Positions 1 to 64,000 of a stretch of DNA of 64,000 nt are shown here, piece after piece (position 1 is the stretch's first letter; every line of letters starts with the position of its first letter). The stretch spans positions 64,001 to 128,000 of IMG/VR virus record IMGVR_UViG_2597489997_000001. The stretch is one strand, 5' to 3'. The translations under genes were made by a program, and so were the position numbers. The stretch is from a virus (taxonomy: Duplodnaviria > Caudoviricetes). Under the pieces are notes generated by a model. It saw nothing but the letters and a program-made list of their open reading frames with translations, had not been told where the DNA came from and ran no database searches.

Positions 1-401
1 ATGCTTATCGTAAACGTGTAGAGAACTTCTTGAAGTTCCCTCATATCAACCGTCGTTGGGATGTCAAAGTTACTCCTGAGTTACATGGGGAGACAATGAT
101 CGCATTCTGGAAGGTTGTAGACGAGAAGTATAAGGATGCTAACTCTATCATGCACTCTATCTTCCTGTGGGCATGTATGGGACGCGATCCTGAAAATCTG
201 GATTATGGTATTCCAATCGGTGACCAACCGCGTAACTTCGTGTCTATGCATGAAGCGATCCTTAACCGTGGTCTGGGGAACACCTTGTTGTATGGTTGGC
301 AGGCGAACGCCTTATTAGGTAGTCCGCTTAACTTCCTGATCAAAAACCGTCAGGGTGGGGTGCTCGAAGCATTTACTCACCCTATCGCTAGAGAAGCATA
401 A
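1..401 (+). CDS. Hypothetical phage protein, 5'-truncated by the window edge
   Basis: The frame of ORF 30..401 is open back to position 3 (AYRKRVENFLKFPH...), so the real start lies upstream of the window. Confidence 0.6.
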   Translation, partial: AYRKRVENFLKFPHINRRWDVKVTPELHGETMIAFWKVVDEKYKDANSIMHSIFLWACMGRDPENLDYGIPIGDQPRNFVSMHEAILNRGLGNTLLYGWQANALLGSPLNFLIKNRQGGVLEAFTHPIAREA

Positions 402-436
402 CCCAATTAGGACAAGGACGTCCTTGGAGATTTAAA

Positions 437-769
437 ATGATTACGTTAGCAGATAACATCGATGCAGGTTTCCTGAAGAAAGTATTGCTGGGAAAAATTG
501 AGCAATACAACAATAACGAATTGGCGACCGGTTATTACCAAGCCCATAAACAGTTGCCCCCACGTGCTGTTTCATTCGCTCATATTACGGTTCGTCATCC
601 AACGTTTGACGAGAGTATTATTGATGCTTGTTTGGAAGAGTTCAAGAAACAAGCAGGTGACTTTAAACTGACCCTATCAGCACTGGATGTTTTTATCGGC
701 GCTGGTAAGTTTGGTTGGGAAGTTAAGTTTGAAGTGTTCAAATACGTCGCTCGTTTAGACGAGGTTTAA
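437..769 (+). CDS. Hypothetical protein (110 aa)
   Basis: GGAG RBS upstream of the ATG; typical phage codon usage. Confidence 0.7.
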   Translation: MITLADNIDAGFLKKVLLGKIEQYNNNELATGYYQAHKQLPPRAVSFAHITVRHPTFDESIIDACLEEFKKQAGDFKLTLSALDVFIGAGKFGWEVKFEVFKYVARLDEV

Positions 770-973
770 ATGGCCAAGCGTCTCCAGGTAGATGTTTCTG
801 ATGAAACGTTCGACAAATTGTCCGTAATAAAGGATAAGACTAACGCATCTCAGGGTGAGGTAGTCAGTAAAGCAATTAAGTTATATTCCCACATCATGAA
901 TGCGTTAAACGATGATGGTTCTCTTACTTATCTGAACGTAAATGGTAAGGAAGTTAAACTTATCATTCTTTAA
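770..973 (+). CDS. Ribbon-helix-helix (CopG/Arc-like) DNA-binding protein
   Basis: Alternating strand KRLQVDVS, then helix DETFDKLSVIKDKT, a turn, and helix SQGEVVSKAIKLY. This is the RHH pattern. GAGG RBS. Confidence 0.7.
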   Translation: MAKRLQVDVSDETFDKLSVIKDKTNASQGEVVSKAIKLYSHIMNALNDDGSLTYLNVNGKEVKLIIL

Positions 974-983
974 GGAAATTTAA

Positions 984-1301
984 ATGACCTTACTTGATAA
1001 CCAGAATGATACCATCACTGTAACCATGAAGATGGACAGTGAAATGAAGATGCCAGGTCGCGGACCCTTTGCGGGATTCCCAAAACTTCGTATCGTCGGT
1101 GTCATCGAAGGTGACAAAAATACTGCGACTGACTTCTGGCCTACCGCCGAGTCTATCCCTAGTACACGTCATCCAAAAACTATCCGGTTGATTAATCTCA
1201 ACTGGCAAAAGAAAACTGCACGAGTAGAATACGACGACACATCAAAGATCATTAAGGTCTTTGGTGGTAACGTTGATTCTGTTGTGATCAAAATCTCTTA
1301 A
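984..1301 (+). CDS. Hypothetical protein (105 aa)
   Basis: TAAGGA RBS; part of the left accessory operon. Confidence 0.7.
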   Translation: MTLLDNQNDTITVTMKMDSEMKMPGRGPFAGFPKLRIVGVIEGDKNTATDFWPTAESIPSTRHPKTIRLINLNWQKKTARVEYDDTSKIIKVFGGNVDSVVIKIS

Positions 1302-1310
1302 GGATTAGAA

Positions 1311-1811
1311 ATGATAAAGAAAGTGCTTGAAGACTTTATCAAGGTTTGGACTGCGTACGAAGGCAATAACCTGGAACTAGGTGACGCTGTAAAACGTATC
1401 AACTCCGGGGATTGTGGCCTTACAGCCATTGCTGTTCATCACGTACTAAAACATAAGTACGGTATTGAAACGACTGTTCTTCTCAACCGTAATCATTGCT
1501 GGCTTCATTTCGGCGGTAAGGATTATGATAGCATGGCTGTTAACGGTTATGCTAACTCAGCTAATGAGGCATGGTCTGAAAAGGGTGATCCTAACCCAGT
1601 TCACGAGTTGACCTTTAAGGAAGCTTGTGATGAATGGATGCCGTGCGACACATATGGCGGTTATCTGGTCAAAGCGTTTGTTGAACGCTACGGGCTGACA
1701 CTCCCTACTGAACTCCAGCACTGCATCGACAATGCTGAAGAGTATGAGGGCGAGCAAGGTATTCCTGCCATTCTGGTTCGTTATGAATCTGCTAAGGCCA
1801 TTCCTTTATAA
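1311..1811 (+). CDS. Putative transglutaminase/papain-like Cys-His-Asp enzyme
   Basis: Motifs INSGDCG, NHCWLHF and KDYDS occur in the order and spacing of a transglutaminase-like triad; AAGGA RBS. Confidence 0.5.
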   Translation: MIKKVLEDFIKVWTAYEGNNLELGDAVKRINSGDCGLTAIAVHHVLKHKYGIETTVLLNRNHCWLHFGGKDYDSMAVNGYANSANEAWSEKGDPNPVHELTFKEACDEWMPCDTYGGYLVKAFVERYGLTLPTELQHCIDNAEEYEGEQGIPAILVRYESAKAIPL

Positions 1812-1889
1812 GTAGATATCATTAATTCGGTAAAGAGAGTACCTTTATAGTATGATGAGATATTCGTCATACACATAAAAGGTTACACC

Positions 1890-2120
1890 ATGATTACCGC
1901 TATAAATGAAATGAAACCTGGGGAGTGCTTTAGTGTGGCTTCCGATGAAGGTGGAATTAAAAAGGCTCCTTGTCTGAGAAAGATATTAGCTGTAGGGAAC
2001 ACAGCTGTTGCATCTACTGAATTCAATGACCGGGGTTATACCTATAAACTGAAAATGGATAATTACTTGGGTAGTGAACCTATGAAGGATGGTAACACTC
2101 TCCATAAATTCAGCAAATAA
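1890..2120 (+). CDS. Small hypothetical protein, paralog of 2325..2570
   Basis: AAGG RBS; shares AI.....PG, KAPC, GY...L.M.NY.G and T.H.F.K with 2325..2570. Confidence 0.7.
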   Translation: MITAINEMKPGECFSVASDEGGIKKAPCLRKILAVGNTAVASTEFNDRGYTYKLKMDNYLGSEPMKDGNTLHKFSK

Positions 2121-2129
2121 GGTAACGCG

Positions 2130-2315
2130 ATGGAATATAAGATCCACGAAATAGTTCGTCACGCCAAAGAGAATCAGGTTCAGATCAACTACATCTGGCA
2201 TCCAGCCAGACCGGTTGCTCCGAAAGGACTCTATGGTTTAAAGATTCGTATCAAAGGTGCCCTGAAAGTATTGACGGGTAAAGCTGATACTGTTGTTTGG
2301 CCTGGTAACCAATAA
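2130..2315 (+). CDS. Small phage hypothetical protein
   Basis: TAAGG RBS; carries a WHPARP...LKVLTGKAD motif of a kind I recall from other small phage proteins (not searched). Confidence 0.65.
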   Translation: MEYKIHEIVRHAKENQVQINYIWHPARPVAPKGLYGLKIRIKGALKVLTGKADTVVWPGNQ

Positions 2316-2324
2316 GGTTCAGAA

Positions 2325-2570
2325 ATGACCATTAAAGCAATTAGTGACATCCGTCCTGGTAACTACGTGTTCATCAAGTCTGATGCTATCTGTGACAAAG
2401 CTCCTTGCACTAAACGTGTAAAGGAAGTTACAGCTAAAGGTTTCATCTCCGATGATTCTGATGACGATGGTTACGAGTTCCCATTAGATATGGGTAACTA
2501 CGACGGCACCATTGACATCGGTTCCACCGCAGAGAAACCACCAAAAACTATCCACCAGTTTAATAAATAA
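2325..2570 (+). CDS. Small hypothetical protein, paralog of 1890..2120
   Basis: TAAGG RBS; aligns by eye with 1890..2120. Confidence 0.7.
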   Translation: MTIKAISDIRPGNYVFIKSDAICDKAPCTKRVKEVTAKGFISDDSDDDGYEFPLDMGNYDGTIDIGSTAEKPPKTIHQFNK

Positions 2571-2571
2571 C

Positions 2572-2607
2572 GGGAGAGAGGGGCTTCGGCTCCTCTCCCC
2601 TATGTTT
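2572..2607 (+). terminator. Hairpin (TTCG loop) followed by TATGTTT
   Basis: GGGAGAGAGGGGC-TTCG-GCTCCTCTCCCC directly after the stop codon. Confidence 0.7.
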
Positions 2608-2617
2608 GGAGATTGTC

Positions 2618-2899
2618 ATGAAAGTAGTAACAATTAGTAAGGGCGAAGAGGTCCAGATTAGTTTGGCTGGAATCACTCACTTCTGGTTAAACACAATCGA
2701 AAAGGAGGACGGTTCTATTATCACCAAAGTCAAACCGGCCTACCCGTCTGAGTTTGATTCGAAGTCTCCTTTGCGTTGTAACTATAACTATGACGGCATG
2801 ACGCCCACTCTTATTTACGACTCAGAAACCAAAACGCTGAAAGCGTCCGGTTGGGGTTATACAAAAATGACTTTCACTTTTAATAAGGAAAGTTCGTGA
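2618..2899 (+). CDS. Hypothetical protein
   Basis: GGAG RBS favours ATG 2618 over TTG 2606. Confidence 0.65.
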   Translation: MKVVTISKGEEVQISLAGITHFWLNTIEKEDGSIITKVKPAYPSEFDSKSPLRCNYNYDGMTPTLIYDSETKTLKASGWGYTKMTFTFNKESS

Positions 2900-3366
2900 T
2901 CAAAGAAGAACACATTAAAGCGGCTGCGGCCATTGTAGATAACTTAACTCAAAAAGGAACCACCATGTCTCATAAAGTAGCTGTAGATAACGTAGAACCA
3001 ATCATTGGCAAATCAACCTTCTATACCGTTAAGAACGGCGAAGTGACCCCAATCACTGAAGATCTGCCTTCCAACGTTATCTTTATTCTGAACTGCATCA
3101 AAGTGACCCAAGACGATAAAGAAATCGTTCTGGGCAAAGAACAAGATGGTAAACGTTTTGTTCCTTCCTTTGAACTGTCTAAGTCAGAGACAGAGTTCAT
3201 CATTAACTACTTTGCGGAGGCTACCGAAGACCAACCTGCGATCAAACTACGCGGTACCGTCGATCTGGAAACTCGCACCATTTCTATTACCGGTGAAGGG
3301 TTTGAAACTGCTGAAGTTGAAGTAGTTGAATTTGCTCAGCAGGACGCTCCAGAAGCGACTGAGTAA
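2896..3366 (+). CDS. Hypothetical protein with acidic C-terminus (alternative start 2965)
   Basis: GTGA overlap at 2896; also AAAGGA RBS before ATG 2965. Confidence 0.7.
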   Translation: MIKEEHIKAAAAIVDNLTQKGTTMSHKVAVDNVEPIIGKSTFYTVKNGEVTPITEDLPSNVIFILNCIKVTQDDKEIVLGKEQDGKRFVPSFELSKSETEFIINYFAEATEDQPAIKLRGTVDLETRTISITGEGFETAEVEVVEFAQQDAPEATE

Positions 3367-3373
3367 TGATGCC

Positions 3374-3400
3374 TTGGGGTAGTTAAGGCTACCCCAAAAA
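3374..3400. terminator. Intergenic hairpin
   Basis: TTGGGGTAG-TTAAGG-CTACCCCAA. Confidence 0.6.
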
Positions 3401-3503
3401 GGAAGCTGTATTTAGTTACTGAGTTCGCAATCTGATAGCCAAGTATACTTTGGGCCTGCATGTTGCCTAGGTTCCTTAGAAACTATGTGTGAGGTTTATA
3501 AGA

Positions 3504-5048
3504 ATGCGCCGGACGCTAGTTATCCATAAAGGGCACTCGTATGTCCGCCTGACTGACTATAAACCTGAACTCATGCAGCAAATATTACTTCCTTTTTGCA
3601 AGAGGAATTTTTACCGAGTTCAGAAAACGCCAGTTCCTGGTGGCGGACCAAATGCCATAAAGTGGGAAGTCAGTCATGTCTTCGCTCGTTTCAATAATGA
3701 CAAGACAGAACTTCGGTTCAATGCTGAGAAACTCCCAGATCTGTTAAAGATGATGGAAGAGAATGGTTATAACAAATCTCGGATATTAATCGAAACAGAG
3801 CCAGAAATTGAAGGTGCCAATGCGGTCATCAAGCTGAAAGATCCGAAGATCAAACCTCGTAACGAATTGCAGGAAGATTACTGTCAGTTCATGCTAGGTC
3901 CAAAACCAGTTGTTGTGAATAACGCGACCACTGGCTTCGGTAAAAGCTTCATGGCTATTTGGACAGCATACATGTTACAGAAGAGAACACTGATAACCGT
4001 ACTCCCCAGATATGTTGATATTTGGGTTAAGACGATTGCAGAGTTCCTTAACGTTCACCCCACGGATATCCTGGTGGCAGATACGTTTGGTATAGAGAAA
4101 CTTCACCAGATCATGAAAGACGGTTTGGTTAACCCTTCCTTTATCATACTCCCTCTGACCAAGATTGACGTATATATTAAGCGCATGAAGGAAGATTCTT
4201 CATTGCCAGGTTTGGATGAAGTATTCACGGACTTGAACTGCGGCTATCGTATTATCGATGAAGCACACGAATCGATCTATTCGGTTTACATGTCCATGAT
4301 GTTCGGTAACCACAAGAAGACCGCTGCATTGTCAGCTACTCTCTCTGGTGACGATGACTTCGTCAATGGTATCTACAGTCAGATATTCCCTCATCACGCG
4401 TACCTTAGACCTCCTGAGTACACCAAGTACATTCACGTCATTGCATATACTCACCGCATCGATGTGAACCGATACAGAATCCAAGCAAAAGGATTCGGCG
4501 GTTATTCTCATGTGAAGTTTGAACAAGCTGTGATGAAAAGCAGTCATGTTTGGGAACAGTATTATCAGATGCTTAAAGAGGCATTTGTGACTTACTACCT
4601 GGATACATATCGAGAAGGTCAGAAGGCCATGTGGTTCTTCCAGACCGTTGAGATGTGTGACCTGTTCCTGAAACGGCTCAAGAAAGACTATCCTGATTTA
4701 GATGCGATAACATTCACGGCAGAGCAGAGTGCGAAGAAGGAAACCAAATCAGCCTATAGAGAGCACAGAGTCGTTATTACAACTCCGGGTTCCTGTGGTA
4801 CTGGTAAGGACATCCCTCAGCTCTACATCGTGTTCAGTCCTGTTTCGGTGAGTTCTTCTCAGCGTAACGACCAGATGGTTGGACGTACTCGTCCGATTGA
4901 CAAATGGTGGCCTGACCTCGATCCGATCTTCTTGTACTTCGTATGTCCTGACATTGCGAAACAAGTTGATTACCATCGGAAACGTAAACAGATCTTCGAT
5001 AAGAAAATGAAGAAGTTTACGTTGATAGACTCTGGATCGCGTATTTAA
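3504..5048 (+). CDS. Superfamily 2 (DExH) helicase, phiKZ gp75-like
   Basis: Walker A NATTGFGKS, motif II IIDEAH, motif III LSAT, motif V GTGKDIP, motif VI QMVGRTR; GAGG RBS before ATG 3504. Confidence 0.9.
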   Translation: MRRTLVIHKGHSYVRLTDYKPELMQQILLPFCKRNFYRVQKTPVPGGGPNAIKWEVSHVFARFNNDKTELRFNAEKLPDLLKMMEENGYNKSRILIETEPEIEGANAVIKLKDPKIKPRNELQEDYCQFMLGPKPVVVNNATTGFGKSFMAIWTAYMLQKRTLITVLPRYVDIWVKTIAEFLNVHPTDILVADTFGIEKLHQIMKDGLVNPSFIILPLTKIDVYIKRMKEDSSLPGLDEVFTDLNCGYRIIDEAHESIYSVYMSMMFGNHKKTAALSATLSGDDDFVNGIYSQIFPHHAYLRPPEYTKYIHVIAYTHRIDVNRYRIQAKGFGGYSHVKFEQAVMKSSHVWEQYYQMLKEAFVTYYLDTYREGQKAMWFFQTVEMCDLFLKRLKKDYPDLDAITFTAEQSAKKETKSAYREHRVVITTPGSCGTGKDIPQLYIVFSPVSVSSSQRNDQMVGRTRPIDKWWPDLDPIFLYFVCPDIAKQVDYHRKRKQIFDKKMKKFTLIDSGSRI

Positions 5049-5053
5049 TAACT

Positions 5054-5083
5054 GGACCTTGGGACCTTTGGGTTCCAGGGTTC
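5054..5083 (+). terminator. Intergenic hairpin
   Basis: GGACCTTGGGACC-TTTG-GGTTCCAGGGTTC right after the helicase stop. Confidence 0.55.
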
Positions 5084-5102
5084 ATGTCTTTTGGCGGTAA
5101 CA

Positions 5103-5543
5103 ATGAATGTATTAAATTTAGTATCGTTTAATGTCCGTGCTCCAGAAATTGCTCAGCTAGACACGTTACAAGTTGTAGCCGCTGGCTTGAACATTTTACT
5201 GGACGGACATAAAGCATTAGGGTTGGATATGGAGGACTTCAGTTTAATGGAGAACGCCAACCTTACCATGGGTGATCATGCATCTGAACTCTGTAACGGT
5301 TCAGATGAAGACTTTGACCGAATCTATAAGAATGCCAAGAATGTGCTAAATACCGTGTTAGCAACTCAAGGTGAAGAGTTGGTTGGGTTCGCTGCTAATC
5401 TATTAAGCATCGATGACATGATGACGTTTGAGTATCCTGGTCTTATAAGACTCTGCGTGAAAGAGGGTAGCAGAAATGGAAACGCTGGAAGTAGTCTCCT
5501 TTACCTTACCAAATCCGCGTATTGTTCAGGCTATTCATACTAA
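5103..5543 (+). CDS. Hypothetical protein
   Basis: ORF 5091..5543; ATG 5103 preferred. Confidence 0.6.
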   Translation: MNVLNLVSFNVRAPEIAQLDTLQVVAAGLNILLDGHKALGLDMEDFSLMENANLTMGDHASELCNGSDEDFDRIYKNAKNVLNTVLATQGEELVGFAANLLSIDDMMTFEYPGLIRLCVKEGSRNGNAGSSLLYLTKSAYCSGYSY

Positions 5544-5880
5544 ACCTATCGTCCTCCACGAGATCGTTGTATTTGTGCTCGGCAAACAGTTGATTTTGGG
5601 ACCTACTGAAAAGTATAGTTTTGATAACCGCATGCTTGAGTACATGGTGTCTTGTTTGGATCCACTGGATAAGACATCGGTTGTTAACGGCGATGACAAT
5701 GTTACGTTAATTTACTTAGAGTTAATCGACATTATCGAAAAGATTCAGCAAGGATATGTTTATCAGTCCCTGCTGAATGGAGGAGAGGTTTACCTTAAAT
5801 ATGACTATGATATTGGAAGAAGGTTTTCGAAAATTAGGTTGTACACCGATACCTATGAATACGGGGACCCCGTTTTATAA
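5476..5880 (+). CDS. Hypothetical protein
   Basis: GAGG RBS; overlaps the upstream gene by 68 nt. Confidence 0.6.
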   Translation: METLEVVSFTLPNPRIVQAIHTKPIVLHEIVVFVLGKQLILGPTEKYSFDNRMLEYMVSCLDPLDKTSVVNGDDNVTLIYLELIDIIEKIQQGYVYQSLLNGGEVYLKYDYDIGRRFSKIRLYTDTYEYGDPVL

Positions 5881-5920
5881 CGAACCACTCGATTTACTTT
5901 ACTTAACTGGAGTATCACAG

Positions 5921-6505
5921 ATGCCTTTGAATAACACAGCCGGTACATTACCCGCAACAGAACAAGCCATGGTCACTTATAAGTTCAAGTGCCCGGACTT
6001 AGCAGAGTTCTTTGAAACCCTTAACCCAGAGCAGTCACACATCGCTCTGGAAGGCGCTCTGAACATTATCTTTGCTAAGCCACCTATGTCATTGGAAGAT
6101 GTAATGGCTCCAATGGGGGACGGTACAGAGGCTCCTGATGAGGATGAGATTGAACCGCCTCAATCAGAAGAAGAATGTCAGATGGACCACGAAGGTTCTG
6201 TAACGCAGGCAACTGTACTGGCGCTGTTCGACCACCAACAAGGTATCCTGGCAGAAGCTGCTGGTATTACCGACATGGTCCCAGTCGATGATCCTGAGAA
6301 CTCCCCACTGTATCAGCAGATGGAAGAGATCTTTGGAAACATCGTGACTAAACTTTCTTCTGATATCACCGAAGATCGTTTCAACCAAGATGTCATTACT
6401 CTTTACGGAGAAATGGAGTTCTTCTCCCGCATCGAAATGTTCACCTATCAGTATAACACCAAAACTGATCAGCTGATCGTAACGATCTCTGCGTGTAACG
6501 CTTAA
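5921..6505 (+). CDS. Acidic hypothetical protein
   Basis: GGAG RBS before ATG 5921 (ORF track start 5777); D/E-rich. Confidence 0.7.
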   Translation: MPLNNTAGTLPATEQAMVTYKFKCPDLAEFFETLNPEQSHIALEGALNIIFAKPPMSLEDVMAPMGDGTEAPDEDEIEPPQSEEECQMDHEGSVTQATVLALFDHQQGILAEAAGITDMVPVDDPENSPLYQQMEEIFGNIVTKLSSDITEDRFNQDVITLYGEMEFFSRIEMFTYQYNTKTDQLIVTISACNA

Positions 6506-6520
6506 GACAATGAACAGTCC

Positions 6521-6550
6521 CTCCCCTACTCCTTAACCGGGGTAGGGGAG
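6521..6550 (+). terminator. Hairpin, CCCTAC family
   Basis: CTCCCCTACTCC-TTAACC-GGGGTAGGGGAG. Confidence 0.7.
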
Positions 6551-6592
6551 TGGTCTGAATACATTATTCCTTCCTAATTAAAGGAGTGCCTT

Positions 6593-7048
6593 ATGCCTGT
6601 CATTATTTATAAATGGATGACTCTAGCCAACATACCTCCTTTAAGCAAGGAGTCACCCGAGATAACGGATGTTTATGCTCACATAAAAGAAGGACTAAAG
6701 AAAGATCCTAAATTTACTGTTTGGGAAATTCCTCAATATACCTCATTCGGTGGAAGAGTGAGTTGGACCGCGTCCAACTTGAGAGTTTCCATAAAGGGCA
6801 TGATCGCATATCAAGTAGGAAAGTCTCTGCGAATGTCTACGGGGATCTTTAAGAACGGTGTACCCTCTGTTCACATCCCCACATTGACGTACTCTGAGTA
6901 CTTTCCATTGGACCGTATTATTGCCTGTACATTCCTTCCTATCCCGGAGGAGTTATCAGAATACTCCAAAAGTGAGTTAAAGGTAGGGAGAATAAATGGT
7001 CAAAAACATCAAGTTCATTTGGCTAATTTGAAGTGGATGAAACCATAG
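6593..7048 (+). CDS. Hypothetical protein (151 aa)
   Basis: AAGGAG RBS. Confidence 0.65.
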   Translation: MPVIIYKWMTLANIPPLSKESPEITDVYAHIKEGLKKDPKFTVWEIPQYTSFGGRVSWTASNLRVSIKGMIAYQVGKSLRMSTGIFKNGVPSVHIPTLTYSEYFPLDRIIACTFLPIPEELSEYSKSELKVGRINGQKHQVHLANLKWMKP

Positions 7049-7051
7049 TTA

Positions 7052-7079
7052 CCTTGCTACCTCTACCGGGGTAGCAAGG
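7052..7079 (+). terminator. Intergenic hairpin
   Basis: CCTTGCTACCTC-TACC-GGGGTAGCAAGG. Confidence 0.65.
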
Positions 7080-7121
7080 GATAATACTTTGAACTATTAT
7101 TTTTTTTATGGAGCAACAAAC

Positions 7122-7838
7122 ATGTCTTGGGAATTAGAACATTTCGCTACAATGGTATCCGGGTGTGAATCTATCAATACTCATTTGGCTAAGGGCACTG
7201 GCCTGTCTGCTGATGGTGAGTATGCCTTCACTGTACTTAAACTCCATGCTTCTGATGCAGGCTTTGTTGCAGGAACCGAGGGTTTCCTGGACAACGTTAA
7301 GAAAGGCGCTAAGAAAGGGAAAGAGTGGTTTATTGCTTTCTTCAAAGCACTGAAAGATTTCTTCAAACAAGGTTTCAGAAATGTAATCTCTAACCTGGGT
7401 AAGTTGAAAGGCGGTGATAAGAAACATGCAGCTAAAACGGCAGCCACTTCTTTATCTCAATTGGAAGCAGCGATTAACGTACTCGAAATTGTAAGTGATC
7501 GTGATGCTGGTCTTGACACCGGTTACTACCGTGAGATGTTGGCCTTTAAGAATGATGTAATCCATGCCAGCCAATTATCCAAGAAAGCCAATGAACACGA
7601 CGTTGATCGTCTTATCAAGTTGGTTGAAGACGCTCTCTCTAAGGGTCAGCGGTTGTCAGACCGTATGGCAACTGACTGGGAACGTAATGTGGAGAAAGCC
7701 GATGCCGATGAGCACCAGAGAAAGTACTATATGGAGTTAGGGCGTGCCGGTGTTGATGTAGGGCGTGCCCTTAGCTTTGTTACAAGTGCTGCTCAGGTAT
7801 GGTCTCGCGAACTACGTGATGCTGGTGTGAAAGAATAA
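7122..7838 (+). CDS. Putative protease-processed virion head protein (paralog family member)
   Basis: GGAG RBS; SGCES and AGTEGFL sites followed by an amphipathic helix (KKGKEWFIAFFKALKDFF), as in 18503 and 34464. Confidence 0.6.
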   Translation: MSWELEHFATMVSGCESINTHLAKGTGLSADGEYAFTVLKLHASDAGFVAGTEGFLDNVKKGAKKGKEWFIAFFKALKDFFKQGFRNVISNLGKLKGGDKKHAAKTAATSLSQLEAAINVLEIVSDRDAGLDTGYYREMLAFKNDVIHASQLSKKANEHDVDRLIKLVEDALSKGQRLSDRMATDWERNVEKADADEHQRKYYMELGRAGVDVGRALSFVTSAAQVWSRELRDAGVKE

Positions 7839-7845
7839 CATATTC

Positions 7846-7874
7846 CCCTTACCCTCCGAAAGGAAGGGTAAGGG
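7846..7874. terminator. Bidirectional hairpin between convergent genes
   Basis: AACATATT..CCCTTACCCTCC-GAAA-GGAAGGGTAAGGG-TTATGTTTG. Confidence 0.75.
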
Positions 7875-7883
7875 TTATGTTTG

Positions 7884-9197
7884 TTATCTGAGTATTTGAG
7901 ATAAAGACATGGTTATGGTTTTCAATTGAGATACGTGCATCGCTTTCATACGCGTCAGCATGAACTGTGTAAATACGTAAACGGTTTCTGCTGATACACG
8001 GGTTTTGATCGCACCCAGTTTCTCACCGCAACATGTTTTACACAAGTTGTCATCAGGCTGAGTACAATACTCAGGAACACGCATTGCGACGACTGTACCA
8101 ATTAAGGATTCATGAGCCTTAGTCAACAGTACTGGCGTATTCCCTTCCATGATGTAACCACCCAACCAACCTTTGAAGTTAAACTTATTCAGCTTAATAG
8201 GTTCTGTGCGTTTGGTATCGCACATATCGGAACCAATCATCATACGGTTAGTTAAGAGAATAGCTACCTTAACTTCTGCACCACCTTCACCGGTTGCGTT
8301 ACCACGGTCAAATGACGCAGATACAGCGGTGTTAATGTATTCAGGATAATGATCAGGATCCCAACCCTCATCCAGTGATTTACGCAGTAATTGATATTTA
8401 CCTGTGTTGAAGTCAGGTACCATATCAAAGATGATGAACATCTTCTTACGGGCGTTATCAATGAACTTACCGTTAATGAAGAAGTCTTTAGATGGACCAG
8501 CGTATTGGATCTTAGCATCCAGCGCAATAACCTTATCAATAGCGATAGCTACTGCGGTAGGGTCATCTAGTTTACCTTCATCTTCTAACTGCTTCAATAG
8601 TTCATCACGGAGCTTGGTCACTTCAGGATGCACAGTGAGAACATCGATAGATGAAGCTTTAACGAAGACTTGGTTCATACCTTCAAGGTAGTCCAACTGC
8701 TTTGTTGCTTTCAGACATTCATCTACGGATGCTTTCCCTTCCGGTAGTTCTTCCCCTGGTAATGGGTTATCAACCATCAAGCCATCAATGATGCCTTGTA
8801 CAACACCACCAGAGATACGACCATTTACATAACTGGTACGAGTACCGAATGACTCAAACAACACAACGATGTTAACAAGGAAGATACCGATAGTGGTTTC
8901 TTTCTTTTCTCTAACAAAGTCATGCACGTCCATGTCAATAGTCAACTTCTCATTCTTATAGAAGAGAGGTTGGTTAAAATCCTCGTAGCCAGTAATAATG
9001 ACCTTGTTACCTTGTTCATCGATAAAGTAGAACTGTTTGTTCTCGTTATCACGAATCATCGCATACGGAACTTTCTCTAAAAGAGATTTGTTCTTAGGAG
9101 TATCGTGTACGAGGCTGAAGATGGACATCAAGAAAGTCTTACGAATGTATGCACGATTCTTAAATGCCAAGAACAGATAGTCGAGCTTATGCATCAA
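7884..9197 (-). CDS. Split multisubunit RNA polymerase beta' fragment (virion RNAP, phiKZ gp80-like)
   Basis: Bridge-helix-like SFDRGNATGEGGAEVK, Zn ligands CDT...C....LCKTCCG and trigger-loop-like QFMLTRMKAMH, matching the middle of RpoC. Confidence 0.85.
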   Translation of the reverse strand: MMHKLDYLFLAFKNRAYIRKTFLMSIFSLVHDTPKNKSLLEKVPYAMIRDNENKQFYFIDEQGNKVIITGYEDFNQPLFYKNEKLTIDMDVHDFVREKKETTIGIFLVNIVVLFESFGTRTSYVNGRISGGVVQGIIDGLMVDNPLPGEELPEGKASVDECLKATKQLDYLEGMNQVFVKASSIDVLTVHPEVTKLRDELLKQLEDEGKLDDPTAVAIAIDKVIALDAKIQYAGPSKDFFINGKFIDNARKKMFIIFDMVPDFNTGKYQLLRKSLDEGWDPDHYPEYINTAVSASFDRGNATGEGGAEVKVAILLTNRMMIGSDMCDTKRTEPIKLNKFNFKGWLGGYIMEGNTPVLLTKAHESLIGTVVAMRVPEYCTQPDDNLCKTCCGEKLGAIKTRVSAETVYVFTQFMLTRMKAMHVSQLKTITMSLSQILR

Positions 9198-10074
9198 GCT
9201 TCACCTCTTTCAATATTTCATTTCCTTTATACACTTCCTCAATGGTGGAGCAGTGATCTTCGATTAATGCAGTGAACTGTCCGAAGATCTCTTTATCGCT
9301 GAGGTCAGAGATAATCATCAAGGATAATACCATGCCCAGATAAACGATCGGTTCTTCATCTACCAATGACAACGCTAACTCATTAGCAAACAGGGTGAAG
9401 TAAACGTCAATGTTTAAACCAACACCACCACCATTTGCTATGTGGGTACCAGCAAAGGTTTTCACCAGGAATTGCTTGTTACGGATGATGCGCTGTTTCA
9501 GTACGTGATCCAGAACTTGATCGTCGTCTTCATCAATCAGGTTCAAACCGATTTTAATACCACGAATGGTATTCATGGAAACGTCTTCAATGAAGTACTC
9601 CATGTCATCCAGCTTGTTCTCATACTGAGGCTGGGTTAGTCTGACGATTTTCAGGAAACGTTCTTTACAGTCTGCTTCATCGTCATCTAATACGTCAACC
9701 AAGCCGATCAGGTCAGTCATACCGTCGAACAGATAAATGGTATCGATAACGATCTTCAATGGTTCTAAGTGATCCATTGTTAAAAAGTCTTTATCAATGA
9801 TAATACCCATTATCTGCAACGCGTCGATAAAGGTATCGATAAACAGTTTGCGGACATGAGCAATCAAGTCTGCCGTATCTAAACCTTCATCAATAAACAG
9901 ATGTTCTAGCGTTGAGTCGATGTAACTGTCAGGGAATGACAACGTAATTAAATTATACGACTCAATGAATAATGTAGCTTGGGCAGGATGTACACGCGCT
10001 ATAAAGTCCAGCCACATATCACCTAAATTTTCCGCACCTAAGTCTACGTTGGTAAGATCAATCATATCTGACAT
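9187..10074 (-). CDS. Acidic hypothetical protein co-transcribed with the vRNAP fragment
   Basis: 295-aa ORF overlapping the start of the RNAP gene. Confidence 0.75.
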   Translation of the reverse strand: MSDMIDLTNVDLGAENLGDMWLDFIARVHPAQATLFIESYNLITLSFPDSYIDSTLEHLFIDEGLDTADLIAHVRKLFIDTFIDALQIMGIIIDKDFLTMDHLEPLKIVIDTIYLFDGMTDLIGLVDVLDDDEADCKERFLKIVRLTQPQYENKLDDMEYFIEDVSMNTIRGIKIGLNLIDEDDDQVLDHVLKQRIIRNKQFLVKTFAGTHIANGGGVGLNIDVYFTLFANELALSLVDEEPIVYLGMVLSLMIISDLSDKEIFGQFTALIEDHCSTIEEVYKGNEILKEVKLDA

Positions 10075-10107
10075 AGATTTGCCTATTTACTTATAAGGGG
10101 TCATAAC

Positions 10108-10866
10108 ATGTCTAAGAAGTCCGTTCACACTCGTGCTGTAAAACGCAATGCCCGCGCTAAAGCTAAACGTACATCAATCGCTCGTGGCAAGGCAACTCCA
10201 GCTGCGTTACAGCAGAAGAAGATGAACAAACTCTTTGACGTCATTGGGGATCGTCCTGATTTCGACAACGTGTTAGAACACGCGATGAAACAAGTACGTA
10301 AGGGTAAAGTAGAGAAGTCGTCATTTAAAGACAGTTCCGAGTTACTGGATGGTCTGAAGAAAATGACAGGCGAAGTATTCCGTATGTACTGTTATATTAC
10401 TCTGGTTAACGAGATGATTAACAAGCAAGTTATTGTTGATGAGATCAAAGTTGACCTGCCTGGTATTACTCGCAAGCTGCTGGAAATCGACAACCGCATC
10501 GGTCAGTTGGTTTATCTGACTGAGAACCGCACTGAGATGGAAGATAAGTTCGGTGAAGGTTCTGACCTCTACATTAACACCGAATCTCTGGATATGGGCA
10601 CCACACTCCAGACCTTCGCAGATATTCTGTATGAAGAAGTTGCTCGTTTCGAACCGCATTCTCTGGTATTCGAAGAAACATTATCTCGTCTGGCTGATGG
10701 CGAAGCAGAAGGTGATGAGAACCAACGTCGCTTCAAAGTACTGCAAACTATCGCTTACGCTTACATGGCTGACATTAGTCTGAAAGATAAAGAAGCGGAA
10801 GAACAGACTGCTTCAGAACTTCAAGAAGACAACACTGGTGGAAATAACGAACCCGTTGTTGCTTAA
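10108..10866 (+). CDS. Hypothetical protein with basic N-terminal arm and acidic helical body
   Basis: 252-aa ORF, AAGGGG RBS, strong codon bias. Confidence 0.75.
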   Translation: MSKKSVHTRAVKRNARAKAKRTSIARGKATPAALQQKKMNKLFDVIGDRPDFDNVLEHAMKQVRKGKVEKSSFKDSSELLDGLKKMTGEVFRMYCYITLVNEMINKQVIVDEIKVDLPGITRKLLEIDNRIGQLVYLTENRTEMEDKFGEGSDLYINTESLDMGTTLQTFADILYEEVARFEPHSLVFEETLSRLADGEAEGDENQRRFKVLQTIAYAYMADISLKDKEAEEQTASELQEDNTGGNNEPVVA

Positions 10867-10907
10867 TCCGTAATCCCTCAATCCACTCCTTATATAGGAA
10901 TGTAATA

Positions 10908-12527
10908 ATGTCAGAAGTTAATAACGACACACCTCAGACAGAAATGCAGCAGGAAGTAAATAAAGAGAAGTGCATTAAGATTCTCCGTGCTACACTGCTG
11001 GGAACTGCTGATGATCTTCAACCTTCCCTTCCTCTGTTCATTGGTACTCTGAAAGAAGAACATGCGATTATCTATCGTGCTGCAACTTCTTATCTGGGTA
11101 TGGTAGATGCTCAGAAGAAAGGTAATGAACGCGCAGTAAATATCTTCAAGTCCCAGTTCGAAGAAATTCGTGCAGAACACTTCCCTGGTTCTGAAGATGC
11201 CGTTCTGTTCCCAATGTTGACCAACTACTTCCACTTCTTCTTCAATGGACTGGACCGTACTCTGGTTCGCGATGAAACCATTGATCTGGCTCAGACCGCT
11301 GATGTCGGTAACACTTTCCCAGGCAAAGCTGGACCGATGGCACTGGTTAACCCTTTGACTCCATCTGTTAATGCCACGATGGGTGTCCGTGAACGTATGC
11401 GTCGTAACTTCCTGCGTGCTTATGATCGCCCTGACTCTTTCAACCTGGTTCTGGAAAACTCCCTCATCTTTATGAAGGTTAAAGTTCCTGAGCCATTGGA
11501 ACTGGTTCGTCTGATTAATGACATCGTCATTAAGCTTCGCCAGTACGGTGAAAAGTATCAGGTGTCTTCTCTCCACCTGGAACGTGCCGGTATTGGTAAG
11601 ATCCTGGTTAACTTCATTCTGGACCGTCTGTCATACCACAGTGTTAAAGGTATTGACGATCCGTATGAACTGAAGTCAATTATTCTGGCTAACGACCTTA
11701 ACCAGATTGCACAGACTCTGTTATGTATCACTCAGCCTAAGGGTGTTGCATTCCGCATGTACTGCCTGGCTAACAAGTGTAACTACTCAGAGAACGTTAT
11801 CATTGATCCTACATCAATGTTACTGGAACTGGGTAACACTATGCCTGAGAAGCGCTGGGAGCTCTTACAGGACGTTGTTAACAATGGTCGTAAGTTATCC
11901 CGTGAAGAGATCGCTGCTAACCCTCCTGTCTATCTGGACAAAGAAGGTAAGGAAATCAAACCAGGGGTTGACCTGAAAGACGGTACTGGTCGCTTGCTGA
12001 TTGGTGTTCCTACCATGGGTGAGTACTTCGCTGCGTTTGATGCAATGGCAGAACGTCTGAACCCTGAACTGCGTCAGTTGGCAGTAGACTTCCCTAATCA
12101 GAAGATCTACTCTGAAAAACGTAAAGAAGTGGTTGCTGCGTTACGTGGCGGCGAGTACCTGCAATGGTTCCGCGCTTACGAAATCTTCCCTCCTGTTGGT
12201 GAAGAAGGTGATAACGAAATCATTACTCGTGAAGAAGATCCTAAAGAGTTCGATGAAGGTCTGATGGATATCTTCAACAAGGATGACGATCTTTACTACG
12301 ATGCCATTCAGCAGATCATTACTTACGCACCTCGTATGACATATACCTTCGTTGGTATTAAAGACGACGTGTGCCCTAACTGTAAGAAGAAAGCAGAAGG
12401 TGTTGACCGTGAAGCTACCCCAGGCTTTACTCCAGTTGACCCAGTACTGAATTTTTTCGACCATACCCGAATGATGATCAACGTCCAGACGTTCAACGGA
12501 ACTTTACAAGAGGACAGTCTTTCTTAA
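10908..12527 (+). CDS. Putative tail/baseplate assembly chaperone with Zn-ribbon Cys pairs; short product of a possible frameshift locus
   Basis: 539 aa, AGGA RBS; Cys pairs YCLANKC and CPNC; the NFF near the C-terminus is encoded by a slippery T6C run. The function is inferred. Confidence 0.5.
   Translation: MSEVNNDTPQTEMQQEVNKEKCIKILRATLLGTADDLQPSLPLFIGTLKEEHAIIYRAATSYLGMVDAQKKGNERAVNIFKSQFEEIRAEHFPGSEDAVLFPMLTNYFHFFFNGLDRTLVRDETIDLAQTADVGNTFPGKAGPMALVNPLTPSVNATMGVRERMRRNFLRAYDRPDSFNLVLENSLIFMKVKVPEPLELVRLINDIVIKLRQYGEKYQVSSLHLERAGIGKILVNFILDRLSYHSVKGIDDPYELKSIILANDLNQIAQTLLCITQPKGVAFRMYCLANKCNYSENVIIDPTSMLLELGNTMPEKRWELLQDVVNNGRKLSREEIAANPPVYLDKEGKEIKPGVDLKDGTGRLLIGVPTMGEYFAAFDAMAERLNPELRQLAVDFPNQKIYSEKRKEVVAALRGGEYLQWFRAYEIFPPVGEEGDNEIITREEDPKEFDEGLMDIFNKDDDLYYDAIQQIITYAPRMTYTFVGIKDDVCPNCKKKAEGVDREATPGFTPVDPVLNFFDHTRMMINVQTFNGTLQEDSLS
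12452..12458 (+). other. Candidate -1 programmed ribosomal frameshift heptamer T TTT TTC
   Basis: Correct X XXY YYZ phase in the 10908 ORF. The -1 frame has a stop at 12437-12439 and is then open from 12440 to 12979. Confidence 0.6.
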
Positions 12528-12568
12528 ATACTGAGAAAGATTTAAACCCTCAATCGGTTAATAAGGCG

Positions 12569-12979
12569 ATGGAATTACTCATCGCCTCAGCCAATGAAGT
12601 TGATCCATTGAAGTTAGCCATAACCGATCATCGGATGTTTGCTTTGCGTCATGGGTACATCTCTGATAAGGAACCTTTTGTTAACCACATTAAGTTCAAT
12701 ACTCAGTTACGGGATTGTTATCATCCGTGGTCGGCTAGCTCTGTCGGACACACATACGGGATACGGGAATACGAAAAGGTTATATCTCTGAAGGACTACA
12801 TGACTATGCCGGTAGACCTTACTGAGGATCTTTTGGAAGCCGTTGTTCGTGGTCAAGCTGACTTAGCTAAGCTTAAGAAAGAAGCTGCGGACAAAGCTGC
12901 ACGTGCAGCAGGTGGATCTACCGACCCTGGTAAGTCTGCCATAACTAATGCATTAAGAGAGGACAAGCGTCATGGGTAA
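12569..12979 (+). CDS. Hypothetical protein; probably the C-terminal part of a frameshift fusion with 10908
   Basis: In the -1 frame relative to 10908 and open for 43 codons upstream of its ATG; SD is weak and too close (TAAGG-CG-ATG); YMTMP motif. Confidence 0.65.
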   Translation: MELLIASANEVDPLKLAITDHRMFALRHGYISDKEPFVNHIKFNTQLRDCYHPWSASSVGHTYGIREYEKVISLKDYMTMPVDLTEDLLEAVVRGQADLAKLKKEAADKAARAAGGSTDPGKSAITNALREDKRHG

Positions 12980-13499
12980 TGCTTTTGAACCACCTAAGGT
13001 AGACAAGCGTCAGAATGCTGTCGCCGTACAAGTTGCTGCTGAAGTAAAAGAAGCTGAAGCACCACGCGTACCTACTACTCCAGCCACCATTTATAAAAAT
13101 GGTATTGATACCTTCGTTCGCTTCCTGAAAGGTGAAGTGTTTGGTGGTTCCCTGGAAGAACGTAAGAAGTATCAGCTGCAATTCGTTGATTCTATCTGGC
13201 CTATGCTGGAACTGAGCGACGCACTGCTGAAAGACATTCTGGATCACTTCGTTATTCAGATTGTTGAGAACAAAGATGTATTCAACTACAATTCTGTTTG
13301 TGCTCCTCTGTTCTCCGTTGAATCAGATCGTGCAACCGATGTGATGACTCGTTACAAGCAGTTCATGCTGTTCATTATCATGTACGCTGAGAATGCTCGT
13401 GACCGTCAACGTTTCCTGGCTATGTACGATGTACCTCGTTTCACTAACACGCTGACTCCTATCGCGAAACAGCGTCTTACCAACTACGTGTATCGTTAA
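12972..13499 (+). CDS. Hypothetical protein (175 aa)
   Basis: GAGGA RBS; strong codon bias. Confidence 0.75.
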   Translation: MGNAFEPPKVDKRQNAVAVQVAAEVKEAEAPRVPTTPATIYKNGIDTFVRFLKGEVFGGSLEERKKYQLQFVDSIWPMLELSDALLKDILDHFVIQIVENKDVFNYNSVCAPLFSVESDRATDVMTRYKQFMLFIIMYAENARDRQRFLAMYDVPRFTNTLTPIAKQRLTNYVYR

Positions 13500-13506
13500 T
13501 ATAATT

Positions 13507-13548
13507 CCCTACTCCCTCCGCAAGGAAGGGGTAGGGGTTTATGTTTGT
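13507..13548 (+). terminator. Hairpin, CCCTAC family, followed by TTTATGTTTG
   Basis: CCCTACTCCCTCC-GCAA-GGAAGGGGTAGGG. Confidence 0.75.
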
Positions 13549-13563
13549 CTATTCATTTTCAAA

Positions 13564-13582
13564 CAGATATTATTATAATGTA
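13564..13582 (+). promoter_or_regulatory. Putative early (virion RNAP) promoter
   Basis: CAGATATTAT-N5-TGTA, shared with 45733 and 52474; resembles the phiKZ early consensus TATATTAC. Confidence 0.55.
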
Positions 13583-13621
13583 TAAGTACAAATCTAAATT
13601 ACCCCAATAAGGAATAACACC

Positions 13622-14089
13622 GTGGCTGATATTACTGATGATTTCTTCTCTGTTACTGAAGACTCTTTCAAAGAGTTACTGAAAGATAAAGTAGCTGGTA
13701 TTGATGAGCGTAAACTTGTTCATTTGATCAAGGGTATTCGCAAACAGTCTTACTTCGGTGAGAGCATGTTCAAAGATCCTGCATTCGGCCAGGGCGAGCG
13801 CTGTAAGGTTGTTTACCAAGCCGTCCCTAACCCACTGACTGCTGAACAGTTCCATGAGCAATCTAACATCAAGGTTCCTTATACTGATCTGTTGGACGCC
13901 TTTGTCATTCCGCTGTGGGTTCCTAATCAGTGTAATGCGGTACAAGCTCGTCTGGCTATCTGCACCCCGCGATATGGGGACCATGTCATCGCTGTACAGG
14001 TCCGTTATGGCTTCAAACAAAATGTGTGGGCAACCATTTACTGTGATACCCAAACAGTAAAAATCGCCATCCGTTCAATCCTCCGTTAA
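13622..14089 (+). CDS. Hypothetical protein, paralog of 14101..14568
   Basis: TAAGGA RBS, GTG start; shared SF(K/R)ELL, NP(L/F) and LDA(F/L)VIP blocks. Confidence 0.75.
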   Translation: MADITDDFFSVTEDSFKELLKDKVAGIDERKLVHLIKGIRKQSYFGESMFKDPAFGQGERCKVVYQAVPNPLTAEQFHEQSNIKVPYTDLLDAFVIPLWVPNQCNAVQARLAICTPRYGDHVIAVQVRYGFKQNVWATIYCDTQTVKIAIRSILR

Positions 14090-14100
14090 TAGGTATCCCC

Positions 14101-14568
14101 ATGGCTAAAGAAATTACCGAAGAACAATTCAATCATGACATCCCTCCATCTATTCTGGAGAAGTCTTTCCGTGAGTTGTTGAACGAAACGTTCATTAAGG
14201 ATAAGCGAGCTTATTTGATTCACGAAGTTCGTAACATGTCCCATCACTCTGGTTTTGAGAACATTTTCAACTACGAATACATCGATCACTACGAACGTGT
14301 GGTTGTTGAAAAAGATGCTATTGTCAATCCGTTCTTTGATGATAGTCCTGATCGCCCTGAGAAGCTCGATGCGCTGGTTATTCCGTTCATGGATGGGTAT
14401 GGTTCAGTTTGCCATATCAAGCTGTGTATCTCCATTAGCGAGTACGAATATCCTACCTATGAACTTCGTTTCCAGGTTCGTGGGGTTCGCCGCAATATCC
14501 ATCTTCCGGTAACGCCGAAGAACGCTCTGCCCACCATTAAGAAACTTCAGTACCCTGGTAAGTTCTAA
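14101..14568 (+). CDS. Hypothetical protein, paralog of 13622..14089
   Basis: AGGT RBS; aligns by eye with the upstream gene. Confidence 0.75.
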   Translation: MAKEITEEQFNHDIPPSILEKSFRELLNETFIKDKRAYLIHEVRNMSHHSGFENIFNYEYIDHYERVVVEKDAIVNPFFDDSPDRPEKLDALVIPFMDGYGSVCHIKLCISISEYEYPTYELRFQVRGVRRNIHLPVTPKNALPTIKKLQYPGKF

Positions 14569-14577
14569 GGAGAAGTA

Positions 14578-14832
14578 ATGTCTATCGATAAAAGGAAGTG
14601 GGTTGTATCATCTAAAGGCCGACCTACTAATACCGTGGAAATATCTGCTGTTCAGTACGGTGCCCATGGTAATACCTCGTGGGGCTGGCCCGGTGTCGAT
14701 AAAATAATTCTTCTTGACCAGCGCTCTGGGTATTCTCCCGATTTACCAAACGCCATGGAGCTGATCAAAGATGCTGAGGAACTCGCTCAGGTTGTCTGTG
14801 ATCATAAGAATAAGAAGTTAGGTCTACTATAA
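14578..14832 (+). CDS. Small hypothetical protein
   Basis: TAAGGAG RBS; SWGW motif. Confidence 0.7.
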   Translation: MSIDKRKWVVSSKGRPTNTVEISAVQYGAHGNTSWGWPGVDKIILLDQRSGYSPDLPNAMELIKDAEELAQVVCDHKNKKLGLL

Positions 14833-14840
14833 AGACATAT

Positions 14841-14872
14841 CCCCTACCCACTCCGTCAAGGAGGGGTAGGGG
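14841..14872. repeat. 32-bp hairpin element, exact inverted copy of 20748-20779; probable bidirectional terminator
   Basis: CCCCTACCCACTCCGTCAAGGAGGGGTAGGGG between convergent genes. Confidence 0.85.
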
Positions 14873-14879
14873 TTTATGA

Positions 14880-16628
14880 TTATGCTGCTTTTTTCATTTG
14901 TTCGATGAATGGGATTACAGACTCTTCATAGAAAGAGTTGATTTCAGTTAACTGAGGCATCCCGTAAATGGTATTACACAATGTCACTGCGTTAGCGATC
15001 GGTGATGATGCATAGTTCACACCAACGCGACGGAACTCGAAACGGTCCAGTCCTTCAATCTCACACACTTCCATCTTAGTAGTCTTGTTAGACACGTTAA
15101 GTGAAACTGTGATATGAGGGTAGGCACCTGTTACGTCGATATCGTCCGTATCCCCACGACCACGTGAACGCCATGAAGGAAGTCCAGCATAGATAGCTTT
15201 ACCTTTATCTTCATTAAGCTCAGCATGGAGCAGAGCGATCCAGTCACGCAGGTCTGGCTTGATCTCTTTCCAAAGATCTTCCTTCTTACGACCAACTGTA
15301 CCCCAAACATAACCTTCTTTCAATGCGATGAATGAAAGCTTATCGGAGATCATTGATGGTTGTGATTGGTAAGACTTCAGTTCAGAAGAAGTTACCAGAG
15401 ACGGAAGTGACAGTGAGTAGTCGTTAGTGGCACGGTTCAGATCTTCAATGACCCAGTTATCTCGGATGTTATACATTACGTATTCGTACGGATAATTGGC
15501 TACCATGAATTTGTGCCATTCAACAGAACCAGGTTGCAGATGTTCTGCTTCAGGAATATACAACTTCCCTTCTACCTTCTCAGCCTTAGCTGTGTTCTGC
15601 AACGAATAAGATTCCTTCTTACCCATAGGAGCACGTTTAATTGCATAGAAAGACATTCCGTCAAACCACTGCCAACGAGCTGGGGCTTGAACTACTGGGA
15701 ATCTTTCTTGTGGTTCTAAAGGAGATTGTGAACCATCTACTTTACGTTTAAACTCACGACCTTTAAAGTAATAGTAATCTTGATACGGTTTAGGAATAGA
15801 AGGATCAGAATAAGTCTCAGCTAAATTGTAACCTTCATTTTCAAGAGCTTTCTCATTCTGCTCCATATCAAAGTTTGCGTTCCAGCTAACAACGAAGTCC
15901 ATTGACATCCGGTGCCAAGCTTGTACGTTATTATAAACAACCTGACCTGGCGTGTTAGCCAGTTCCCACTGGATCGTTACACCGTGCTTGTCCATATAGT
16001 CTTTCAAGTGAATCGCCGCACACTCGTTCAACTTACGGATAATAATCGCGTCGTCTTTCTGATCTTCTTCTGGGAAGTAACTACGAAGACCCGACCAATA
16101 GGCTTGTTCCTTCATAGTAGTAGAAGCCATGTTGATTGGACCGACGGAGCCATCTTTCATGATGTAAGTTTCAACGTCGTATGCCGCAACCTTAAAAGCT
16201 TCTGCTGGTTGGTGGTCAGGGAATCTTTCGTAATACTTTTGTTTATAGATTACGGGAACAGATTCTTGACACCCGAATACATATGGGTTGTTCTTCATGT
16301 CAGAGATCTGAGCTTTACGATCTGGTCGACCAAAGAGACACTTACTGATCTGTTCTGCTAAACGTGATTCGTTGGTTGAGTGCTTGTCGCACTTGTTCGC
16401 TTCGATATAGTCACGTTTATCTTTAAAGCCTTGGTACTTCTTCTTAACAATATAGAAGTCGCGTTTATAGTTCTCAATCTGAACTAAACGGTCGGTACGT
16501 TTGCCGCTCTGATGGATATCAGTTACCTTGGCAGTAAGTAAATCATTACCACCGCTAAATTTATTGAAGGATAAGTAAGCGTGCTTACAAACGCGTCCAA
16601 CAATAGGATCTTCGATTTTATCTGTCAT
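14880..16628 (-). CDS. Family B DNA polymerase, exonuclease-containing subunit of the split enzyme (phiKZ gp82-like)
   Basis: ExoI AYDVET, ExoII SWNANFD, ExoIII YNIRD; PolB motif A-like DVTGAYP near the C-terminus; no downstream motif C. Confidence 0.85.
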   Translation of the reverse strand: MTDKIEDPIVGRVCKHAYLSFNKFSGGNDLLTAKVTDIHQSGKRTDRLVQIENYKRDFYIVKKKYQGFKDKRDYIEANKCDKHSTNESRLAEQISKCLFGRPDRKAQISDMKNNPYVFGCQESVPVIYKQKYYERFPDHQPAEAFKVAAYDVETYIMKDGSVGPINMASTTMKEQAYWSGLRSYFPEEDQKDDAIIIRKLNECAAIHLKDYMDKHGVTIQWELANTPGQVVYNNVQAWHRMSMDFVVSWNANFDMEQNEKALENEGYNLAETYSDPSIPKPYQDYYYFKGREFKRKVDGSQSPLEPQERFPVVQAPARWQWFDGMSFYAIKRAPMGKKESYSLQNTAKAEKVEGKLYIPEAEHLQPGSVEWHKFMVANYPYEYVMYNIRDNWVIEDLNRATNDYSLSLPSLVTSSELKSYQSQPSMISDKLSFIALKEGYVWGTVGRKKEDLWKEIKPDLRDWIALLHAELNEDKGKAIYAGLPSWRSRGRGDTDDIDVTGAYPHITVSLNVSNKTTKMEVCEIEGLDRFEFRRVGVNYASSPIANAVTLCNTIYGMPQLTEINSFYEESVIPFIEQMKKAA

Positions 16629-16643
16629 GTCAATACCCGAATG

Positions 16644-16657
16644 TTATGACGTCATAA
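16644..16657. promoter_or_regulatory. Perfect palindrome TTATGACGTCATAA between divergent genes (TATG on both strands)
   Basis: 14-bp palindrome in the ~90-bp gap between the polymerase gene and the 16718 gene. Confidence 0.45.
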
Positions 16658-16717
16658 GTTGAATTTGCTACACAATCCAGCTTGCCCTTTTATTTTACTC
16701 CCGGAGTAACACTAGAA

Positions 16718-18049
16718 ATGTTAGATATTAACTTTCTGAATCCCAAAGCCCCGCTGAACTTTGCGGGCATGGAGTTTATGGACTATGTTAGTTCTGACCT
16801 CTATCCTAGCCTCATCAAGTTTTTCAGTGACTATACTTTCATCGATGAAGAAACTGGACTTGAACGCATCAACGTAAGTAAAGAATCCGTAGAACGTTTC
16901 CATGACATCGTTTTCCCACTTACCGGAATGGACGTACTGTTCACCGAAAACGCACTCATCGGAAACATGGCGGTCGATGTAGGATACTTGTCCCCGCATA
17001 ACCTTTTAAATATCGCTGCGCTGGATATGTACATCGATAAAGAAGAAACTAACGTTGCCCGTGCAATGAAAGTTCTTAAGACTGATGTTCTCAAGGGTTG
17101 GGTTGATACCTCTACCGGTAAAATTGGTGGAGATTTTAGCAAGGTACCTATTACCATTTCTGTCAACGTTTGGGCTGACGAGTGGATGAAACGCAAAGTC
17201 CTGGCTAAACTGAAAATCAGTCTCCCTGAAGCACTGGCTATAACCGTGTGTCACGAATTGGGCCACGTCTTTACTGGTTTCCTTTATGTTACCCGCACTT
17301 GCTTCGATGCCATTCTTCCGGTCATCGCTATTAAGCAAGTTTGTGGTGGAAGCATCTACGGTAAAGAGCGCGCAACTATTATTAACGATACATTGAAAGA
17401 GTTGGATATCCCACCAACCGCCAAAGTAGAAGAGGTAGCCAGAATGGAAGAAGACCAATTAGCGGTCTACTTCAGCAAAGCTATCAATAACCGAGACCTG
17501 AACCGCACCTTGTCAATTGGTGGTGCGTATCGTGGCTCTGAAGTATTGGCTGACCTTTATGCTGTCCGTATGGGCTGTCCTAAAGCAATGTTGGCTGCTG
17601 CGGGTGCGCTGAAAAGTACGTTCCCTGATAAAGGCACGGCTGTCCTCGGTGGTATCACCTTCTTCCTGGCTGTAGCCGGTACATCAGTCCTGGCAGGTTT
17701 TGCTGGTGTTATTTTTGCTGGTATGTTGCTTTTACGCTTTGGTGCGTACAACATCCCTAACCCTTCGTATGACGCTCCTTATCGTCGCATGAAGAATATC
17801 CTTCGCGATACCGTTGTTCGTCTGAATGATGATAAAGGGATGGATAAACGTGAAAAGGCTAAACTCCTGGCTTCGGCTAAAGAGATGGAGACTATGATCT
17901 CCGACTCCAAACCTTTCTTTGAAGGAACTGGTGTCCAACGTCTCGTGGGGTATATCCTTTCCGGTACTGACTTCCGGGCTGCTGACTTCGAGCATTACAC
18001 CGAAGAACTCATTGGCCATACTCTGTCACTTTATAAAGAAGCTTTCTAA
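16718..18049 (+). CDS. Putative virion protein with zincin metallopeptidase motif and hydrophobic hairpin
   Basis: HELGH plus EVLADLYAVRMG (M48-like); long hydrophobic stretch AVLGGITFFLAV...GMLLL; AGMEF site; GGAG RBS before ATG 16718. Confidence 0.65.
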   Translation: MLDINFLNPKAPLNFAGMEFMDYVSSDLYPSLIKFFSDYTFIDEETGLERINVSKESVERFHDIVFPLTGMDVLFTENALIGNMAVDVGYLSPHNLLNIAALDMYIDKEETNVARAMKVLKTDVLKGWVDTSTGKIGGDFSKVPITISVNVWADEWMKRKVLAKLKISLPEALAITVCHELGHVFTGFLYVTRTCFDAILPVIAIKQVCGGSIYGKERATIINDTLKELDIPPTAKVEEVARMEEDQLAVYFSKAINNRDLNRTLSIGGAYRGSEVLADLYAVRMGCPKAMLAAAGALKSTFPDKGTAVLGGITFFLAVAGTSVLAGFAGVIFAGMLLLRFGAYNIPNPSYDAPYRRMKNILRDTVVRLNDDKGMDKREKAKLLASAKEMETMISDSKPFFEGTGVQRLVGYILSGTDFRAADFEHYTEELIGHTLSLYKEAF

Positions 18050-18058
18050 GGAATAACC

Positions 18059-18490
18059 ATGTCTCATTTGGCTCACATTGTAAAACTTAAGCAAGACCTG
18101 ATCGCTAATAAAGTGGTCGCTCCTGCTGATCAAATCGCAGTGGTTCGTACCGCTTATGTTAAAGCACTCATCAATGTTAACGCTGTTAACAAGTTGGATG
18201 AAGATCAGTGCATTAACTTTAACCGTTTCGTACTGGGCTACTGGAATGAAGTAACTCCTGTAAACGGTCCACTGGTCATGGCTATGATCGGTAAGTTCTT
18301 CCGTTCCTTCGACGCGTTTGTCGCTAGCACTATTACCGCCAACACTTTGGAAATCCAGGTAGTTGATAAAGTAGAAGGTGTCGACTTCAAATGGGAAGAA
18401 TTGGATTCTTACCGTGAACTGGTACAGACTCTGATTGCTGAAGGTAAGCACAAGCTGGAACAATTCCTGCCTACCGATAACATCGTTTAA
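18059..18490 (+). CDS. Putative virion structural protein
   Basis: TAAGGA RBS; lies in the structural operon. Confidence 0.65.
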   Translation: MSHLAHIVKLKQDLIANKVVAPADQIAVVRTAYVKALINVNAVNKLDEDQCINFNRFVLGYWNEVTPVNGPLVMAMIGKFFRSFDAFVASTITANTLEIQVVDKVEGVDFKWEELDSYRELVQTLIAEGKHKLEQFLPTDNIV

Positions 18491-18502
18491 TCTGGAGCTA
18501 TC

Positions 18503-20086
18503 ATGTCCGAAGAAAAGAAAGATCAAAAGACTGATAGCGAATCCGTAGAGCTGGGGTCAGTACTCCAGCTTCACCCTCACAAGCCAACCACTAAAGTTAA
18601 TACGGTTGATCGTAAGGACGGAGAAGAATACATCTCTCTTGATGATGTATACGAAGTTACCGGTCAGGAATCACTTCAAATCCTTGCGGCTAACTGTCGT
18701 GAGTTTATGAATAACAAACGCCTGGCTCCATCAGGATACACTGTGCTGCTTCTGGCGGGCAATGAATCCATGATCCCTGGCTATGACCGTTATAATGCGG
18801 TTAAAGGCGGAGAGGGCTTCCTGGAAGCTCTGAAGAAAGGTTTCGTCATTATCATCAAGAACGCTAAGCGTTTTATTATCGCAGTGATCGATTGGGGTGT
18901 GGCGCGCTTGCGTGCTTTGCTGGCTTTCGAGAAAACTGAGAAAGAACTGGCTATTATTGCTAGCGTATCCAAAGAAGTTAAAACTAAACTTCTGGGTATC
19001 CTCAGTGAACTTGCTGATGGTGAGAAAGTTCCTTTCGATACAGCTGAACTTTACGCTGCCCTGCCAGGCAATATCACAAGTACTGACGCATTCTCCATTG
19101 TGCGTGGTGGAATCAATAAAGGTATCACCGCTCAGATGAAGAACTTCCAGTCTGTAGTGAAAGATCTGGATGCTGCTTCTCAGCTGATGATTCGTGCCGG
19201 TATGGATGCGAAGAACTCACGTAGTCGTTATCAAATGGCAGTGCGTAAATTACGTCAGGCGTTCCGTGACCGTGAATCGTTCTCTGCTGCTGATGTAACT
19301 GAGTTCCGTCATGCTATCGATAAAGAGCTGGTAGAAGCTCTGAACCCAGAACCAATGCGTGATATGCTCGATAAGATCATTACTCGTGTATATGACATTG
19401 ATTTGGGCAACATCGGTCTTGATGGTGCGTTTAAAGATAACCTTCGCAAACAACGTGAAGAACTGACTAAAACTGTTCAGGTTAAAGTTACCCCTGAAGA
19501 GTATGAAGAGTATCGTGGGATTGCTAGTAACCTGGCAGTCACAATGCTCAAGCAGTCTTCCGATCGTTTCGATGCTAACCAACTTGCAGTACTGAAAGAC
19601 GCACTGGAAGTTAAAGATGCCGAACTTATTGAAGAGATTCAAAATGCGTTCCCAGAACACGGCGTACTTTCTACAAGCTACACTGCTTATGCTGCTCATA
19701 TATCTGAGTACGTATCAACCATGGAATACCTGGTAAACGTTTGCGGTAACGTCCGTCGTTCTATCGCTAGCATTATCAACTGGGGTAATAAGGTTGACCG
19801 TCTGATGTTCTCCTACATCACCAAAGACATCTCAACTATTCTGGCTGCTGAAGATGAGCTACTCTCTAAAGAGAAAGTAGATGATCTGGCCGCTAAAGAT
19901 AAAGATGGTAAACGTGTCGATTCTATTTTGAATATCGATTACGATGCTACCTTTATTGCTAAGCACCCTGTCTATGGTCGAGCTATTCAAGCTTATCGTT
20001 TTGAAACCAGTAAGCTTCGTCAGAAGTTTAAAATGATTGATGAAGTGAATAAGCTTCTGAAGTCTATCGGTGCAAGGACTATCTAA
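18503..20086 (+). CDS. Putative processed head protein (527 aa)
   Basis: TGQES, AGNES and GGEGFL sites followed by an amphipathic helix; GGAG RBS. Confidence 0.65.
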   Translation: MSEEKKDQKTDSESVELGSVLQLHPHKPTTKVNTVDRKDGEEYISLDDVYEVTGQESLQILAANCREFMNNKRLAPSGYTVLLLAGNESMIPGYDRYNAVKGGEGFLEALKKGFVIIIKNAKRFIIAVIDWGVARLRALLAFEKTEKELAIIASVSKEVKTKLLGILSELADGEKVPFDTAELYAALPGNITSTDAFSIVRGGINKGITAQMKNFQSVVKDLDAASQLMIRAGMDAKNSRSRYQMAVRKLRQAFRDRESFSAADVTEFRHAIDKELVEALNPEPMRDMLDKIITRVYDIDLGNIGLDGAFKDNLRKQREELTKTVQVKVTPEEYEEYRGIASNLAVTMLKQSSDRFDANQLAVLKDALEVKDAELIEEIQNAFPEHGVLSTSYTAYAAHISEYVSTMEYLVNVCGNVRRSIASIINWGNKVDRLMFSYITKDISTILAAEDELLSKEKVDDLAAKDKDGKRVDSILNIDYDATFIAKHPVYGRAIQAYRFETSKLRQKFKMIDEVNKLLKSIGARTI

Positions 20087-20737
20087 ATGCAGAAAGAAGA
20101 TCTGTACGCACTCATTGACCAACTGACTATTGACCAGGAACGTTATAACAAGTTCAAGGACTATACGCTCACGTTCGTCAGAGATAAGCGTTGTCGTAAA
20201 GGCGCACTGGCGTTTGTAGAAGAAGTATTTAATCTTCCACAGATTTCAGGGCGTGATGAATTGGCTCTGAGGTTGTTCTCTGAAAAGAGTTTACAAAACT
20301 CCAGAATGGTTGAAGATTTTATCTTTACCCATCCTATCACCATTGGGTATTCAGAAGCCCTCAAAACAGCCAGACTGGATTTGATGAAGAAGGTCGGTGA
20401 ATATATCATCGATATCTCTCGTCGTCTTACAGAGTCTGAGATTGCTGATAAAGATGAACGTCAAGTTTATCTTCGTCGTGCAGTAGCAAGACTGTATAAG
20501 GTTTCCTGGCGTCGTACTCAGGTCACTATCCAAGCTGATCAATGGCATGAGGTAGAACCTGAAGATATCCCTTATCTGACCGAGACCCTTGATGAACTGA
20601 CGAATCGTATTTCTGATACCCGTCGTTTCCTGATTTGGTCTGATCAGTATGGTGATAGCTTTGGTCTGGATGATGAGAAGACACTCAAATCTCTTCGCAC
20701 CTATTTAGACTATCTGGATACCTATCTGGAATACTAA
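20087..20737 (+). CDS. Hypothetical protein (216 aa)
   Basis: AAGGA RBS; abuts the upstream stop. Confidence 0.7.
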   Translation: MQKEDLYALIDQLTIDQERYNKFKDYTLTFVRDKRCRKGALAFVEEVFNLPQISGRDELALRLFSEKSLQNSRMVEDFIFTHPITIGYSEALKTARLDLMKKVGEYIIDISRRLTESEIADKDERQVYLRRAVARLYKVSWRRTQVTIQADQWHEVEPEDIPYLTETLDELTNRISDTRRFLIWSDQYGDSFGLDDEKTLKSLRTYLDYLDTYLEY

Positions 20738-20747
20738 CAGCATAAAT

Positions 20748-20779
20748 CCCCTACCCCTCCTTGACGGAGTGGGTAGGGG
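20748..20779. repeat. 32-bp hairpin element, exact inverted copy of 14841-14872; probable bidirectional terminator
   Basis: CCCCTACCCCTCCTTGACGGAGTGGGTAGGGG flanked by CATAAAT and TTATGTTTG. Confidence 0.85.
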
Positions 20780-20794
20780 TTATGTTTGTTTCTT

Positions 20795-23773
20795 TTATTC
20801 TTCGATGAAGTGACGTTTGAACTGAACTTCGATATCTTCCTTAATGGTGAGATAACGGTCAGCTGTTTGGTCAATCACCTTACGAACACTGAATCCATTC
20901 GTGGTGTCGATGTTGGTAATGATGTCAATACCCATCGTGCCAGCATTACCGATAACCTTAACGTTAAGAACATCAGAGCCAGCATTCTGACGAAGCTTAG
21001 CAGTGATCTCACTGATACCAACAGTATCCTGACGAAGGATTTCGTTGATGATGCGGTGAGTTGACGTAATGAGACTATCTTTGAGGTTCTGGTTACGCAG
21101 ACCTTCTTTGGTGAGAGAGTAAGTAACACCGAAGGTAAGATCTGTTTTGAGAATACGTTCGATTGCTTCGTTGTAAACCACGCGAGTGTAACCCATGGTG
21201 GAACGAGGTTTGAACACCAACTTAGTTTCATCGAGAGTAATGCGGTTGTATTCATCAAGCTGGGAAATAACTTCATCAACGAAGAAGTCATCGATACGAT
21301 CCATATAGTTCGTATCATACTCATCCTGAGAAACCATATAGTTATAGTCGAACCCAATGAAGTCGAAGTAATACTTCATCTTGCGAGGTTCTAACGGAAT
21401 AGGGAAACCTTGATCGTCGTACATGGTCTGACCCTTTGTAAACTTCCAGACAGGCTTACCGTCAGAAGTAAAGCGTTGGGTACCGGCTTTATGAACAATG
21501 ATAGGTTTCTTATTATCATCTAATACCAGTTTCTCAAATGGCTCGCCGTTAGGCATAATAACCGTTTCAGTCTGGTAGATGTTTTCCGCGTAAGTATCAG
21601 GAACGTCAGCAGTATACTTCTTGTACTGTGCTTCACCGACCATAGGGCGGATACGAGAGTACAGCGATTCCAGAGGGCGACCAAATTCAACAGCATACTC
21701 GGTTTCAATCATCGAGATGGTAGTTGAACTAAACAGGGTCTGGTCAATCTTCATATCCGACTTAGACAGCAACTGGTTACCAGGACCGCTGTAAGTGAAG
21801 ATGAAGTTAGCAATCGTTGACAGATCTACAAACGTATGGTCTTGTGGTCTACCGAACTGATTGAACCCAGCCATGTCAATTTGGTTACCGTCATCAATAT
21901 CAAACTTAGTATCGATGCGGAATGAGAAGATGCGTTCTTTTGTATCAGCGTCAATACCATCAAACTTAGCACGCATCGTAGCAGGAGATGTTGTCCCGAT
22001 AGGAGTAAGGCTAAGCTGTACACCAACAAGTTCATCACTGATTTGTTTATAAGAATCAGAAGACTGAGTGCGGATGGAGATCGTGTAACCTTTAGGGTCT
22101 GCCGCGATGTTGATTTGACCAACACCAACCTGCACACCTAAGTTAACGTTCTCGAAACGGAATGTCTGATACTTAATGGTAGGACGGCTAAGACGATAGA
22201 TACGAACAGCTGCTCGATCCTTGGTGGTATCGAAGACGTAGGCAAATGGGTTATAGACCATCGACCGTTTAGTCATCGTATCAATCTTGTTCTGGTTAGT
22301 AGAACCTAAGAGCGTATCGATCTCATGCTTACTTACCAGGAACGGAGTTTGCTGTGTAATATCAAATGCCCCGCGTTGTAGCAGGGTGATACGTTTACCA
22401 TTGTCAATCCCCCAACCCGTTCCAACAATCTCATCCAGGGACGTTAGGAGTGATCCTACATGCGTACCGATAGAAGAGTTGAAGCGAGTGAACGAACTGT
22501 CATTAAACAGTTTGTCTTCCTGAATAGGGAGATCTTTGGTTACACGATACAAACGAGATGTCACGTGGTCAATGGAGCGAACAGAAGAATAACCATTACG
22601 CAGCATGAATTGAGAGATGTCTGAGTTACTGACCGGAATCAGACGGCGACGGTGGCCGTAGATCATCAGGTTCTTCAGTTCTTCAAACGGAGTAGCGTCA
22701 CGACCACCAGTGATTGGATCAATGGAGTCGATCAGTACATCATCAATACGACGGAAGGGTTCCTCGTAAGTGCTGAGTTTACCTTTGTCATTATTGTAGT
22801 TGTAATACTTCGCTGAATGATACTGAGTTTTAAGTGTGGTCAGATCTCGGTAGTAAACACCTTTGGTGGTGTAAACCAAAATTGACACACGTCCAATAGC
22901 AGAACCGTTCTGAATATAAACAGAAGGTATCGAAGCTTCAAATGTCGTGTCATCAATGACGTCAACAACCAGAGTCGGGAGAGTCGGGTTATAAACTTCA
23001 TTGTTATAAATGACGGACATTTCATTACGCTGACTTGTTCCATCTGGAGTGATGAAAGCACGGACCGCATAAAGACTATCTTCGAAAGTCACTGGTTCTC
23101 TGAAACCTGTCGCGTTGTTGACTGGACGGTTTGGAATCTCAGTAATGTGTAGCTGACGTAATGGGAGTTCGATAGTCAGATAACGACGGTTGTCGATATC
23201 CAGATGACCGATCTCCGGGGTGTTCGTGGTTAGAGGTTTCAAAGGAGATTGACGATCACTATCGTAGACCACCTGATACCCACCGTGTTCCATCACACGA
23301 ATCTCTACAGGGTTTTCCAGAAGGAATGGAAGACCTGCTACGTCGAATTCAGTATCCCCAGGGATAACCAGCTTACGGTAACGGTTGTTTAAGTTACCAT
23401 CAACATTATCAAAAGGAATAGAAAAACGATCCAGAGACTCTTGCGAGATAATAAAACGGATTTTCGTGTCTGACGGCTCAGCAAATATACCATACCAATC
23501 CTCATCTGACATTTGTTTAGAGAGATCAGAAATATTTCTGGCATGAACCTTAAAGGTCTTGGCCTCACTGTCACCTAAGCGAGAGATGAAACCATAGTTA
23601 GTTCCAACTACCAAATCCACCGCATAAGCAAATGGATGGTCTGTGGAGTTGAGAGTACCAGCGCCTGCGCTGAATGCACTCTCGATATCATTAAACACGG
23701 TAGCAATAACACGTGAGGGGTTATTACTAATTCGTGCGAGTTCGTCAAAGTCCATACTCATCTTGGTACCCAC
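20795..23773 (-). CDS. Baseplate wedge protein (T4 gp6-like; phiKZ gp87-like)
   Basis: 992 aa; motifs VYTTKG and ITGGRDATPFEELK resemble the gp6/baseplate J GG.D.E..EELK signature; synteny. Confidence 0.65.
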   Translation of the reverse strand: MGTKMSMDFDELARISNNPSRVIATVFNDIESAFSAGAGTLNSTDHPFAYAVDLVVGTNYGFISRLGDSEAKTFKVHARNISDLSKQMSDEDWYGIFAEPSDTKIRFIISQESLDRFSIPFDNVDGNLNNRYRKLVIPGDTEFDVAGLPFLLENPVEIRVMEHGGYQVVYDSDRQSPLKPLTTNTPEIGHLDIDNRRYLTIELPLRQLHITEIPNRPVNNATGFREPVTFEDSLYAVRAFITPDGTSQRNEMSVIYNNEVYNPTLPTLVVDVIDDTTFEASIPSVYIQNGSAIGRVSILVYTTKGVYYRDLTTLKTQYHSAKYYNYNNDKGKLSTYEEPFRRIDDVLIDSIDPITGGRDATPFEELKNLMIYGHRRRLIPVSNSDISQFMLRNGYSSVRSIDHVTSRLYRVTKDLPIQEDKLFNDSSFTRFNSSIGTHVGSLLTSLDEIVGTGWGIDNGKRITLLQRGAFDITQQTPFLVSKHEIDTLLGSTNQNKIDTMTKRSMVYNPFAYVFDTTKDRAAVRIYRLSRPTIKYQTFRFENVNLGVQVGVGQINIAADPKGYTISIRTQSSDSYKQISDELVGVQLSLTPIGTTSPATMRAKFDGIDADTKERIFSFRIDTKFDIDDGNQIDMAGFNQFGRPQDHTFVDLSTIANFIFTYSGPGNQLLSKSDMKIDQTLFSSTTISMIETEYAVEFGRPLESLYSRIRPMVGEAQYKKYTADVPDTYAENIYQTETVIMPNGEPFEKLVLDDNKKPIIVHKAGTQRFTSDGKPVWKFTKGQTMYDDQGFPIPLEPRKMKYYFDFIGFDYNYMVSQDEYDTNYMDRIDDFFVDEVISQLDEYNRITLDETKLVFKPRSTMGYTRVVYNEAIERILKTDLTFGVTYSLTKEGLRNQNLKDSLITSTHRIINEILRQDTVGISEITAKLRQNAGSDVLNVKVIGNAGTMGIDIITNIDTTNGFSVRKVIDQTADRYLTIKEDIEVQFKRHFIEE

Positions 23774-24837
23774 CAGGTTAATTTAATACCCGTTCTTGCG
23801 ACAGTACGTCCGCCCTCACCTTTTATCTCAGCAGTACGAGGAAGAAGCAAAGGACTGGCACCGTAGTTATAAGGTATATATTCATCGGACTTAAGTTCAC
23901 GGTAAAGACGATTACGGTTCTCTGGTCGCATACCTTTATTATACTCAAAAGTATGTTCGTTGAATGATTGGATTAAGCCCCACTCATCCATGCGCATGCC
24001 AGCAGAAGAGAACTGAACTGTAAAGTCGTCTTGTCCTTCGCCACGGAGTGTGGTGGAGGTATTATCGATGTTCGCAATAGAACCGGCTGGGTATGTTACC
24101 GGAATAGATTGAACGGTAGCAAAGATATGCTCAAGGAACTCAGAGTCCTTGTTCATTATAAGGTGATAGATACGGCAATCGTAATCAATACGGTTACTCA
24201 TCAAGTACCAGTCACGAGGACCAACTTGTCTGTCACCGGAAGTTACTTCAGAGATATAATCTTCCCAGTATTGGAACAGGGCTTGAATCACAGAAGGCTT
24301 CGGATTGTAGTAAGCTTGCTGAATAGTGAAGACACCATTCGACTCTAACTTACTGGCAACACGTTGATAAACCTGCTGTCTCATTCCTGGTTCACTGGTA
24401 TCAATAGAGATTTGAAGATCGTCGAACCCAGTAGACGTTTTAAGATATTCTGTCAACACCGGTATAAAAGGAAACTGATTATTCAGCCCTACCGGGTTGT
24501 TTGCAGCACCCCAACGTTCGTCCAGCATTCCTCGGACATAGGCACCAACACTATACTGACTTGCGCCGAACAGACTAACCAGTTTCTCTGAACGACTGAT
24601 GTTATCATCAGACAGATTCAGCTGGGGCCTTGTTACGAGCGACAATCCTATGGTGTTATCGGCCATAGGCATCATTGCCGGGCCTTTACCTAGTATCCTA
24701 ATTCCTCTCATGGAATTAAGCATTGGTGAAATATAGCCAGGAGAAGTACCGGACAAGAGTGCAGCGTCAAATATGTCTTTTCGCTTTTCTAGGTTCTCCC
24801 CTGAATAATTTGTAAAATTATTTTCATCTTGATCCAT
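23758..24837 (-). CDS. Virion structural protein, tail tube/baseplate-like (phiKZ gp88-like)
   Basis: GAGGT RBS before ATG 24837; LFQYWEDYI and FTVQF motifs suggest a tube-type fold; synteny. Confidence 0.55.
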   Translation of the reverse strand: MDQDENNFTNYSGENLEKRKDIFDAALLSGTSPGYISPMLNSMRGIRILGKGPAMMPMADNTIGLSLVTRPQLNLSDDNISRSEKLVSLFGASQYSVGAYVRGMLDERWGAANNPVGLNNQFPFIPVLTEYLKTSTGFDDLQISIDTSEPGMRQQVYQRVASKLESNGVFTIQQAYYNPKPSVIQALFQYWEDYISEVTSGDRQVGPRDWYLMSNRIDYDCRIYHLIMNKDSEFLEHIFATVQSIPVTYPAGSIANIDNTSTTLRGEGQDDFTVQFSSAGMRMDEWGLIQSFNEHTFEYNKGMRPENRNRLYRELKSDEYIPYNYGASPLLLPRTAEIKGEGGRTVARTGIKLTWWVPR

Positions 24838-24862
24838 ATAAGACCTCAAAACGGAGCATTCA

Positions 24863-25954
24863 ATGATTCCTCAACTCTTAACTTTTGGGAGCGTCATGAC
24901 CCAATTGGCGACTACCATCGGTGTCGCAAAGGAAGGGGCGGCCGGAGCTAAAAAAGTTTTAGACACAGCCTCTTCAGCATACAATGTTTTAAACACGAAC
25001 AGTGTATCGCAGTCCGCCGGTCGTACTCTCATCGCACCAATGGTTGCCGTAGAAAATACATTACTTCATCAGGAATACATGTCAGACCTGATGACTGTGA
25101 TCAACCTGCGTGATATCAAAGATGCATTAACCCACCTGGCTATGCAGGGTTCTGTTAATGGTATCAAGATTGGTTCACTGGTAGATTCTATTAACCCACG
25201 TCGTGCTGGGCTGTTGTCACTGCAAGGTGCCGAAGCATTCGGCGGTGGTAACTCCTGGAATGCAGCAGATAAGAGCAACAAAACCATTGAGAACCGCGTG
25301 ACAGTTGCCGGTAAACAAATGGCTGATCTTACTGAGTATACCCCACTGGCTATCGGTCGTACTGTAGAAGCATCTGCACAGATCGATGGTGTTCAGGTAT
25401 CATTCCCTCTGACCTTCCGTCAGATTCCAGTTCCAGTATCTTCAAATGATCTTCAAACCATCTTTGAAGCAGCTCGTCCTGAAGATGGAATGTTTGCTCG
25501 TTTCATGATGTGGCGTGCTGGTGAAATCACCACTCCTGAATTCCTGACTGGTACTGACCAGATCAAACGTGAGTTCAACATCCGTAAAGACGATATGTCT
25601 GGCTACTATAAAGAAGCTATGGATCGTCAAGCTAAAAACCGTCTCGCTTCTCTGCGTACTGGCGTGCTGAGCATGAACACAATGGCTAACACCATTATCA
25701 TGTCTTCTGACACGGCTCGCAATATCGAACTCGAACTGGGTGTTCGCTTCGATGGTGACGGTATCAACAAAATCAAAAAATCTGTACTGGCTAACACCAT
25801 TGTTGTGGTTGATGACGGTATGGGTGTCTTCACGTTCTATTCTTCTTCGACTAACCGTCCTGAAGAATACACCCGTCGTGAAATCACCGTCGTGTCCAAG
25901 AAGGATACTTCTCTGGACTTGAACTCTCTGATGAAAATGTTTGGTGGGCGTTAA
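24863..25954 (+). CDS. Head/inner-body protein (phiKZ gp89-like)
   Basis: GGAG RBS; QGAEAF site; position divergent from the baseplate genes. Confidence 0.55.
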   Translation: MIPQLLTFGSVMTQLATTIGVAKEGAAGAKKVLDTASSAYNVLNTNSVSQSAGRTLIAPMVAVENTLLHQEYMSDLMTVINLRDIKDALTHLAMQGSVNGIKIGSLVDSINPRRAGLLSLQGAEAFGGGNSWNAADKSNKTIENRVTVAGKQMADLTEYTPLAIGRTVEASAQIDGVQVSFPLTFRQIPVPVSSNDLQTIFEAARPEDGMFARFMMWRAGEITTPEFLTGTDQIKREFNIRKDDMSGYYKEAMDRQAKNRLASLRTGVLSMNTMANTIIMSSDTARNIELELGVRFDGDGINKIKKSVLANTIVVVDDGMGVFTFYSSSTNRPEEYTRREITVVSKKDTSLDLNSLMKMFGGR

Positions 25955-25957
25955 TCC

Positions 25958-26839
25958 ATGATCATTATTAATGAAACACCTAAGGGTGATGTAGTCGAGG
26001 CCATCAATGATGAACTTGATCATGTCACTGGTCTTCGCGATACCCTGAGTCTGCTGAATGATTCTGGTAAAGCTAACGTCGATACCCTGGAAGGTTACGT
26101 TCAACGTAACGCCGTTCTGAAGAGTATCGAGTCTCAGCTGAAACAGTCTCTGTCTCCACGTGCTACTCTTATTAGTGCATTAGAGAATAGTACCGAACAG
26201 CTGGCTCTGTGGATCCCTAAACTGTCCGACCGTATCAATAAAGGTAGCACCAAGGTCTTTGACCGTGAAACCGTTACCTTTAAAGAGAAAGGAATCCTGG
26301 ACATCGTTGCAGGTATCAACTTCTTCAACCGTTACGCCACCATGGTTCTGGATATCCTCCTGAGTCAGGCTAACAAAGAAGAACGTCTGGAAAACTATCT
26401 GGGCAAAGTTGATTTCGCATTCTTCAACTCCACTTCCAAATACTTCGCTCACTTGCTGGTGAAATTCAGTGAGTCTGTTAAGAACCTGGAAGCTCAGATC
26501 GATGCACTGTCTGACGAAACCTACGATTCTGCATCAGAAGAGATCATTAGTGCCCAGCTGGGTGCTAGCGCTGTGTCCGTTAAGAACATGGCTCCTCATG
26601 AGCTGAACCCGCTGCACTGGTACAAGCGCCGTCAGATGAAAGGTGATGTTAAGACCCTGGTTAAATCCGGTCAAGACATTGACATGCTGGCAATGAAGAT
26701 TGCACGTCTGAACAACCGTCGTAATGGTACTGACAACCCGGATCTGGATCGTCAGATTGAAACTTACCAGGATGCTATCCTGAAGAAACGCGCGAACATG
26801 GTTCGTATCGAGAGCAAATACAATGGCAACAGAGTTTAA
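25958..26839 (+). CDS. Head/inner-body protein (phiKZ gp90-like)
   Basis: Helical 293-aa ORF with strong codon bias; synteny. Confidence 0.55.
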   Translation: MIIINETPKGDVVEAINDELDHVTGLRDTLSLLNDSGKANVDTLEGYVQRNAVLKSIESQLKQSLSPRATLISALENSTEQLALWIPKLSDRINKGSTKVFDRETVTFKEKGILDIVAGINFFNRYATMVLDILLSQANKEERLENYLGKVDFAFFNSTSKYFAHLLVKFSESVKNLEAQIDALSDETYDSASEEIISAQLGASAVSVKNMAPHELNPLHWYKRRQMKGDVKTLVKSGQDIDMLAMKIARLNNRRNGTDNPDLDRQIETYQDAILKKRANMVRIESKYNGNRV

Positions 26840-27353
26840 GCATCTTAAATTCGGTCTGGTTCCATCTGCTTTAGATATGGGTGTTGTTGAGAACAGCGAA
26901 ACCGTTGCAAAGAGTTTCCTTGATGCTTTCAACGGTTTTGGTCTGATGCAGGATAACAACTCTCACGTCGAAGTGTTCCAGGTCATGCGTCGTTACATCG
27001 GCAAGGATTTCCGTAACTGGCTGATCGTTAACTTCCGTCATGGTGCTGGCGCTCGTAAAGAGCTGGTAAGAAAGATTGTTGGTTATGTAGAAGGTCGTAT
27101 CTCTGGTCGTTCTGTAATTGGGCAACTGAATATCGACTTCAACCGCATCCAGCATATCTCTGCCAACGGTGAACCGATCACTACATCTATCATCTATGAT
27201 GAGTATGATGAATCCCGTAACAAGTACCGTGTAGAGGACGTTGACTTCAATTCAATTGATGATCGTCACCTGTACGACTTCATGGCACTCATTGGTCCAG
27301 AGATGGCTGCTAAGTTTATCCTGAGCATGGATGGTATCTTCTATGACCGCTAG
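26823..27353 (+). CDS. Putative virion structural protein
   Basis: Overlaps the upstream gene; in the head operon. Confidence 0.6.
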   Translation: MATEFKHLKFGLVPSALDMGVVENSETVAKSFLDAFNGFGLMQDNNSHVEVFQVMRRYIGKDFRNWLIVNFRHGAGARKELVRKIVGYVEGRISGRSVIGQLNIDFNRIQHISANGEPITTSIIYDEYDESRNKYRVEDVDFNSIDDRHLYDFMALIGPEMAAKFILSMDGIFYDR

Positions 27354-28608
27354 TGTTCTCAAAGATCTGAAGATGGCTGAGATCTCTTTAGCGAAAGTTC
27401 AAGATGTCGGTAAAATGACGGATGAAGCACGTGACATTCTGAATAACTTCCGTACTGATGTGCGGATTAAAGAAACTGTTCAGAACGCCTTGGAGAATAT
27501 CGAGTCTAAACAAGACTACGAACTGACTCCGAGTATTGCCGCTGAGATTGATAACGTTATCAATACTCACTCTGATATGGCAGTGCGTGCAGGCCAGCCG
27601 GTGATTGCCGGTACTGAAGCTTTCGGGATTTCTCTACTTCCAGCGGAATGGCGTCGTACACGAGCACTAGCTCTGCGCGAAATGCTTGATGAAACGTATC
27701 GTAACATCAAACGCTGGGCTAACCAATTGTCAGACAACTTCCAGCGTACCTGGGTTGAGCTACACACATCCACAGAAGTATTAGAAACTCGCCTGGAATC
27801 CCTTGATGCTACTATTGATGTTGTCGGGGAGATTAAGGAAGGTTTCAAAACGATCGAACTGAATGAGTTAATTGCTCGTTCTATTTCTAAGAGCGGTAAA
27901 GTTATCACTACCGATCTGGATCGCACTTTGCTGGGTGATGTAAACTACATTATGTCTTGTATTAAACTGTGGGAGATGGAACAGGTTCGTTTCAAGAACA
28001 CCATCATCCGTTACTTCGGTAATAAGAACAATACAGACATCACTGTAATCAAGCGTGAAATTCCTAAGATGTTTGATCAACGCCTCAAGGCACCAGGTGA
28101 GGATATTTCCCTGTTGGCTATGGGTACACGTCCAATGCTGGATGGTCATTACTTCGAAGGTTTGACAGTTGCACCACAGTGGATCAAAGATAACATCAAA
28201 GGTCCTGAAGATGCAACCACTTACGCTGAAGCGTTATCTCACACCGGTTACCATGTAATCTCTGATGAGAAATATCGCGTAAATAAAACAACGGTTAACA
28301 TTCTTACTTTGAATCAGATCTATGGTGTTCGTGATATCATCAATACGATCATTAACAGATTGAAATCATTGAATGTTGAAAGTGATCCGGTTAACTTTAA
28401 CCCGGATGATGTTAAGGACGTCCTGAACTCTCTTCGGGCAGCCGAATCTGGTGAAGCACGTGCTTTGCAATATGGTACTATTACTGCTGACTATCAGTTT
28501 GATGTCAATGGTTTTAAAACAGGCGTCTCTGGAGCGTTAACAGTTCTGGCTAGTCATCTGATCACCATGTTGAATCAACATCTCGAATGCTATACCGTCG
28601 AACAATAA
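27343..28608 (+). CDS. Putative processed head protein
   Basis: AGTEAF site at about aa 90; in the head operon. Confidence 0.6.
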   Translation: MTASVLKDLKMAEISLAKVQDVGKMTDEARDILNNFRTDVRIKETVQNALENIESKQDYELTPSIAAEIDNVINTHSDMAVRAGQPVIAGTEAFGISLLPAEWRRTRALALREMLDETYRNIKRWANQLSDNFQRTWVELHTSTEVLETRLESLDATIDVVGEIKEGFKTIELNELIARSISKSGKVITTDLDRTLLGDVNYIMSCIKLWEMEQVRFKNTIIRYFGNKNNTDITVIKREIPKMFDQRLKAPGEDISLLAMGTRPMLDGHYFEGLTVAPQWIKDNIKGPEDATTYAEALSHTGYHVISDEKYRVNKTTVNILTLNQIYGVRDIINTIINRLKSLNVESDPVNFNPDDVKDVLNSLRAAESGEARALQYGTITADYQFDVNGFKTGVSGALTVLASHLITMLNQHLECYTVEQ

Positions 28609-28610
28609 TA

Positions 28611-28641
28611 GGCTAGGGGTTTCGGCCCCTAGCCCTTTATG
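28611..28641 (+). terminator. Hairpin (TTCG loop) followed by TTTATG
   Basis: GGCTAGGGGT-TTCG-GCCCCTAGCC. Confidence 0.75.
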
Positions 28642-28726
28642 TATGTTGTCCGATACTATGCTTAATACATTGCAATGTACATTGGCAGAACCAATTGGTT
28701 ATTCATCTCCTTAAGGAAATAAAGAA

Positions 28727-29767
28727 ATGTCATTTAAAGATATGTTCACCAGCATCGCTGGCCAGGAAAGCGCCGATCTGACCCCAGAAGTTATCGAAGT
28801 TGCTGCCGTTACTGCTGAAGAAGCAGCTGAAGCAATTATCGAAAAAGAACTGGCTGTTCATGAAAAAGACCAGGTAGAAGCTATTGCTCTGGTTGAGAAA
28901 CACGACAACGCTATCGAAGTTCTGGAAGAGAAGATCGAAGAACTGCAAGAGTGTGTTGACGGTATGGAAGCTATGTCTAATGGCTCCCGTGACTTCAACG
29001 CCGAACTGTTCACTCACTTCCACAAAACTGCAATCAAACACGCTAACTCTTTCGGCGCTAAAATGCAGTACCAGGGTGTTGAGAACTTTGCTGACGTTGG
29101 TCTGGCACAGGTCAATGGTTTCGAAGCTCTGAAAGATCTGAAAGAAGTTGCATCTAAGGGCAAAGAAGCCGCTAAGAAATTCCTGGCTGAATTGTTCGCT
29201 CAGGTTTCAGCCGCTATCGGTGCTCTGTTCAATGGCGCTGGCGCGATGGCTAAGAAAGCTGAAGCCATGAAAGCTGCTCTCGGCAAGAAAGAATCCAAAG
29301 AAGGTGATATCACCATCTCTGGTCTGCTGAAAGACAATGGTGCTGATGACTTCCTGAACAAGCTGACCGGTGCTTTTGGTATCGTTAGTTCTGGAGGTTC
29401 CGAAGAAGGCGCTGCTGCTAAAGTTGCCGAAGCTCTGAAGTTTGGTGCCGGTGAATCTCGTTCGGTTAAAGCTCTGTCCATCGCCGATTGTGGTTCTCGT
29501 CTGACTGAAGTTATCAACTTCGGTAAAGGTATTCAGACCATCAAAGGTAAAGCTGAAGCTCTGGTTAAGAGCAACGATGCTGCGGCAGCCAAACTGTTCA
29601 AAGAACGTTCTGCTGACGCTACCGATAAGTTTGATGCAACCAAAGCACAATCCGAAATGCGCAAGTCAGTTAAAGAACTGCTGGCTGGTATCCGTACCGG
29701 TGGTGAAGTGCTGAAGGCTAAACTGAAAGCCGTGCAGGACTCTGTACAAGATAAGAAAGAAGATTAA
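28727..29767 (+). CDS. Internal head protein paralog 1 (phiKZ gp93-family-like)
   Basis: Acidic N-terminal propeptide with AGQES, DGMEA, QGVEN and NGFEA; Lys/Ala-rich mature part; TAAGGA RBS. Confidence 0.7.
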   Translation: MSFKDMFTSIAGQESADLTPEVIEVAAVTAEEAAEAIIEKELAVHEKDQVEAIALVEKHDNAIEVLEEKIEELQECVDGMEAMSNGSRDFNAELFTHFHKTAIKHANSFGAKMQYQGVENFADVGLAQVNGFEALKDLKEVASKGKEAAKKFLAELFAQVSAAIGALFNGAGAMAKKAEAMKAALGKKESKEGDITISGLLKDNGADDFLNKLTGAFGIVSSGGSEEGAAAKVAEALKFGAGESRSVKALSIADCGSRLTEVINFGKGIQTIKGKAEALVKSNDAAAAKLFKERSADATDKFDATKAQSEMRKSVKELLAGIRTGGEVLKAKLKAVQDSVQDKKED

Positions 29768-29787
29768 TCTTTCTGATTAACTATTAC

Positions 29788-29825
29788 TAGGTAGAAGGGC
29801 TTCGGTCCTTCTACCTAATTTTATG
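29788..29825 (+). terminator. Hairpin (TTCG loop) followed by TTTTATG
   Basis: TAGGTAGAAGGGC-TTCG-GTCCTTCTACCTA. Confidence 0.75.
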
Positions 29826-29855
29826 AATTCCAAAATACCGTTAAGGAAATAACAA

Positions 29856-30932
29856 ATGTCTTATCAAGATCTGTTTAAAAATATTCTGGGTGGTGAGTCG
29901 GCGGAACTGACCCCAAGCCAGGTTGATGTAATTGAGAAGACGGCAGAAGAAGTTGCCGAAGATATTATTGAACGTGACATTGCTGTTGCGGAGAAAGACT
30001 TTGCAGTCACTCAAACTACTCTGGAAGCTCATTCCGATAAACTGGAAGTTCTGGATGGTCTGGTTGAAGATCTGGAAGAATCTCTGGATGGGATGGAAGC
30101 CATGACTACTGGTCATTTCAACCCAGAACTGTTTGCGTCTCACTATAACAAAGCAGTTAAGATCGGTAATCGCTTTGGCCTGAACCTGGAACGTCATGGT
30201 GTGGAAAGCTTCTCTTCTAAAGAGACTGCTAACTACACAGTACACGCCGGTGTTGAATCACTGAAAGAAGTCGGTAAGAAAGCTGTGGAAGAAGGTAAGA
30301 AGATTCTGGTTGAAATCTGGAACTCCCTTATCGCGGGTATCAGTAACTTCGTTACTATTTTCAGCTCAGTCAAAACAAAAGCACAAGGGTTGCTGGACGG
30401 CCTGAGCGAAGACAAACTGGTTACCGGTACGGTGAAGCTTCCAAGCGATTCCTTCCTGCTTTACAATGGTAAAACGAATGACTTCTATAAGCGTCTGGTA
30501 AGCATCGCTAGAGCATTCAACAACTACACCCCAAATGAAGACTCCTATACCAATATGGTCAATAGCATAGAAGGTAAAATTGGCGATGGTGGTAAAGTGG
30601 TTGCTAACAAGGACTCTGGTTCTGTTTCTGTTGAGAAGGCTGGTGAAGGTAAATCAGAATCTCAGGCACTGGGTTTGAACGGTGTTAAGTCACTGCTGCT
30701 GGATGTTGTTGAAGGCACTGACGAACTCCTGAAAGCTCAAGCTAACACCAAACAGCTTCAGATGAAACGTGACCAGGCAATTGCCAAAATGGGCTCTGGC
30801 GCTAAAGAAGAGAACTTCGTTAACCAGAAGAAATACGGTCGTCTGTCTTGCAAACTGGTACTGCAAGCTATGGCTGTTCACACTCGTATTCTGAAAGCTC
30901 AGTTCGCTGTTGCTAAAGCAAACTTTAAATAA
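29856..30932 (+). CDS. Internal head protein paralog 2
   Basis: N-terminal ~150 aa align with 28727 (DGMEAM, FNPELF, GVESF). Confidence 0.7.
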   Translation: MSYQDLFKNILGGESAELTPSQVDVIEKTAEEVAEDIIERDIAVAEKDFAVTQTTLEAHSDKLEVLDGLVEDLEESLDGMEAMTTGHFNPELFASHYNKAVKIGNRFGLNLERHGVESFSSKETANYTVHAGVESLKEVGKKAVEEGKKILVEIWNSLIAGISNFVTIFSSVKTKAQGLLDGLSEDKLVTGTVKLPSDSFLLYNGKTNDFYKRLVSIARAFNNYTPNEDSYTNMVNSIEGKIGDGGKVVANKDSGSVSVEKAGEGKSESQALGLNGVKSLLLDVVEGTDELLKAQANTKQLQMKRDQAIAKMGSGAKEENFVNQKKYGRLSCKLVLQAMAVHTRILKAQFAVAKANFK

Positions 30933-30937
30933 TATCT

Positions 30938-30967
30938 AGCTAGAGTGGGGAATTCCCCACTCTAGCT
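30938..30967. terminator. Perfect 30-bp palindrome followed by TTATGTTTG
   Basis: AGCTAGAGTGGGGAATTCCCCACTCTAGCT. Confidence 0.75.
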
Positions 30968-31026
30968 TTATGTTTGTCTGTTGAATATTATGGCCTACTA
31001 CTTAAGTATACTTAAAGGATTTATAT

Positions 31027-32238
31027 ATGTCTTTCAAAGATCTGTTCTCCGGTATCTCTGGTACCGAATCCATGGATATTATTCCAGATACTCAACCTGT
31101 GGTAGTTGAACAAGTTGTGTACAGCCCTGAAGAAGCTGCGCTGATTGTTAATGATCGCGATGTAGCTATTAACGACACTGTCGTCACCCAACTGACCAAC
31201 GTTGTGGATAATACTGCAACGGCTATGGAAGTTCTGACTGATAAAGTTGAAGAACTCCAAACTAGCATCGAAGGTATGGAATCAATGCGTTCCGGTAAAG
31301 TTGAGTTTAACGCGGGTCTGTTCGCTCATCACTATAACAAGGCAGCTAAGATCAGTGCTCAGTTTGGTGCTAAACCACAACATCTGGGTGCTGAGTCTTT
31401 CACTTCCAAGGATGAGCTGGGTCAAGAGCTTCTTGACGGTTGTGAAGCCTTTAAAGATATCGCTAAGAAAGCTGGCGGTAAAGTTAAAGAGATGTTCATT
31501 GCTCTCTATAACGGGTTCCTGGACCTCTTCGATAAATACATCGCTGGGTATAAGAACCTGGGTCAACGTGCCACCACTCTGCTTAGTCAAGTTACTAAAG
31601 ACGCTAAGGATATGGTTGCTGCTGATAAAGTTAAACTCCCAGCTGCATGTGCGTTCGTTGATGATAAAGGTCAAGCGTCCGATATCCCTCAACAGGTTAT
31701 TGCATTGGCTAATGGTCTGAAATCCATTGGCTCTACCGCACATCCTGATGACGTCATGAAAGCAGTTGATTTCGCGACTAAAGGTATTCTGGATCTCGGT
31801 AAGAAATCTCAGATGGGTACCGATGAAACCACCGATACCTATAAAGTAGAATTCAACGACGTTCACTTCACTCTGGTTGTTCCTCGTGAAGTTAAAGGTC
31901 TGGATCAGTTGGCTCTGAAAGATATCGGTACCGATAGCAAAGCTCGTGAAGTAAGTGGAATGGCTCCTAACCAGTTGATCAGCCTGCTGAAAGAAATTGA
32001 AAGCTACTGTAAGAAACTGGAAGCGGTTGATCTTTCCCGTAAAGGTCTGACTACTATCCGTGATAACGCGATCGCACGTACCAATGCTGGCTTTGAAGCC
32101 AAGAACGTTCAGAACCTGCACGCTGGTATGCTGAAGCTGTGCAAAGGTGTATCTGAACTGTCTGGTCGTTCTATCAAAGGTCAGTTGGCTTTCGTACAAG
32201 CTCAGATCTCTCAGTCTACTAAGAAAAAAGAAGACTAA
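31027..32238 (+). CDS. Internal head protein paralog 3
   Basis: Starts MSFKDLF; EGMESM, FNAGLFAHHYNKA, LGAESF, DGCEAF; ends KKED like paralog 1. Confidence 0.7.
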   Translation: MSFKDLFSGISGTESMDIIPDTQPVVVEQVVYSPEEAALIVNDRDVAINDTVVTQLTNVVDNTATAMEVLTDKVEELQTSIEGMESMRSGKVEFNAGLFAHHYNKAAKISAQFGAKPQHLGAESFTSKDELGQELLDGCEAFKDIAKKAGGKVKEMFIALYNGFLDLFDKYIAGYKNLGQRATTLLSQVTKDAKDMVAADKVKLPAACAFVDDKGQASDIPQQVIALANGLKSIGSTAHPDDVMKAVDFATKGILDLGKKSQMGTDETTDTYKVEFNDVHFTLVVPREVKGLDQLALKDIGTDSKAREVSGMAPNQLISLLKEIESYCKKLEAVDLSRKGLTTIRDNAIARTNAGFEAKNVQNLHAGMLKLCKGVSELSGRSIKGQLAFVQAQISQSTKKKED

Positions 32239-32249
32239 CAAACATAATC

Positions 32250-32281
32250 GGATAGGGGGCTCTCGCCTCCTATCCTTTATG
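32250..32281 (+). terminator. Hairpin followed by TTTATG
   Basis: GGATAGGGGGC-TCTC-GCCTCCTATCC. Confidence 0.7.
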
Positions 32282-32311
32282 AATGCTATGATCTAAACTA
32301 GGAGCTTAACG

Positions 32312-33397
32312 ATGGGCAAATTAATTCCGGATCCAAAAGCCCCGAACGAATCCACCGATTACATCTATGGCGAACGTTTGGCGCCGTTCGAAGAAAGAAT
32401 GAATTTCTTTCAGAACGAAAAGGTCGTGGTTAAGAAAGACAACGTTAAGGATGAAGATAAGGCTGAAGTAGATGGCCTAGAATCGCTCATACAACGTTTC
32501 AGTGATTGGGGTAAGCTAAGTTTACCTGGGTCAGTTGAAGTGGCTGTAGAGGGCGGTACAGTAGCTGGTGTTGAGGGTAGTGATCAACCTATCCCTTGGA
32601 CTAAGTACTTTATTCAGCTTGCTAAAGAAGCGGTTGATTTCATTCTTAACTTTATTAACAACCGTATTGCACGTATTGACAACCGAACCTACCGGACGTC
32701 TCTGAACCGTAAACGATTGGGTGTGAAATCAGTAGAGGTAACTTACCCTGCTGGTATCCGTCGTTTGATTGTTCCGCTGACTATCTCTACCGACCCTAAT
32801 TGGGTTGTCGGTTCTATTGACACGCTGCGTGACTTCTATAAGCAGTCCATCCAAGCTTATCGCTTCCTCACTGCTTCTATTAAGAATGCCGGTGGTGAAA
32901 CATTTGATCTAACTCGTTCGGTAGATGAAACTATCCGTGGTGTTGCCAAATGTTTTAAAATGAAAGCTCAGGGTGAAACGTACGGTACCGATATTCTTCC
33001 TGGTAACAGAAGAATGTACCTGAACGAAGTCACCGATGGTAGCACGGGTGGTATCGGCATCTATTTCTCATCAAGCGGAACTGATGCACGTATGCGTACC
33101 AATGTCTTTACCCCAACAGGGTATTTGATTGACAACACACTGAAGTCCATCGATTCAACGATCAAAGAGATTCGCTCTAACCAGAGTACGGTCTCTCAGT
33201 TGTACAGAACGTTTGAACGCGATGTGGTTAAGTACCAGACAATCAATAACCTTCGTATGGGTGCAGATGGTCGTCAGTATCTCGGGTGGTTAGTTCGCTT
33301 TGCTAAACGTCTCATGAACATGGTTCTGATTTACGTTATCAACGGACTTGACTGTGGTCTTGACTTCTGTAATGCGGGTATCCAGGATGACAATTGA
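32312..33397 (+). CDS. Putative processed head protein
   Basis: AGGAG RBS; DGLESL and AGVEGS sites followed by an amphipathic helix. Confidence 0.6.
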   Translation: MGKLIPDPKAPNESTDYIYGERLAPFEERMNFFQNEKVVVKKDNVKDEDKAEVDGLESLIQRFSDWGKLSLPGSVEVAVEGGTVAGVEGSDQPIPWTKYFIQLAKEAVDFILNFINNRIARIDNRTYRTSLNRKRLGVKSVEVTYPAGIRRLIVPLTISTDPNWVVGSIDTLRDFYKQSIQAYRFLTASIKNAGGETFDLTRSVDETIRGVAKCFKMKAQGETYGTDILPGNRRMYLNEVTDGSTGGIGIYFSSSGTDARMRTNVFTPTGYLIDNTLKSIDSTIKEIRSNQSTVSQLYRTFERDVVKYQTINNLRMGADGRQYLGWLVRFAKRLMNMVLIYVINGLDCGLDFCNAGIQDDN

Positions 33398-33902
33398 TAT
33401 TATCAACGTCAATGGTCGGCATACAAAACAGCTGGTCATTGATGCATTCAATAAAGTCAATGGTACTCAGGTAAATCCTGATTTCCAACAGCTCGAGTTT
33501 GAAAGAACAGGTGACAGTAATAAGGTTATGTTGCATAACCCTGGTTCTCAAAAAGGAGCTCTTATTAATAAGATCTCTCTTAGTGACCTGTTCCCCAAAA
33601 CTATCGACCTGAGACCATTCAAAGAACGTACGGGTAATCTACCCGAGTATAACGAGAATGCTGTTAAGTTAATTAACGATAGACACAACACAGAACTTGT
33701 TCACCCAGGTAAAGATGTTCTAAAGGGTCGGACTAACATTCTTGTTGATGATGTTAAGATGTTCCTTCTGTTTTGTCGTGTTTATGGTTTCTACGAACTT
33801 GATATTTCTGAAGTTGAGATTTACAACTTTGGGACATCGCTCGTTATCACACCAAACCAAAACAACCAAATCTACACTGGTACACTTGAGGTCTTAATAT
33901 GA
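33387..33902 (+). CDS. Putative virion structural protein
   Basis: ATG 33387 overlaps the upstream gene end; C-terminal ITP...IYTGTLEV strand motif. Confidence 0.6.
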   Translation: MTIDIINVNGRHTKQLVIDAFNKVNGTQVNPDFQQLEFERTGDSNKVMLHNPGSQKGALINKISLSDLFPKTIDLRPFKERTGNLPEYNENAVKLINDRHNTELVHPGKDVLKGRTNILVDDVKMFLLFCRVYGFYELDISEVEIYNFGTSLVITPNQNNQIYTGTLEVLI

Positions 33903-34483
33903 CTTATGCCAATTCTGATAACTACCTACTGCTCAAGCAGCTACTGGTAGCTTTGAAGTTAAAGCATCTGGGTAGTATCGTAGAAGTTGGCAATATCGAG
34001 ATTACCAAGGATGGTGGACTCACTGATAAAATCTGTGAGTTAATGGCTACCATGGAAGCTGACTTCACTTTACCATATGCTCTGCTACGCGACATGCCGG
34101 TCCATATCGACATGTATCATATCCTGGACAGAATGCCAGCACTACATGACACCATCATCACAGACGACGCTATGGCGCCTAGTTTGGATGATAAGGATGG
34201 TCTTTACCGTTTGGTATTCAGTGCTCCAGATATTGAAGGGTTCGGGATCCAAGCGAAGGGTAAACTGAACTCCTATTCTAATACTCGGTTACTGGCTGGT
34301 CGCTTAGTTGAGGCCGCTTCATTAGGACTGACTCGCGTTCGCAAATGGGCTGAGAAATCAGATGACCCTATTCCATTGACGCAGATGTTAACTTTGCTCA
34401 ATGCGGTAGAAATCATTGACTGGCTCTTTGCATACACCAACGATTATTACGGGGTTCCTGAAAATGACCTTAAACGAGAATAA
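33899..34483 (+). CDS. Hypothetical protein
   Basis: GAGG RBS; ATGA overlap. Confidence 0.65.
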   Translation: MTYANSDNYLLLKQLLVALKLKHLGSIVEVGNIEITKDGGLTDKICELMATMEADFTLPYALLRDMPVHIDMYHILDRMPALHDTIITDDAMAPSLDDKDGLYRLVFSAPDIEGFGIQAKGKLNSYSNTRLLAGRLVEAASLGLTRVRKWAEKSDDPIPLTQMLTLLNAVEIIDWLFAYTNDYYGVPENDLKRE

Positions 34484-35303
34484 CATTGACAACGAGTTCC
34501 AAGTAGTCCAGTTCCACCTGGATGGTTGTGAAGCTCTGAACAATGCTATCAACAGTAACGCAACACTGGCTGGCAATGAAAGTTATCTCCACCTTCATCT
34601 GGATGCTTTAAGTTATTCCGGTATGGAAGCAGGTAACAAGTATATTGACAGTCTGAAGGAAGCGGGCAAACGCCTCTATAAAGAAGTGACTGATATGCTC
34701 AAGCGTATTCGTGAGTACTTCTCTGGCGAAGGTAAAGATGCGGCTGACGCTCGTCTTAATGAGGCAAAAGAAACTTCCGATGCTCTCGGTAAGATGACGC
34801 CTACTGCTCCATTGCCTGATGACCACCCGGCTCGTAACCCGGATACTTACATCAAAGATCTGGAAGGTGGTGTTGACTTCAATGAACTGATTGAAGAAGA
34901 CAGTAAACTTCGGGGCGCTATGGAAAAGGTACGTCGTGCCTTTGAACCTGTTAAGAATGCGGCAACTGTAGGTCAGTTGCGTGCAGTCTATGCCCAGGCC
35001 ATTAAGGCATCTGAAGATGCTATCAATGTGATTTCCCGTAGCCTGGATGAAAAAGTTCGTAAAGCAGAAGCAGCGGCTTCTAAATTGCGTAATCCTAAAA
35101 CACCTAAAGACACTGATCCTAAAGAAGTTTCAGATGCGGTGAAGCAGGAAAACCAGGAAGCTACCAATACGGCTAAGATTGAAACACGTCAGGCTCGTAT
35201 TGTCGGCGGAATGCGTAACAAGATCGTTGCTGCGCTAGGTCACATCCAGTCATCTGGGCGTGGTCTGAAAGCCAAGATGCCTAAGTCCAAGTTTAAGGGG
35301 TAA
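34464..35303 (+). CDS. Putative processed head protein
   Basis: DGCEAL, AGNESY and SGMEAG sites; helical Lys/Ala-rich body similar in layout to 7122. Confidence 0.6.
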   Translation: MTLNENNIDNEFQVVQFHLDGCEALNNAINSNATLAGNESYLHLHLDALSYSGMEAGNKYIDSLKEAGKRLYKEVTDMLKRIREYFSGEGKDAADARLNEAKETSDALGKMTPTAPLPDDHPARNPDTYIKDLEGGVDFNELIEEDSKLRGAMEKVRRAFEPVKNAATVGQLRAVYAQAIKASEDAINVISRSLDEKVRKAEAAASKLRNPKTPKDTDPKEVSDAVKQENQEATNTAKIETRQARIVGGMRNKIVAALGHIQSSGRGLKAKMPKSKFKG

Positions 35304-35305
35304 CC

Positions 35306-36226
35306 ATGAGCTATTCATTTAAGGAAGATGTCACCGCCAGATTACCGGACGGTCACTCCTTAATACGAATGTACTCAGTAGGTGAATCCGAAACCCACAT
35401 AGAAACTCTTAAGGGCTCCATTAAGCATACTTTCATAATGGCCAAGGTGGATGTCTCACCTTGGTTCCTTAAACTCCCTACAATCGCTCTCAAAGAGAAT
35501 GCGACCTATAATGACCTTTATGCTTTAATTAGCGAGGTCTATTCGTTAGGGTTAGTTGAAGGTGTTGACTATTTTAATGCTCAGCCCGTAAACCCCACAG
35601 AAATCAAGCAGTACTTCGCATTGCCTATTTTGAAGGATAGCCATGGTTATCGTGGTGAAATGCGTTGTTATGCGATTAAGGATGATTTCTCGGGCATCAG
35701 TGGTCATGTACAACGTGATCTTACTGAAGTTGATATGTTGGAAGAATTCACTCGACTGAAGATTCGTAACTACCTGGCTGGTAACCTCTTTACTTATGAC
35801 CGTCCTATGTTTATCGATGATCGGTTAAGTATCGGGTTTATCGACTATGTCTCTTCTTCCAGTTACGATGAGTTAGGTCCTATCGGTCCGGCTTTACTTC
35901 GTGAAGAATTAATTCAGTGTTCTGTTGTTGATGTGTTCAACGATGGTATCTCTGATGTCTCAATTCTTAAGACTGCGTCCAACGAACTATCCTTCTTACG
36001 TTATCTTTCTGAAAAGGGTGATTTACCTTCTCTTAAAAATTACGAGAGAATTGATCTTGAGATAGATGACTCGAAAGGGTTGCCTATTGGAGATAGTGAT
36101 AGTAGTTCGGAGAATCCGGGTCAGGGGAAAGGGGATATTAATAACACGAACGATAGTGAGTTTCCTAATTCCTCTACCGGAGGTAACTGGGAAGTAGATA
36201 AACCAGTAGAGATTGAAATCATTTAA
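35306..36226 (+). CDS. Putative virion structural protein
   Basis: AAGGGG RBS; 306 aa with a low-complexity acidic tail. Confidence 0.6.
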   Translation: MSYSFKEDVTARLPDGHSLIRMYSVGESETHIETLKGSIKHTFIMAKVDVSPWFLKLPTIALKENATYNDLYALISEVYSLGLVEGVDYFNAQPVNPTEIKQYFALPILKDSHGYRGEMRCYAIKDDFSGISGHVQRDLTEVDMLEEFTRLKIRNYLAGNLFTYDRPMFIDDRLSIGFIDYVSSSSYDELGPIGPALLREELIQCSVVDVFNDGISDVSILKTASNELSFLRYLSEKGDLPSLKNYERIDLEIDDSKGLPIGDSDSSSENPGQGKGDINNTNDSEFPNSSTGGNWEVDKPVEIEII

Positions 36227-36233
36227 CTAAGAT

Positions 36234-36266
36234 CCTATTACTCCTTAATCGGGGTAATAGGGTTTT
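36234..36266 (+). terminator. Intergenic hairpin with T-tract
   Basis: CCTATTACTCC-TTAATC-GGGGTAATAGG-GTTTT. Confidence 0.7.
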
Positions 36267-36301
36267 GATGTTATGATTGTAATTAAGAGGGATACAACAC
36301 T

Positions 36302-37891
36302 ATGTTTTCAGTTAAGATTCCTTCATTTGAAACTTACAAGACAGGATTGCGTCCAGCTGTTTTAACATCATTGGGACAGATACTGAAGTATTGTGATATC
36401 GATTTAAATCACAAAATCTTTTTCAATAATGAAGCTGAAGTCTCTAAGTTATTAGGTGGAGAGTATAATGGGAGACGAGGGGATGATGTTGCTACGGATG
36501 TTGGTTTTGATAACAAGATCTTCGTAGAGCTGGAAAGAGAGTTAGCCGGATATAACGATGAGTTGGATGGGAACACCACTGACGATACCGTTCCTCCTGT
36601 TTGGAGAGATCCTATCACAGGCTCCACTATTACTCCTAAGTACAGTACCCGTCGTTTCAACGTGACAGTTAACAAGTATTTCAAAGATCGTGTTAGTGCT
36701 GAGCGGTTCTATACCAACATTCGTTCTAAGACATTGGGTATCCATCAGAACAGTGAGTTCTCAACAGAGACACACTACCCGATTACTTATCCGATGATGC
36801 AGTGTTACAAAGAGATCTTCGACAGACTCATTGTTGCTAAACAGTTGCCTGATGATAAAGACTTTATTGACTGGATGATGGAATGTTCTACAGTACCTTC
36901 TGGTATCTTGAGAAACCTCATCGGTAATAACCCGGTCTTTGTCTTTAAACAGTGTATCGATGAAATCGGTATCAATATGGAAAACCCGAACATGGCTCAG
37001 GTCAATCAGGGTAGCTATATTGGTAAGTACGAGGTGAGTTTCCGTTATTGGTTCTTCTGGTCTGAACATACCGAATGGATTAACCGTTATCCGTTACAGG
37101 TATATCAACAGCCAATGCCTGAAGAGTATATTCCTGACGTGTTTGAAAAGAACATGGAAGATTATGCTACTCGTCGCTTCTTCGAATCAGCAGCTTCTGC
37201 TGTGGTGTTCGATTACAAGAAGAACAAAGATCCGTTCTATATCGTTCTCCCTAAACAAGACAACTGGAGACCAGCCCCGGAATACTGGATTAGTCCCCAG
37301 CTTCAAGTCGTTGTTAACATGGAAGACGTTGACCAGCAGGTGCTTCTGAATATCAAGGAAATCCAAGGTTTCGATTGGAACCCTAAAGTTCTTGGTTATA
37401 TCATGAAGTACCATGATAAGGTTACGAACAGACACGCTAACCCGATGCAGTTCAAAGTGTATTCCGATGATATCCAGGTATTGGAGTCCCAGATTAAGTT
37501 ATTTGATAACGGTGATTTGATCCTGACTCGTAAACCCCGGATGAGTAACATCTACCGAATCACTTTTAACTTCGACTACGCCCTCCGCCTTTACAGCGAA
37601 GAGTGTATTAAGGATTTCCTGAACGACCCGGAATGGGCTGAATGGATCATCGGTAATCTATTCCCGCAATGGCCTTGGAATCCAGGATTCGGTCAAGGTG
37701 GCGAGAATGATTGGTGGGATATCCATAATGGAATTGAAGTCGGGGATGGCGAAGAGATTCATCCATACTTCCCTTACGGTATGTTGTACAGTCTTATTAT
37801 AGCACACCGTGAAGGACAGTCCCACGATCAATTTGAAAACCTCATGAATAAAGGTAACATCGATGGCACAGACTATTATCGGCAGTACTAA
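36302..37891 (+). CDS. Conserved jumbo-phage virion structural protein (529 aa)
   Basis: GAGG RBS; first gene of the block upstream of the hub-like gene (phiKZ gp98-101 region by synteny). Confidence 0.55.
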   Translation: MFSVKIPSFETYKTGLRPAVLTSLGQILKYCDIDLNHKIFFNNEAEVSKLLGGEYNGRRGDDVATDVGFDNKIFVELERELAGYNDELDGNTTDDTVPPVWRDPITGSTITPKYSTRRFNVTVNKYFKDRVSAERFYTNIRSKTLGIHQNSEFSTETHYPITYPMMQCYKEIFDRLIVAKQLPDDKDFIDWMMECSTVPSGILRNLIGNNPVFVFKQCIDEIGINMENPNMAQVNQGSYIGKYEVSFRYWFFWSEHTEWINRYPLQVYQQPMPEEYIPDVFEKNMEDYATRRFFESAASAVVFDYKKNKDPFYIVLPKQDNWRPAPEYWISPQLQVVVNMEDVDQQVLLNIKEIQGFDWNPKVLGYIMKYHDKVTNRHANPMQFKVYSDDIQVLESQIKLFDNGDLILTRKPRMSNIYRITFNFDYALRLYSEECIKDFLNDPEWAEWIIGNLFPQWPWNPGFGQGGENDWWDIHNGIEVGDGEEIHPYFPYGMLYSLIIAHREGQSHDQFENLMNKGNIDGTDYYRQY

Positions 37892-39161
37892 GCCCCCGGT
37901 TAAAGAAGAAGTTGCTTTACCGAAGGAGTACCGCCATACGTTAGTTGAGTCACGATATATTCCTCATACAAGTATGTTGTCCCACGTCCCTGGTACCCCA
38001 ACCAGGGTTTGGTGGTATCGCGGTTCTTATGGTCGTGATGAAGAACAGCATCAGTTTGAGCCAGAGTCTATCGAGACTTATGCTTCATATAAAGTGATCA
38101 AAGACCTTATCGTTAAAATCGATAATGGAAATGGTAACTTTAACTTCATTCAACAGAGTGGTCAGTCAGATCACCGTTTGTCTGGTTATGTCTTATTTGA
38201 TCTGACGCCTAACAAAGGCGACTTGTTCATTAAAGACGTAGGGGATGGTCGTGCTGGGCTATATGCTTTAGTTGAGCAACCTGAAATCAGAACCATCTAT
38301 GCTGATAAGTGTTACTACTTTGAAGCGGAACTCCAAGCATTTATGACCGATGCAGTTCAGGCCAATCTGGACTCTAAGGTTATTGAAGTACTTCACTATT
38401 CTAAAGACTCAGCAGTAGCTGGCGGTAATGCGGTACTTACCGAGAATGACTACAGTCTGAACAAACGTCTTTACGATATGCAGATTGCCATCATCGATGA
38501 CATCATGGCTAACCACTACTTCTGGGATGAAGATACGATCTGTATTCCTAATACGGAAGGTGATTGGTTGTACGATCCATATCTGGCGAAGTTCTTAAGC
38601 TACGTGTTCCCTACTAAGTTGGTCGGTGCTCGTAAGAAGATCACAACCCTGAGCGTTCAATATTACGTTGACGACAGGAAGATGCAAGATCCTATTACTG
38701 TGTGGGATATGTTCTATCGGAATGACTTCAGTAACCCAGCCCGATACAAACAGGACTACTACGTCCACCCTCGCAATAACCTGATCAACACCCGTTTCTA
38801 TGGTAACGTATTCTTCTCTAAATTTGACAGAGCAATCGTTATCCACAAAGAGAGTGCTCCACGTAACCCATACCTTTATAGCGGTGCATTAGTGCCGTCA
38901 CCAGTACCCAATCCACCCCGTCCCCCATCAGAGGGAACGAAGTGGGATTATTTCTTCGGAGATGATTTCTACAATGGTGGTGGTACTGATACTCAGAAGT
39001 TTATTTGGAAGATGTTCAAAGAGAAGACTATTGACAAAGCAGAGCTGATGAAAGTTCTGGAAGGTTATTGGTCTCTTGATGATGTCTCTAAACTTTACAT
39101 GAGTGGTATCTACGTTGGGGCTATTAAGACTGCGCTGGTAACTAACAGCCAATACACTTAA
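37863..39161 (+). CDS. Virion structural protein, possibly neck/head-tail connector (phiKZ gp99-like)
   Basis: AAGG RBS; PNKGDLFI motif resembles head-closure proteins; synteny. Confidence 0.5.
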   Translation: MAQTIIGSTKPPVKEEVALPKEYRHTLVESRYIPHTSMLSHVPGTPTRVWWYRGSYGRDEEQHQFEPESIETYASYKVIKDLIVKIDNGNGNFNFIQQSGQSDHRLSGYVLFDLTPNKGDLFIKDVGDGRAGLYALVEQPEIRTIYADKCYYFEAELQAFMTDAVQANLDSKVIEVLHYSKDSAVAGGNAVLTENDYSLNKRLYDMQIAIIDDIMANHYFWDEDTICIPNTEGDWLYDPYLAKFLSYVFPTKLVGARKKITTLSVQYYVDDRKMQDPITVWDMFYRNDFSNPARYKQDYYVHPRNNLINTRFYGNVFFSKFDRAIVIHKESAPRNPYLYSGALVPSPVPNPPRPPSEGTKWDYFFGDDFYNGGGTDTQKFIWKMFKEKTIDKAELMKVLEGYWSLDDVSKLYMSGIYVGAIKTALVTNSQYT

Positions 39162-39169
39162 GGCCAAGT

Positions 39170-39808
39170 ATGCAAACTGAACGTTATATCCATCTTCGTA
39201 AAGAACTGGTTAGACTGTACAAGGTTCTTACTGAACAAACCTATACGGTCATTATCCCGTTATCTTCATTCCTCACTCTGAAGCAACTCGAATATGCAAA
39301 GGAACGTCCACCGATCGCAGGATTTGAATCGTTGGAAATCCCGGTAGAACGTCCATTCACCATTGCTCGTTTACTCACTGCTGTTGACGTTATGGGGGAC
39401 GAGCTGGAGATTGGATTCCGATTCCCGCGTAAAGACATCCCTGAAGTCTACACCAATATCCAGGATTGGATTCGCTACTGGATAGAGATTAAACGAGATG
39501 CTGGGTACTTGAGGACCCCAAGCATTGATGAACTTGCATTAATGGAACGTCTGGCTAAATACGTATTCTCGGCGTACGCCCATTATCACCATGAGAAAAT
39601 CAATAAAACTCTGAACGTTAACACGCAAAGCGAGATGACTTTACTTGATATTCTTAAAGGCAAGATGATGTTCGGTTCTGATATAGATGAACCGATCTCA
39701 TTCATTTCTTATGTGGATGAGTGGCGTTCTTCGACTGGGTATTCAGCTCAGATGGAAGAGTCAAGGAGTTACAACGCGAGTATGTCTGGATTTGGCGGGG
39801 GTATGTAA
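39170..39808 (+). CDS. Conserved hypothetical protein (phiKZ gp100-like)
   Basis: TAAGG RBS; synteny. Confidence 0.55.
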   Translation: MQTERYIHLRKELVRLYKVLTEQTYTVIIPLSSFLTLKQLEYAKERPPIAGFESLEIPVERPFTIARLLTAVDVMGDELEIGFRFPRKDIPEVYTNIQDWIRYWIEIKRDAGYLRTPSIDELALMERLAKYVFSAYAHYHHEKINKTLNVNTQSEMTLLDILKGKMMFGSDIDEPISFISYVDEWRSSTGYSAQMEESRSYNASMSGFGGGM

Positions 39809-41148
39809 TGCTCGGTAATCAGATTCAGGCATTTCTTAAACAAGCCACACTAACAGCTAAGATTACGAATAACCCTGCTGAGACAATGACCATCCAAGTC
39901 ATCATAATCACGCCTACGAACCAATATACGGCGTTAGGATGTGAAAGGATGGTAGAGATGGCTGACTTTGTTACAGGGACGTCAGAGACCGTACAGATTC
40001 GTGTGCGTCTACAACCATCAGTCTACTTCGACAAGATCGTTCCATATCGTGATGATATCAAGATTCAAGTCGTAATGGATTCAGGTACTGACAGGTTTGT
40101 AAGGGAGTACACCGGGGTTCCTCTTGTCGACAGGGACGTTCGTTCAGAGAGCAACAACACTGCTGCTACTAACTTGGAAGCACTGGATACCACTAACCTG
40201 GTAGCTTATGAATTCCAGTTAATAGATCCTGGGTATGCCGTTATTCGTAATAAGCCTGTATCGAACATCTATCAGATGGCAAACATCGAGAACGTGCTCG
40301 GTACAGTAATGGAAGAAGAAACTAAGAAGTTAGGATTGACCGGTTATAGTGCATATAAGGGAATGTACATGCACCGCCCTGTAGATAACACCAAAAACTA
40401 TCCGCAGATCATCTTACCTTCCGGTACCCGTCTTAAGGACGTCCCACGGTATCTCCAGAATCATAACGAGTATGGGGTTTACTCTAAAGGGTGTGGTTGC
40501 TTCTATAAGCAGAACTACTGGTGGATTTATCCGTTGTTCAATACCAACCTTTCAGATACCCATCCTCGACCTATCGATATTCTCAGAGTACCAGAGAACA
40601 AGATACCTGATTTGGACCATACGTTTTATCGTTCTGATATCTCCATGACAATCATAGCTTGTGGTAAAGGCGATCATAAAGATAGAGCCGATATCCGTAA
40701 GCAGAATGATGGTGTTGGGCAACGTGTTGTTATGGGTGATTCAATAGCCGGTGATACTGGCTACCACTATAACAATGGACGTGCTATTACCACTCGTGCT
40801 GACTCCATGCAAGAGTATAAACTATCAGACAGACGTAATGGTGAGGAATGGACGCCAATCGATCTGAACCCTACTGGTAACGTTTGCGCACCTATGTCAA
40901 CTAACGCCTTCAACGAAGGTGAGATAATTGAAGTGGAGTGGCGTAACGGAGATGTGGGTTATTTGGAACCAGGACACCCTGTACGCTATCAGTACATGCA
41001 AGATGAGGATACCATGTCACTTAGACGTGGCGTGCTCTTAGGGTACCGTACAGACTTTATTCCGATCACTACCTATGCAACACCGATGTTAAAACGCACA
41101 ACTATATTGAAGTTGTTCTTAAAACGTCAAGAAAAGTATAAAGCGTAA
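39808..41148 (+). CDS. Baseplate hub protein (T4 gp27-like; phiKZ gp101-like)
   Basis: TAATG overlap; QIILP..., YGVY..G...FY...WWIYPLFNT and LEPGHPVRY motifs; synteny. Confidence 0.55.
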   Translation: MLGNQIQAFLKQATLTAKITNNPAETMTIQVIIITPTNQYTALGCERMVEMADFVTGTSETVQIRVRLQPSVYFDKIVPYRDDIKIQVVMDSGTDRFVREYTGVPLVDRDVRSESNNTAATNLEALDTTNLVAYEFQLIDPGYAVIRNKPVSNIYQMANIENVLGTVMEEETKKLGLTGYSAYKGMYMHRPVDNTKNYPQIILPSGTRLKDVPRYLQNHNEYGVYSKGCGCFYKQNYWWIYPLFNTNLSDTHPRPIDILRVPENKIPDLDHTFYRSDISMTIIACGKGDHKDRADIRKQNDGVGQRVVMGDSIAGDTGYHYNNGRAITTRADSMQEYKLSDRRNGEEWTPIDLNPTGNVCAPMSTNAFNEGEIIEVEWRNGDVGYLEPGHPVRYQYMQDEDTMSLRRGVLLGYRTDFIPITTYATPMLKRTTILKLFLKRQEKYKA

Positions 41149-41164
41149 AACAAATACATAACTA

Positions 41165-41194
41165 CTAGAACAGGACCGCGAGGTCCTGTTCTAG
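41165..41194. terminator. Bidirectional hairpin between convergent genes
   Basis: CTAGAACAGGACC-GCGA-GGTCCTGTTCTAG. Confidence 0.8.
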
Positions 41195-41204
41195 CATTTG
41201 CTTG

Positions 41205-42749
41205 TTATGCTTCCATATCGTCGAAGTCTGAACCGCCACCCATTGCTTCACTACGGTGTGATAGTGATTTACGGAAAATCTTTTTCTCGAAGTTTACATC
41301 GTGGACTAAGCCATTATGAGGATCAAGAGGATAAATACCAAAACGGTTGCTTTCCATTGCTCCTTCACCACGCATCTTACCGACGTAGTAAGTAAAGAAG
41401 TTTTCGTTGTTCTGCATCTTAGCAACGTGGAAACCAATAACACAGTCTACTTCGTTCGTTAACTTAGTTGAACCTTCAGTCATTGACTTACCGCCAACAT
41501 CACGGATGAAGTATGCTTCTGAATCGTCGTCCTGTTCACGAATGAACTTCTTAGCTTCTGGGTTAAGCTGATGCGGTGTGAGCAGAGCTGCACCACGAGA
41601 GGTAAAGAAGTTACGAGCACGGTTATACAAGTTCTGAAGTTTATCAGAACGAGATTCACCTTGACAACCAGACAAGTCAGCCATAGCCAAGTAGTCATAA
41701 GCTGCAACGATGATTTCGTGACCTTTCAGTTCCAGTGTGCGAATACGCTGCATGATTTCGTGAATGTTATCATGAGACGGGTTAACACGATAGAACTTAA
41801 ATGCCCAACCGGACTCTTCAAACGTTTCGATGATCGTAGTCACAACTTCGTTAGTCGTAGCTTTAAAGAAGTCTGGCTTAGTACCAGTCTTAGCAGTAAC
41901 GAACAGTTCATACATACGCTTAAAGATCAGACCTAAGCTATCCTCAGCTGACATCAATACAACAGTTGGAATCTTCGTCTTATTACGGAGAATCGGTTTG
42001 TTGTATAAAGGAACTGATGCGATGAGGTGAGCAAGACCAAATGACTTACCACGGTTAGTCAGAGCTTCGATCATGTACATCAAACCACGACGGATACCGC
42101 AGTCAGGATACAGAGCTTCGTTAAGACCAGCCAAACCAGTTTTAATAATACCTTCTGGAGAGATCTCAACTTTAAGCTGATCGATTACACTTGCAATACC
42201 TTCTGGGTTATCAGAACCCGTAGCTTCAACCACAGCTTTATCGAAGGTATTCTCATTCATGTCGTTAATCTTCTCAGAGATCAACTCACCCATTTTAATC
42301 CAATCATCTTTACTAAGGTCTTGTTCACCTTCAAAGAGGATTGGTCTAACCATACTGCGAAACTCTGCCGAGAATTTCCCACGAGTATCGACATCACGCA
42401 GTTCTTTAATAATTTGGAAGATAAGATGACGGGCATCTTCAGTCGCATAACCATCTACGAATGCTTCTCCCAGAACTTTCTCTAACTCAGGAGAAAGAAG
42501 GATAATCTCTGCAACCTTACTGGACAGCAATGATGTTATGATATTGGAGTCTTCGGGCTGCTCACGTATCCAGCCGAGTAGTTTACGAAGATACGCTTCT
42601 GTTTTCTTGTCTTGTTGAACCAAGCTCTCTTTGCTCTTAGGAACATCACCTGCGAGTAAGATGATTTCATCCATGAGGTCTACGTCTTTTAAACGCCATG
42701 CTTGATACATCGCAGTAGCTAATTTGACGAGACGAATCAGGTTGTTCAT
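41205..42749 (-). CDS. dnaB: DnaB-like replicative helicase (phiKZ gp118-like)
   Basis: Walker A ALTNRGKS, H1a MSAED, Walker B AYDYL, H3 PHQLN, arginine finger KMRG; AGGAG RBS. Confidence 0.85.
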   Translation of the reverse strand: MNNLIRLVKLATAMYQAWRLKDVDLMDEIILLAGDVPKSKESLVQQDKKTEAYLRKLLGWIREQPEDSNIITSLLSSKVAEIILLSPELEKVLGEAFVDGYATEDARHLIFQIIKELRDVDTRGKFSAEFRSMVRPILFEGEQDLSKDDWIKMGELISEKINDMNENTFDKAVVEATGSDNPEGIASVIDQLKVEISPEGIIKTGLAGLNEALYPDCGIRRGLMYMIEALTNRGKSFGLAHLIASVPLYNKPILRNKTKIPTVVLMSAEDSLGLIFKRMYELFVTAKTGTKPDFFKATTNEVVTTIIETFEESGWAFKFYRVNPSHDNIHEIMQRIRTLELKGHEIIVAAYDYLAMADLSGCQGESRSDKLQNLYNRARNFFTSRGAALLTPHQLNPEAKKFIREQDDDSEAYFIRDVGGKSMTEGSTKLTNEVDCVIGFHVAKMQNNENFFTYYVGKMRGEGAMESNRFGIYPLDPHNGLVHDVNFEKKIFRKSLSHRSEAMGGGSDFDDMEA

Positions 42750-42787
42750 TTATTGCTCCTAGTAAAAATCTTTTAAAGGTAATTAGT

Positions 42788-43339
42788 ATGATTTTAAGAC
42801 TTGGTGAAAATGTTGTAGATGTACTGTTCCTTAACGAACAACACCTCCACATGTTGAATTCTTTAAATATTGAACTGAAGGATTTGCCTTATCTACCTAA
42901 GTTCAATGAAGTGTCCGATCAAGATTGTCTTGATTGGCTGGGCTTCCAGCGCGCTGTCGAGAAACAATACTGTGGTTTCAAGACTACAACTTATGATTAC
43001 GCCAGTGATATTACAGTTGGTAAAATTAATCGTGAAGGCGTAGTTTATAAAACAAAATATGATGAAGTACTAAATGCAGACCGTAGTGTTAATTTAGGTT
43101 CGCACTTTGCTTATCATTTGTTCAACGGTAAACTCTTTATCTTGAGCTCCAGTAATACTGTGAATAGTAAAATGTTCACAACCGTGCAGGGGAATCTGGC
43201 CAGTTCTCTTTACCAGGCTTTACTGAACTCCTTCAGCACTTTTGAAACTTACGGCCGTGAGAGTAAAAATCTCAAGGAATCGGTAAGCCAAAGAAAGTAT
43301 ATTGATCTCGGTTTTGTGCTTTCTAAGTTAGTTAATTAA
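42788..43339 (+). CDS. Conserved protein upstream of the major capsid gene (phiKZ gp119-like)
   Basis: AAGGT RBS; synteny. Confidence 0.6.
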   Translation: MILRLGENVVDVLFLNEQHLHMLNSLNIELKDLPYLPKFNEVSDQDCLDWLGFQRAVEKQYCGFKTTTYDYASDITVGKINREGVVYKTKYDEVLNADRSVNLGSHFAYHLFNGKLFILSSSNTVNSKMFTTVQGNLASSLYQALLNSFSTFETYGRESKNLKESVSQRKYIDLGFVLSKLVN

Positions 43340-43460
43340 ATAGGTGTAGAGTTACTGTTGATGCGTGTTACAGATACTTATCTATCTTATGCGTAAAAAT
43401 ATTAACTACTGCGAACAAATGCATTTGTTTTCAAAAAGACTTCTTTAAAGGTAATTTATA

Positions 43461-45620
43461 ATGGAACAAAATAACGAATTCCGTTTTGGTATCTCCAAAT
43501 CTGGCGTAGACCTGAAAGCACTGATGACTGGCGTTGTTAGCAACCAGCAGTCCGACGGTACCCTGCGTGGTCTGGTTGGCGCTGAGTCAATGACCGATGG
43601 CCTGAAAGCTATCGAGAAAGGCATGGGCTTCAACCAGAAGAACGCTATCTCTTCTCTGATCGCTGACAGCGGTAAGTTCAACAGCCGCGCTGAAGCACTG
43701 AAAGCAGTTGTAGCTCACGGTGGTATGGAATCATTCTCCATGCAGCTGGATGCTGGTAACGTTGCTCGTCAGAAAGCTGCTACCATTGAACTGAACGCCC
43801 GTTCTAACCGTCAGTGGGATGCTGCTGAAGCTCTGTACCCAACTCTGATCATTCCTTACGATCAAGAAGCTCTGGTACTGCCAATCGATATCGCTGGTGT
43901 TGGTGCTTATAACGCATCTGGTAACGCTAACGAAGCTTTCGAAGATCTGCGTCCAATCGCTTCCGTTCTGGCTGACAGCAAATTCAACGCTGGCGACGAT
44001 CTGAAACTGGTTCCAGTATTGCCTGCTAACCCAACCGACGCTAACGCTGCGATGTTCGTACCGTCTGCTGACTGGGCTCCATGGGATACTACCTATGACG
44101 CAAACGACCTGCTGGGTCGTGAAGCTCATAAAACCAACTTCCTGGCGATCCGCAAGATCAACAACCTGCTGTCCCTGTGCCGTGCTCCAGGCGCGACTGC
44201 ATTTGAGCAGAACGATGAGATCGAAGCATCTTCTATCAAACTGAACCGCATCCTGCTGAAACTGAAAACCAAAGATGGTGAAGGTTTCGTTACTCTGGAC
44301 ACAGCTTCTATGGCTGGTGTTGCAGCCCGTCCGTCTACCGGTACTACTGCTGACGAAAAACGTCAGATCAACTTCGTACTGAACGGCCTGAACGTTGCAA
44401 ACCTGAAAGACAAAGACGGCAAAGCTACCGAGCTGTTCAAGTCTCTGACTGACGCTGGTCTGAAAGTATTCCTGTCTATGGAACTGAGCGCGACTTATCA
44501 TCGTTCTACCCGTAGCTGGTCTCCAACCGTATCTCCAGTTGCAGTTGCATACGTAATCAACAAAGACGGCGACCGTCTGGTAGTTGGTCACAGCAACATG
44601 CCTGCTGATATCGCAACTCTGATCACCGATCAAGCAGTTGAAGCTTCTATCCACGGTGTGGATCTGAAGATGAACCACGCGAACACCAACCGTAGCCGTT
44701 ACGGTACTACTGTTGTTTACGCTAACACCACCAAGTCCTACAACATCCAGCGCCGTCAGCCAATCAGCGTTAAGTACCCAATGCTGAATGATGACAACAA
44801 CGCTGACGTACTGGCAATGCTGGTACAGCAGATGGACATCATGGTTACCCGTAACATGTCTCACGACGCATTCAAAGCTGCTAACCAGCACTTCGCTTAC
44901 GTTTACGACAACAACGGTATGAAGATCGTTAACATCAATGACGACTCTTCTTCTGTACTGCCAGGTCAGCACTTCCTGGGTACCGTGGGCATCGAGTCCG
45001 AGATCGACCTGATCACTGAAGTTTCCACCCTGGATTCTAAAGACACTCTGGCGAACATCGAAGCTGCTCTGGTGAACAAGGTATACGACATCATCACTGG
45101 TCTGCGTGTACGTTCTAACATCTCCGCTCTGAAAGAGCTGGATGGTCGTGAAGAAGCTTACACCATCATCGCTCACGCATCCCTGGCTCCGTTCCTGATG
45201 CGTACTGGTGACTACCGTACCTTCGGTACCAATGTTAAGTTCAAAGTACTCGAAACTAACATCGATTCCGAAGTTGGTCGTATGTGGGTCATTCCTGAGT
45301 CTCAGACTAAGAATGGCGTAGTTGATATCTTCGGCGGCATGGGTATCTGTGTAGCTAAAGAACTGCTGGTAATCGAAGGTTCTGTAAACCAGAGCGATCG
45401 TCAATACCGCATGATCATCACTCAGCCTGCATACCAGCACCACAGCCTGTGCCCAGTAGCTGGCCGTCTGACCATCAAAGACATCGATAAACTGATGGGC
45501 GACGAAGGTCTGATCGCGCTGGTCAACAAACACCTGGTTACCGTTAACGGTAAACTGGAAGGCGCTGCTGGCGGTACCGGTAAAGAAATCGAAGTTGAAA
45601 TCCCAGGCACCAACGGCTAA
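43461..45620 (+). CDS. Major capsid protein precursor (phiKZ gp120-like)
   Basis: 719 aa; very strong codon bias; AAEALYPT motif; propeptide sites GAES (E42) and GMES (E90); follows the divergent DnaB gene; strong terminator. Confidence 0.85.
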   Translation: MEQNNEFRFGISKSGVDLKALMTGVVSNQQSDGTLRGLVGAESMTDGLKAIEKGMGFNQKNAISSLIADSGKFNSRAEALKAVVAHGGMESFSMQLDAGNVARQKAATIELNARSNRQWDAAEALYPTLIIPYDQEALVLPIDIAGVGAYNASGNANEAFEDLRPIASVLADSKFNAGDDLKLVPVLPANPTDANAAMFVPSADWAPWDTTYDANDLLGREAHKTNFLAIRKINNLLSLCRAPGATAFEQNDEIEASSIKLNRILLKLKTKDGEGFVTLDTASMAGVAARPSTGTTADEKRQINFVLNGLNVANLKDKDGKATELFKSLTDAGLKVFLSMELSATYHRSTRSWSPTVSPVAVAYVINKDGDRLVVGHSNMPADIATLITDQAVEASIHGVDLKMNHANTNRSRYGTTVVYANTTKSYNIQRRQPISVKYPMLNDDNNADVLAMLVQQMDIMVTRNMSHDAFKAANQHFAYVYDNNGMKIVNINDDSSSVLPGQHFLGTVGIESEIDLITEVSTLDSKDTLANIEAALVNKVYDIITGLRVRSNISALKELDGREEAYTIIAHASLAPFLMRTGDYRTFGTNVKFKVLETNIDSEVGRMWVIPESQTKNGVVDIFGGMGICVAKELLVIEGSVNQSDRQYRMIITQPAYQHHSLCPVAGRLTIKDIDKLMGDEGLIALVNKHLVTVNGKLEGAAGGTGKEIEVEIPGTNG

Positions 45621-45659
45621 GCCATTGAACCTGTGAACAACAAATAAGTTACGCACTTT

Positions 45660-45696
45660 CCTCCTACCTCACCTTCGGGTGGGGTAGGGGGTTTTT
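45660..45696 (+). terminator. Intrinsic terminator after the capsid gene
   Basis: CCTCCTACCTCACC-TTCG-GGTGGGGTAGGGGG-TTTTT. Confidence 0.85.
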
Positions 45697-45732
45697 GTTG
45701 TCTATTAAAAGATGCGGCTAAAAAAGTTTAAG

Positions 45733-45751
45733 CAGATATTATCCTTATGTA
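45733..45751 (+). promoter_or_regulatory. Putative early promoter for the nvRNAP beta operon
   Basis: CAGATATTAT-CCTTA-TGTA. Confidence 0.55.
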
Positions 45752-45788
45752 AACGTATGTGTGTTTACAATCACAAGAGGAAATAGAT

Positions 45789-46874
45789 GTGGGAAACGTG
45801 TCCGGTGACAACTGGCATCACGGTATCCATACTCCGGTTGTAGAAGGAATTGAATATTTCAACTATTCTGATTTCGATGTGACTATCACTGACAAGTTAG
45901 GAATAGAAATTGAGATACTTAGGTCAGAACACCGACCTGAACGTCTGGAAGATCGCGGCAAGGTAATTGCTCGTGTAACCAGATTAGCAGATCCACGCCG
46001 AGTTAACATACCGACGGTTGATGCACGTCTCGCTGTTGATCGTGAATACCTTATGCAGTTTAAGCGTAGCCTTGATCATCAGAAGACACGCATTGGTGAG
46101 TACGTACCTGAAACTACCCAGATGCGTTTAGCCATGCAAGCTGAATTACGGTTTGACTTCTACACCCCTACAACGATTGCAAAATCGAACCTCTTAGGTA
46201 TCACAGTCCGTGCCTCTTCTAACCGAGAAGCACAACAGTCTCCTGATACTCCTCTGGGATATATTCAGAGTGTTATCGGGGACGAGTTACGTGATGTAGA
46301 TGTAGAATGTGACAATGGGGTAGATAAGGGTATCCGTACTCTGTTCTCTGCCAGACTAATAGATAATACTAATCGTGTAGGTCCATTGTGGACTAGTGGA
46401 TTTGGTTCCACCTCTCGAGTAGTCCCAGTTAAAGATGAGGAGCAAATAGAAGGGCTATACTTAGCCGGTGGATTAGGATTAAAACATCAAGAGTTTATAC
46501 CAATCGATGATCTCATGGATCAAAAGAAACTAGTCTCGTTAAATCTACATCGAACGGAGCTAGATGCCAAACGTCATAGCACAGGAGAGTTCACAACCTC
46601 GGTTATTACTGAGAGAGATAAATTACGCAAAGAAAATAAAGATCTTAAGAATGACAATGGGAAGCTAACAGGAAAAGTAGAATCCCTGGAAAACAAACTA
46701 GAGATCGAAAAAGTAAATAAAGCCCATAGTGATTTTAAACAGACACGCACTATGGAGTATATAAAAGAAAACAACGTTAGCAATGTTTTAGGCGGCTTTA
46801 CCCGACTGTTCAGTACGGTAATGACCAACTTCAAAACGCTGATAGGTTTCTTGTCTGTTATTAAAGCAATGTAA
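45789..46874 (+). CDS. Conserved hypothetical protein with C-terminal coiled coil
   Basis: AGAGGA RBS before GTG 45789; heptad stretch ERDKLRKENKDLK...LENKLE. Confidence 0.65.
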   Translation: MGNVSGDNWHHGIHTPVVEGIEYFNYSDFDVTITDKLGIEIEILRSEHRPERLEDRGKVIARVTRLADPRRVNIPTVDARLAVDREYLMQFKRSLDHQKTRIGEYVPETTQMRLAMQAELRFDFYTPTTIAKSNLLGITVRASSNREAQQSPDTPLGYIQSVIGDELRDVDVECDNGVDKGIRTLFSARLIDNTNRVGPLWTSGFGSTSRVVPVKDEEQIEGLYLAGGLGLKHQEFIPIDDLMDQKKLVSLNLHRTELDAKRHSTGEFTTSVITERDKLRKENKDLKNDNGKLTGKVESLENKLEIEKVNKAHSDFKQTRTMEYIKENNVSNVLGGFTRLFSTVMTNFKTLIGFLSVIKAM

Positions 46875-46889
46875 GTTTAGGAGAGATAG

Positions 46890-48581
46890 ATGGATCCGCA
46901 ACTGCTCAAAAAGGTCAGGCGTGACCGTGGTGGCTTTACCCCAGAGCTTACAGATGGATGGCACAAGAAGGACATGGACAAAATTGCACCTCACTATGAG
47001 AAGTGCCTTGAGAACATGTTCCGATCTCTTCAGGAGAAGGGCTATTACTTTGATGGGATCGAAGAGGTTTGTCCTCTGGAATTCTACAATCAGATCACTC
47101 GATCTAGTAGTAGCGGTACCAAAGACTTTGAAATCGCTAAGAACAGTTTCTTTGGGGTTCGTATCAAGAACCACTTTAAAGATCCAGTTACTGGTGTAGA
47201 GTCAGAATTGAAATCCCCGCTGATCTTCCTGGCTTATACTAATAAGCACGGTGATCTGTATACACGTAACAGCACGTATTCACTTCAGTATGTTTTATCT
47301 GAACGTGGTCCTTCTGTTGATGGTGGTCGTGATAAAACCATCTTCATCCGTGTACTGGGATATAAGTTCAAAGTAACCAAAGAGATTCACACTTTCAACC
47401 GTGTGTTCCGTACGGGTAATAAAGTCCAAACTGGTGCGATCAATATGACGCTTCCGGCAAACCGCTTTTATAACTCCCGTAATGATCGTAAGATCACAAG
47501 TAAGAAAGTACCAATTCCATTGCTGGCTTGGTATGTGTTTGGGAAATATGGTTTTGATCATTGCATGAAGGAATTTGCTGAGTGCGATTACATGATCGAT
47601 ACCTTGGACACATTACTGTCTATCTGCCCTGAAGATGATGGGTGGCAAATCTTCTCTAACACACAGTCTATCCATCCGAAAGCGTTCGATCGTCCAAAGG
47701 GCACTCCTCTGTTAGAGGAACCGGCTATCGCGATCAAGACGCGTAATAAAGGTGGTGAAGTAAGTAACCTGGCTTTACAGTACTCTGCTGGACTGTTGTT
47801 CATGTTTGGTGTATTCAGTCATGAACTGGATATCCGTCGACTGGATGACATTAACTATTGGCGTTGGATCATCGGCCGGTGTTCTATTCGTCTCCCAGCA
47901 AAAACAGCACCTGATGTGTATCTTCGTCAAATGAACGAACACTTCAGTTCTGTTGAAGAGTATGCTGATGATATTACCATCGATAAGTATAACAAGTTCG
48001 ACATCGAAGTTAAATCGACGTATGACCTGTTAAACTACTTGATGCTCAATTACTCTGCACTGATCAAACTGTACAACCCTGCTGATATGCTCCACAAAGA
48101 GCTAGCATCAATGGAGTTCCTTCTGGACTTCCTGATTCACCAGGCGAACGACTTTAAGTTCATGATCCGTAACAAGAGTAATATCACACCGAAGATTATC
48201 AACCGTGAACTAGACGCTCATTTCCGTCTGTTCAATATGGATAAGTCGGTACGTGAAAACAATACCATCTTAGAACAAACCGGCACTGATAACCCGTTCA
48301 TTGACTATGGACTGGGGATCATTCTTCAGACTAAGTCTACGGTAAACCGTGGACCAGGTAAAAAGAAAGAAGAATTCGATCCGAACCACCCTGGCAGCGT
48401 TATTGATGCTTCCCAGCCATTTGTGTGTTCGTATCAGTATAGTACAAAACCAAACCCAGATAGTCGTGGGATGTTACAACCTCGGGTGTGTCTCGTGCAG
48501 GGTAAGTATACCTCACTCCATCCCGAGGATCGGGAGGACTACGAGGCACTAAAACATCGTCTTAAGTTTAGAGAGAGTTAA
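46890..48581 (+). CDS. Non-virion RNA polymerase beta N-terminal subunit (phiKZ gp123-like)
   Basis: AGGAG RBS; RpoB-like segment LAYTNKHGDLYTRNSTYSLQYVLSE and a degenerate fork-loop region near the C-terminus; synteny after the capsid gene. Confidence 0.7.
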   Translation: MDPQLLKKVRRDRGGFTPELTDGWHKKDMDKIAPHYEKCLENMFRSLQEKGYYFDGIEEVCPLEFYNQITRSSSSGTKDFEIAKNSFFGVRIKNHFKDPVTGVESELKSPLIFLAYTNKHGDLYTRNSTYSLQYVLSERGPSVDGGRDKTIFIRVLGYKFKVTKEIHTFNRVFRTGNKVQTGAINMTLPANRFYNSRNDRKITSKKVPIPLLAWYVFGKYGFDHCMKEFAECDYMIDTLDTLLSICPEDDGWQIFSNTQSIHPKAFDRPKGTPLLEEPAIAIKTRNKGGEVSNLALQYSAGLLFMFGVFSHELDIRRLDDINYWRWIIGRCSIRLPAKTAPDVYLRQMNEHFSSVEEYADDITIDKYNKFDIEVKSTYDLLNYLMLNYSALIKLYNPADMLHKELASMEFLLDFLIHQANDFKFMIRNKSNITPKIINRELDAHFRLFNMDKSVRENNTILEQTGTDNPFIDYGLGIILQTKSTVNRGPGKKKEEFDPNHPGSVIDASQPFVCSYQYSTKPNPDSRGMLQPRVCLVQGKYTSLHPEDREDYEALKHRLKFRES

Positions 48582-48586
48582 AATAA

Positions 48587-51010
48587 ATGTCAGCGAACAA
48601 TGGGTCACGTGTATTAACTGGTAACCGTCAAAATCCACAACAACCAGGCGGTTTAGGAAATAATCAGCAACAAGGGAACCAGAACCAGACCGCTCAGAAT
48701 AACCCTATGGCGGGGTTGGCCGCAATGGCTCAGCGTTTGAGTGGAAATATCAACGGCCAATCTAACGGGACAAGTGGTCTCTATAACGTTGGTCCATCTC
48801 GCACTAACTTCTCTTCTCTGTTGTGTCTTGATGATACAATGGCTGAAGAACAACTGAAAGCCCAAGCTATTCAGGAAGGCGGTACATTAGCTAACCAACT
48901 TGTTATGCTCTGTGCTCGCCGTATTATCGCTAACCCGTACTTCAAAGTGTGGCGAGCTGCTTTAGAGCGCTTTAAGTCACCTAAGAAGGGAATGCCTCCA
49001 GAAGCAAACCTGGTTGAGTTCGTTAACGAAATCGACAGTAACCAGAACCTGTATAACTTTATCCTGGTTAACGCCGGTATTCAGTTGGGTTCTGTATTTG
49101 CGCAATTCATGGCAAGTGGTGATGAACGTATTCGTCAGCAACGCGATATCCTGGAACAGTGCTGGTATCAGTGTTGTGTTGATACCATTTATCTTCAGTA
49201 TTATGATTTTCTCGGTAACCATCCTGATGGTGCTCAGATTTATTATCGCTGCTCTCCATTAGTGAAAGAAGTATTGATGGAGTTGGAACCGAAGGTATTT
49301 GAATTAGCACAATCTCGTTTCACTTTTGCTGGACAGCAATGTCCATGGCGTAAAGGTCAGTTAAGTGCAATGCAACAACGCAGTGTGGTTGATAACCCAT
49401 TACTGAATGGGGTAACTAACTTCGTTGATATGGGTATGCAGGGAACTTACTTCGATCCTAACTGGAACCCGTCTACAACGGCTCCGGCTAATACGGATCA
49501 AGATGGTATGCGTAAACTGCAAGAGTATGTGCAGCGCACAGCAAACCAGGTTAAGAACGGAACCTATGGTTCTTATGTTAATAACCCGTCCATGCAAACT
49601 GAAAACTATCCACCACAGGTAACGTATGGTGATCATGATAAACCTGAGCTGTCTCTCGAGAACATTACTCGCGAGAACCGTCATCAGTATCTGATCAGCA
49701 AGTATGCGACTAATATCCCGGGTACAGATTGGTATGTAATGCCGGAGCAGTATGTCCGCTTGATTATGCCGACTATGGTCATGGATGATGGAATACCATT
49801 CCGTCTACGCGATACACGTTGCCTGGGTTGTCAGGTTATTTATCGTATTAACTGGCAGGAAGGAACATTCAACTTCCGTTTAGTGAAACACAATCTTCAG
49901 GACCTTGATATCATGTCCGCTCTGATTAGCGATCCGTCAAAGTTACTGCCGTTCATGTATGAAGAAGATGGTATTCAGAAAACTACGTTCGATCCGACCG
50001 TATATGAAACCAACAAATTCGAAAACGATGGCAAGATTTATCCTGTTGGTGAAGTGAAAGACCTGGAGAAAGAACCTGATATCCTGGTTGGTAGCAAACC
50101 AATGAAAGCAAACCTGGGTAACGAAGAGACTGTTAACCGTCTTAACGTTTACACCAAAACTTATGACCCTCAGAACAAACTGGATGCATTCGTTCTGCCA
50201 ATGGTTATGACCCGTGAATGGAAAATGGAATCCAATGTTGATATGGATCGTTTCTATTCTGATTTCGGTATGATGGTCCACGGTAACACTTATGAACTGA
50301 CAGACACTGCTCGTGTTCTTCGTGCTATCCGTGCTGCTGATTCCGAGTGTGATTCTGAGGAGTTCCGTTCTTTCGTTAAACCATATATGACCAACCTGGT
50401 AAACCGTTGGTTAGTAGAATGCCGTGGTTATGCAGAAACCCGTACAGAAGCTCAAGAAGCTAATGGACAACTGTCTTATCTGAAAGTCGGCGATATCTTT
50501 GCTGACCTCGAAGATCTGATTGAACATCTGCGTGATCAAGACCTTCCAACACTGCGTGCCTTCATGGACTACAAAACCAATACGTTTATGCGTTATGGTA
50601 TTGAAGTGCTGGTACCGCGTGAAGAAGTGAAGAAAGAGTTCGAAGAGAAGTTTTCTAAGGAAGAAGATACGATCATGCGTAATGCGTTGATCGCGACTGG
50701 TGAGACCACCATTATCATTAGTCGTAATACTGTATTCTTCAACGTTCGTAAACTGATCGGTCCTCGTACTCCTGAAGCTGTGGTATTGAAACATTCTGGT
50801 AACCCTGAGATCTTCGCTATCGTTAAGAAAGCATTGAGTGTTTCTCGTAAACACTTCAAAGATCATCCTCAGGTATTGATTAAGTTCGATACCGATGAAG
50901 GTAATAAAGTTTGGGTAGCTACTCGCTCTGACTTTGACCCGGAGAATGTATTCGTATTACGTGCCCTTGATGGTGGCGTAGATTACACTCATGCCTGGCC
51001 AATGATCTAA
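48587..51010 (+). CDS. Large hypothetical protein (807 aa) with Q/N-rich N-terminus
   Basis: Long ORF co-oriented with the nvRNAP subunit gene. Confidence 0.75.
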   Translation: MSANNGSRVLTGNRQNPQQPGGLGNNQQQGNQNQTAQNNPMAGLAAMAQRLSGNINGQSNGTSGLYNVGPSRTNFSSLLCLDDTMAEEQLKAQAIQEGGTLANQLVMLCARRIIANPYFKVWRAALERFKSPKKGMPPEANLVEFVNEIDSNQNLYNFILVNAGIQLGSVFAQFMASGDERIRQQRDILEQCWYQCCVDTIYLQYYDFLGNHPDGAQIYYRCSPLVKEVLMELEPKVFELAQSRFTFAGQQCPWRKGQLSAMQQRSVVDNPLLNGVTNFVDMGMQGTYFDPNWNPSTTAPANTDQDGMRKLQEYVQRTANQVKNGTYGSYVNNPSMQTENYPPQVTYGDHDKPELSLENITRENRHQYLISKYATNIPGTDWYVMPEQYVRLIMPTMVMDDGIPFRLRDTRCLGCQVIYRINWQEGTFNFRLVKHNLQDLDIMSALISDPSKLLPFMYEEDGIQKTTFDPTVYETNKFENDGKIYPVGEVKDLEKEPDILVGSKPMKANLGNEETVNRLNVYTKTYDPQNKLDAFVLPMVMTREWKMESNVDMDRFYSDFGMMVHGNTYELTDTARVLRAIRAADSECDSEEFRSFVKPYMTNLVNRWLVECRGYAETRTEAQEANGQLSYLKVGDIFADLEDLIEHLRDQDLPTLRAFMDYKTNTFMRYGIEVLVPREEVKKEFEEKFSKEEDTIMRNALIATGETTIIISRNTVFFNVRKLIGPRTPEAVVLKHSGNPEIFAIVKKALSVSRKHFKDHPQVLIKFDTDEGNKVWVATRSDFDPENVFVLRALDGGVDYTHAWPMI

Positions 51011-51033
51011 GTGATCGACTTGATATAAGTTAA

Positions 51034-51065
51034 AGAGAGAATCGGGCTTAGGCTCGGTTCTCTCT
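51034..51065 (+). terminator. Intergenic hairpin
   Basis: AGAGAGAATCGGGC-TTAG-GCTCGGTTCTCTCT. Confidence 0.7.
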
Positions 51066-51184
51066 AATGCTTGTGTATGTCTCTGTAGTGCCTTTTATTA
51101 TGTATTCGAGTACTTATTCATTTATATACTAAAAGACGCTCATAAGCTCTTTTATAAACAATTTAACCATGTATAGGACTACTA

Positions 51185-51412
51185 ATGAAAACCTTTACCA
51201 CTTCCATTCTTGTACCTGCTAAACTGAAAGCCGAATTGAACGTTATGCAGCAAATGGAAATGAGTCGTAAGCTCGCTACCAAGAACATCCCAATTTCTGA
51301 TGATCTCGGTACAGGTGCTTTAGACGATTTAGTTGATGGCGACGAATTCGTTCTGATCGTCAATGGTGAACATGAAAAACATCACCTACAAAATGAAAGT
51401 GTGTGGACATAG
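51185..51412 (+). CDS. Small hypothetical protein
   Basis: AGGA RBS. Confidence 0.6.
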   Translation: MKTFTTSILVPAKLKAELNVMQQMEMSRKLATKNIPISDDLGTGALDDLVDGDEFVLIVNGEHEKHHLQNESVWT

Positions 51413-51617
51413 TGTTGGTCGTCCTCGTTTAATGATGATTGAGCCAGAAATGCCAGAGGTTAAACGTTTCCTCAGCTGGCGCATCGATCCAACGAAACTC
51501 ATGGTGCAGAAAAGCCGCACTCAGTTCCAATTGCGTAACTTCACTACTGAAGATCTCCGCCGTTTAATTCGTTCAGCCTACGCTATGGGTGAACGTCATC
51601 ATGTTAAATACCGTTAA
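51363..51617 (+). CDS. Small basic hypothetical protein
   Basis: Fills the gap in the operon; start uncertain (51363, 51372 or 51393). Confidence 0.55.
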   Translation: MVNMKNITYKMKVCGHSVGRPRLMMIEPEMPEVKRFLSWRIDPTKLMVQKSRTQFQLRNFTTEDLRRLIRSAYAMGERHHVKYR

Positions 51618-51629
51618 GGAAAGAGAATA

Positions 51630-51818
51630 ATGTCCGGTCCTGAAGATTTCGAAGATTACCTAGCAGCAAACCCTAACGCATCTTACTCAGAACTCCAATC
51701 TAAGATGGAAGAGATTCTGAATACCGAAGGTGGTGATCGTGGGGAAATGGAAGAGATGCTTGATGAGCATTTCGAAGACTACCAATCAAGCCCTGAAGAT
51801 TTTGAGGATGAGTTATGA
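51630..51818 (+). CDS. Very acidic 62-aa protein
   Basis: TAAGGA RBS; 21 D/E against 2 K/R. Confidence 0.7.
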   Translation: MSGPEDFEDYLAANPNASYSELQSKMEEILNTEGGDRGEMEEMLDEHFEDYQSSPEDFEDEL

Positions 51819-52408
51819 ATACGTCTACCACCAAAGTTAATTCCCTGTTTTACCCTAAGACTCTGGAAGACTTCTTCCATATCTTCCAAGTTCTCTGTGT
51901 GCATAACCAGGTCATGTACCGTGAAGAAGCATTACCAATCATTGCTGAAATCGACCATACTCATCATACAGAAACGGCACTGGCATTTGAGGGTAAACGT
52001 TTGGTTACTGTAATGGAACCAGTTCTTGCCATGATGCCTAAAGAACCTACGCGCACTAATCCTGGTGATCTTTCCCTTGGCTCAGGAGAGTCGTACAAAC
52101 TTATTCACTTGTACACCTTTGATGAGATATTTCACCCGGAACGAGTTGCTCCAAAAACCCCACTAGTAAAGGAAAAGGCAGAACGCCGAACTCCTATTAC
52201 AATGGAGCAGTTTACAGCGGCCGATAAACGTTCTCTTACACGTCCTGAATGGATCTGTGTTGAAGACTTTATCCACGCCGGTGGGTTTGGCTGGCGTTGT
52301 GCTTTGAAAACCCAGCATAGGCTGTGGGGAGTTTTCCCGGGCGGTATCATAGACCATATCAGAACAGGTCTGGATAAGCTCGGATATGACCATACCGAGT
52401 ATCTTTAA
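51815..52408 (+). CDS. Hypothetical protein (197 aa)
   Basis: GAGGA RBS; ATGA overlap. Confidence 0.7.
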   Translation: MNTSTTKVNSLFYPKTLEDFFHIFQVLCVHNQVMYREEALPIIAEIDHTHHTETALAFEGKRLVTVMEPVLAMMPKEPTRTNPGDLSLGSGESYKLIHLYTFDEIFHPERVAPKTPLVKEKAERRTPITMEQFTAADKRSLTRPEWICVEDFIHAGGFGWRCALKTQHRLWGVFPGGIIDHIRTGLDKLGYDHTEYL

Positions 52409-52473
52409 AATAACCGTGGGGTATATGAGGACCTCTTATAAAGCCCCTAATTTCATTTGAAAGTAAACTCAGA

Positions 52474-52492
52474 CCTATATTACCTAAGTGTA
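52474..52492 (+). promoter_or_regulatory. Putative early promoter
   Basis: CCTATATTAC-CTAAG-TGTA; contains the phiKZ early consensus TATATTAC exactly (52476-52483). Confidence 0.6.
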
Positions 52493-52530
52493 AATACAAA
52501 CAGTATTAACTAACTTAAAAGGATTCCGCT

Positions 52531-53166
52531 ATGACGCGCCATCACAAATACTTAGGTTCCGACTCTAAGCCTGTAGAGGCTGTTGAAGCGGAATCAATCG
52601 AAGCAGTACAATCAACCATCAATCCAAGTGTAGAGGAAATTACCATGACTAACGTTAACCTGAACAACGAAGCAGCAATCGACGCAAACGTAGTAGACGA
52701 AGCAACAGTAGTTGAAACTGAAGCAACTGAAACCCTGCGCGATATCGCAGCAGTAAAACAATCTGGCGGGTTCCGTAAAGGTTCCGTAGCGTATGCAGGT
52801 ATTCTGTCCGGTGCGATCTCGGCCATCGCTATGGTACTGGCTCGTTCAGCAAGCGATGATGTCAAGCTGAGCAAAATGGATATCCTGAAACGCACTGCTG
52901 CGACTACAGCTGCTGCAACCACAATCCAGGCTGGCGTGCAGCTGGCTGCTAAACGCGTTAACAACAACTCAACAGCTTCTTATGTAACTGCCCATCTGGT
53001 CGGTTGTGTAACAGCTCCGGTTGCAATGCGCGCTATGGTAGCTTCTGGGTTTGGTGCTGAAGGTTATAAAGAGCACGGTACAACTGAATCAGAAATGCTG
53101 GCTGGCGTATCTGGTCCGGAAGTATTCGATGCAGTTGAATCAGCTCCAGTAGTTAACGAACTGTAA
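52531..53166 (+). CDS. Ala-rich, probably membrane-associated early protein (second start at 52645)
   Basis: AAAGGA RBS at 52531 and GAGGA RBS at 52645; hydrophobic segment VAYAGILSGAISAIAMVLA. Confidence 0.7.
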   Translation: MTRHHKYLGSDSKPVEAVEAESIEAVQSTINPSVEEITMTNVNLNNEAAIDANVVDEATVVETEATETLRDIAAVKQSGGFRKGSVAYAGILSGAISAIAMVLARSASDDVKLSKMDILKRTAATTAAATTIQAGVQLAAKRVNNNSTASYVTAHLVGCVTAPVAMRAMVASGFGAEGYKEHGTTESEMLAGVSGPEVFDAVESAPVVNEL

Positions 53167-53173
53167 AGACATA

Positions 53174-53204
53174 ACTCCTACTCACCGTAATGGTGAGTAG
53201 GAGT
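53174..53204. terminator. Bidirectional hairpin between convergent genes
   Basis: ACTCCTACTCACC-GTAAT-GGTGAGTAGGAGT. Confidence 0.8.
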
Positions 53205-53230
53205 ATACGTTTAGTTACTTATTTTTTTTG

Positions 53231-56116
53231 TTAGCTGGTCCAAAGGTCATCACCGCCACCTTTAAGATCATCGCCTAACCCATTATCGGTTTGGACTTGT
53301 TCAACACCTTCTTCCTTAGGTGTACCATCGTCATTAAAGTTCTCAACGATAGTTTCATTACCTGGTTGTTCCGCATCCAAGTTTTCATTGAACATGTCGT
53401 CACTAGGTTTCTGAGGAACTAACCCATCGCCATTTTCATTGGTCAGGAAACTTTGTTCTTGAGGCTCAAGTGAATTCAAAGAGTCATTGTTTTCCTTTTC
53501 AATTTTATCTTTGAGCTTCTCAGCTTTAACATCACCCTTCTTAGTTCCTTTATGCCATTCGGTAAGGAACTTAACAACGTTCAGATCAAGATCGGTTACA
53601 CGAGAAATGTATGTCAACATACCACCCGCATTACCGTTGCTCAGAATCTGTTCAAACGGCATTGGTAAGTTATACCGTTCGAATGCTTCAGTCAGAAGTA
53701 CGCCTTTCATAGTCCCAATGATATTCTCACCATCCAGACCAATCTCTTCAGCACGTTTCTGCAACATCTCGACACCGCCACCCATGGTAGTCCAGACTTC
53801 AACCAGTTTCTCAACAGCTTCAATCTTGTCTTCCAGTTTAAGCAGGCTGTCTGTAATGGCGGGGGTAGGAAGAGTAACGAAGAAACTATTTAAGAAGTCT
53901 TTAAGGACTAACTCGATAGCTTCCATATCTTCTACTTCTACTTCTTCAGCACCGTTGTTATTAATTTTCTCAGCGGCTTCTTCTTTAACTTCCAGCGCGC
54001 CAGTCTGATCGGGTTTCTCGTATAGGGATTTGTTCTCTCTGATAACTTCAACCAGTTCAGCAATCAGTGGTTCGTTAACACGCATATGTTTGCGCATGAT
54101 GTCAGTGAACCCACGAGAGAAAGTACGAGAATAATCCGTGGTTTGGTTACGCAACAGCTCTTGGTCAGCCAATGCTTCAATAGCAAAGTCATTACCATCA
54201 CCAGTGTCTTCCAGCCAGCTACGTTTCAGACCGAAGAAACCAGAGATGGTGTTCAACAGGTTTTCACGTAATGACGGATCAATACCTTTAAGTGATTCAC
54301 GTTCCATCTGACGTGCAGTGATGTCAGGGGTAATAGCGTATTTGTTATCGCTAGGGTTAACCTTGACAGTAACTGACTGCTCTTTAAAGCGGTCAAGTAC
54401 CGCATCAATAGAAACGTTATTATAACCTAAGATATCGTGAAGCGTTGGGTTAGCTGAGAAGTATTCATCACGAATCATCGCAATGGTATTACGGATATCA
54501 AAGTCTTCTTCTTCTGGTGTGATTTCCAACAGGGTATGAGAGATAGAGTTCTCAACCTGAGCAAGAGCATCAGCGGTATCCAGAACAGCCAGACGAGTGA
54601 TGTGTAATTTAGCTTCATCAACCAGTGAACGACCAACACCCAGACGAGAGAAGTCGATCGCAACGTAAGTTACGTACTCAGCAGGAACGAAGATAGCTCG
54701 AACACCCTGGTCACGTAAAGCACGCCCCAGATAGAGTTTCTTATTCTCTTCAGTTAAAGAGATACTCACATCTTTATGGAGATCACCATTGAGGAAACCT
54801 TCAATTAGTTCCTTCTCAAGTGTAGCAGATGAGAACTCTGCCATCCACGCCATGTCTTCGTTACATTCTTTACCCTCAGCCACAGTGCGGATATGGTTAA
54901 CGATTTCGTTAATCGAACCCATCTTAGGTTGAGTGGCTTCGCCAGCACCTTTGGCTTTCTGATAGAATTTAACGTCTGAAGTATTCTTCAGTGGTTCACC
55001 TGTTTCCGGATCCGTTAAAAGGATGAATCCAAATGGTTTACCAATCTCACCGTTAACGTGAACGGGGATACAACCTTCAGAAGGCCAATGATAACTGATG
55101 CCAACACCACGACCATTCCCAGAATAGAACTTACCTTTACGAACGGAAGTGGACTCATTGAGTTCATATTCACGGTCAGGGTAAAGTCCTTTAATCTCTT
55201 CTTCAAGAGTCTTCTTAGAAACAGCATTGATGTGGTTATTGTTAACCTTGTGACGTTTCCGAGGATCTTTACGGAATACTGAACGAATAGCCGAATCCAT
55301 GTCTTCCAGACCAGCCATCTTCTGCAAGCGGTCAGCACGCATACGTTGTGCTAACTCACCTACTTTCAGTACAAGTGGGTTATCCGTAAATGTCCACTTT
55401 AAACGATCATCAACGATGTTATATTCTGCTTCACGGTTACTGGATGGGTTGTAAATACTTTCAAAGCCTACGAAGCTACCTTTAGTTTCGCGAGTCTTAC
55501 GAATGTAACCCAAGTTCTTAGCACGGTCCCAACTGTTCCCAGTAAAGTGTTTAGCCAGTACAGCTTCTGCCTGAGACTTAAAGGATTCAGATCCATCTAC
55601 TTCCATCCCGTTAATGAGGTGGTCGAGGACGGAGTGTGAAAGAGAAACGTGTGCATAAGAGCCAGTACGGAATAGGACATCTTTAATAATTTGAGGGGCT
55701 AACTCTTCTACGGGGTATTTTGTTGTAAAGTAGTTTTCTACCTTTTGAATCAACATATCGTGCAGCTTGGCATTCTTGATATCTGATTGTTCAGTATCAT
55801 AAATGAATAGCTGACGCTGATCCCCGTTTGGTTTCAACAGAAGAGTTGTCCAGATTTGTTCAGCACGCTTGATGTAGTGAGTAATAGTACGCAGGTCAAC
55901 TGAAGCCTGGATATTATTACTGATTATGTCAGAAAGGTTCTTTACCTTAGCGACCGGTGGTTTAGTTTTGTTTTCTGCGTCTTTCTCATCCCTGATATTC
56001 TTATCTTTGACGAGTAAGGAACGCATGCTCTTATCAAGAGGAGATGGGTTATTTAACCGTCCCCTTACTTGAGTTCGATCAGTGGGCTTTATCCCTTTGG
56101 GTAAAGTAGAAGACAT
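53231..56116 (-). CDS. Portal protein (phiKZ gp129-like)
   Basis: 961 aa; AAGGAG RBS; portal-like GVGRSLVDEAK motif; G-x-E sites; acidic tail; divergent from the 56145 gene as in phiKZ-like phages. Confidence 0.7.
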   Translation of the reverse strand: MSSTLPKGIKPTDRTQVRGRLNNPSPLDKSMRSLLVKDKNIRDEKDAENKTKPPVAKVKNLSDIISNNIQASVDLRTITHYIKRAEQIWTTLLLKPNGDQRQLFIYDTEQSDIKNAKLHDMLIQKVENYFTTKYPVEELAPQIIKDVLFRTGSYAHVSLSHSVLDHLINGMEVDGSESFKSQAEAVLAKHFTGNSWDRAKNLGYIRKTRETKGSFVGFESIYNPSSNREAEYNIVDDRLKWTFTDNPLVLKVGELAQRMRADRLQKMAGLEDMDSAIRSVFRKDPRKRHKVNNNHINAVSKKTLEEEIKGLYPDREYELNESTSVRKGKFYSGNGRGVGISYHWPSEGCIPVHVNGEIGKPFGFILLTDPETGEPLKNTSDVKFYQKAKGAGEATQPKMGSINEIVNHIRTVAEGKECNEDMAWMAEFSSATLEKELIEGFLNGDLHKDVSISLTEENKKLYLGRALRDQGVRAIFVPAEYVTYVAIDFSRLGVGRSLVDEAKLHITRLAVLDTADALAQVENSISHTLLEITPEEEDFDIRNTIAMIRDEYFSANPTLHDILGYNNVSIDAVLDRFKEQSVTVKVNPSDNKYAITPDITARQMERESLKGIDPSLRENLLNTISGFFGLKRSWLEDTGDGNDFAIEALADQELLRNQTTDYSRTFSRGFTDIMRKHMRVNEPLIAELVEVIRENKSLYEKPDQTGALEVKEEAAEKINNNGAEEVEVEDMEAIELVLKDFLNSFFVTLPTPAITDSLLKLEDKIEAVEKLVEVWTTMGGGVEMLQKRAEEIGLDGENIIGTMKGVLLTEAFERYNLPMPFEQILSNGNAGGMLTYISRVTDLDLNVVKFLTEWHKGTKKGDVKAEKLKDKIEKENNDSLNSLEPQEQSFLTNENGDGLVPQKPSDDMFNENLDAEQPGNETIVENFNDDGTPKEEGVEQVQTDNGLGDDLKGGGDDLWTS

Positions 56117-56144
56117 TGACAGGGCTCTCCTTTAAGGAACCTTT

Positions 56145-58271
56145 ATGCTTAAGAATATCGAATTTAAATCCTACATCATGAGGACTATATCCTTCGCAAG
56201 AACGATCGTCATCAAGTGTGAGGATATCGCCTTTCTTGACAACAGGTTGATGGAACAACATTACGGCATTGTGCCTGGTAAAGATAAAACACAATGGCGT
56301 TATTACCTTAACCTGAATGGCGACTACCACGTCACCGATGATAAAATGCAAGTTCAGTCTCTGGATAATGGCGATACGATTGAGTTCACCAAAGCCAACT
56401 TAGATTTGCACTTAGCAACTAAGCGAGCTTATAGACAGGGATCCTACTACTACACACGACTTGTCGAAAAATACCCTCATCAGTCAAATCTTATTAATGG
56501 AATCATAAACCCAATTCCACCATCGGAAAGTATCCCGGCAAAGAATTACCAAATTCTCCGTTATAACACCGATTATGTAATGTGGAATGAGTACCAGTTG
56601 ATCAATGCTCTACAAGATCATATCGACACAATGGTACAAGGTTCATTCAAGACAGAGTATTTGTATACTGATAACTTAATGTTGCCAATCATGCTGGCAA
56701 ACCTTCATGGTTCATTAGTTTCAGCTATCCTAATGATTCGTAAAGAAGCAGACGGTACCCGTTATGCTCATGACTTCTATATCTGGAGTCGCTTATCTTC
56801 ATTAGGTCTGTCTACCATTTATAAGAACGTGTTGAACCAGAAACAAACGATGTGGTTATACCGCAACCTTGAATATGTTCTCCGTAAACAAGGTCGTCGT
56901 AAAACGTTTGATGAACTGGTCGATATCGTATTGACCGAACGTCGTATTCCTATCTCCCGTTACGAAGCAATTCAAACAACGGAAGATATGCTGGAAACCT
57001 TCAAACCGAAACCGATGTTCTTAAGCCGCCCTGTTAACCTTCAACAGGAGTTCGGTCTTGATACTCGTATCTGGACTGTTCCGGAAGTTATTCGTAAAGA
57101 GCGACCATTGGCGCTTGATAACGAAGACGAAGAAGAACAAGGTATCTACGAAGCTGACTACAACATCAAGTACGGGCTTCATTCAGATATCCCTTCTAAG
57201 GTATTAGAGTCTAACATGACCGATACCACAGACAGGAACCCAGACAGGATTATGCGAGTATTGCATAACCACTGGATCTATCTTACGTCTAAGGGACTTT
57301 ATAACATCAACGTTGATGTTACTGATATTCGTACGGGTAAACACTTCCGTGTTACGACACAGGAGTCAATCATACTCTGGCATTATCTTATCAACCGTTC
57401 ACGTGGTGTTACTACGTGTACTGATATTCCTGAGTATCCGTATTACCATGTCAGAAAGATTACCCCTCCGACATTCCAGGAGTTACGGGAATTAGGGCAT
57501 AAGGATATCTTAACTGAAGAAGTCTGTAAGGACATCCTGCTTAACAGAGTTGACTTCCCTACATTAATATCTCCTGATGGTTTCTTTACCAAGTGTAAAG
57601 AGGTCCAGGACCGGATGTGGGACCATAAGAAACTCTATTCGTACATTCTTAACCTCTTCCATTCTAGTCGTCGTCAGAACGCTGTGGAGGCTTGCTATGA
57701 GACTGGTGTTGCCAAGATTGGTAACTACAAGACTTATGACGAGTTCTTACTGAAACTTGATCTTGACTACTACGACTATACTCCTGATGAATGCCTTGAT
57801 TTAGCTTGGGCCATTTGGAGTAAGGTAACGGGTTGGGAGTTTAACGACCACTTGAGTATCGGCGCTCAACAGAGATTGCTGATTAACCTCATGAAAGACC
57901 TGACCAGTTATACTGTTCAGTACATCGGTTCTACTGAAACCTTAGAAGGTCAATTCAGTTTACCATACATGATGTTGCTGGATGGTGACTATTACTTTGA
58001 AGATGGCGAAACTGCACTTGAGAGTCTCGACAATAAACTTCAGATCCCTGGTCACGTTAAAGGCATCCCAGAGATGTCGTTGGAAGCTAAGGAATTAACA
58101 GGTAGTCTACCTGGCGACAACTGGGGTCGTACTGATCCTGAGTCTATCGGTTGTGCCAAGATAGACTTACCTATGGTCCTTCGTCCTATTGAATTCCCTC
58201 CTGAACCGTCGGTGTATCGTATTATGAACTCCATGACGCTGAAGGAAGTTATTGATTATGGAACGCCTTAA
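56145..58271 (+). CDS. Virion/baseplate structural protein (phiKZ gp128-like)
   Basis: TAAGGA RBS; WRYYLNLNGDYH and WLYRNLEY motifs; synteny. Confidence 0.6.
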   Translation: MLKNIEFKSYIMRTISFARTIVIKCEDIAFLDNRLMEQHYGIVPGKDKTQWRYYLNLNGDYHVTDDKMQVQSLDNGDTIEFTKANLDLHLATKRAYRQGSYYYTRLVEKYPHQSNLINGIINPIPPSESIPAKNYQILRYNTDYVMWNEYQLINALQDHIDTMVQGSFKTEYLYTDNLMLPIMLANLHGSLVSAILMIRKEADGTRYAHDFYIWSRLSSLGLSTIYKNVLNQKQTMWLYRNLEYVLRKQGRRKTFDELVDIVLTERRIPISRYEAIQTTEDMLETFKPKPMFLSRPVNLQQEFGLDTRIWTVPEVIRKERPLALDNEDEEEQGIYEADYNIKYGLHSDIPSKVLESNMTDTTDRNPDRIMRVLHNHWIYLTSKGLYNINVDVTDIRTGKHFRVTTQESIILWHYLINRSRGVTTCTDIPEYPYYHVRKITPPTFQELRELGHKDILTEEVCKDILLNRVDFPTLISPDGFFTKCKEVQDRMWDHKKLYSYILNLFHSSRRQNAVEACYETGVAKIGNYKTYDEFLLKLDLDYYDYTPDECLDLAWAIWSKVTGWEFNDHLSIGAQQRLLINLMKDLTSYTVQYIGSTETLEGQFSLPYMMLLDGDYYFEDGETALESLDNKLQIPGHVKGIPEMSLEAKELTGSLPGDNWGRTDPESIGCAKIDLPMVLRPIEFPPEPSVYRIMNSMTLKEVIDYGTP

Positions 58272-58596
58272 GAAACAGTATTCAGATTCAGAACGTTTGG
58301 ATGTCTTAGTCAACAGGGAGGATGAACTCCTCCTTTTGTTGGATTCGAGACACGCTAAGTTTGAAAAGCAAAATCTTTCCTTTATTGATCAACACCATGT
58401 GAAGACTAACCTTAAAACTCTGAGACCTTCGGATGTTGTGAGACTTGTTCGTCATTTGGATGTGGAACTTTACTCCACCGATATTGGATCTATCAATCAA
58501 GTACCTGGCGGATATCAAATAAGTATCCGTCCCGATTGTTTGATTCATTATGGGACATTCAAAATTAAATACCGTGAATATAACGAGGATAGTTAA
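58258..58596 (+). CDS. Small putative virion protein
   Basis: AAGGA RBS; C-terminal IRPDCLIHYGTFKI strand motif. Confidence 0.6.
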   Translation: MERLKKQYSDSERLDVLVNREDELLLLLDSRHAKFEKQNLSFIDQHHVKTNLKTLRPSDVVRLVRHLDVELYSTDIGSINQVPGGYQISIRPDCLIHYGTFKIKYREYNEDS

Positions 58597-58599
58597 GAA

Positions 58600-59526
58600 A
58601 TGGCAGATAACGTAGACGCTGGGCGCGATTCCCAGAAACTCCCTAACCAGATCGTAACGCCGAACGGTATGGGTATTATTATCAACGCAGCCTGTGTTAC
58701 TCGACAGACGGTTGAAATTCCAAAGAACACCACTCTGAACGAACTGTACGACGTACTGGCTGATGAATCCCTGGGTCGCAAAGCTGGTAAAGATTTCCAG
58801 CTGGGTTACTACGGTATTGGTATCGGTGGTTCTCGTTGTATCGGTACAGATGCAAACGGTTTAGAAGGTCGCCGCGTTTACCAACACAAAGCAACTGACT
58901 ATAACGCATTCTACCCGATCCCGTTCATTGCTCGTAAGCTGGGCGAAGATATCGATCCCGTTCTTCGTGACAACTACCGTATGCGTGTTGTTAAGAAAGT
59001 CGGTGATGAGATGTATGTCTTCTATTACCTGAAACTGATTGACTTCACTGAATTCGACCCAACTCAAAAAGTGGGTGAACGTGATCCAGAGACAGGTAAC
59101 GAAACAGAACGTCCGTACATTCCTAAGAAGGAAGACCTGACGCCTAAGCCTTACGAACTGCAAGCTACAAACTCAGTACCAATTACCAACACCTATATTA
59201 ATGGTTCTGGTAAAATGACGCTGACTCTGAATGGCAATGACCTGGAAGAGATTCGTAACGTTTGCCGTATCCTGTTCAATGATAGCTCTAAAGCAGCAAT
59301 CAACGAAATGTACCTGGCTTATGGTATTGAAACCCGCAACGATGGCGACATCACTGGTGGCGGTACTGTTAACTATAAAGAACTGCAATCAGCTGTGGTT
59401 TCATACCTGATTACCGAAGCTTATGCTCGTGACGCTAACGCTAACAGCAAAATGCCTTGGGCGTTCTGGTACGGTAACTCATTGCCGCTGTTGGTTTCTC
59501 CTGAGACTCTGGCAGTAGCTGGCTAA
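58600..59526 (+). CDS. Virion structural protein (baseplate region)
   Basis: GAGGA RBS; YYGIGIGG, PIPFIAR and YYLK motifs; strong codon bias. Confidence 0.6.
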   Translation: MADNVDAGRDSQKLPNQIVTPNGMGIIINAACVTRQTVEIPKNTTLNELYDVLADESLGRKAGKDFQLGYYGIGIGGSRCIGTDANGLEGRRVYQHKATDYNAFYPIPFIARKLGEDIDPVLRDNYRMRVVKKVGDEMYVFYYLKLIDFTEFDPTQKVGERDPETGNETERPYIPKKEDLTPKPYELQATNSVPITNTYINGSGKMTLTLNGNDLEEIRNVCRILFNDSSKAAINEMYLAYGIETRNDGDITGGGTVNYKELQSAVVSYLITEAYARDANANSKMPWAFWYGNSLPLLVSPETLAVAG

Positions 59527-59544
59527 TAACAAAGGGGCTTTGAC

Positions 59545-60165
59545 GTGACAACCGTAACTGACAAGGTCCCTCCCGTTATCGTCGAGCTTTCAATAACTAA
59601 GTGGTCTTCATTCAAGGCCACTATCCCTTCCCTTATTGAGAGTCTTGGTATCGAGATTAAACCAGAAGACTATGAAGACCGTCTTGCCTTTATTGATACA
59701 GACGGTTCTTTGAAGATCACTGGCGTTAACCTCAGTACCGGTAATGTGGACTGGGTAATAAAGAACAAAGTAATAACCAATTCTTCTGAAGAATCCATTA
59801 TGCTGGATAATCCCAAAGACTTCCACTTCAAGGAAGTTATTGAGAATGTGTCCGCATTGGTAAATACCGAAGCTGAATTGAGTTTCATGAAGAACTTAAA
59901 GTTGGATGTCCGTGATGACTCTGGTCAGATTGGTAACTCAACCGCAAGACAACTCATGCAAGTATTAAACAACTACCGCATTGGGAATGGCTGGACTGCC
60001 AACCCTGGCGCTGGTTGCACAACCGCCTACTTCGTACCTCGTTACTACGGCCCTGGTGCAGATGCTCCAGATATTTATAACTTTAACCGTGATGCTCGTT
60101 TACTGGTCGTGGTGGAGTTACTGATGTATGGGGGATATAAAACCCATGCTCTAGTCGTGAGATAG
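59545..60165 (+). CDS. Hypothetical protein
   Basis: AAGGGG RBS; GTG start. Confidence 0.65.
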   Translation: MTTVTDKVPPVIVELSITKWSSFKATIPSLIESLGIEIKPEDYEDRLAFIDTDGSLKITGVNLSTGNVDWVIKNKVITNSSEESIMLDNPKDFHFKEVIENVSALVNTEAELSFMKNLKLDVRDDSGQIGNSTARQLMQVLNNYRIGNGWTANPGAGCTTAYFVPRYYGPGADAPDIYNFNRDARLLVVVELLMYGGYKTHALVVR

Positions 60166-60169
60166 TATT

Positions 60170-60736
60170 ATGAGTGTACGCATATTAGGGATTGACCCAG
60201 GGATAAGTAACCTAGGTGCCGCAGGCTTTGAAGTCGACTGTTATGAGCGTAAGCCTTTCAAACTCATATATGCAGACACCCTTCAAGGCGATTACAATGA
60301 TTTCGGTATATCCAAGACTAACCCATTGCAGATTAAAGCATTGGGGTTGACTCGGGCATACGGCACGGTATTTGAGATCGTTGAACCTCATGCAGTTAGC
60401 TGTGAAGATAACTTCTTAGGTCCATCTCCCTCAAGTTTCAAACGACTCATTGAAATCGTTTCATTCATTCACCTGCATAATGCCAATACAGGAGATCGCG
60501 TTGGTTTTATACAAGTGCTCCCCCGGTTAGCTAAACAGATCGTTAATGCTGACTTCAGAGGGACGACCAAGGATGATGTCACCAAAGGGTTAAAAGCTTG
60601 TCCCTTCATTGATTTGAATGGGTTCGATCTCGACAAGTTAACAGAGCACGCCAACGATGCAATCCTCCTTGGCCTTTATAGCTGTGTTCAGTATTATAAA
60701 GAATTAGGATGGGATGTCTTTGATGGAAAGAATTAA
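60170..60736 (+). CDS. ruvC: RuvC-like Holliday junction resolvase
   Basis: ILGIDPG, SCED and EHANDA catalytic motifs. Confidence 0.85.
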   Translation: MSVRILGIDPGISNLGAAGFEVDCYERKPFKLIYADTLQGDYNDFGISKTNPLQIKALGLTRAYGTVFEIVEPHAVSCEDNFLGPSPSSFKRLIEIVSFIHLHNANTGDRVGFIQVLPRLAKQIVNADFRGTTKDDVTKGLKACPFIDLNGFDLDKLTEHANDAILLGLYSCVQYYKELGWDVFDGKN

Positions 60737-61373
60737 AACTCTGACCGCTGAGACCCGTATACATCCGTGGGACAGAATCCCGATCGTGTTAAAAGCGATA
60801 TCGGGGTTCAACTCATGCTTGACTGTATCAGTCACCAGCGCAATCTTTATCTGGGGTATCCATCAGTCAGTTACTACTGGTGTTGGAACGTGGCCAGGAA
60901 TAGCCACCGCCCTGTTAATGATGATAGGTCCGATTATCATCGCATGGAACTTCGTAAACGCGAAATCCATTATAACTACAATTCTGACTCAAGATCCAGA
61001 TGGTGCTGAAGGGGACACTATCCCTAAGCAAGTTGTTGTACCCTCAGCTACTCCAATCATCACGGAGTCTGACATAGCAGTAGAACGTGAGATAGTTGGT
61101 CCTACTACAGTTATCCTACGCGCTATCGCTGGTGCATTCTCAACTCACATCATCTGCTTCTGTAGTCTGTTGTTTACTTGGACTATCCATGATGCCATGA
61201 TCAGCGGGAAACACCTTCCAAGCAACACTGAGCTGTTTATGGTTGTAGTTGGTCCGATTGTAACGTCATGGAACTTCGTACGCGCTAGCGCTACCCTGAG
61301 CACTGTAATGCAGGGTACGTCTGCTATATCGAAATGGCGTAACAAGTTATCTGGTTGGATAGCAACAAAATAA
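60714..61373 (+). CDS. Four-TM membrane protein with internal duplication; candidate holin
   Basis: Two homologous halves, each with two hydrophobic segments ending GPI...WNFV.A; next to the spanin genes. Confidence 0.5.
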   Translation: MSLMERIKTLTAETRIHPWDRIPIVLKAISGFNSCLTVSVTSAIFIWGIHQSVTTGVGTWPGIATALLMMIGPIIIAWNFVNAKSIITTILTQDPDGAEGDTIPKQVVVPSATPIITESDIAVEREIVGPTTVILRAIAGAFSTHIICFCSLLFTWTIHDAMISGKHLPSNTELFMVVVGPIVTSWNFVRASATLSTVMQGTSAISKWRNKLSGWIATK

Positions 61374-61384
61374 ACAAACATATC

Positions 61385-61419
61385 CCTCTACCCCTCCGTA
61401 AGGAAGGGTAGAGGTTATG
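61385..61419. terminator. Bidirectional hairpin, CCCTAC family
   Basis: AAACATAT.CCTCTACCCCTCC-GTAA-GGAAGGGTAGAGG-TTATG between convergent genes. Confidence 0.8.
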
Positions 61420-61428
61420 CATGCACAA

Positions 61429-61875
61429 TTACTTTTTGATACTAATGCCTGGAGGTTTGTTATCCTGAAGATTATCAATAACAGAATTGATATTCCCAGT
61501 CATTCTATCCAAAGCTTGATTCAGTCCGTTGATTTGGTCATTGGCAGCATCCAGCTCCTTGGTAGTAGCAATCAACAAGAGTCTGGTTTCTAGGTAACAA
61601 CCTTTGAAATCATCCTGAGTTAAACAGAAGTTGTTACCAAGGTAGTAATCCAACTTACCTATGTTGCTTTCCCGGTACTTCCAGTCCTTACTATAAACGT
61701 TAGCAGGGACATCAGTGAGACTATTTTTTAGGCTGGCTAGCTGGGTTCGGTACAGGTCCAGTTTTGCTAGCTCGGTTTTCATCTCTACGTACGTCCCGCC
61801 CTCCGTTATCTTCGGTTGGCTGTTGCACGCGACGAGCATAAATGTCAGCAATAGTAAGATTAGAGTTTTTGTCAT
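61429..61875 (-). CDS. Outer-membrane lipoprotein spanin (o-spanin, Rz1-like)
   Basis: Signal peptide MTKTLILLLLTFM plus lipobox LVA-C; begins inside the i-spanin gene in another frame (start 61875, 61881 or 61902). Confidence 0.7.
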   Translation of the reverse strand: MTKTLILLLLTFMLVACNSQPKITEGGTYVEMKTELAKLDLYRTQLASLKNSLTDVPANVYSKDWKYRESNIGKLDYYLGNNFCLTQDDFKGCYLETRLLLIATTKELDAANDQINGLNQALDRMTGNINSVIDNLQDNKPPGISIKK

Positions 61876-62161
61876 ACCCATACTTACCGTAAAGATCTTC
61901 ATAATCGGCTTCTCGTTTCTGTTGGTTCTGTTGAGTCGCGTTCTGTAAATTAGCAGCCCACTCTCGTTGATCCGCAGCAACCTTACCAATGTTCTCCGAA
62001 GCAGCACTAATCCGATCTACAGCAACGGACAGTTTCTCAACGGTGTCTTTGTTAAGAGTGTTGTCGGGTTTAAAGAATAACCAGCCAGCAAGCAACAGAA
62101 GTAACAGCCACATGGCTATTGTCTGGAGTCCGGCAATTCGTACTTTCCATTTGTCATCCAT
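61721..62161 (-). CDS. Inner-membrane spanin (i-spanin, Rz-like)
   Basis: Single N-terminal TM helix followed by a coiled-coil periplasmic region; overlaps the lipoprotein gene. Confidence 0.7.
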   Translation of the reverse strand: MDDKWKVRIAGLQTIAMWLLLLLLAGWLFFKPDNTLNKDTVEKLSVAVDRISAASENIGKVAADQREWAANLQNATQQNQQKREADYEDLYGKYGYDKNSNLTIADIYARRVQQPTEDNGGRDVRRDENRASKTGPVPNPASQPKK

Positions 62162-62162
62162 A

Positions 62163-63389
62163 CTAAGCCTTCCTAAGTTCTACACCATGAATCTTAAACG
62201 TGTATCCCCTTTGCAGTCTACCAACATTACCAGGGTTAGTTGCATCATTCAAGATGATCTGTCCACCCTTGGTCCCGTCAGTCATGAAAGGATAGAAACG
62301 ATAGATTCGTAGGTCATGGTTAATCAGACGTTGCTTGATCCCGTAAGATTTCAAATAGGGAACAGGGAACATCCCGTTTTCCAGCAACACCGGATGTTGG
62401 AAACGATCCTCGGTGTGCAGGACATTTGGATAGCGGAAGGTAGTTAATGGAACTACATCCACCCCCAAACTTGGGTTGTCAATAAGTACGATGAAACTAT
62501 TGTGAGAGAGCAAAGCTTCTTTCTTATAGTTATCAAACTTAGTGAGATTAGTCAACTTAGGAGTTCTGGTGTAATGACGATAGTTAAGGAAGTGATGACA
62601 TACGTCAAAGGCCGTCAGATCAATCGTAAGACGATCATCGGCAGTACGTGATACAATCTCCGGGTCTACGAGTAACTGCCCGTTAACAACGACGTACGCT
62701 GTCTTAGAGGAGATGTTCTCATCTAACTTGTATTCCCATAACTTACCAGATGTGGTTTCCGTTTCAATAAGTTTATCTTTATCAAAAGGAATGGTTTTAA
62801 CCTTGCCCAGTTTCTGGAAGTTCAGAGCCCCGATTCTGATATCGTTACGATTAGCGATATAGTCGGTACCAGCACCTAACAGATAAACGCCATCACTTCT
62901 GCCAACAGAACGAACGAACACACCGTTAACAGTAAACAGTGAATAATCATTAATTTTGTTATAGTCGATATTTTGATAGCGATAATGAGAAACACGGATA
63001 TCTGGAGCCGAGTCCGCAAGCAGAGCGTCTTGCCTATCTTTTGCAAGGTTTAGATCTGCTGGATAATGGAAATAACCATAGGTGAAAATACGCTCGAGTT
63101 TGACATAGCTGTATTTATCACCCGGTGTTATGTCGGACGGCTTAAGGTTATTTCCGTTCTGAGTTTGCAACCACTGTTCAATATCGTACTGTGGGACTTC
63201 AGCGAATTCAAGTCTGTAATCTTCGAGTGAGATTGTGACATCCGAATTAAACATTTCATCACGAACTGTTATATAAAGGATATCAAACATCTTCTCAAGA
63301 TCAGCAACACTATAACCTTTGATATCCACAGGGTGGTATCCAGGTCTGTAGTTCTTGTATCGCCCCGTTGAGTATTTGTATGTGTACAT
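62163..63389 (-). CDS. Conserved virion structural protein
   Basis: ORF 62163..63455; ATG 63389 (MYTYKYS) is the likely start; LFTVNG and YVVVNG repeats. Confidence 0.6.
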   Translation of the reverse strand: MYTYKYSTGRYKNYRPGYHPVDIKGYSVADLEKMFDILYITVRDEMFNSDVTISLEDYRLEFAEVPQYDIEQWLQTQNGNNLKPSDITPGDKYSYVKLERIFTYGYFHYPADLNLAKDRQDALLADSAPDIRVSHYRYQNIDYNKINDYSLFTVNGVFVRSVGRSDGVYLLGAGTDYIANRNDIRIGALNFQKLGKVKTIPFDKDKLIETETTSGKLWEYKLDENISSKTAYVVVNGQLLVDPEIVSRTADDRLTIDLTAFDVCHHFLNYRHYTRTPKLTNLTKFDNYKKEALLSHNSFIVLIDNPSLGVDVVPLTTFRYPNVLHTEDRFQHPVLLENGMFPVPYLKSYGIKQRLINHDLRIYRFYPFMTDGTKGGQIILNDATNPGNVGRLQRGYTFKIHGVELRKA

Positions 63390-63456
63390 ATAACAAAACC
63401 TTTTCAGAGGAATATAATTGATGCCAAATGATTCAAGATTGAAGGTATCTGGCAAA

Positions 63457-64000
63457 ATGACTTATCCTTGGAACCCGTTCCAAGATGTACCCGGTGGTCA
63501 TGTTGATCCAGAACCAGCTCACGTCCAGGGTGGCTCAGATGGTGTTATTATCGTACCTCGTGCTGGTCCATTCTTCTCTCGTGATTTTAAAATCAAGTTA
63601 GCTGACTCCGGTCGTGAACTTAAAATGGAAGCAGGTGAATATGGGTTCTTATTCCCATTCGGCGCATTCATTCAAAAGTACAACCGTTTAGCTTACGGTG
63701 CATTGCACGTTAAAGGTGTAACAGGTCCTACTGACTTCATCATTGAGTACGACACCATCGGTGGTGATTTTGTACTGGATGACATAGCTTATGCACAGGC
63801 TGTAGCTAACACCTTAACAGCACCACGTACGATTGACTGGTCTCAGTTGACTAACCTGCCTTCGGTATGGCCTTCTGACCCACACGAACAACCAGCATCA
63901 GATACCATGAACTATGGTGACTTGATTGTCTGGATGAAGTCTTATCTGGATGCTATTACAGCCACCGATATGAACTTCAACTTTAAGACTGCATTTGAGG
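63457..64000 (+). CDS. Virion/tail-associated structural protein, 3'-truncated (not in the ORF track)
   Basis: Open frame to the window end: MTYPWNPFQD...IVPRAGPFFS...EYDTIGGDF...PRTIDWSQLTNLPSVWPSDPH; alternative in-frame ATG at 63421. Confidence 0.7.
   Translation, partial: MTYPWNPFQDVPGGHVDPEPAHVQGGSDGVIIVPRAGPFFSRDFKIKLADSGRELKMEAGEYGFLFPFGAFIQKYNRLAYGALHVKGVTGPTDFIIEYDTIGGDFVLDDIAYAQAVANTLTAPRTIDWSQLTNLPSVWPSDPHEQPASDTMNYGDLIVWMKSYLDAITATDMNFNFKTAFE

Follow-up and report, generated by a model that had tools for sequence, protein, structure and literature searches.

A conserved T run, a proposed slip site, in a phiKZ gp077-family gene of chimalliviruses and its predicted -1 recoding

Do two adjacent open reading frames (ORFs) of a phiKZ-like jumbo phage represent two separate genes, or are they parts of a single gene that can be decoded in two ways? 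The question arises in a window of 64,000 nucleotides (nt), the whole stretch of DNA analyzed here, which corresponds to positions 64,001 to 128,000 of the record IMGVR_UViG_2597489997_000001 (whole genome, 284,757 bp). On its plus strand, which carries all features described below, a 539-amino-acid (aa) ORF of the phiKZ gp077/EL gp47/PhiPA3 gp074 family (positions 10908 to 12527) is followed by a second ORF at 12569 to 12979. Databases annotate such pairs as two unrelated hypothetical proteins, occasionally labelled “ZipA-like” or “baseplate protein.” A first-pass annotation, made from the sequence alone, had proposed that a programmed -1 frameshift near the end of the 539-aa ORF joins it to the downstream one, and conservation at 32 of 32 loci strongly backs this proposal. 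We put the probability of the full explanation, a phiKZ gp077-family gene decoded in two ways through a ribosomal slip and with a likely gp51/gp26-like role, at roughly 0.7.

Reading frames, predicted products, and family

Close to its 3' end, the 539-aa ORF reads CTG AAT TTT TTC GAC, in which AAT is codon 515 (12450 to 12452), so that T TTT TTC at 12452 to 12458 forms an in-phase X XXY YYZ heptamer across codons N515, F516, and F517. This heptamer is conserved in relatives and is the proposed -1 shift site. A TGA at 12437 to 12439, just 5' of the heptamer, closes the -1 frame, so that a shift into it can take place no further upstream; from the heptamer onward, that frame remains open for 175 codons up to a stop at 12977 to 12979, in the same frame as the downstream ORF. 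The heptamer, the upstream TGA, and the open frame had all been claimed beforehand and are present in the sequence, and frame arithmetic returns the two product sizes that had been predicted, 539 aa and 517 + 173 = 690 aa, corresponding to roughly 60 and 77 kDa at 0.11 kDa per residue.

Between the heptamer and the downstream ORF lie two short segments that differ in their coding content. The overlap (12458 to 12527) codes in the 0 frame for the final 22 residues of the short form; read in the -1 frame, it specifies the segment RPYPNDD...RGQSFL of the predicted long form. The linker (12528 to 12568) counts as “intergenic” in the 0 frame, whereas in the -1 frame it is open and, judged by codon-position differences and aligned residues, shows weak periodicity. 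The predicted junction between the shared part and the extension reads ...LNFFRPYPNDDQR in the long form, the predicted junction tryptic peptide of the window's long form ends ...VLNFFRPYPNDDQR, and, according to the frame analysis, linker peptides such as GQSFLNTEK are encoded in the long form alone. It had also been remarked that the 0 frame turns to rare codons past the heptamer, and the three codons named are indeed scarce 5' of the site, where CGA accounts for 0 of 29 Arg codons, GGA for 3 of 31 Gly codons, and TTA for 5 of 52 Leu codons. Genome-wide, 402 mechanically called ORFs of at least 100 aa contain only 3 sites at which an in-phase XXXYYYZ heptamer is combined with a -1 frame that stays open for 60 codons or more beyond the stop; of the other two sites with this layout, one is a shadow ORF within a real gene.

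The 539-aa ORF matches phrog_4585 (E value, 1.5e-135) over residues 1 to 536 and up to profile position 549 of 551, which indicates that the 0-frame tail is itself conserved. The downstream ORF matches phrog_19747 (E value, 5.7e-51; PHROG profile search), and its start codon is not conserved among relatives. A structural model of the 539-aa protein (pLDDT, 79; pTM, 0.79) presents residues 512 to 538 as a helix.

This full-length profile match and a conserved neighborhood identify the gene as a member of the chimallivirus-wide phiKZ gp077/201phi2-1 gp136/PhiPA3 gp074/EL gp47 family (phrog_4585). Synteny is retained with a gp078-like gene, the gene of a gp079-like virion protein, and a gp080-like gene, and the conserved neighborhood includes the gene for the beta subunit of the virion RNA polymerase (virion RNAP). 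The gene pair sits between the genes for a virion-RNAP subunit and for the DNA polymerase. The phiKZ-like affiliation suggested at the outset agrees with the relatives recovered, namely, EL, RisingSun, PhiPA3, Churi, and SPN3US, the first three of which are also reached by tblastn with the window protein. A further suggestion, that the protein contains a Zn ribbon, holds in part: C286 and C291 (C286-x4-C291, CLANKC; 11763 to 11780) and C489 and C492 (C489-P-N-C492, CPNCKK; 12372 to 12383) are invariant in 38 relatives and plausibly make up the two halves of a four-cysteine metal site, and the claim does not carry beyond such a site. The C-terminal CxxC was not found in the tails of RsoM3USA, Moabite, and KpLz-2_45.

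Conservation of the proposed slip site and of the -1 frame

Our comparison covers 32 distinct loci, of which 27 come from GenBank phages, 4 from IMG/VR contigs, and 1 from the window itself; a wider listing has 246 records. A locus duplicating pEt-SU was counted once, and the vB_PQ1 locus, whose gene is fragmented in its record, was left out of all counts. The loci are divergent, with big-protein identities down to about 21 to 25%, and 28 of them were clustered, yielding 9 clusters at 35% identity. Aligning orthologous loci had been put forward as a check on the frameshift, and this alignment places a run of six to eight T residues at the same FF dipeptide, followed by an open -1 frame, in all 32 loci. 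The run is T6 in 21 loci, T7 in 8, and T8 in 3. In phase, 31 loci have T TTT TTN, and PhiPA3 is the exception with the imperfect heptamer G TTT TTT. At every locus (32/32) the downstream ORF occupies the -1 frame relative to the big ORF, and this frame contains zero stops over 156 to 182 codons, whereas over the same span (24 loci) the 0 frame contains 4 to 15 stops and the +1 frame 12 to 24. The chance of the frame relation alone is (1/3)^9 = 5e-5, and that of an open frame up to the annotated start is, conservatively, 1e-5 when each cluster is represented by its least favorable member; on these estimates the arrangement is far beyond chance.

Constraint is also visible at the level of individual codons. 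The first Phe codon at the site is TTT in 24 of 24 loci, although TTT is the minority Phe codon and makes up only 9 to 70% of Phe codons in these genes. The codon preceding the run ends in T in 23 of 24 loci even as the encoded residue varies among N, T, S, A, and G; in one more relative it is Cys TGT, as inferred from P0048. The overlap carries a dual-coding signature in which synonymous sites are frozen: the mean pairwise difference is 0.25 to 0.33 at all three codon positions, compared with 0.61 at third positions upstream. In the linker, differences amount to 0.59, 0.43, and 0.65 at the successive codon positions of the -1 frame, and residues encoded 5' of any start codon align among relatives in this frame. 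The 0-frame stop is found 73 to 82 nt after the run in 23 of 24 loci. We regard the site, its frames, their conservation, and the dual-coding signature as established.

These patterns bear on a simpler account, in which the locus consists of two ordinary genes with their own starts (ATG 12569 in the window), and the T run and open frame are by-products of a conserved FF and of tight packing. All database records annotate two genes, and in several loci a possible start lies 21 to 35 codons after the site, for instance, soon after the 0-frame stop at codon 29 in Vibrio phage 2 TSL-2019 and pTD1 and at codon 35 in AH04. The window itself offers an ATG at codon 40 of the -1 frame (12569), preceded two bases 5' by a weak AAGG only, a point that lends something to this account and at the same time bears out the poor Shine-Dalgarno (SD) spacing claimed in the first-pass annotation. 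Among the 32 loci, 25 have no ATG within the first 40 codons after the site and 19 have no ATG, GTG, or TTG within 40 codons of it, and the annotated downstream start of Ea35-70 is none of these three codons, which counts against separate genes. So does Churi, in which the annotated downstream ORF of 46 aa lies within a 171-codon open frame whose first ATG, GTG, or TTG occurs 88 codons after the site. Separate genes would leave unexplained, moreover, why the two frames stand in a -1 relation at all 32 loci and the second is free of stops, why synonymous codons are fixed and third-position change is suppressed, and why residues align before the first possible start. We consider this account highly improbable as a replacement for recoding. 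Since some loci do contain possible early starts, separate initiation, including that at 12569, may coexist with it.

T runs are error prone on some sequencing platforms, which raises the question of whether a homopolymer error has split one in-frame gene. We give this idea next to no credence: all 32 genomes, which were sequenced independently and count Sanger-era EL among them, show an identical split, the 0-frame tail and its stop are themselves conserved, and the fused form is found in no database searched. Specifically, no in-frame fusion was recovered by searching for the big protein at near lengths and for the extension at longer lengths. The big protein measures 527 to 555 aa in all 38 clusters, and of the 53 sequences matching the extension profile among 1.84 billion representatives, 52 are 53 to 172 aa long. 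The lone longer match (703 aa) was rejected as a fusion, being an unrelated repeat protein. Programmed recoding of some kind at the T run is, on this comparative evidence, very probable.

Ribosomal slippage, transcriptional slippage, and accompanying signals

We infer that it is the ribosome, and not RNA polymerase, that slips; slip frequency and the roles of the proteins are likewise a matter of prediction. A ribosomal -1 shift is probable, if less so than recoding as such. Under this mechanism, the majority of ribosomes would stay in the 0 frame and stop at 12525 to 12527, releasing the 539-aa protein with its last 27 residues as a C-terminal helix. With two tRNA-Phe on the UUU UUC of U UUU UUC (12452 to 12458), a fraction of ribosomes would slip back by one base and go on in the -1 frame, crossing the “intergenic” stretch and translating the downstream ORF as far as 12979, which would produce the 690-aa protein. 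The long form would keep residues 1 to 517 and exchange the terminal helix for a Pro-rich linker and a conserved domain of about 130 aa, and the slip would fix the ratio of the short to the long isoform.

The same two proteins would result from programmed transcriptional slippage, that is, if the phage RNA polymerase added one extra U at the T run in some mRNAs. Chimalliviruses transcribe with their own unusual multisubunit RNA polymerases, which favors such an origin, as do the pure homopolymer present in 32 of 32 loci (T7 to T8 in 11), the failure to find a conserved ribosomal stimulator, and the retention of T6 in PhiPA3 without a perfect heptamer. The run is nonetheless only T6 in 21 of the 32 loci, a short run compared with known bacterial cases of polymerase slippage, and the base that follows it is mostly C rather than T. 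In addition, the run is extended upstream by a T that ends the preceding codon, a placement kept exactly in 31 of 32 loci. A third-position T is required by tandem slippage, whereas a polymerase would be served equally well by extension on either side, and the pattern therefore counts against the polymerase. Taking both sides into account, we regard transcriptional slippage as unlikely.

Compared with a canonical -1 frameshift cassette, the locus has the heptamer within an overlap, whereas a stimulator 5 to 9 nt downstream or an upstream SD-like element was not found. The small AACGT/ACGTT stem that had been pointed out downstream of the heptamer does exist in the window, but relatives do not retain it, and shuffled sequences fold as well as the region does (z = -0.31). 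Folding of the alignment detected no conserved RNA structure 3' of the site (consensus, -3.3 kcal/mol; 0 compensatory pairs), and no SD-like element 5' of the site was seen in the alignment, judged by eye. Since a stimulator was not found, the efficiency of frameshifting may be low, and the lack of a recognizable one also makes the site of interest for the mechanism of frameshifting. A scan for promoters and terminators returned fewer sites than in shuffles. A second slip site, at the conserved stop context TCTTTCYTAA, was considered and rejected, since tRNA re-pairing into the -1 frame is impossible there.

The conserved site in this gene seems not to have been described before. Among the matches listed from openly accessible literature on frameshifting in Chimalliviridae, phiKZ, and jumbo phages and on gp077, we found no description of this recoding; matches for “gp77” and “gp136” were rejected, as they refer to other proteins. 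Nucleus-forming phages of the phiKZ type are heavily studied, yet the majority of the genes they share lack an assigned function. The recoding would provide a functional handle on two “hypothetical” genes together. Since recoding appears to be kept in all lineages examined, public annotation of the locus would be systematically wrong, with the 690-aa protein missing and the starts of the downstream ORF truncated or arbitrary.

Possible function and comparison with known systems

What the two products might do is suggested by structure searches. A comparison with T4 gp26 and gp51, which the first-pass annotation had advised, turned out favorably at the level of predicted folds only (BFVD and ESM Atlas). 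In a Foldseek search against BFVD (50 matches listed), the homologues from jumbo phages are followed by entries named as baseplate hub assembly protein, subunit, or chaperone at nine ranks (18, 25, 26, 28, 29, 30, 35, 45, and 49), and by entries named only “baseplate protein” at ranks 19 and 50. These 11 baseplate-named matches have E values of 1.7e-4 to 0.17 and TM scores by target of 0.31 to 0.56, with predicted models on both sides. The structure search of the ESM Atlas independently names PF12322 (T4_baseplate), with a TM score of 0.64 by PF12322 cluster length, and T4 gp26 and gp51 both belong to this family. Both are given as hub assembly chaperones by Leiman et al. (2010; PMC3004832). 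We hold the chances about even that the modeled likeness reflects a gp51/gp26-like assembly role, in baseplate or tail-hub assembly. Under this hub-assembly-chaperone reading, the extension would act as an extra binding surface of the long form.

Sequence-based searches were less productive. The PF12322 HMM (cutoff, 24.5 bits) gave no match, even at an E value of ≤1, in the window protein, 38 relatives, or 16 distant homologues, and a six-frame genome search with it gave none either, a weak result since control genomes yielded no match as well. Comparison by hhalign with the T4 side (10-sequence alignment) returned a 13-column CPxCKK match only, at probabilities of 40% (local) and 9.6% (global); apart from the CPNCKK segment, no part of the protein could be aligned with T4 gp51 in this way. 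For neither protein was there a match in sequence searches of Pfam, NCBIfam, and PDB. Fold searches of the PDB found no matching solved structure (best Foldseek E value, 0.27; best VIA-align Z, 7.0, for a single helical hairpin). As for the extension, its own ESM Atlas model is poor (pLDDT, 0.41), and the structure matches obtained with it are not credible.

It is conceivable, if somewhat doubtful, that the recoding is real but that the protein acts early in infection, in the phage nucleus, transcription, or replication, the likeness to gp51/gp26 being convergent or too weak. The neighbors in the window (helicase, virion-RNAP beta subunit, and DNA polymerase) point this way, and Churi gp256, the homologue of phiKZ gp077, is among the early-expressed proteins reported in PMC11849849. 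An HMM or profile link to PF12322 was not found, and gp51 has half the size of the protein. Against an early role stand the 11 independent baseplate-named BFVD entries, the agreement of a second method (Atlas) on the same family, and the lack of any other candidate from the PDB and the family libraries.

Beyond a hub-assembly role as such, a more far-reaching version of it can be imagined, in which a stimulator-less T-run switch operates throughout Chimalliviridae, one gene supplies both hub assembly chaperones that in T4 come from the paralogues 26 and 51, and the slip rate is perhaps set by a phage factor and changes during infection. These phages rely on RNA polymerases of their own and remodel the ribosomes of the host, and the slip rate and isoform ratio may for this reason be set by such a factor. 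If true, this would amount to a trans-regulated frameshift in a bacterial virus; we rate this version as quite unlikely.

Three known systems are instructive for comparison. The E. coli dnaX gene produces tau and gamma through a -1 ribosomal frameshift on A AAA AAG, flanked upstream by an SD-like element and downstream by a hairpin, the shift yielding a truncated product. The chimallivirus site would share with dnaX a homopolymeric heptamer, a -1 shift, and two isoforms with a common N terminus. It would differ in that a stimulator was not found and in that the shift adds 173 residues instead of truncating the protein.

With T4 gp51/gp26, the likeness lies in the predicted fold of the protein core, in the common CPxCKK motif, and in the presence of more than one related product, from the paralogous genes 26 and 51 and from an internal product, 26', annotated in the T4 record. 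The chimallivirus protein is, by contrast, twice as large, and profile-profile comparison is negative except for the motif. Moreover, the T4 variants come from separate genes and an internal start, without a frameshift, and the T4 genes lie within the baseplate cluster.

Finally, the lambda G/GT and P2 E/E+E' tail chaperones resemble this locus in having a -1 slip near the 3' end of the upstream ORF that yields two proteins, one short and one long, sharing their N terminus (here at the sequence level only), in a presumably fixed ratio, in conservation across the group, and in having been missed by gene callers. The P2 tail chaperone likewise slips on a T run. Lambda and P2 proteins of this kind are roughly 100 to 280 aa long and are encoded between the tube and tape-measure genes, whereas the products predicted here, of 539 and 690 aa, are about four times larger and are encoded elsewhere than between such genes. 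No tail assembly chaperone appears among the 50 BFVD matches listed, and none was matched in Pfam, PHROG, or NCBIfam, though a distant relative could be missed by such lists; the membership in the G/GT or E/E' family that had been entertained at the outset finds no support in size, position, or these searches. As far as its sequence allows us to judge, the locus would decode like G/GT yet probably lies outside that family, and it would then provide, beside the G/GT rule, a second, unrelated case in which tailed phages set the ratio of assembly factors by -1 frameshifting.

The T run and the open -1 frame

The 539-aa ORF at 10908-12527 (+ strand) contains AAT TTT TTC as codons 515 to 517 (12450-12458) and with it an in-phase X XXY YYZ heptamer, T TTT TTC (12452-12458, +). 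Past a TGA upstream of the heptamer (12437-12439, +), the -1 frame stays open for 175 codons, crossing the 0-frame stop (12525-12527, +), a 41-nt "intergenic" stretch, and the downstream ORF (12569-12979, +), which lies in the -1 frame. The first-pass annotation, which proposed a -1 frameshift here, thus described the site accurately. Its remark that rare codons (CGA, GGA, TTA) follow the site is matched by their counts upstream, where CGA serves for 0 of 29 Arg codons, GGA for 3 of 31 Gly codons, and TTA for 5 of 52 Leu codons.

The comparison covers 32 distinct loci. Besides the window, these are 18 GenBank phages retrieved with its 539-aa protein (L001 to L018), four IMG/VR contigs (L021 to L024), PhiPA3 (L025), and eight very distant phages (L027 to L034; Churi, LucasX, SPN3US, Ea35-70, RsoM3USA, Moabite, KpLz-2_45, and Yong MS32). 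A duplicate of pEt-SU (L020) was left out, as was Pseudomonas phage vB_PQ1 (L019), because its gene is fragmented in the record; this EL-like gene is broken into several small CDS, which suggests an assembly with many indel errors. In all 32 loci, a T run (T6 in 21, T7 in 8, and T8 in 3) coincides with the equivalent Phe-Phe pair close to the 3' end, the downstream ORF is in the -1 frame, and this frame meets no stop for 156 to 182 codons, from the run through the whole of the downstream ORF. In a set of 24 loci, the same span holds 4 to 15 stops in the 0 frame and 12 to 24 in the +1 frame, and the run lies 73 to 82 nt from the 0-frame stop in 23. Only PhiPA3 (G TTT TTT) departs from the in-phase form T TTT TTN, which the other 31 loci share. 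The open frame is estimated to arise by chance with a probability of 1e-5 and the frame relation with one of 5e-5. The estimate is kept conservative by going no further than the annotated start of each locus and by counting, in each of 9 clusters (35% identity), the least favourable member alone. Together, these comparisons strongly support the proposed frameshift.

Codon choice and position-wise differences point to selection on the RNA beyond that on the protein. All of 24 loci encode the first Phe with TTT, although TTT makes up only 9 to 70% of Phe codons in these genes, and the codon before it has T as its third base in 23/24, while its residue varies (N, T, S, A, or G; one further relative has Cys TGT, inferred from P0048). 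In Kc263 the second Phe is replaced by Leu, with the codon TTA, and the heptamer is thereby kept. Pairwise differences by codon position, taken from an ungapped alignment of 10 loci, are 0.34/0.22/0.61 upstream of the site and 0.25 to 0.33 at all three positions in the overlap, with -1-phase periodicity returning in the linker (0.59/0.43/0.65) and beyond (0.48/0.33/0.69), a pattern that is as would be expected of dual coding. In the window (12508-12527) and at the corresponding position of 15 relatives, the sequences GAGGA and TCTTTCYTAR just 5' of the 0-frame stop are (nearly) invariant. GAGGA is SD-like, but no start codon lies at the right distance downstream in these 16 loci; the conservation may reflect dual coding only (one frame reads EExLS-stop and the other RGxSFL).

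The downstream domain lacks a conserved start. More than 40 codons separate the site from the nearest downstream ATG in 25/32 loci and, if GTG and TTG are counted as well, from the nearest candidate start in 19/32; residues 5' of the first possible start codons align among relatives. The Churi locus offers its earliest possible start 88 codons past the site, and the ORF annotated there is only 46 aa long. The window does have an ATG at 12569, from which a separate 136-aa product may be initiated, but the AAGG before it is poorly spaced, as the first-pass annotation had remarked. In several public records (Churi, 3426-3757; L002, L003, L005, L006, and L009), the annotated downstream ORF starts well inside the conserved region, and in Ea35-70 (2889) the annotation begins at a codon other than ATG, GTG, or TTG.

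Genome-wide (284,757 bp; 402 mechanical ORFs), only three in-phase XXXYYYZ sites, the T TTT TTC described here among them, have a -1 frame that continues for 60 or more codons beyond the stop. Of the other two, the in-phase T TTA AAG with a long -1 frame at window positions 31247-31720 was rejected, since its carrier is a shadow ORF lying within 31027-32238, the real gene. Outside the window, a 178-aa ORF (G000:C1:230424-230960) has an in-phase T TTA AAA 10 nt before its stop, past which the -1 frame extends 300 codons further; either an ordinary overlap of two genes or a further recoding site, e.g., a true tail chaperone, could account for it.

Mechanism of the proposed shift and predicted products

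In the simplest reading, two tRNA-Phe would slip in tandem on U UUU UUC/U, which fits the phase conservation of the run. We consider ribosomal slippage at the T run probable (roughly 0.65). Neither a conserved RNA structure 3' of the site nor an SD-like element 5' of it was found, so that slippage may be infrequent, or governed by a factor invisible in the sequence. Transcriptional slippage, in which the polymerase inserts one U at the run, would yield exactly the same proteins and suits the T7 and T8 runs; we regard it as unlikely.

A tandem -1 slip by the ribosome is predicted to give 517 + 173 = 690 aa. In this long form the C-terminal helix would be replaced by RPYPNDD..., the linker, and the conserved domain. 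The 0-frame tail is itself conserved, its PHROG match extending to profile position 549 of 551, and in the structure model of the 539-aa protein (pLDDT 79, pTM 0.79) it forms part of a C-terminal helix (residues 512 to 538) beginning at the slip site. All 38 big-protein clusters measure 527 to 555 aa, and no in-frame fusion with the extension was found, a search for longer forms being empty; 52 of 53 representatives matching the extension are 53 to 172 aa long, the remaining one being an unrelated repeat protein. Both the short and the long product seem to matter.

Family, neighbourhood and putative function

The 539-aa protein (phrog_4585) belongs to the phiKZ gp077 family; neither it nor the downstream ORF (phrog_19747) has an assigned function in PHROG or a match in Pfam or NCBIfam. 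The window's protein retrieves 68 phage records by tblastn, EL ORF047 retrieves 69, reaching PhiPA3 gp074 (annotated as similar to phiKZ gp077, 201phi2-1 gp136, and EL gp47), and gp074 retrieves 246, among them phiKZ-like phages, SPN3US, Ea35-70, and Ralstonia and Serratia jumbo phages. The gene is therefore common to nucleus-forming jumbo phages. Gene order is conserved among relatives: a virion-RNAP beta subunit gene and a gp079-like one on the opposite strand are followed by a 250-aa gene, the 539-aa gene, and the -1 ORF, with helicase and DNA polymerase genes nearby. Two adjoining ORFs of equal length (155 aa; 13622-14089 and 14101-14568) without a PHROG match may be paralogous.

Against predicted viral structures, the first Foldseek matches are jumbo-phage homologues, followed within ranks 18 to 50 by nine entries that bear the name of a baseplate hub assembly protein, subunit, or chaperone and by two called simply "baseplate protein" (E, 1.7e-4 to 0.17; TM by target, 0.31 to 0.56). 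An independent ESM Atlas search points to PF12322 (TM 0.64 by length of that cluster's protein), the family of both T4 gp26 and gp51. In a review these are described as hub assembly chaperones, gp51 being essential yet absent from the particle (PMC3004832). Several results count against a hub-assembly role. HMM and profile methods gave no link to PF12322 except a CPxCKK motif, no solved structure matched the big protein, the gene has its place among transcription and replication genes, and the Churi homologue is given as one of the early-expressed proteins (PMC11849849). We hold the odds of such a function to be about even. In the Churi record, a neighbouring 47-aa ORF on the opposite strand is annotated "baseplate hub protein."

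Comparison with known frameshift systems

Our literature search, limited to main texts outside subscription journals, found no description of this recoding. The 539-aa protein is at most a distant structural relative of T4 gp51 and gp26. Its size and position set it apart from the lambda G/GT family, and no similarity to tail assembly chaperones was found in Pfam, PHROG, NCBIfam, or the 50 fold matches listed. The "G/GT-type" label of the first-pass annotation is wrong as a family assignment. As an analogy it is close: lambda G/GT and P2 E/E+E' are known for a decoding logic like that proposed here for the window's gene pair.
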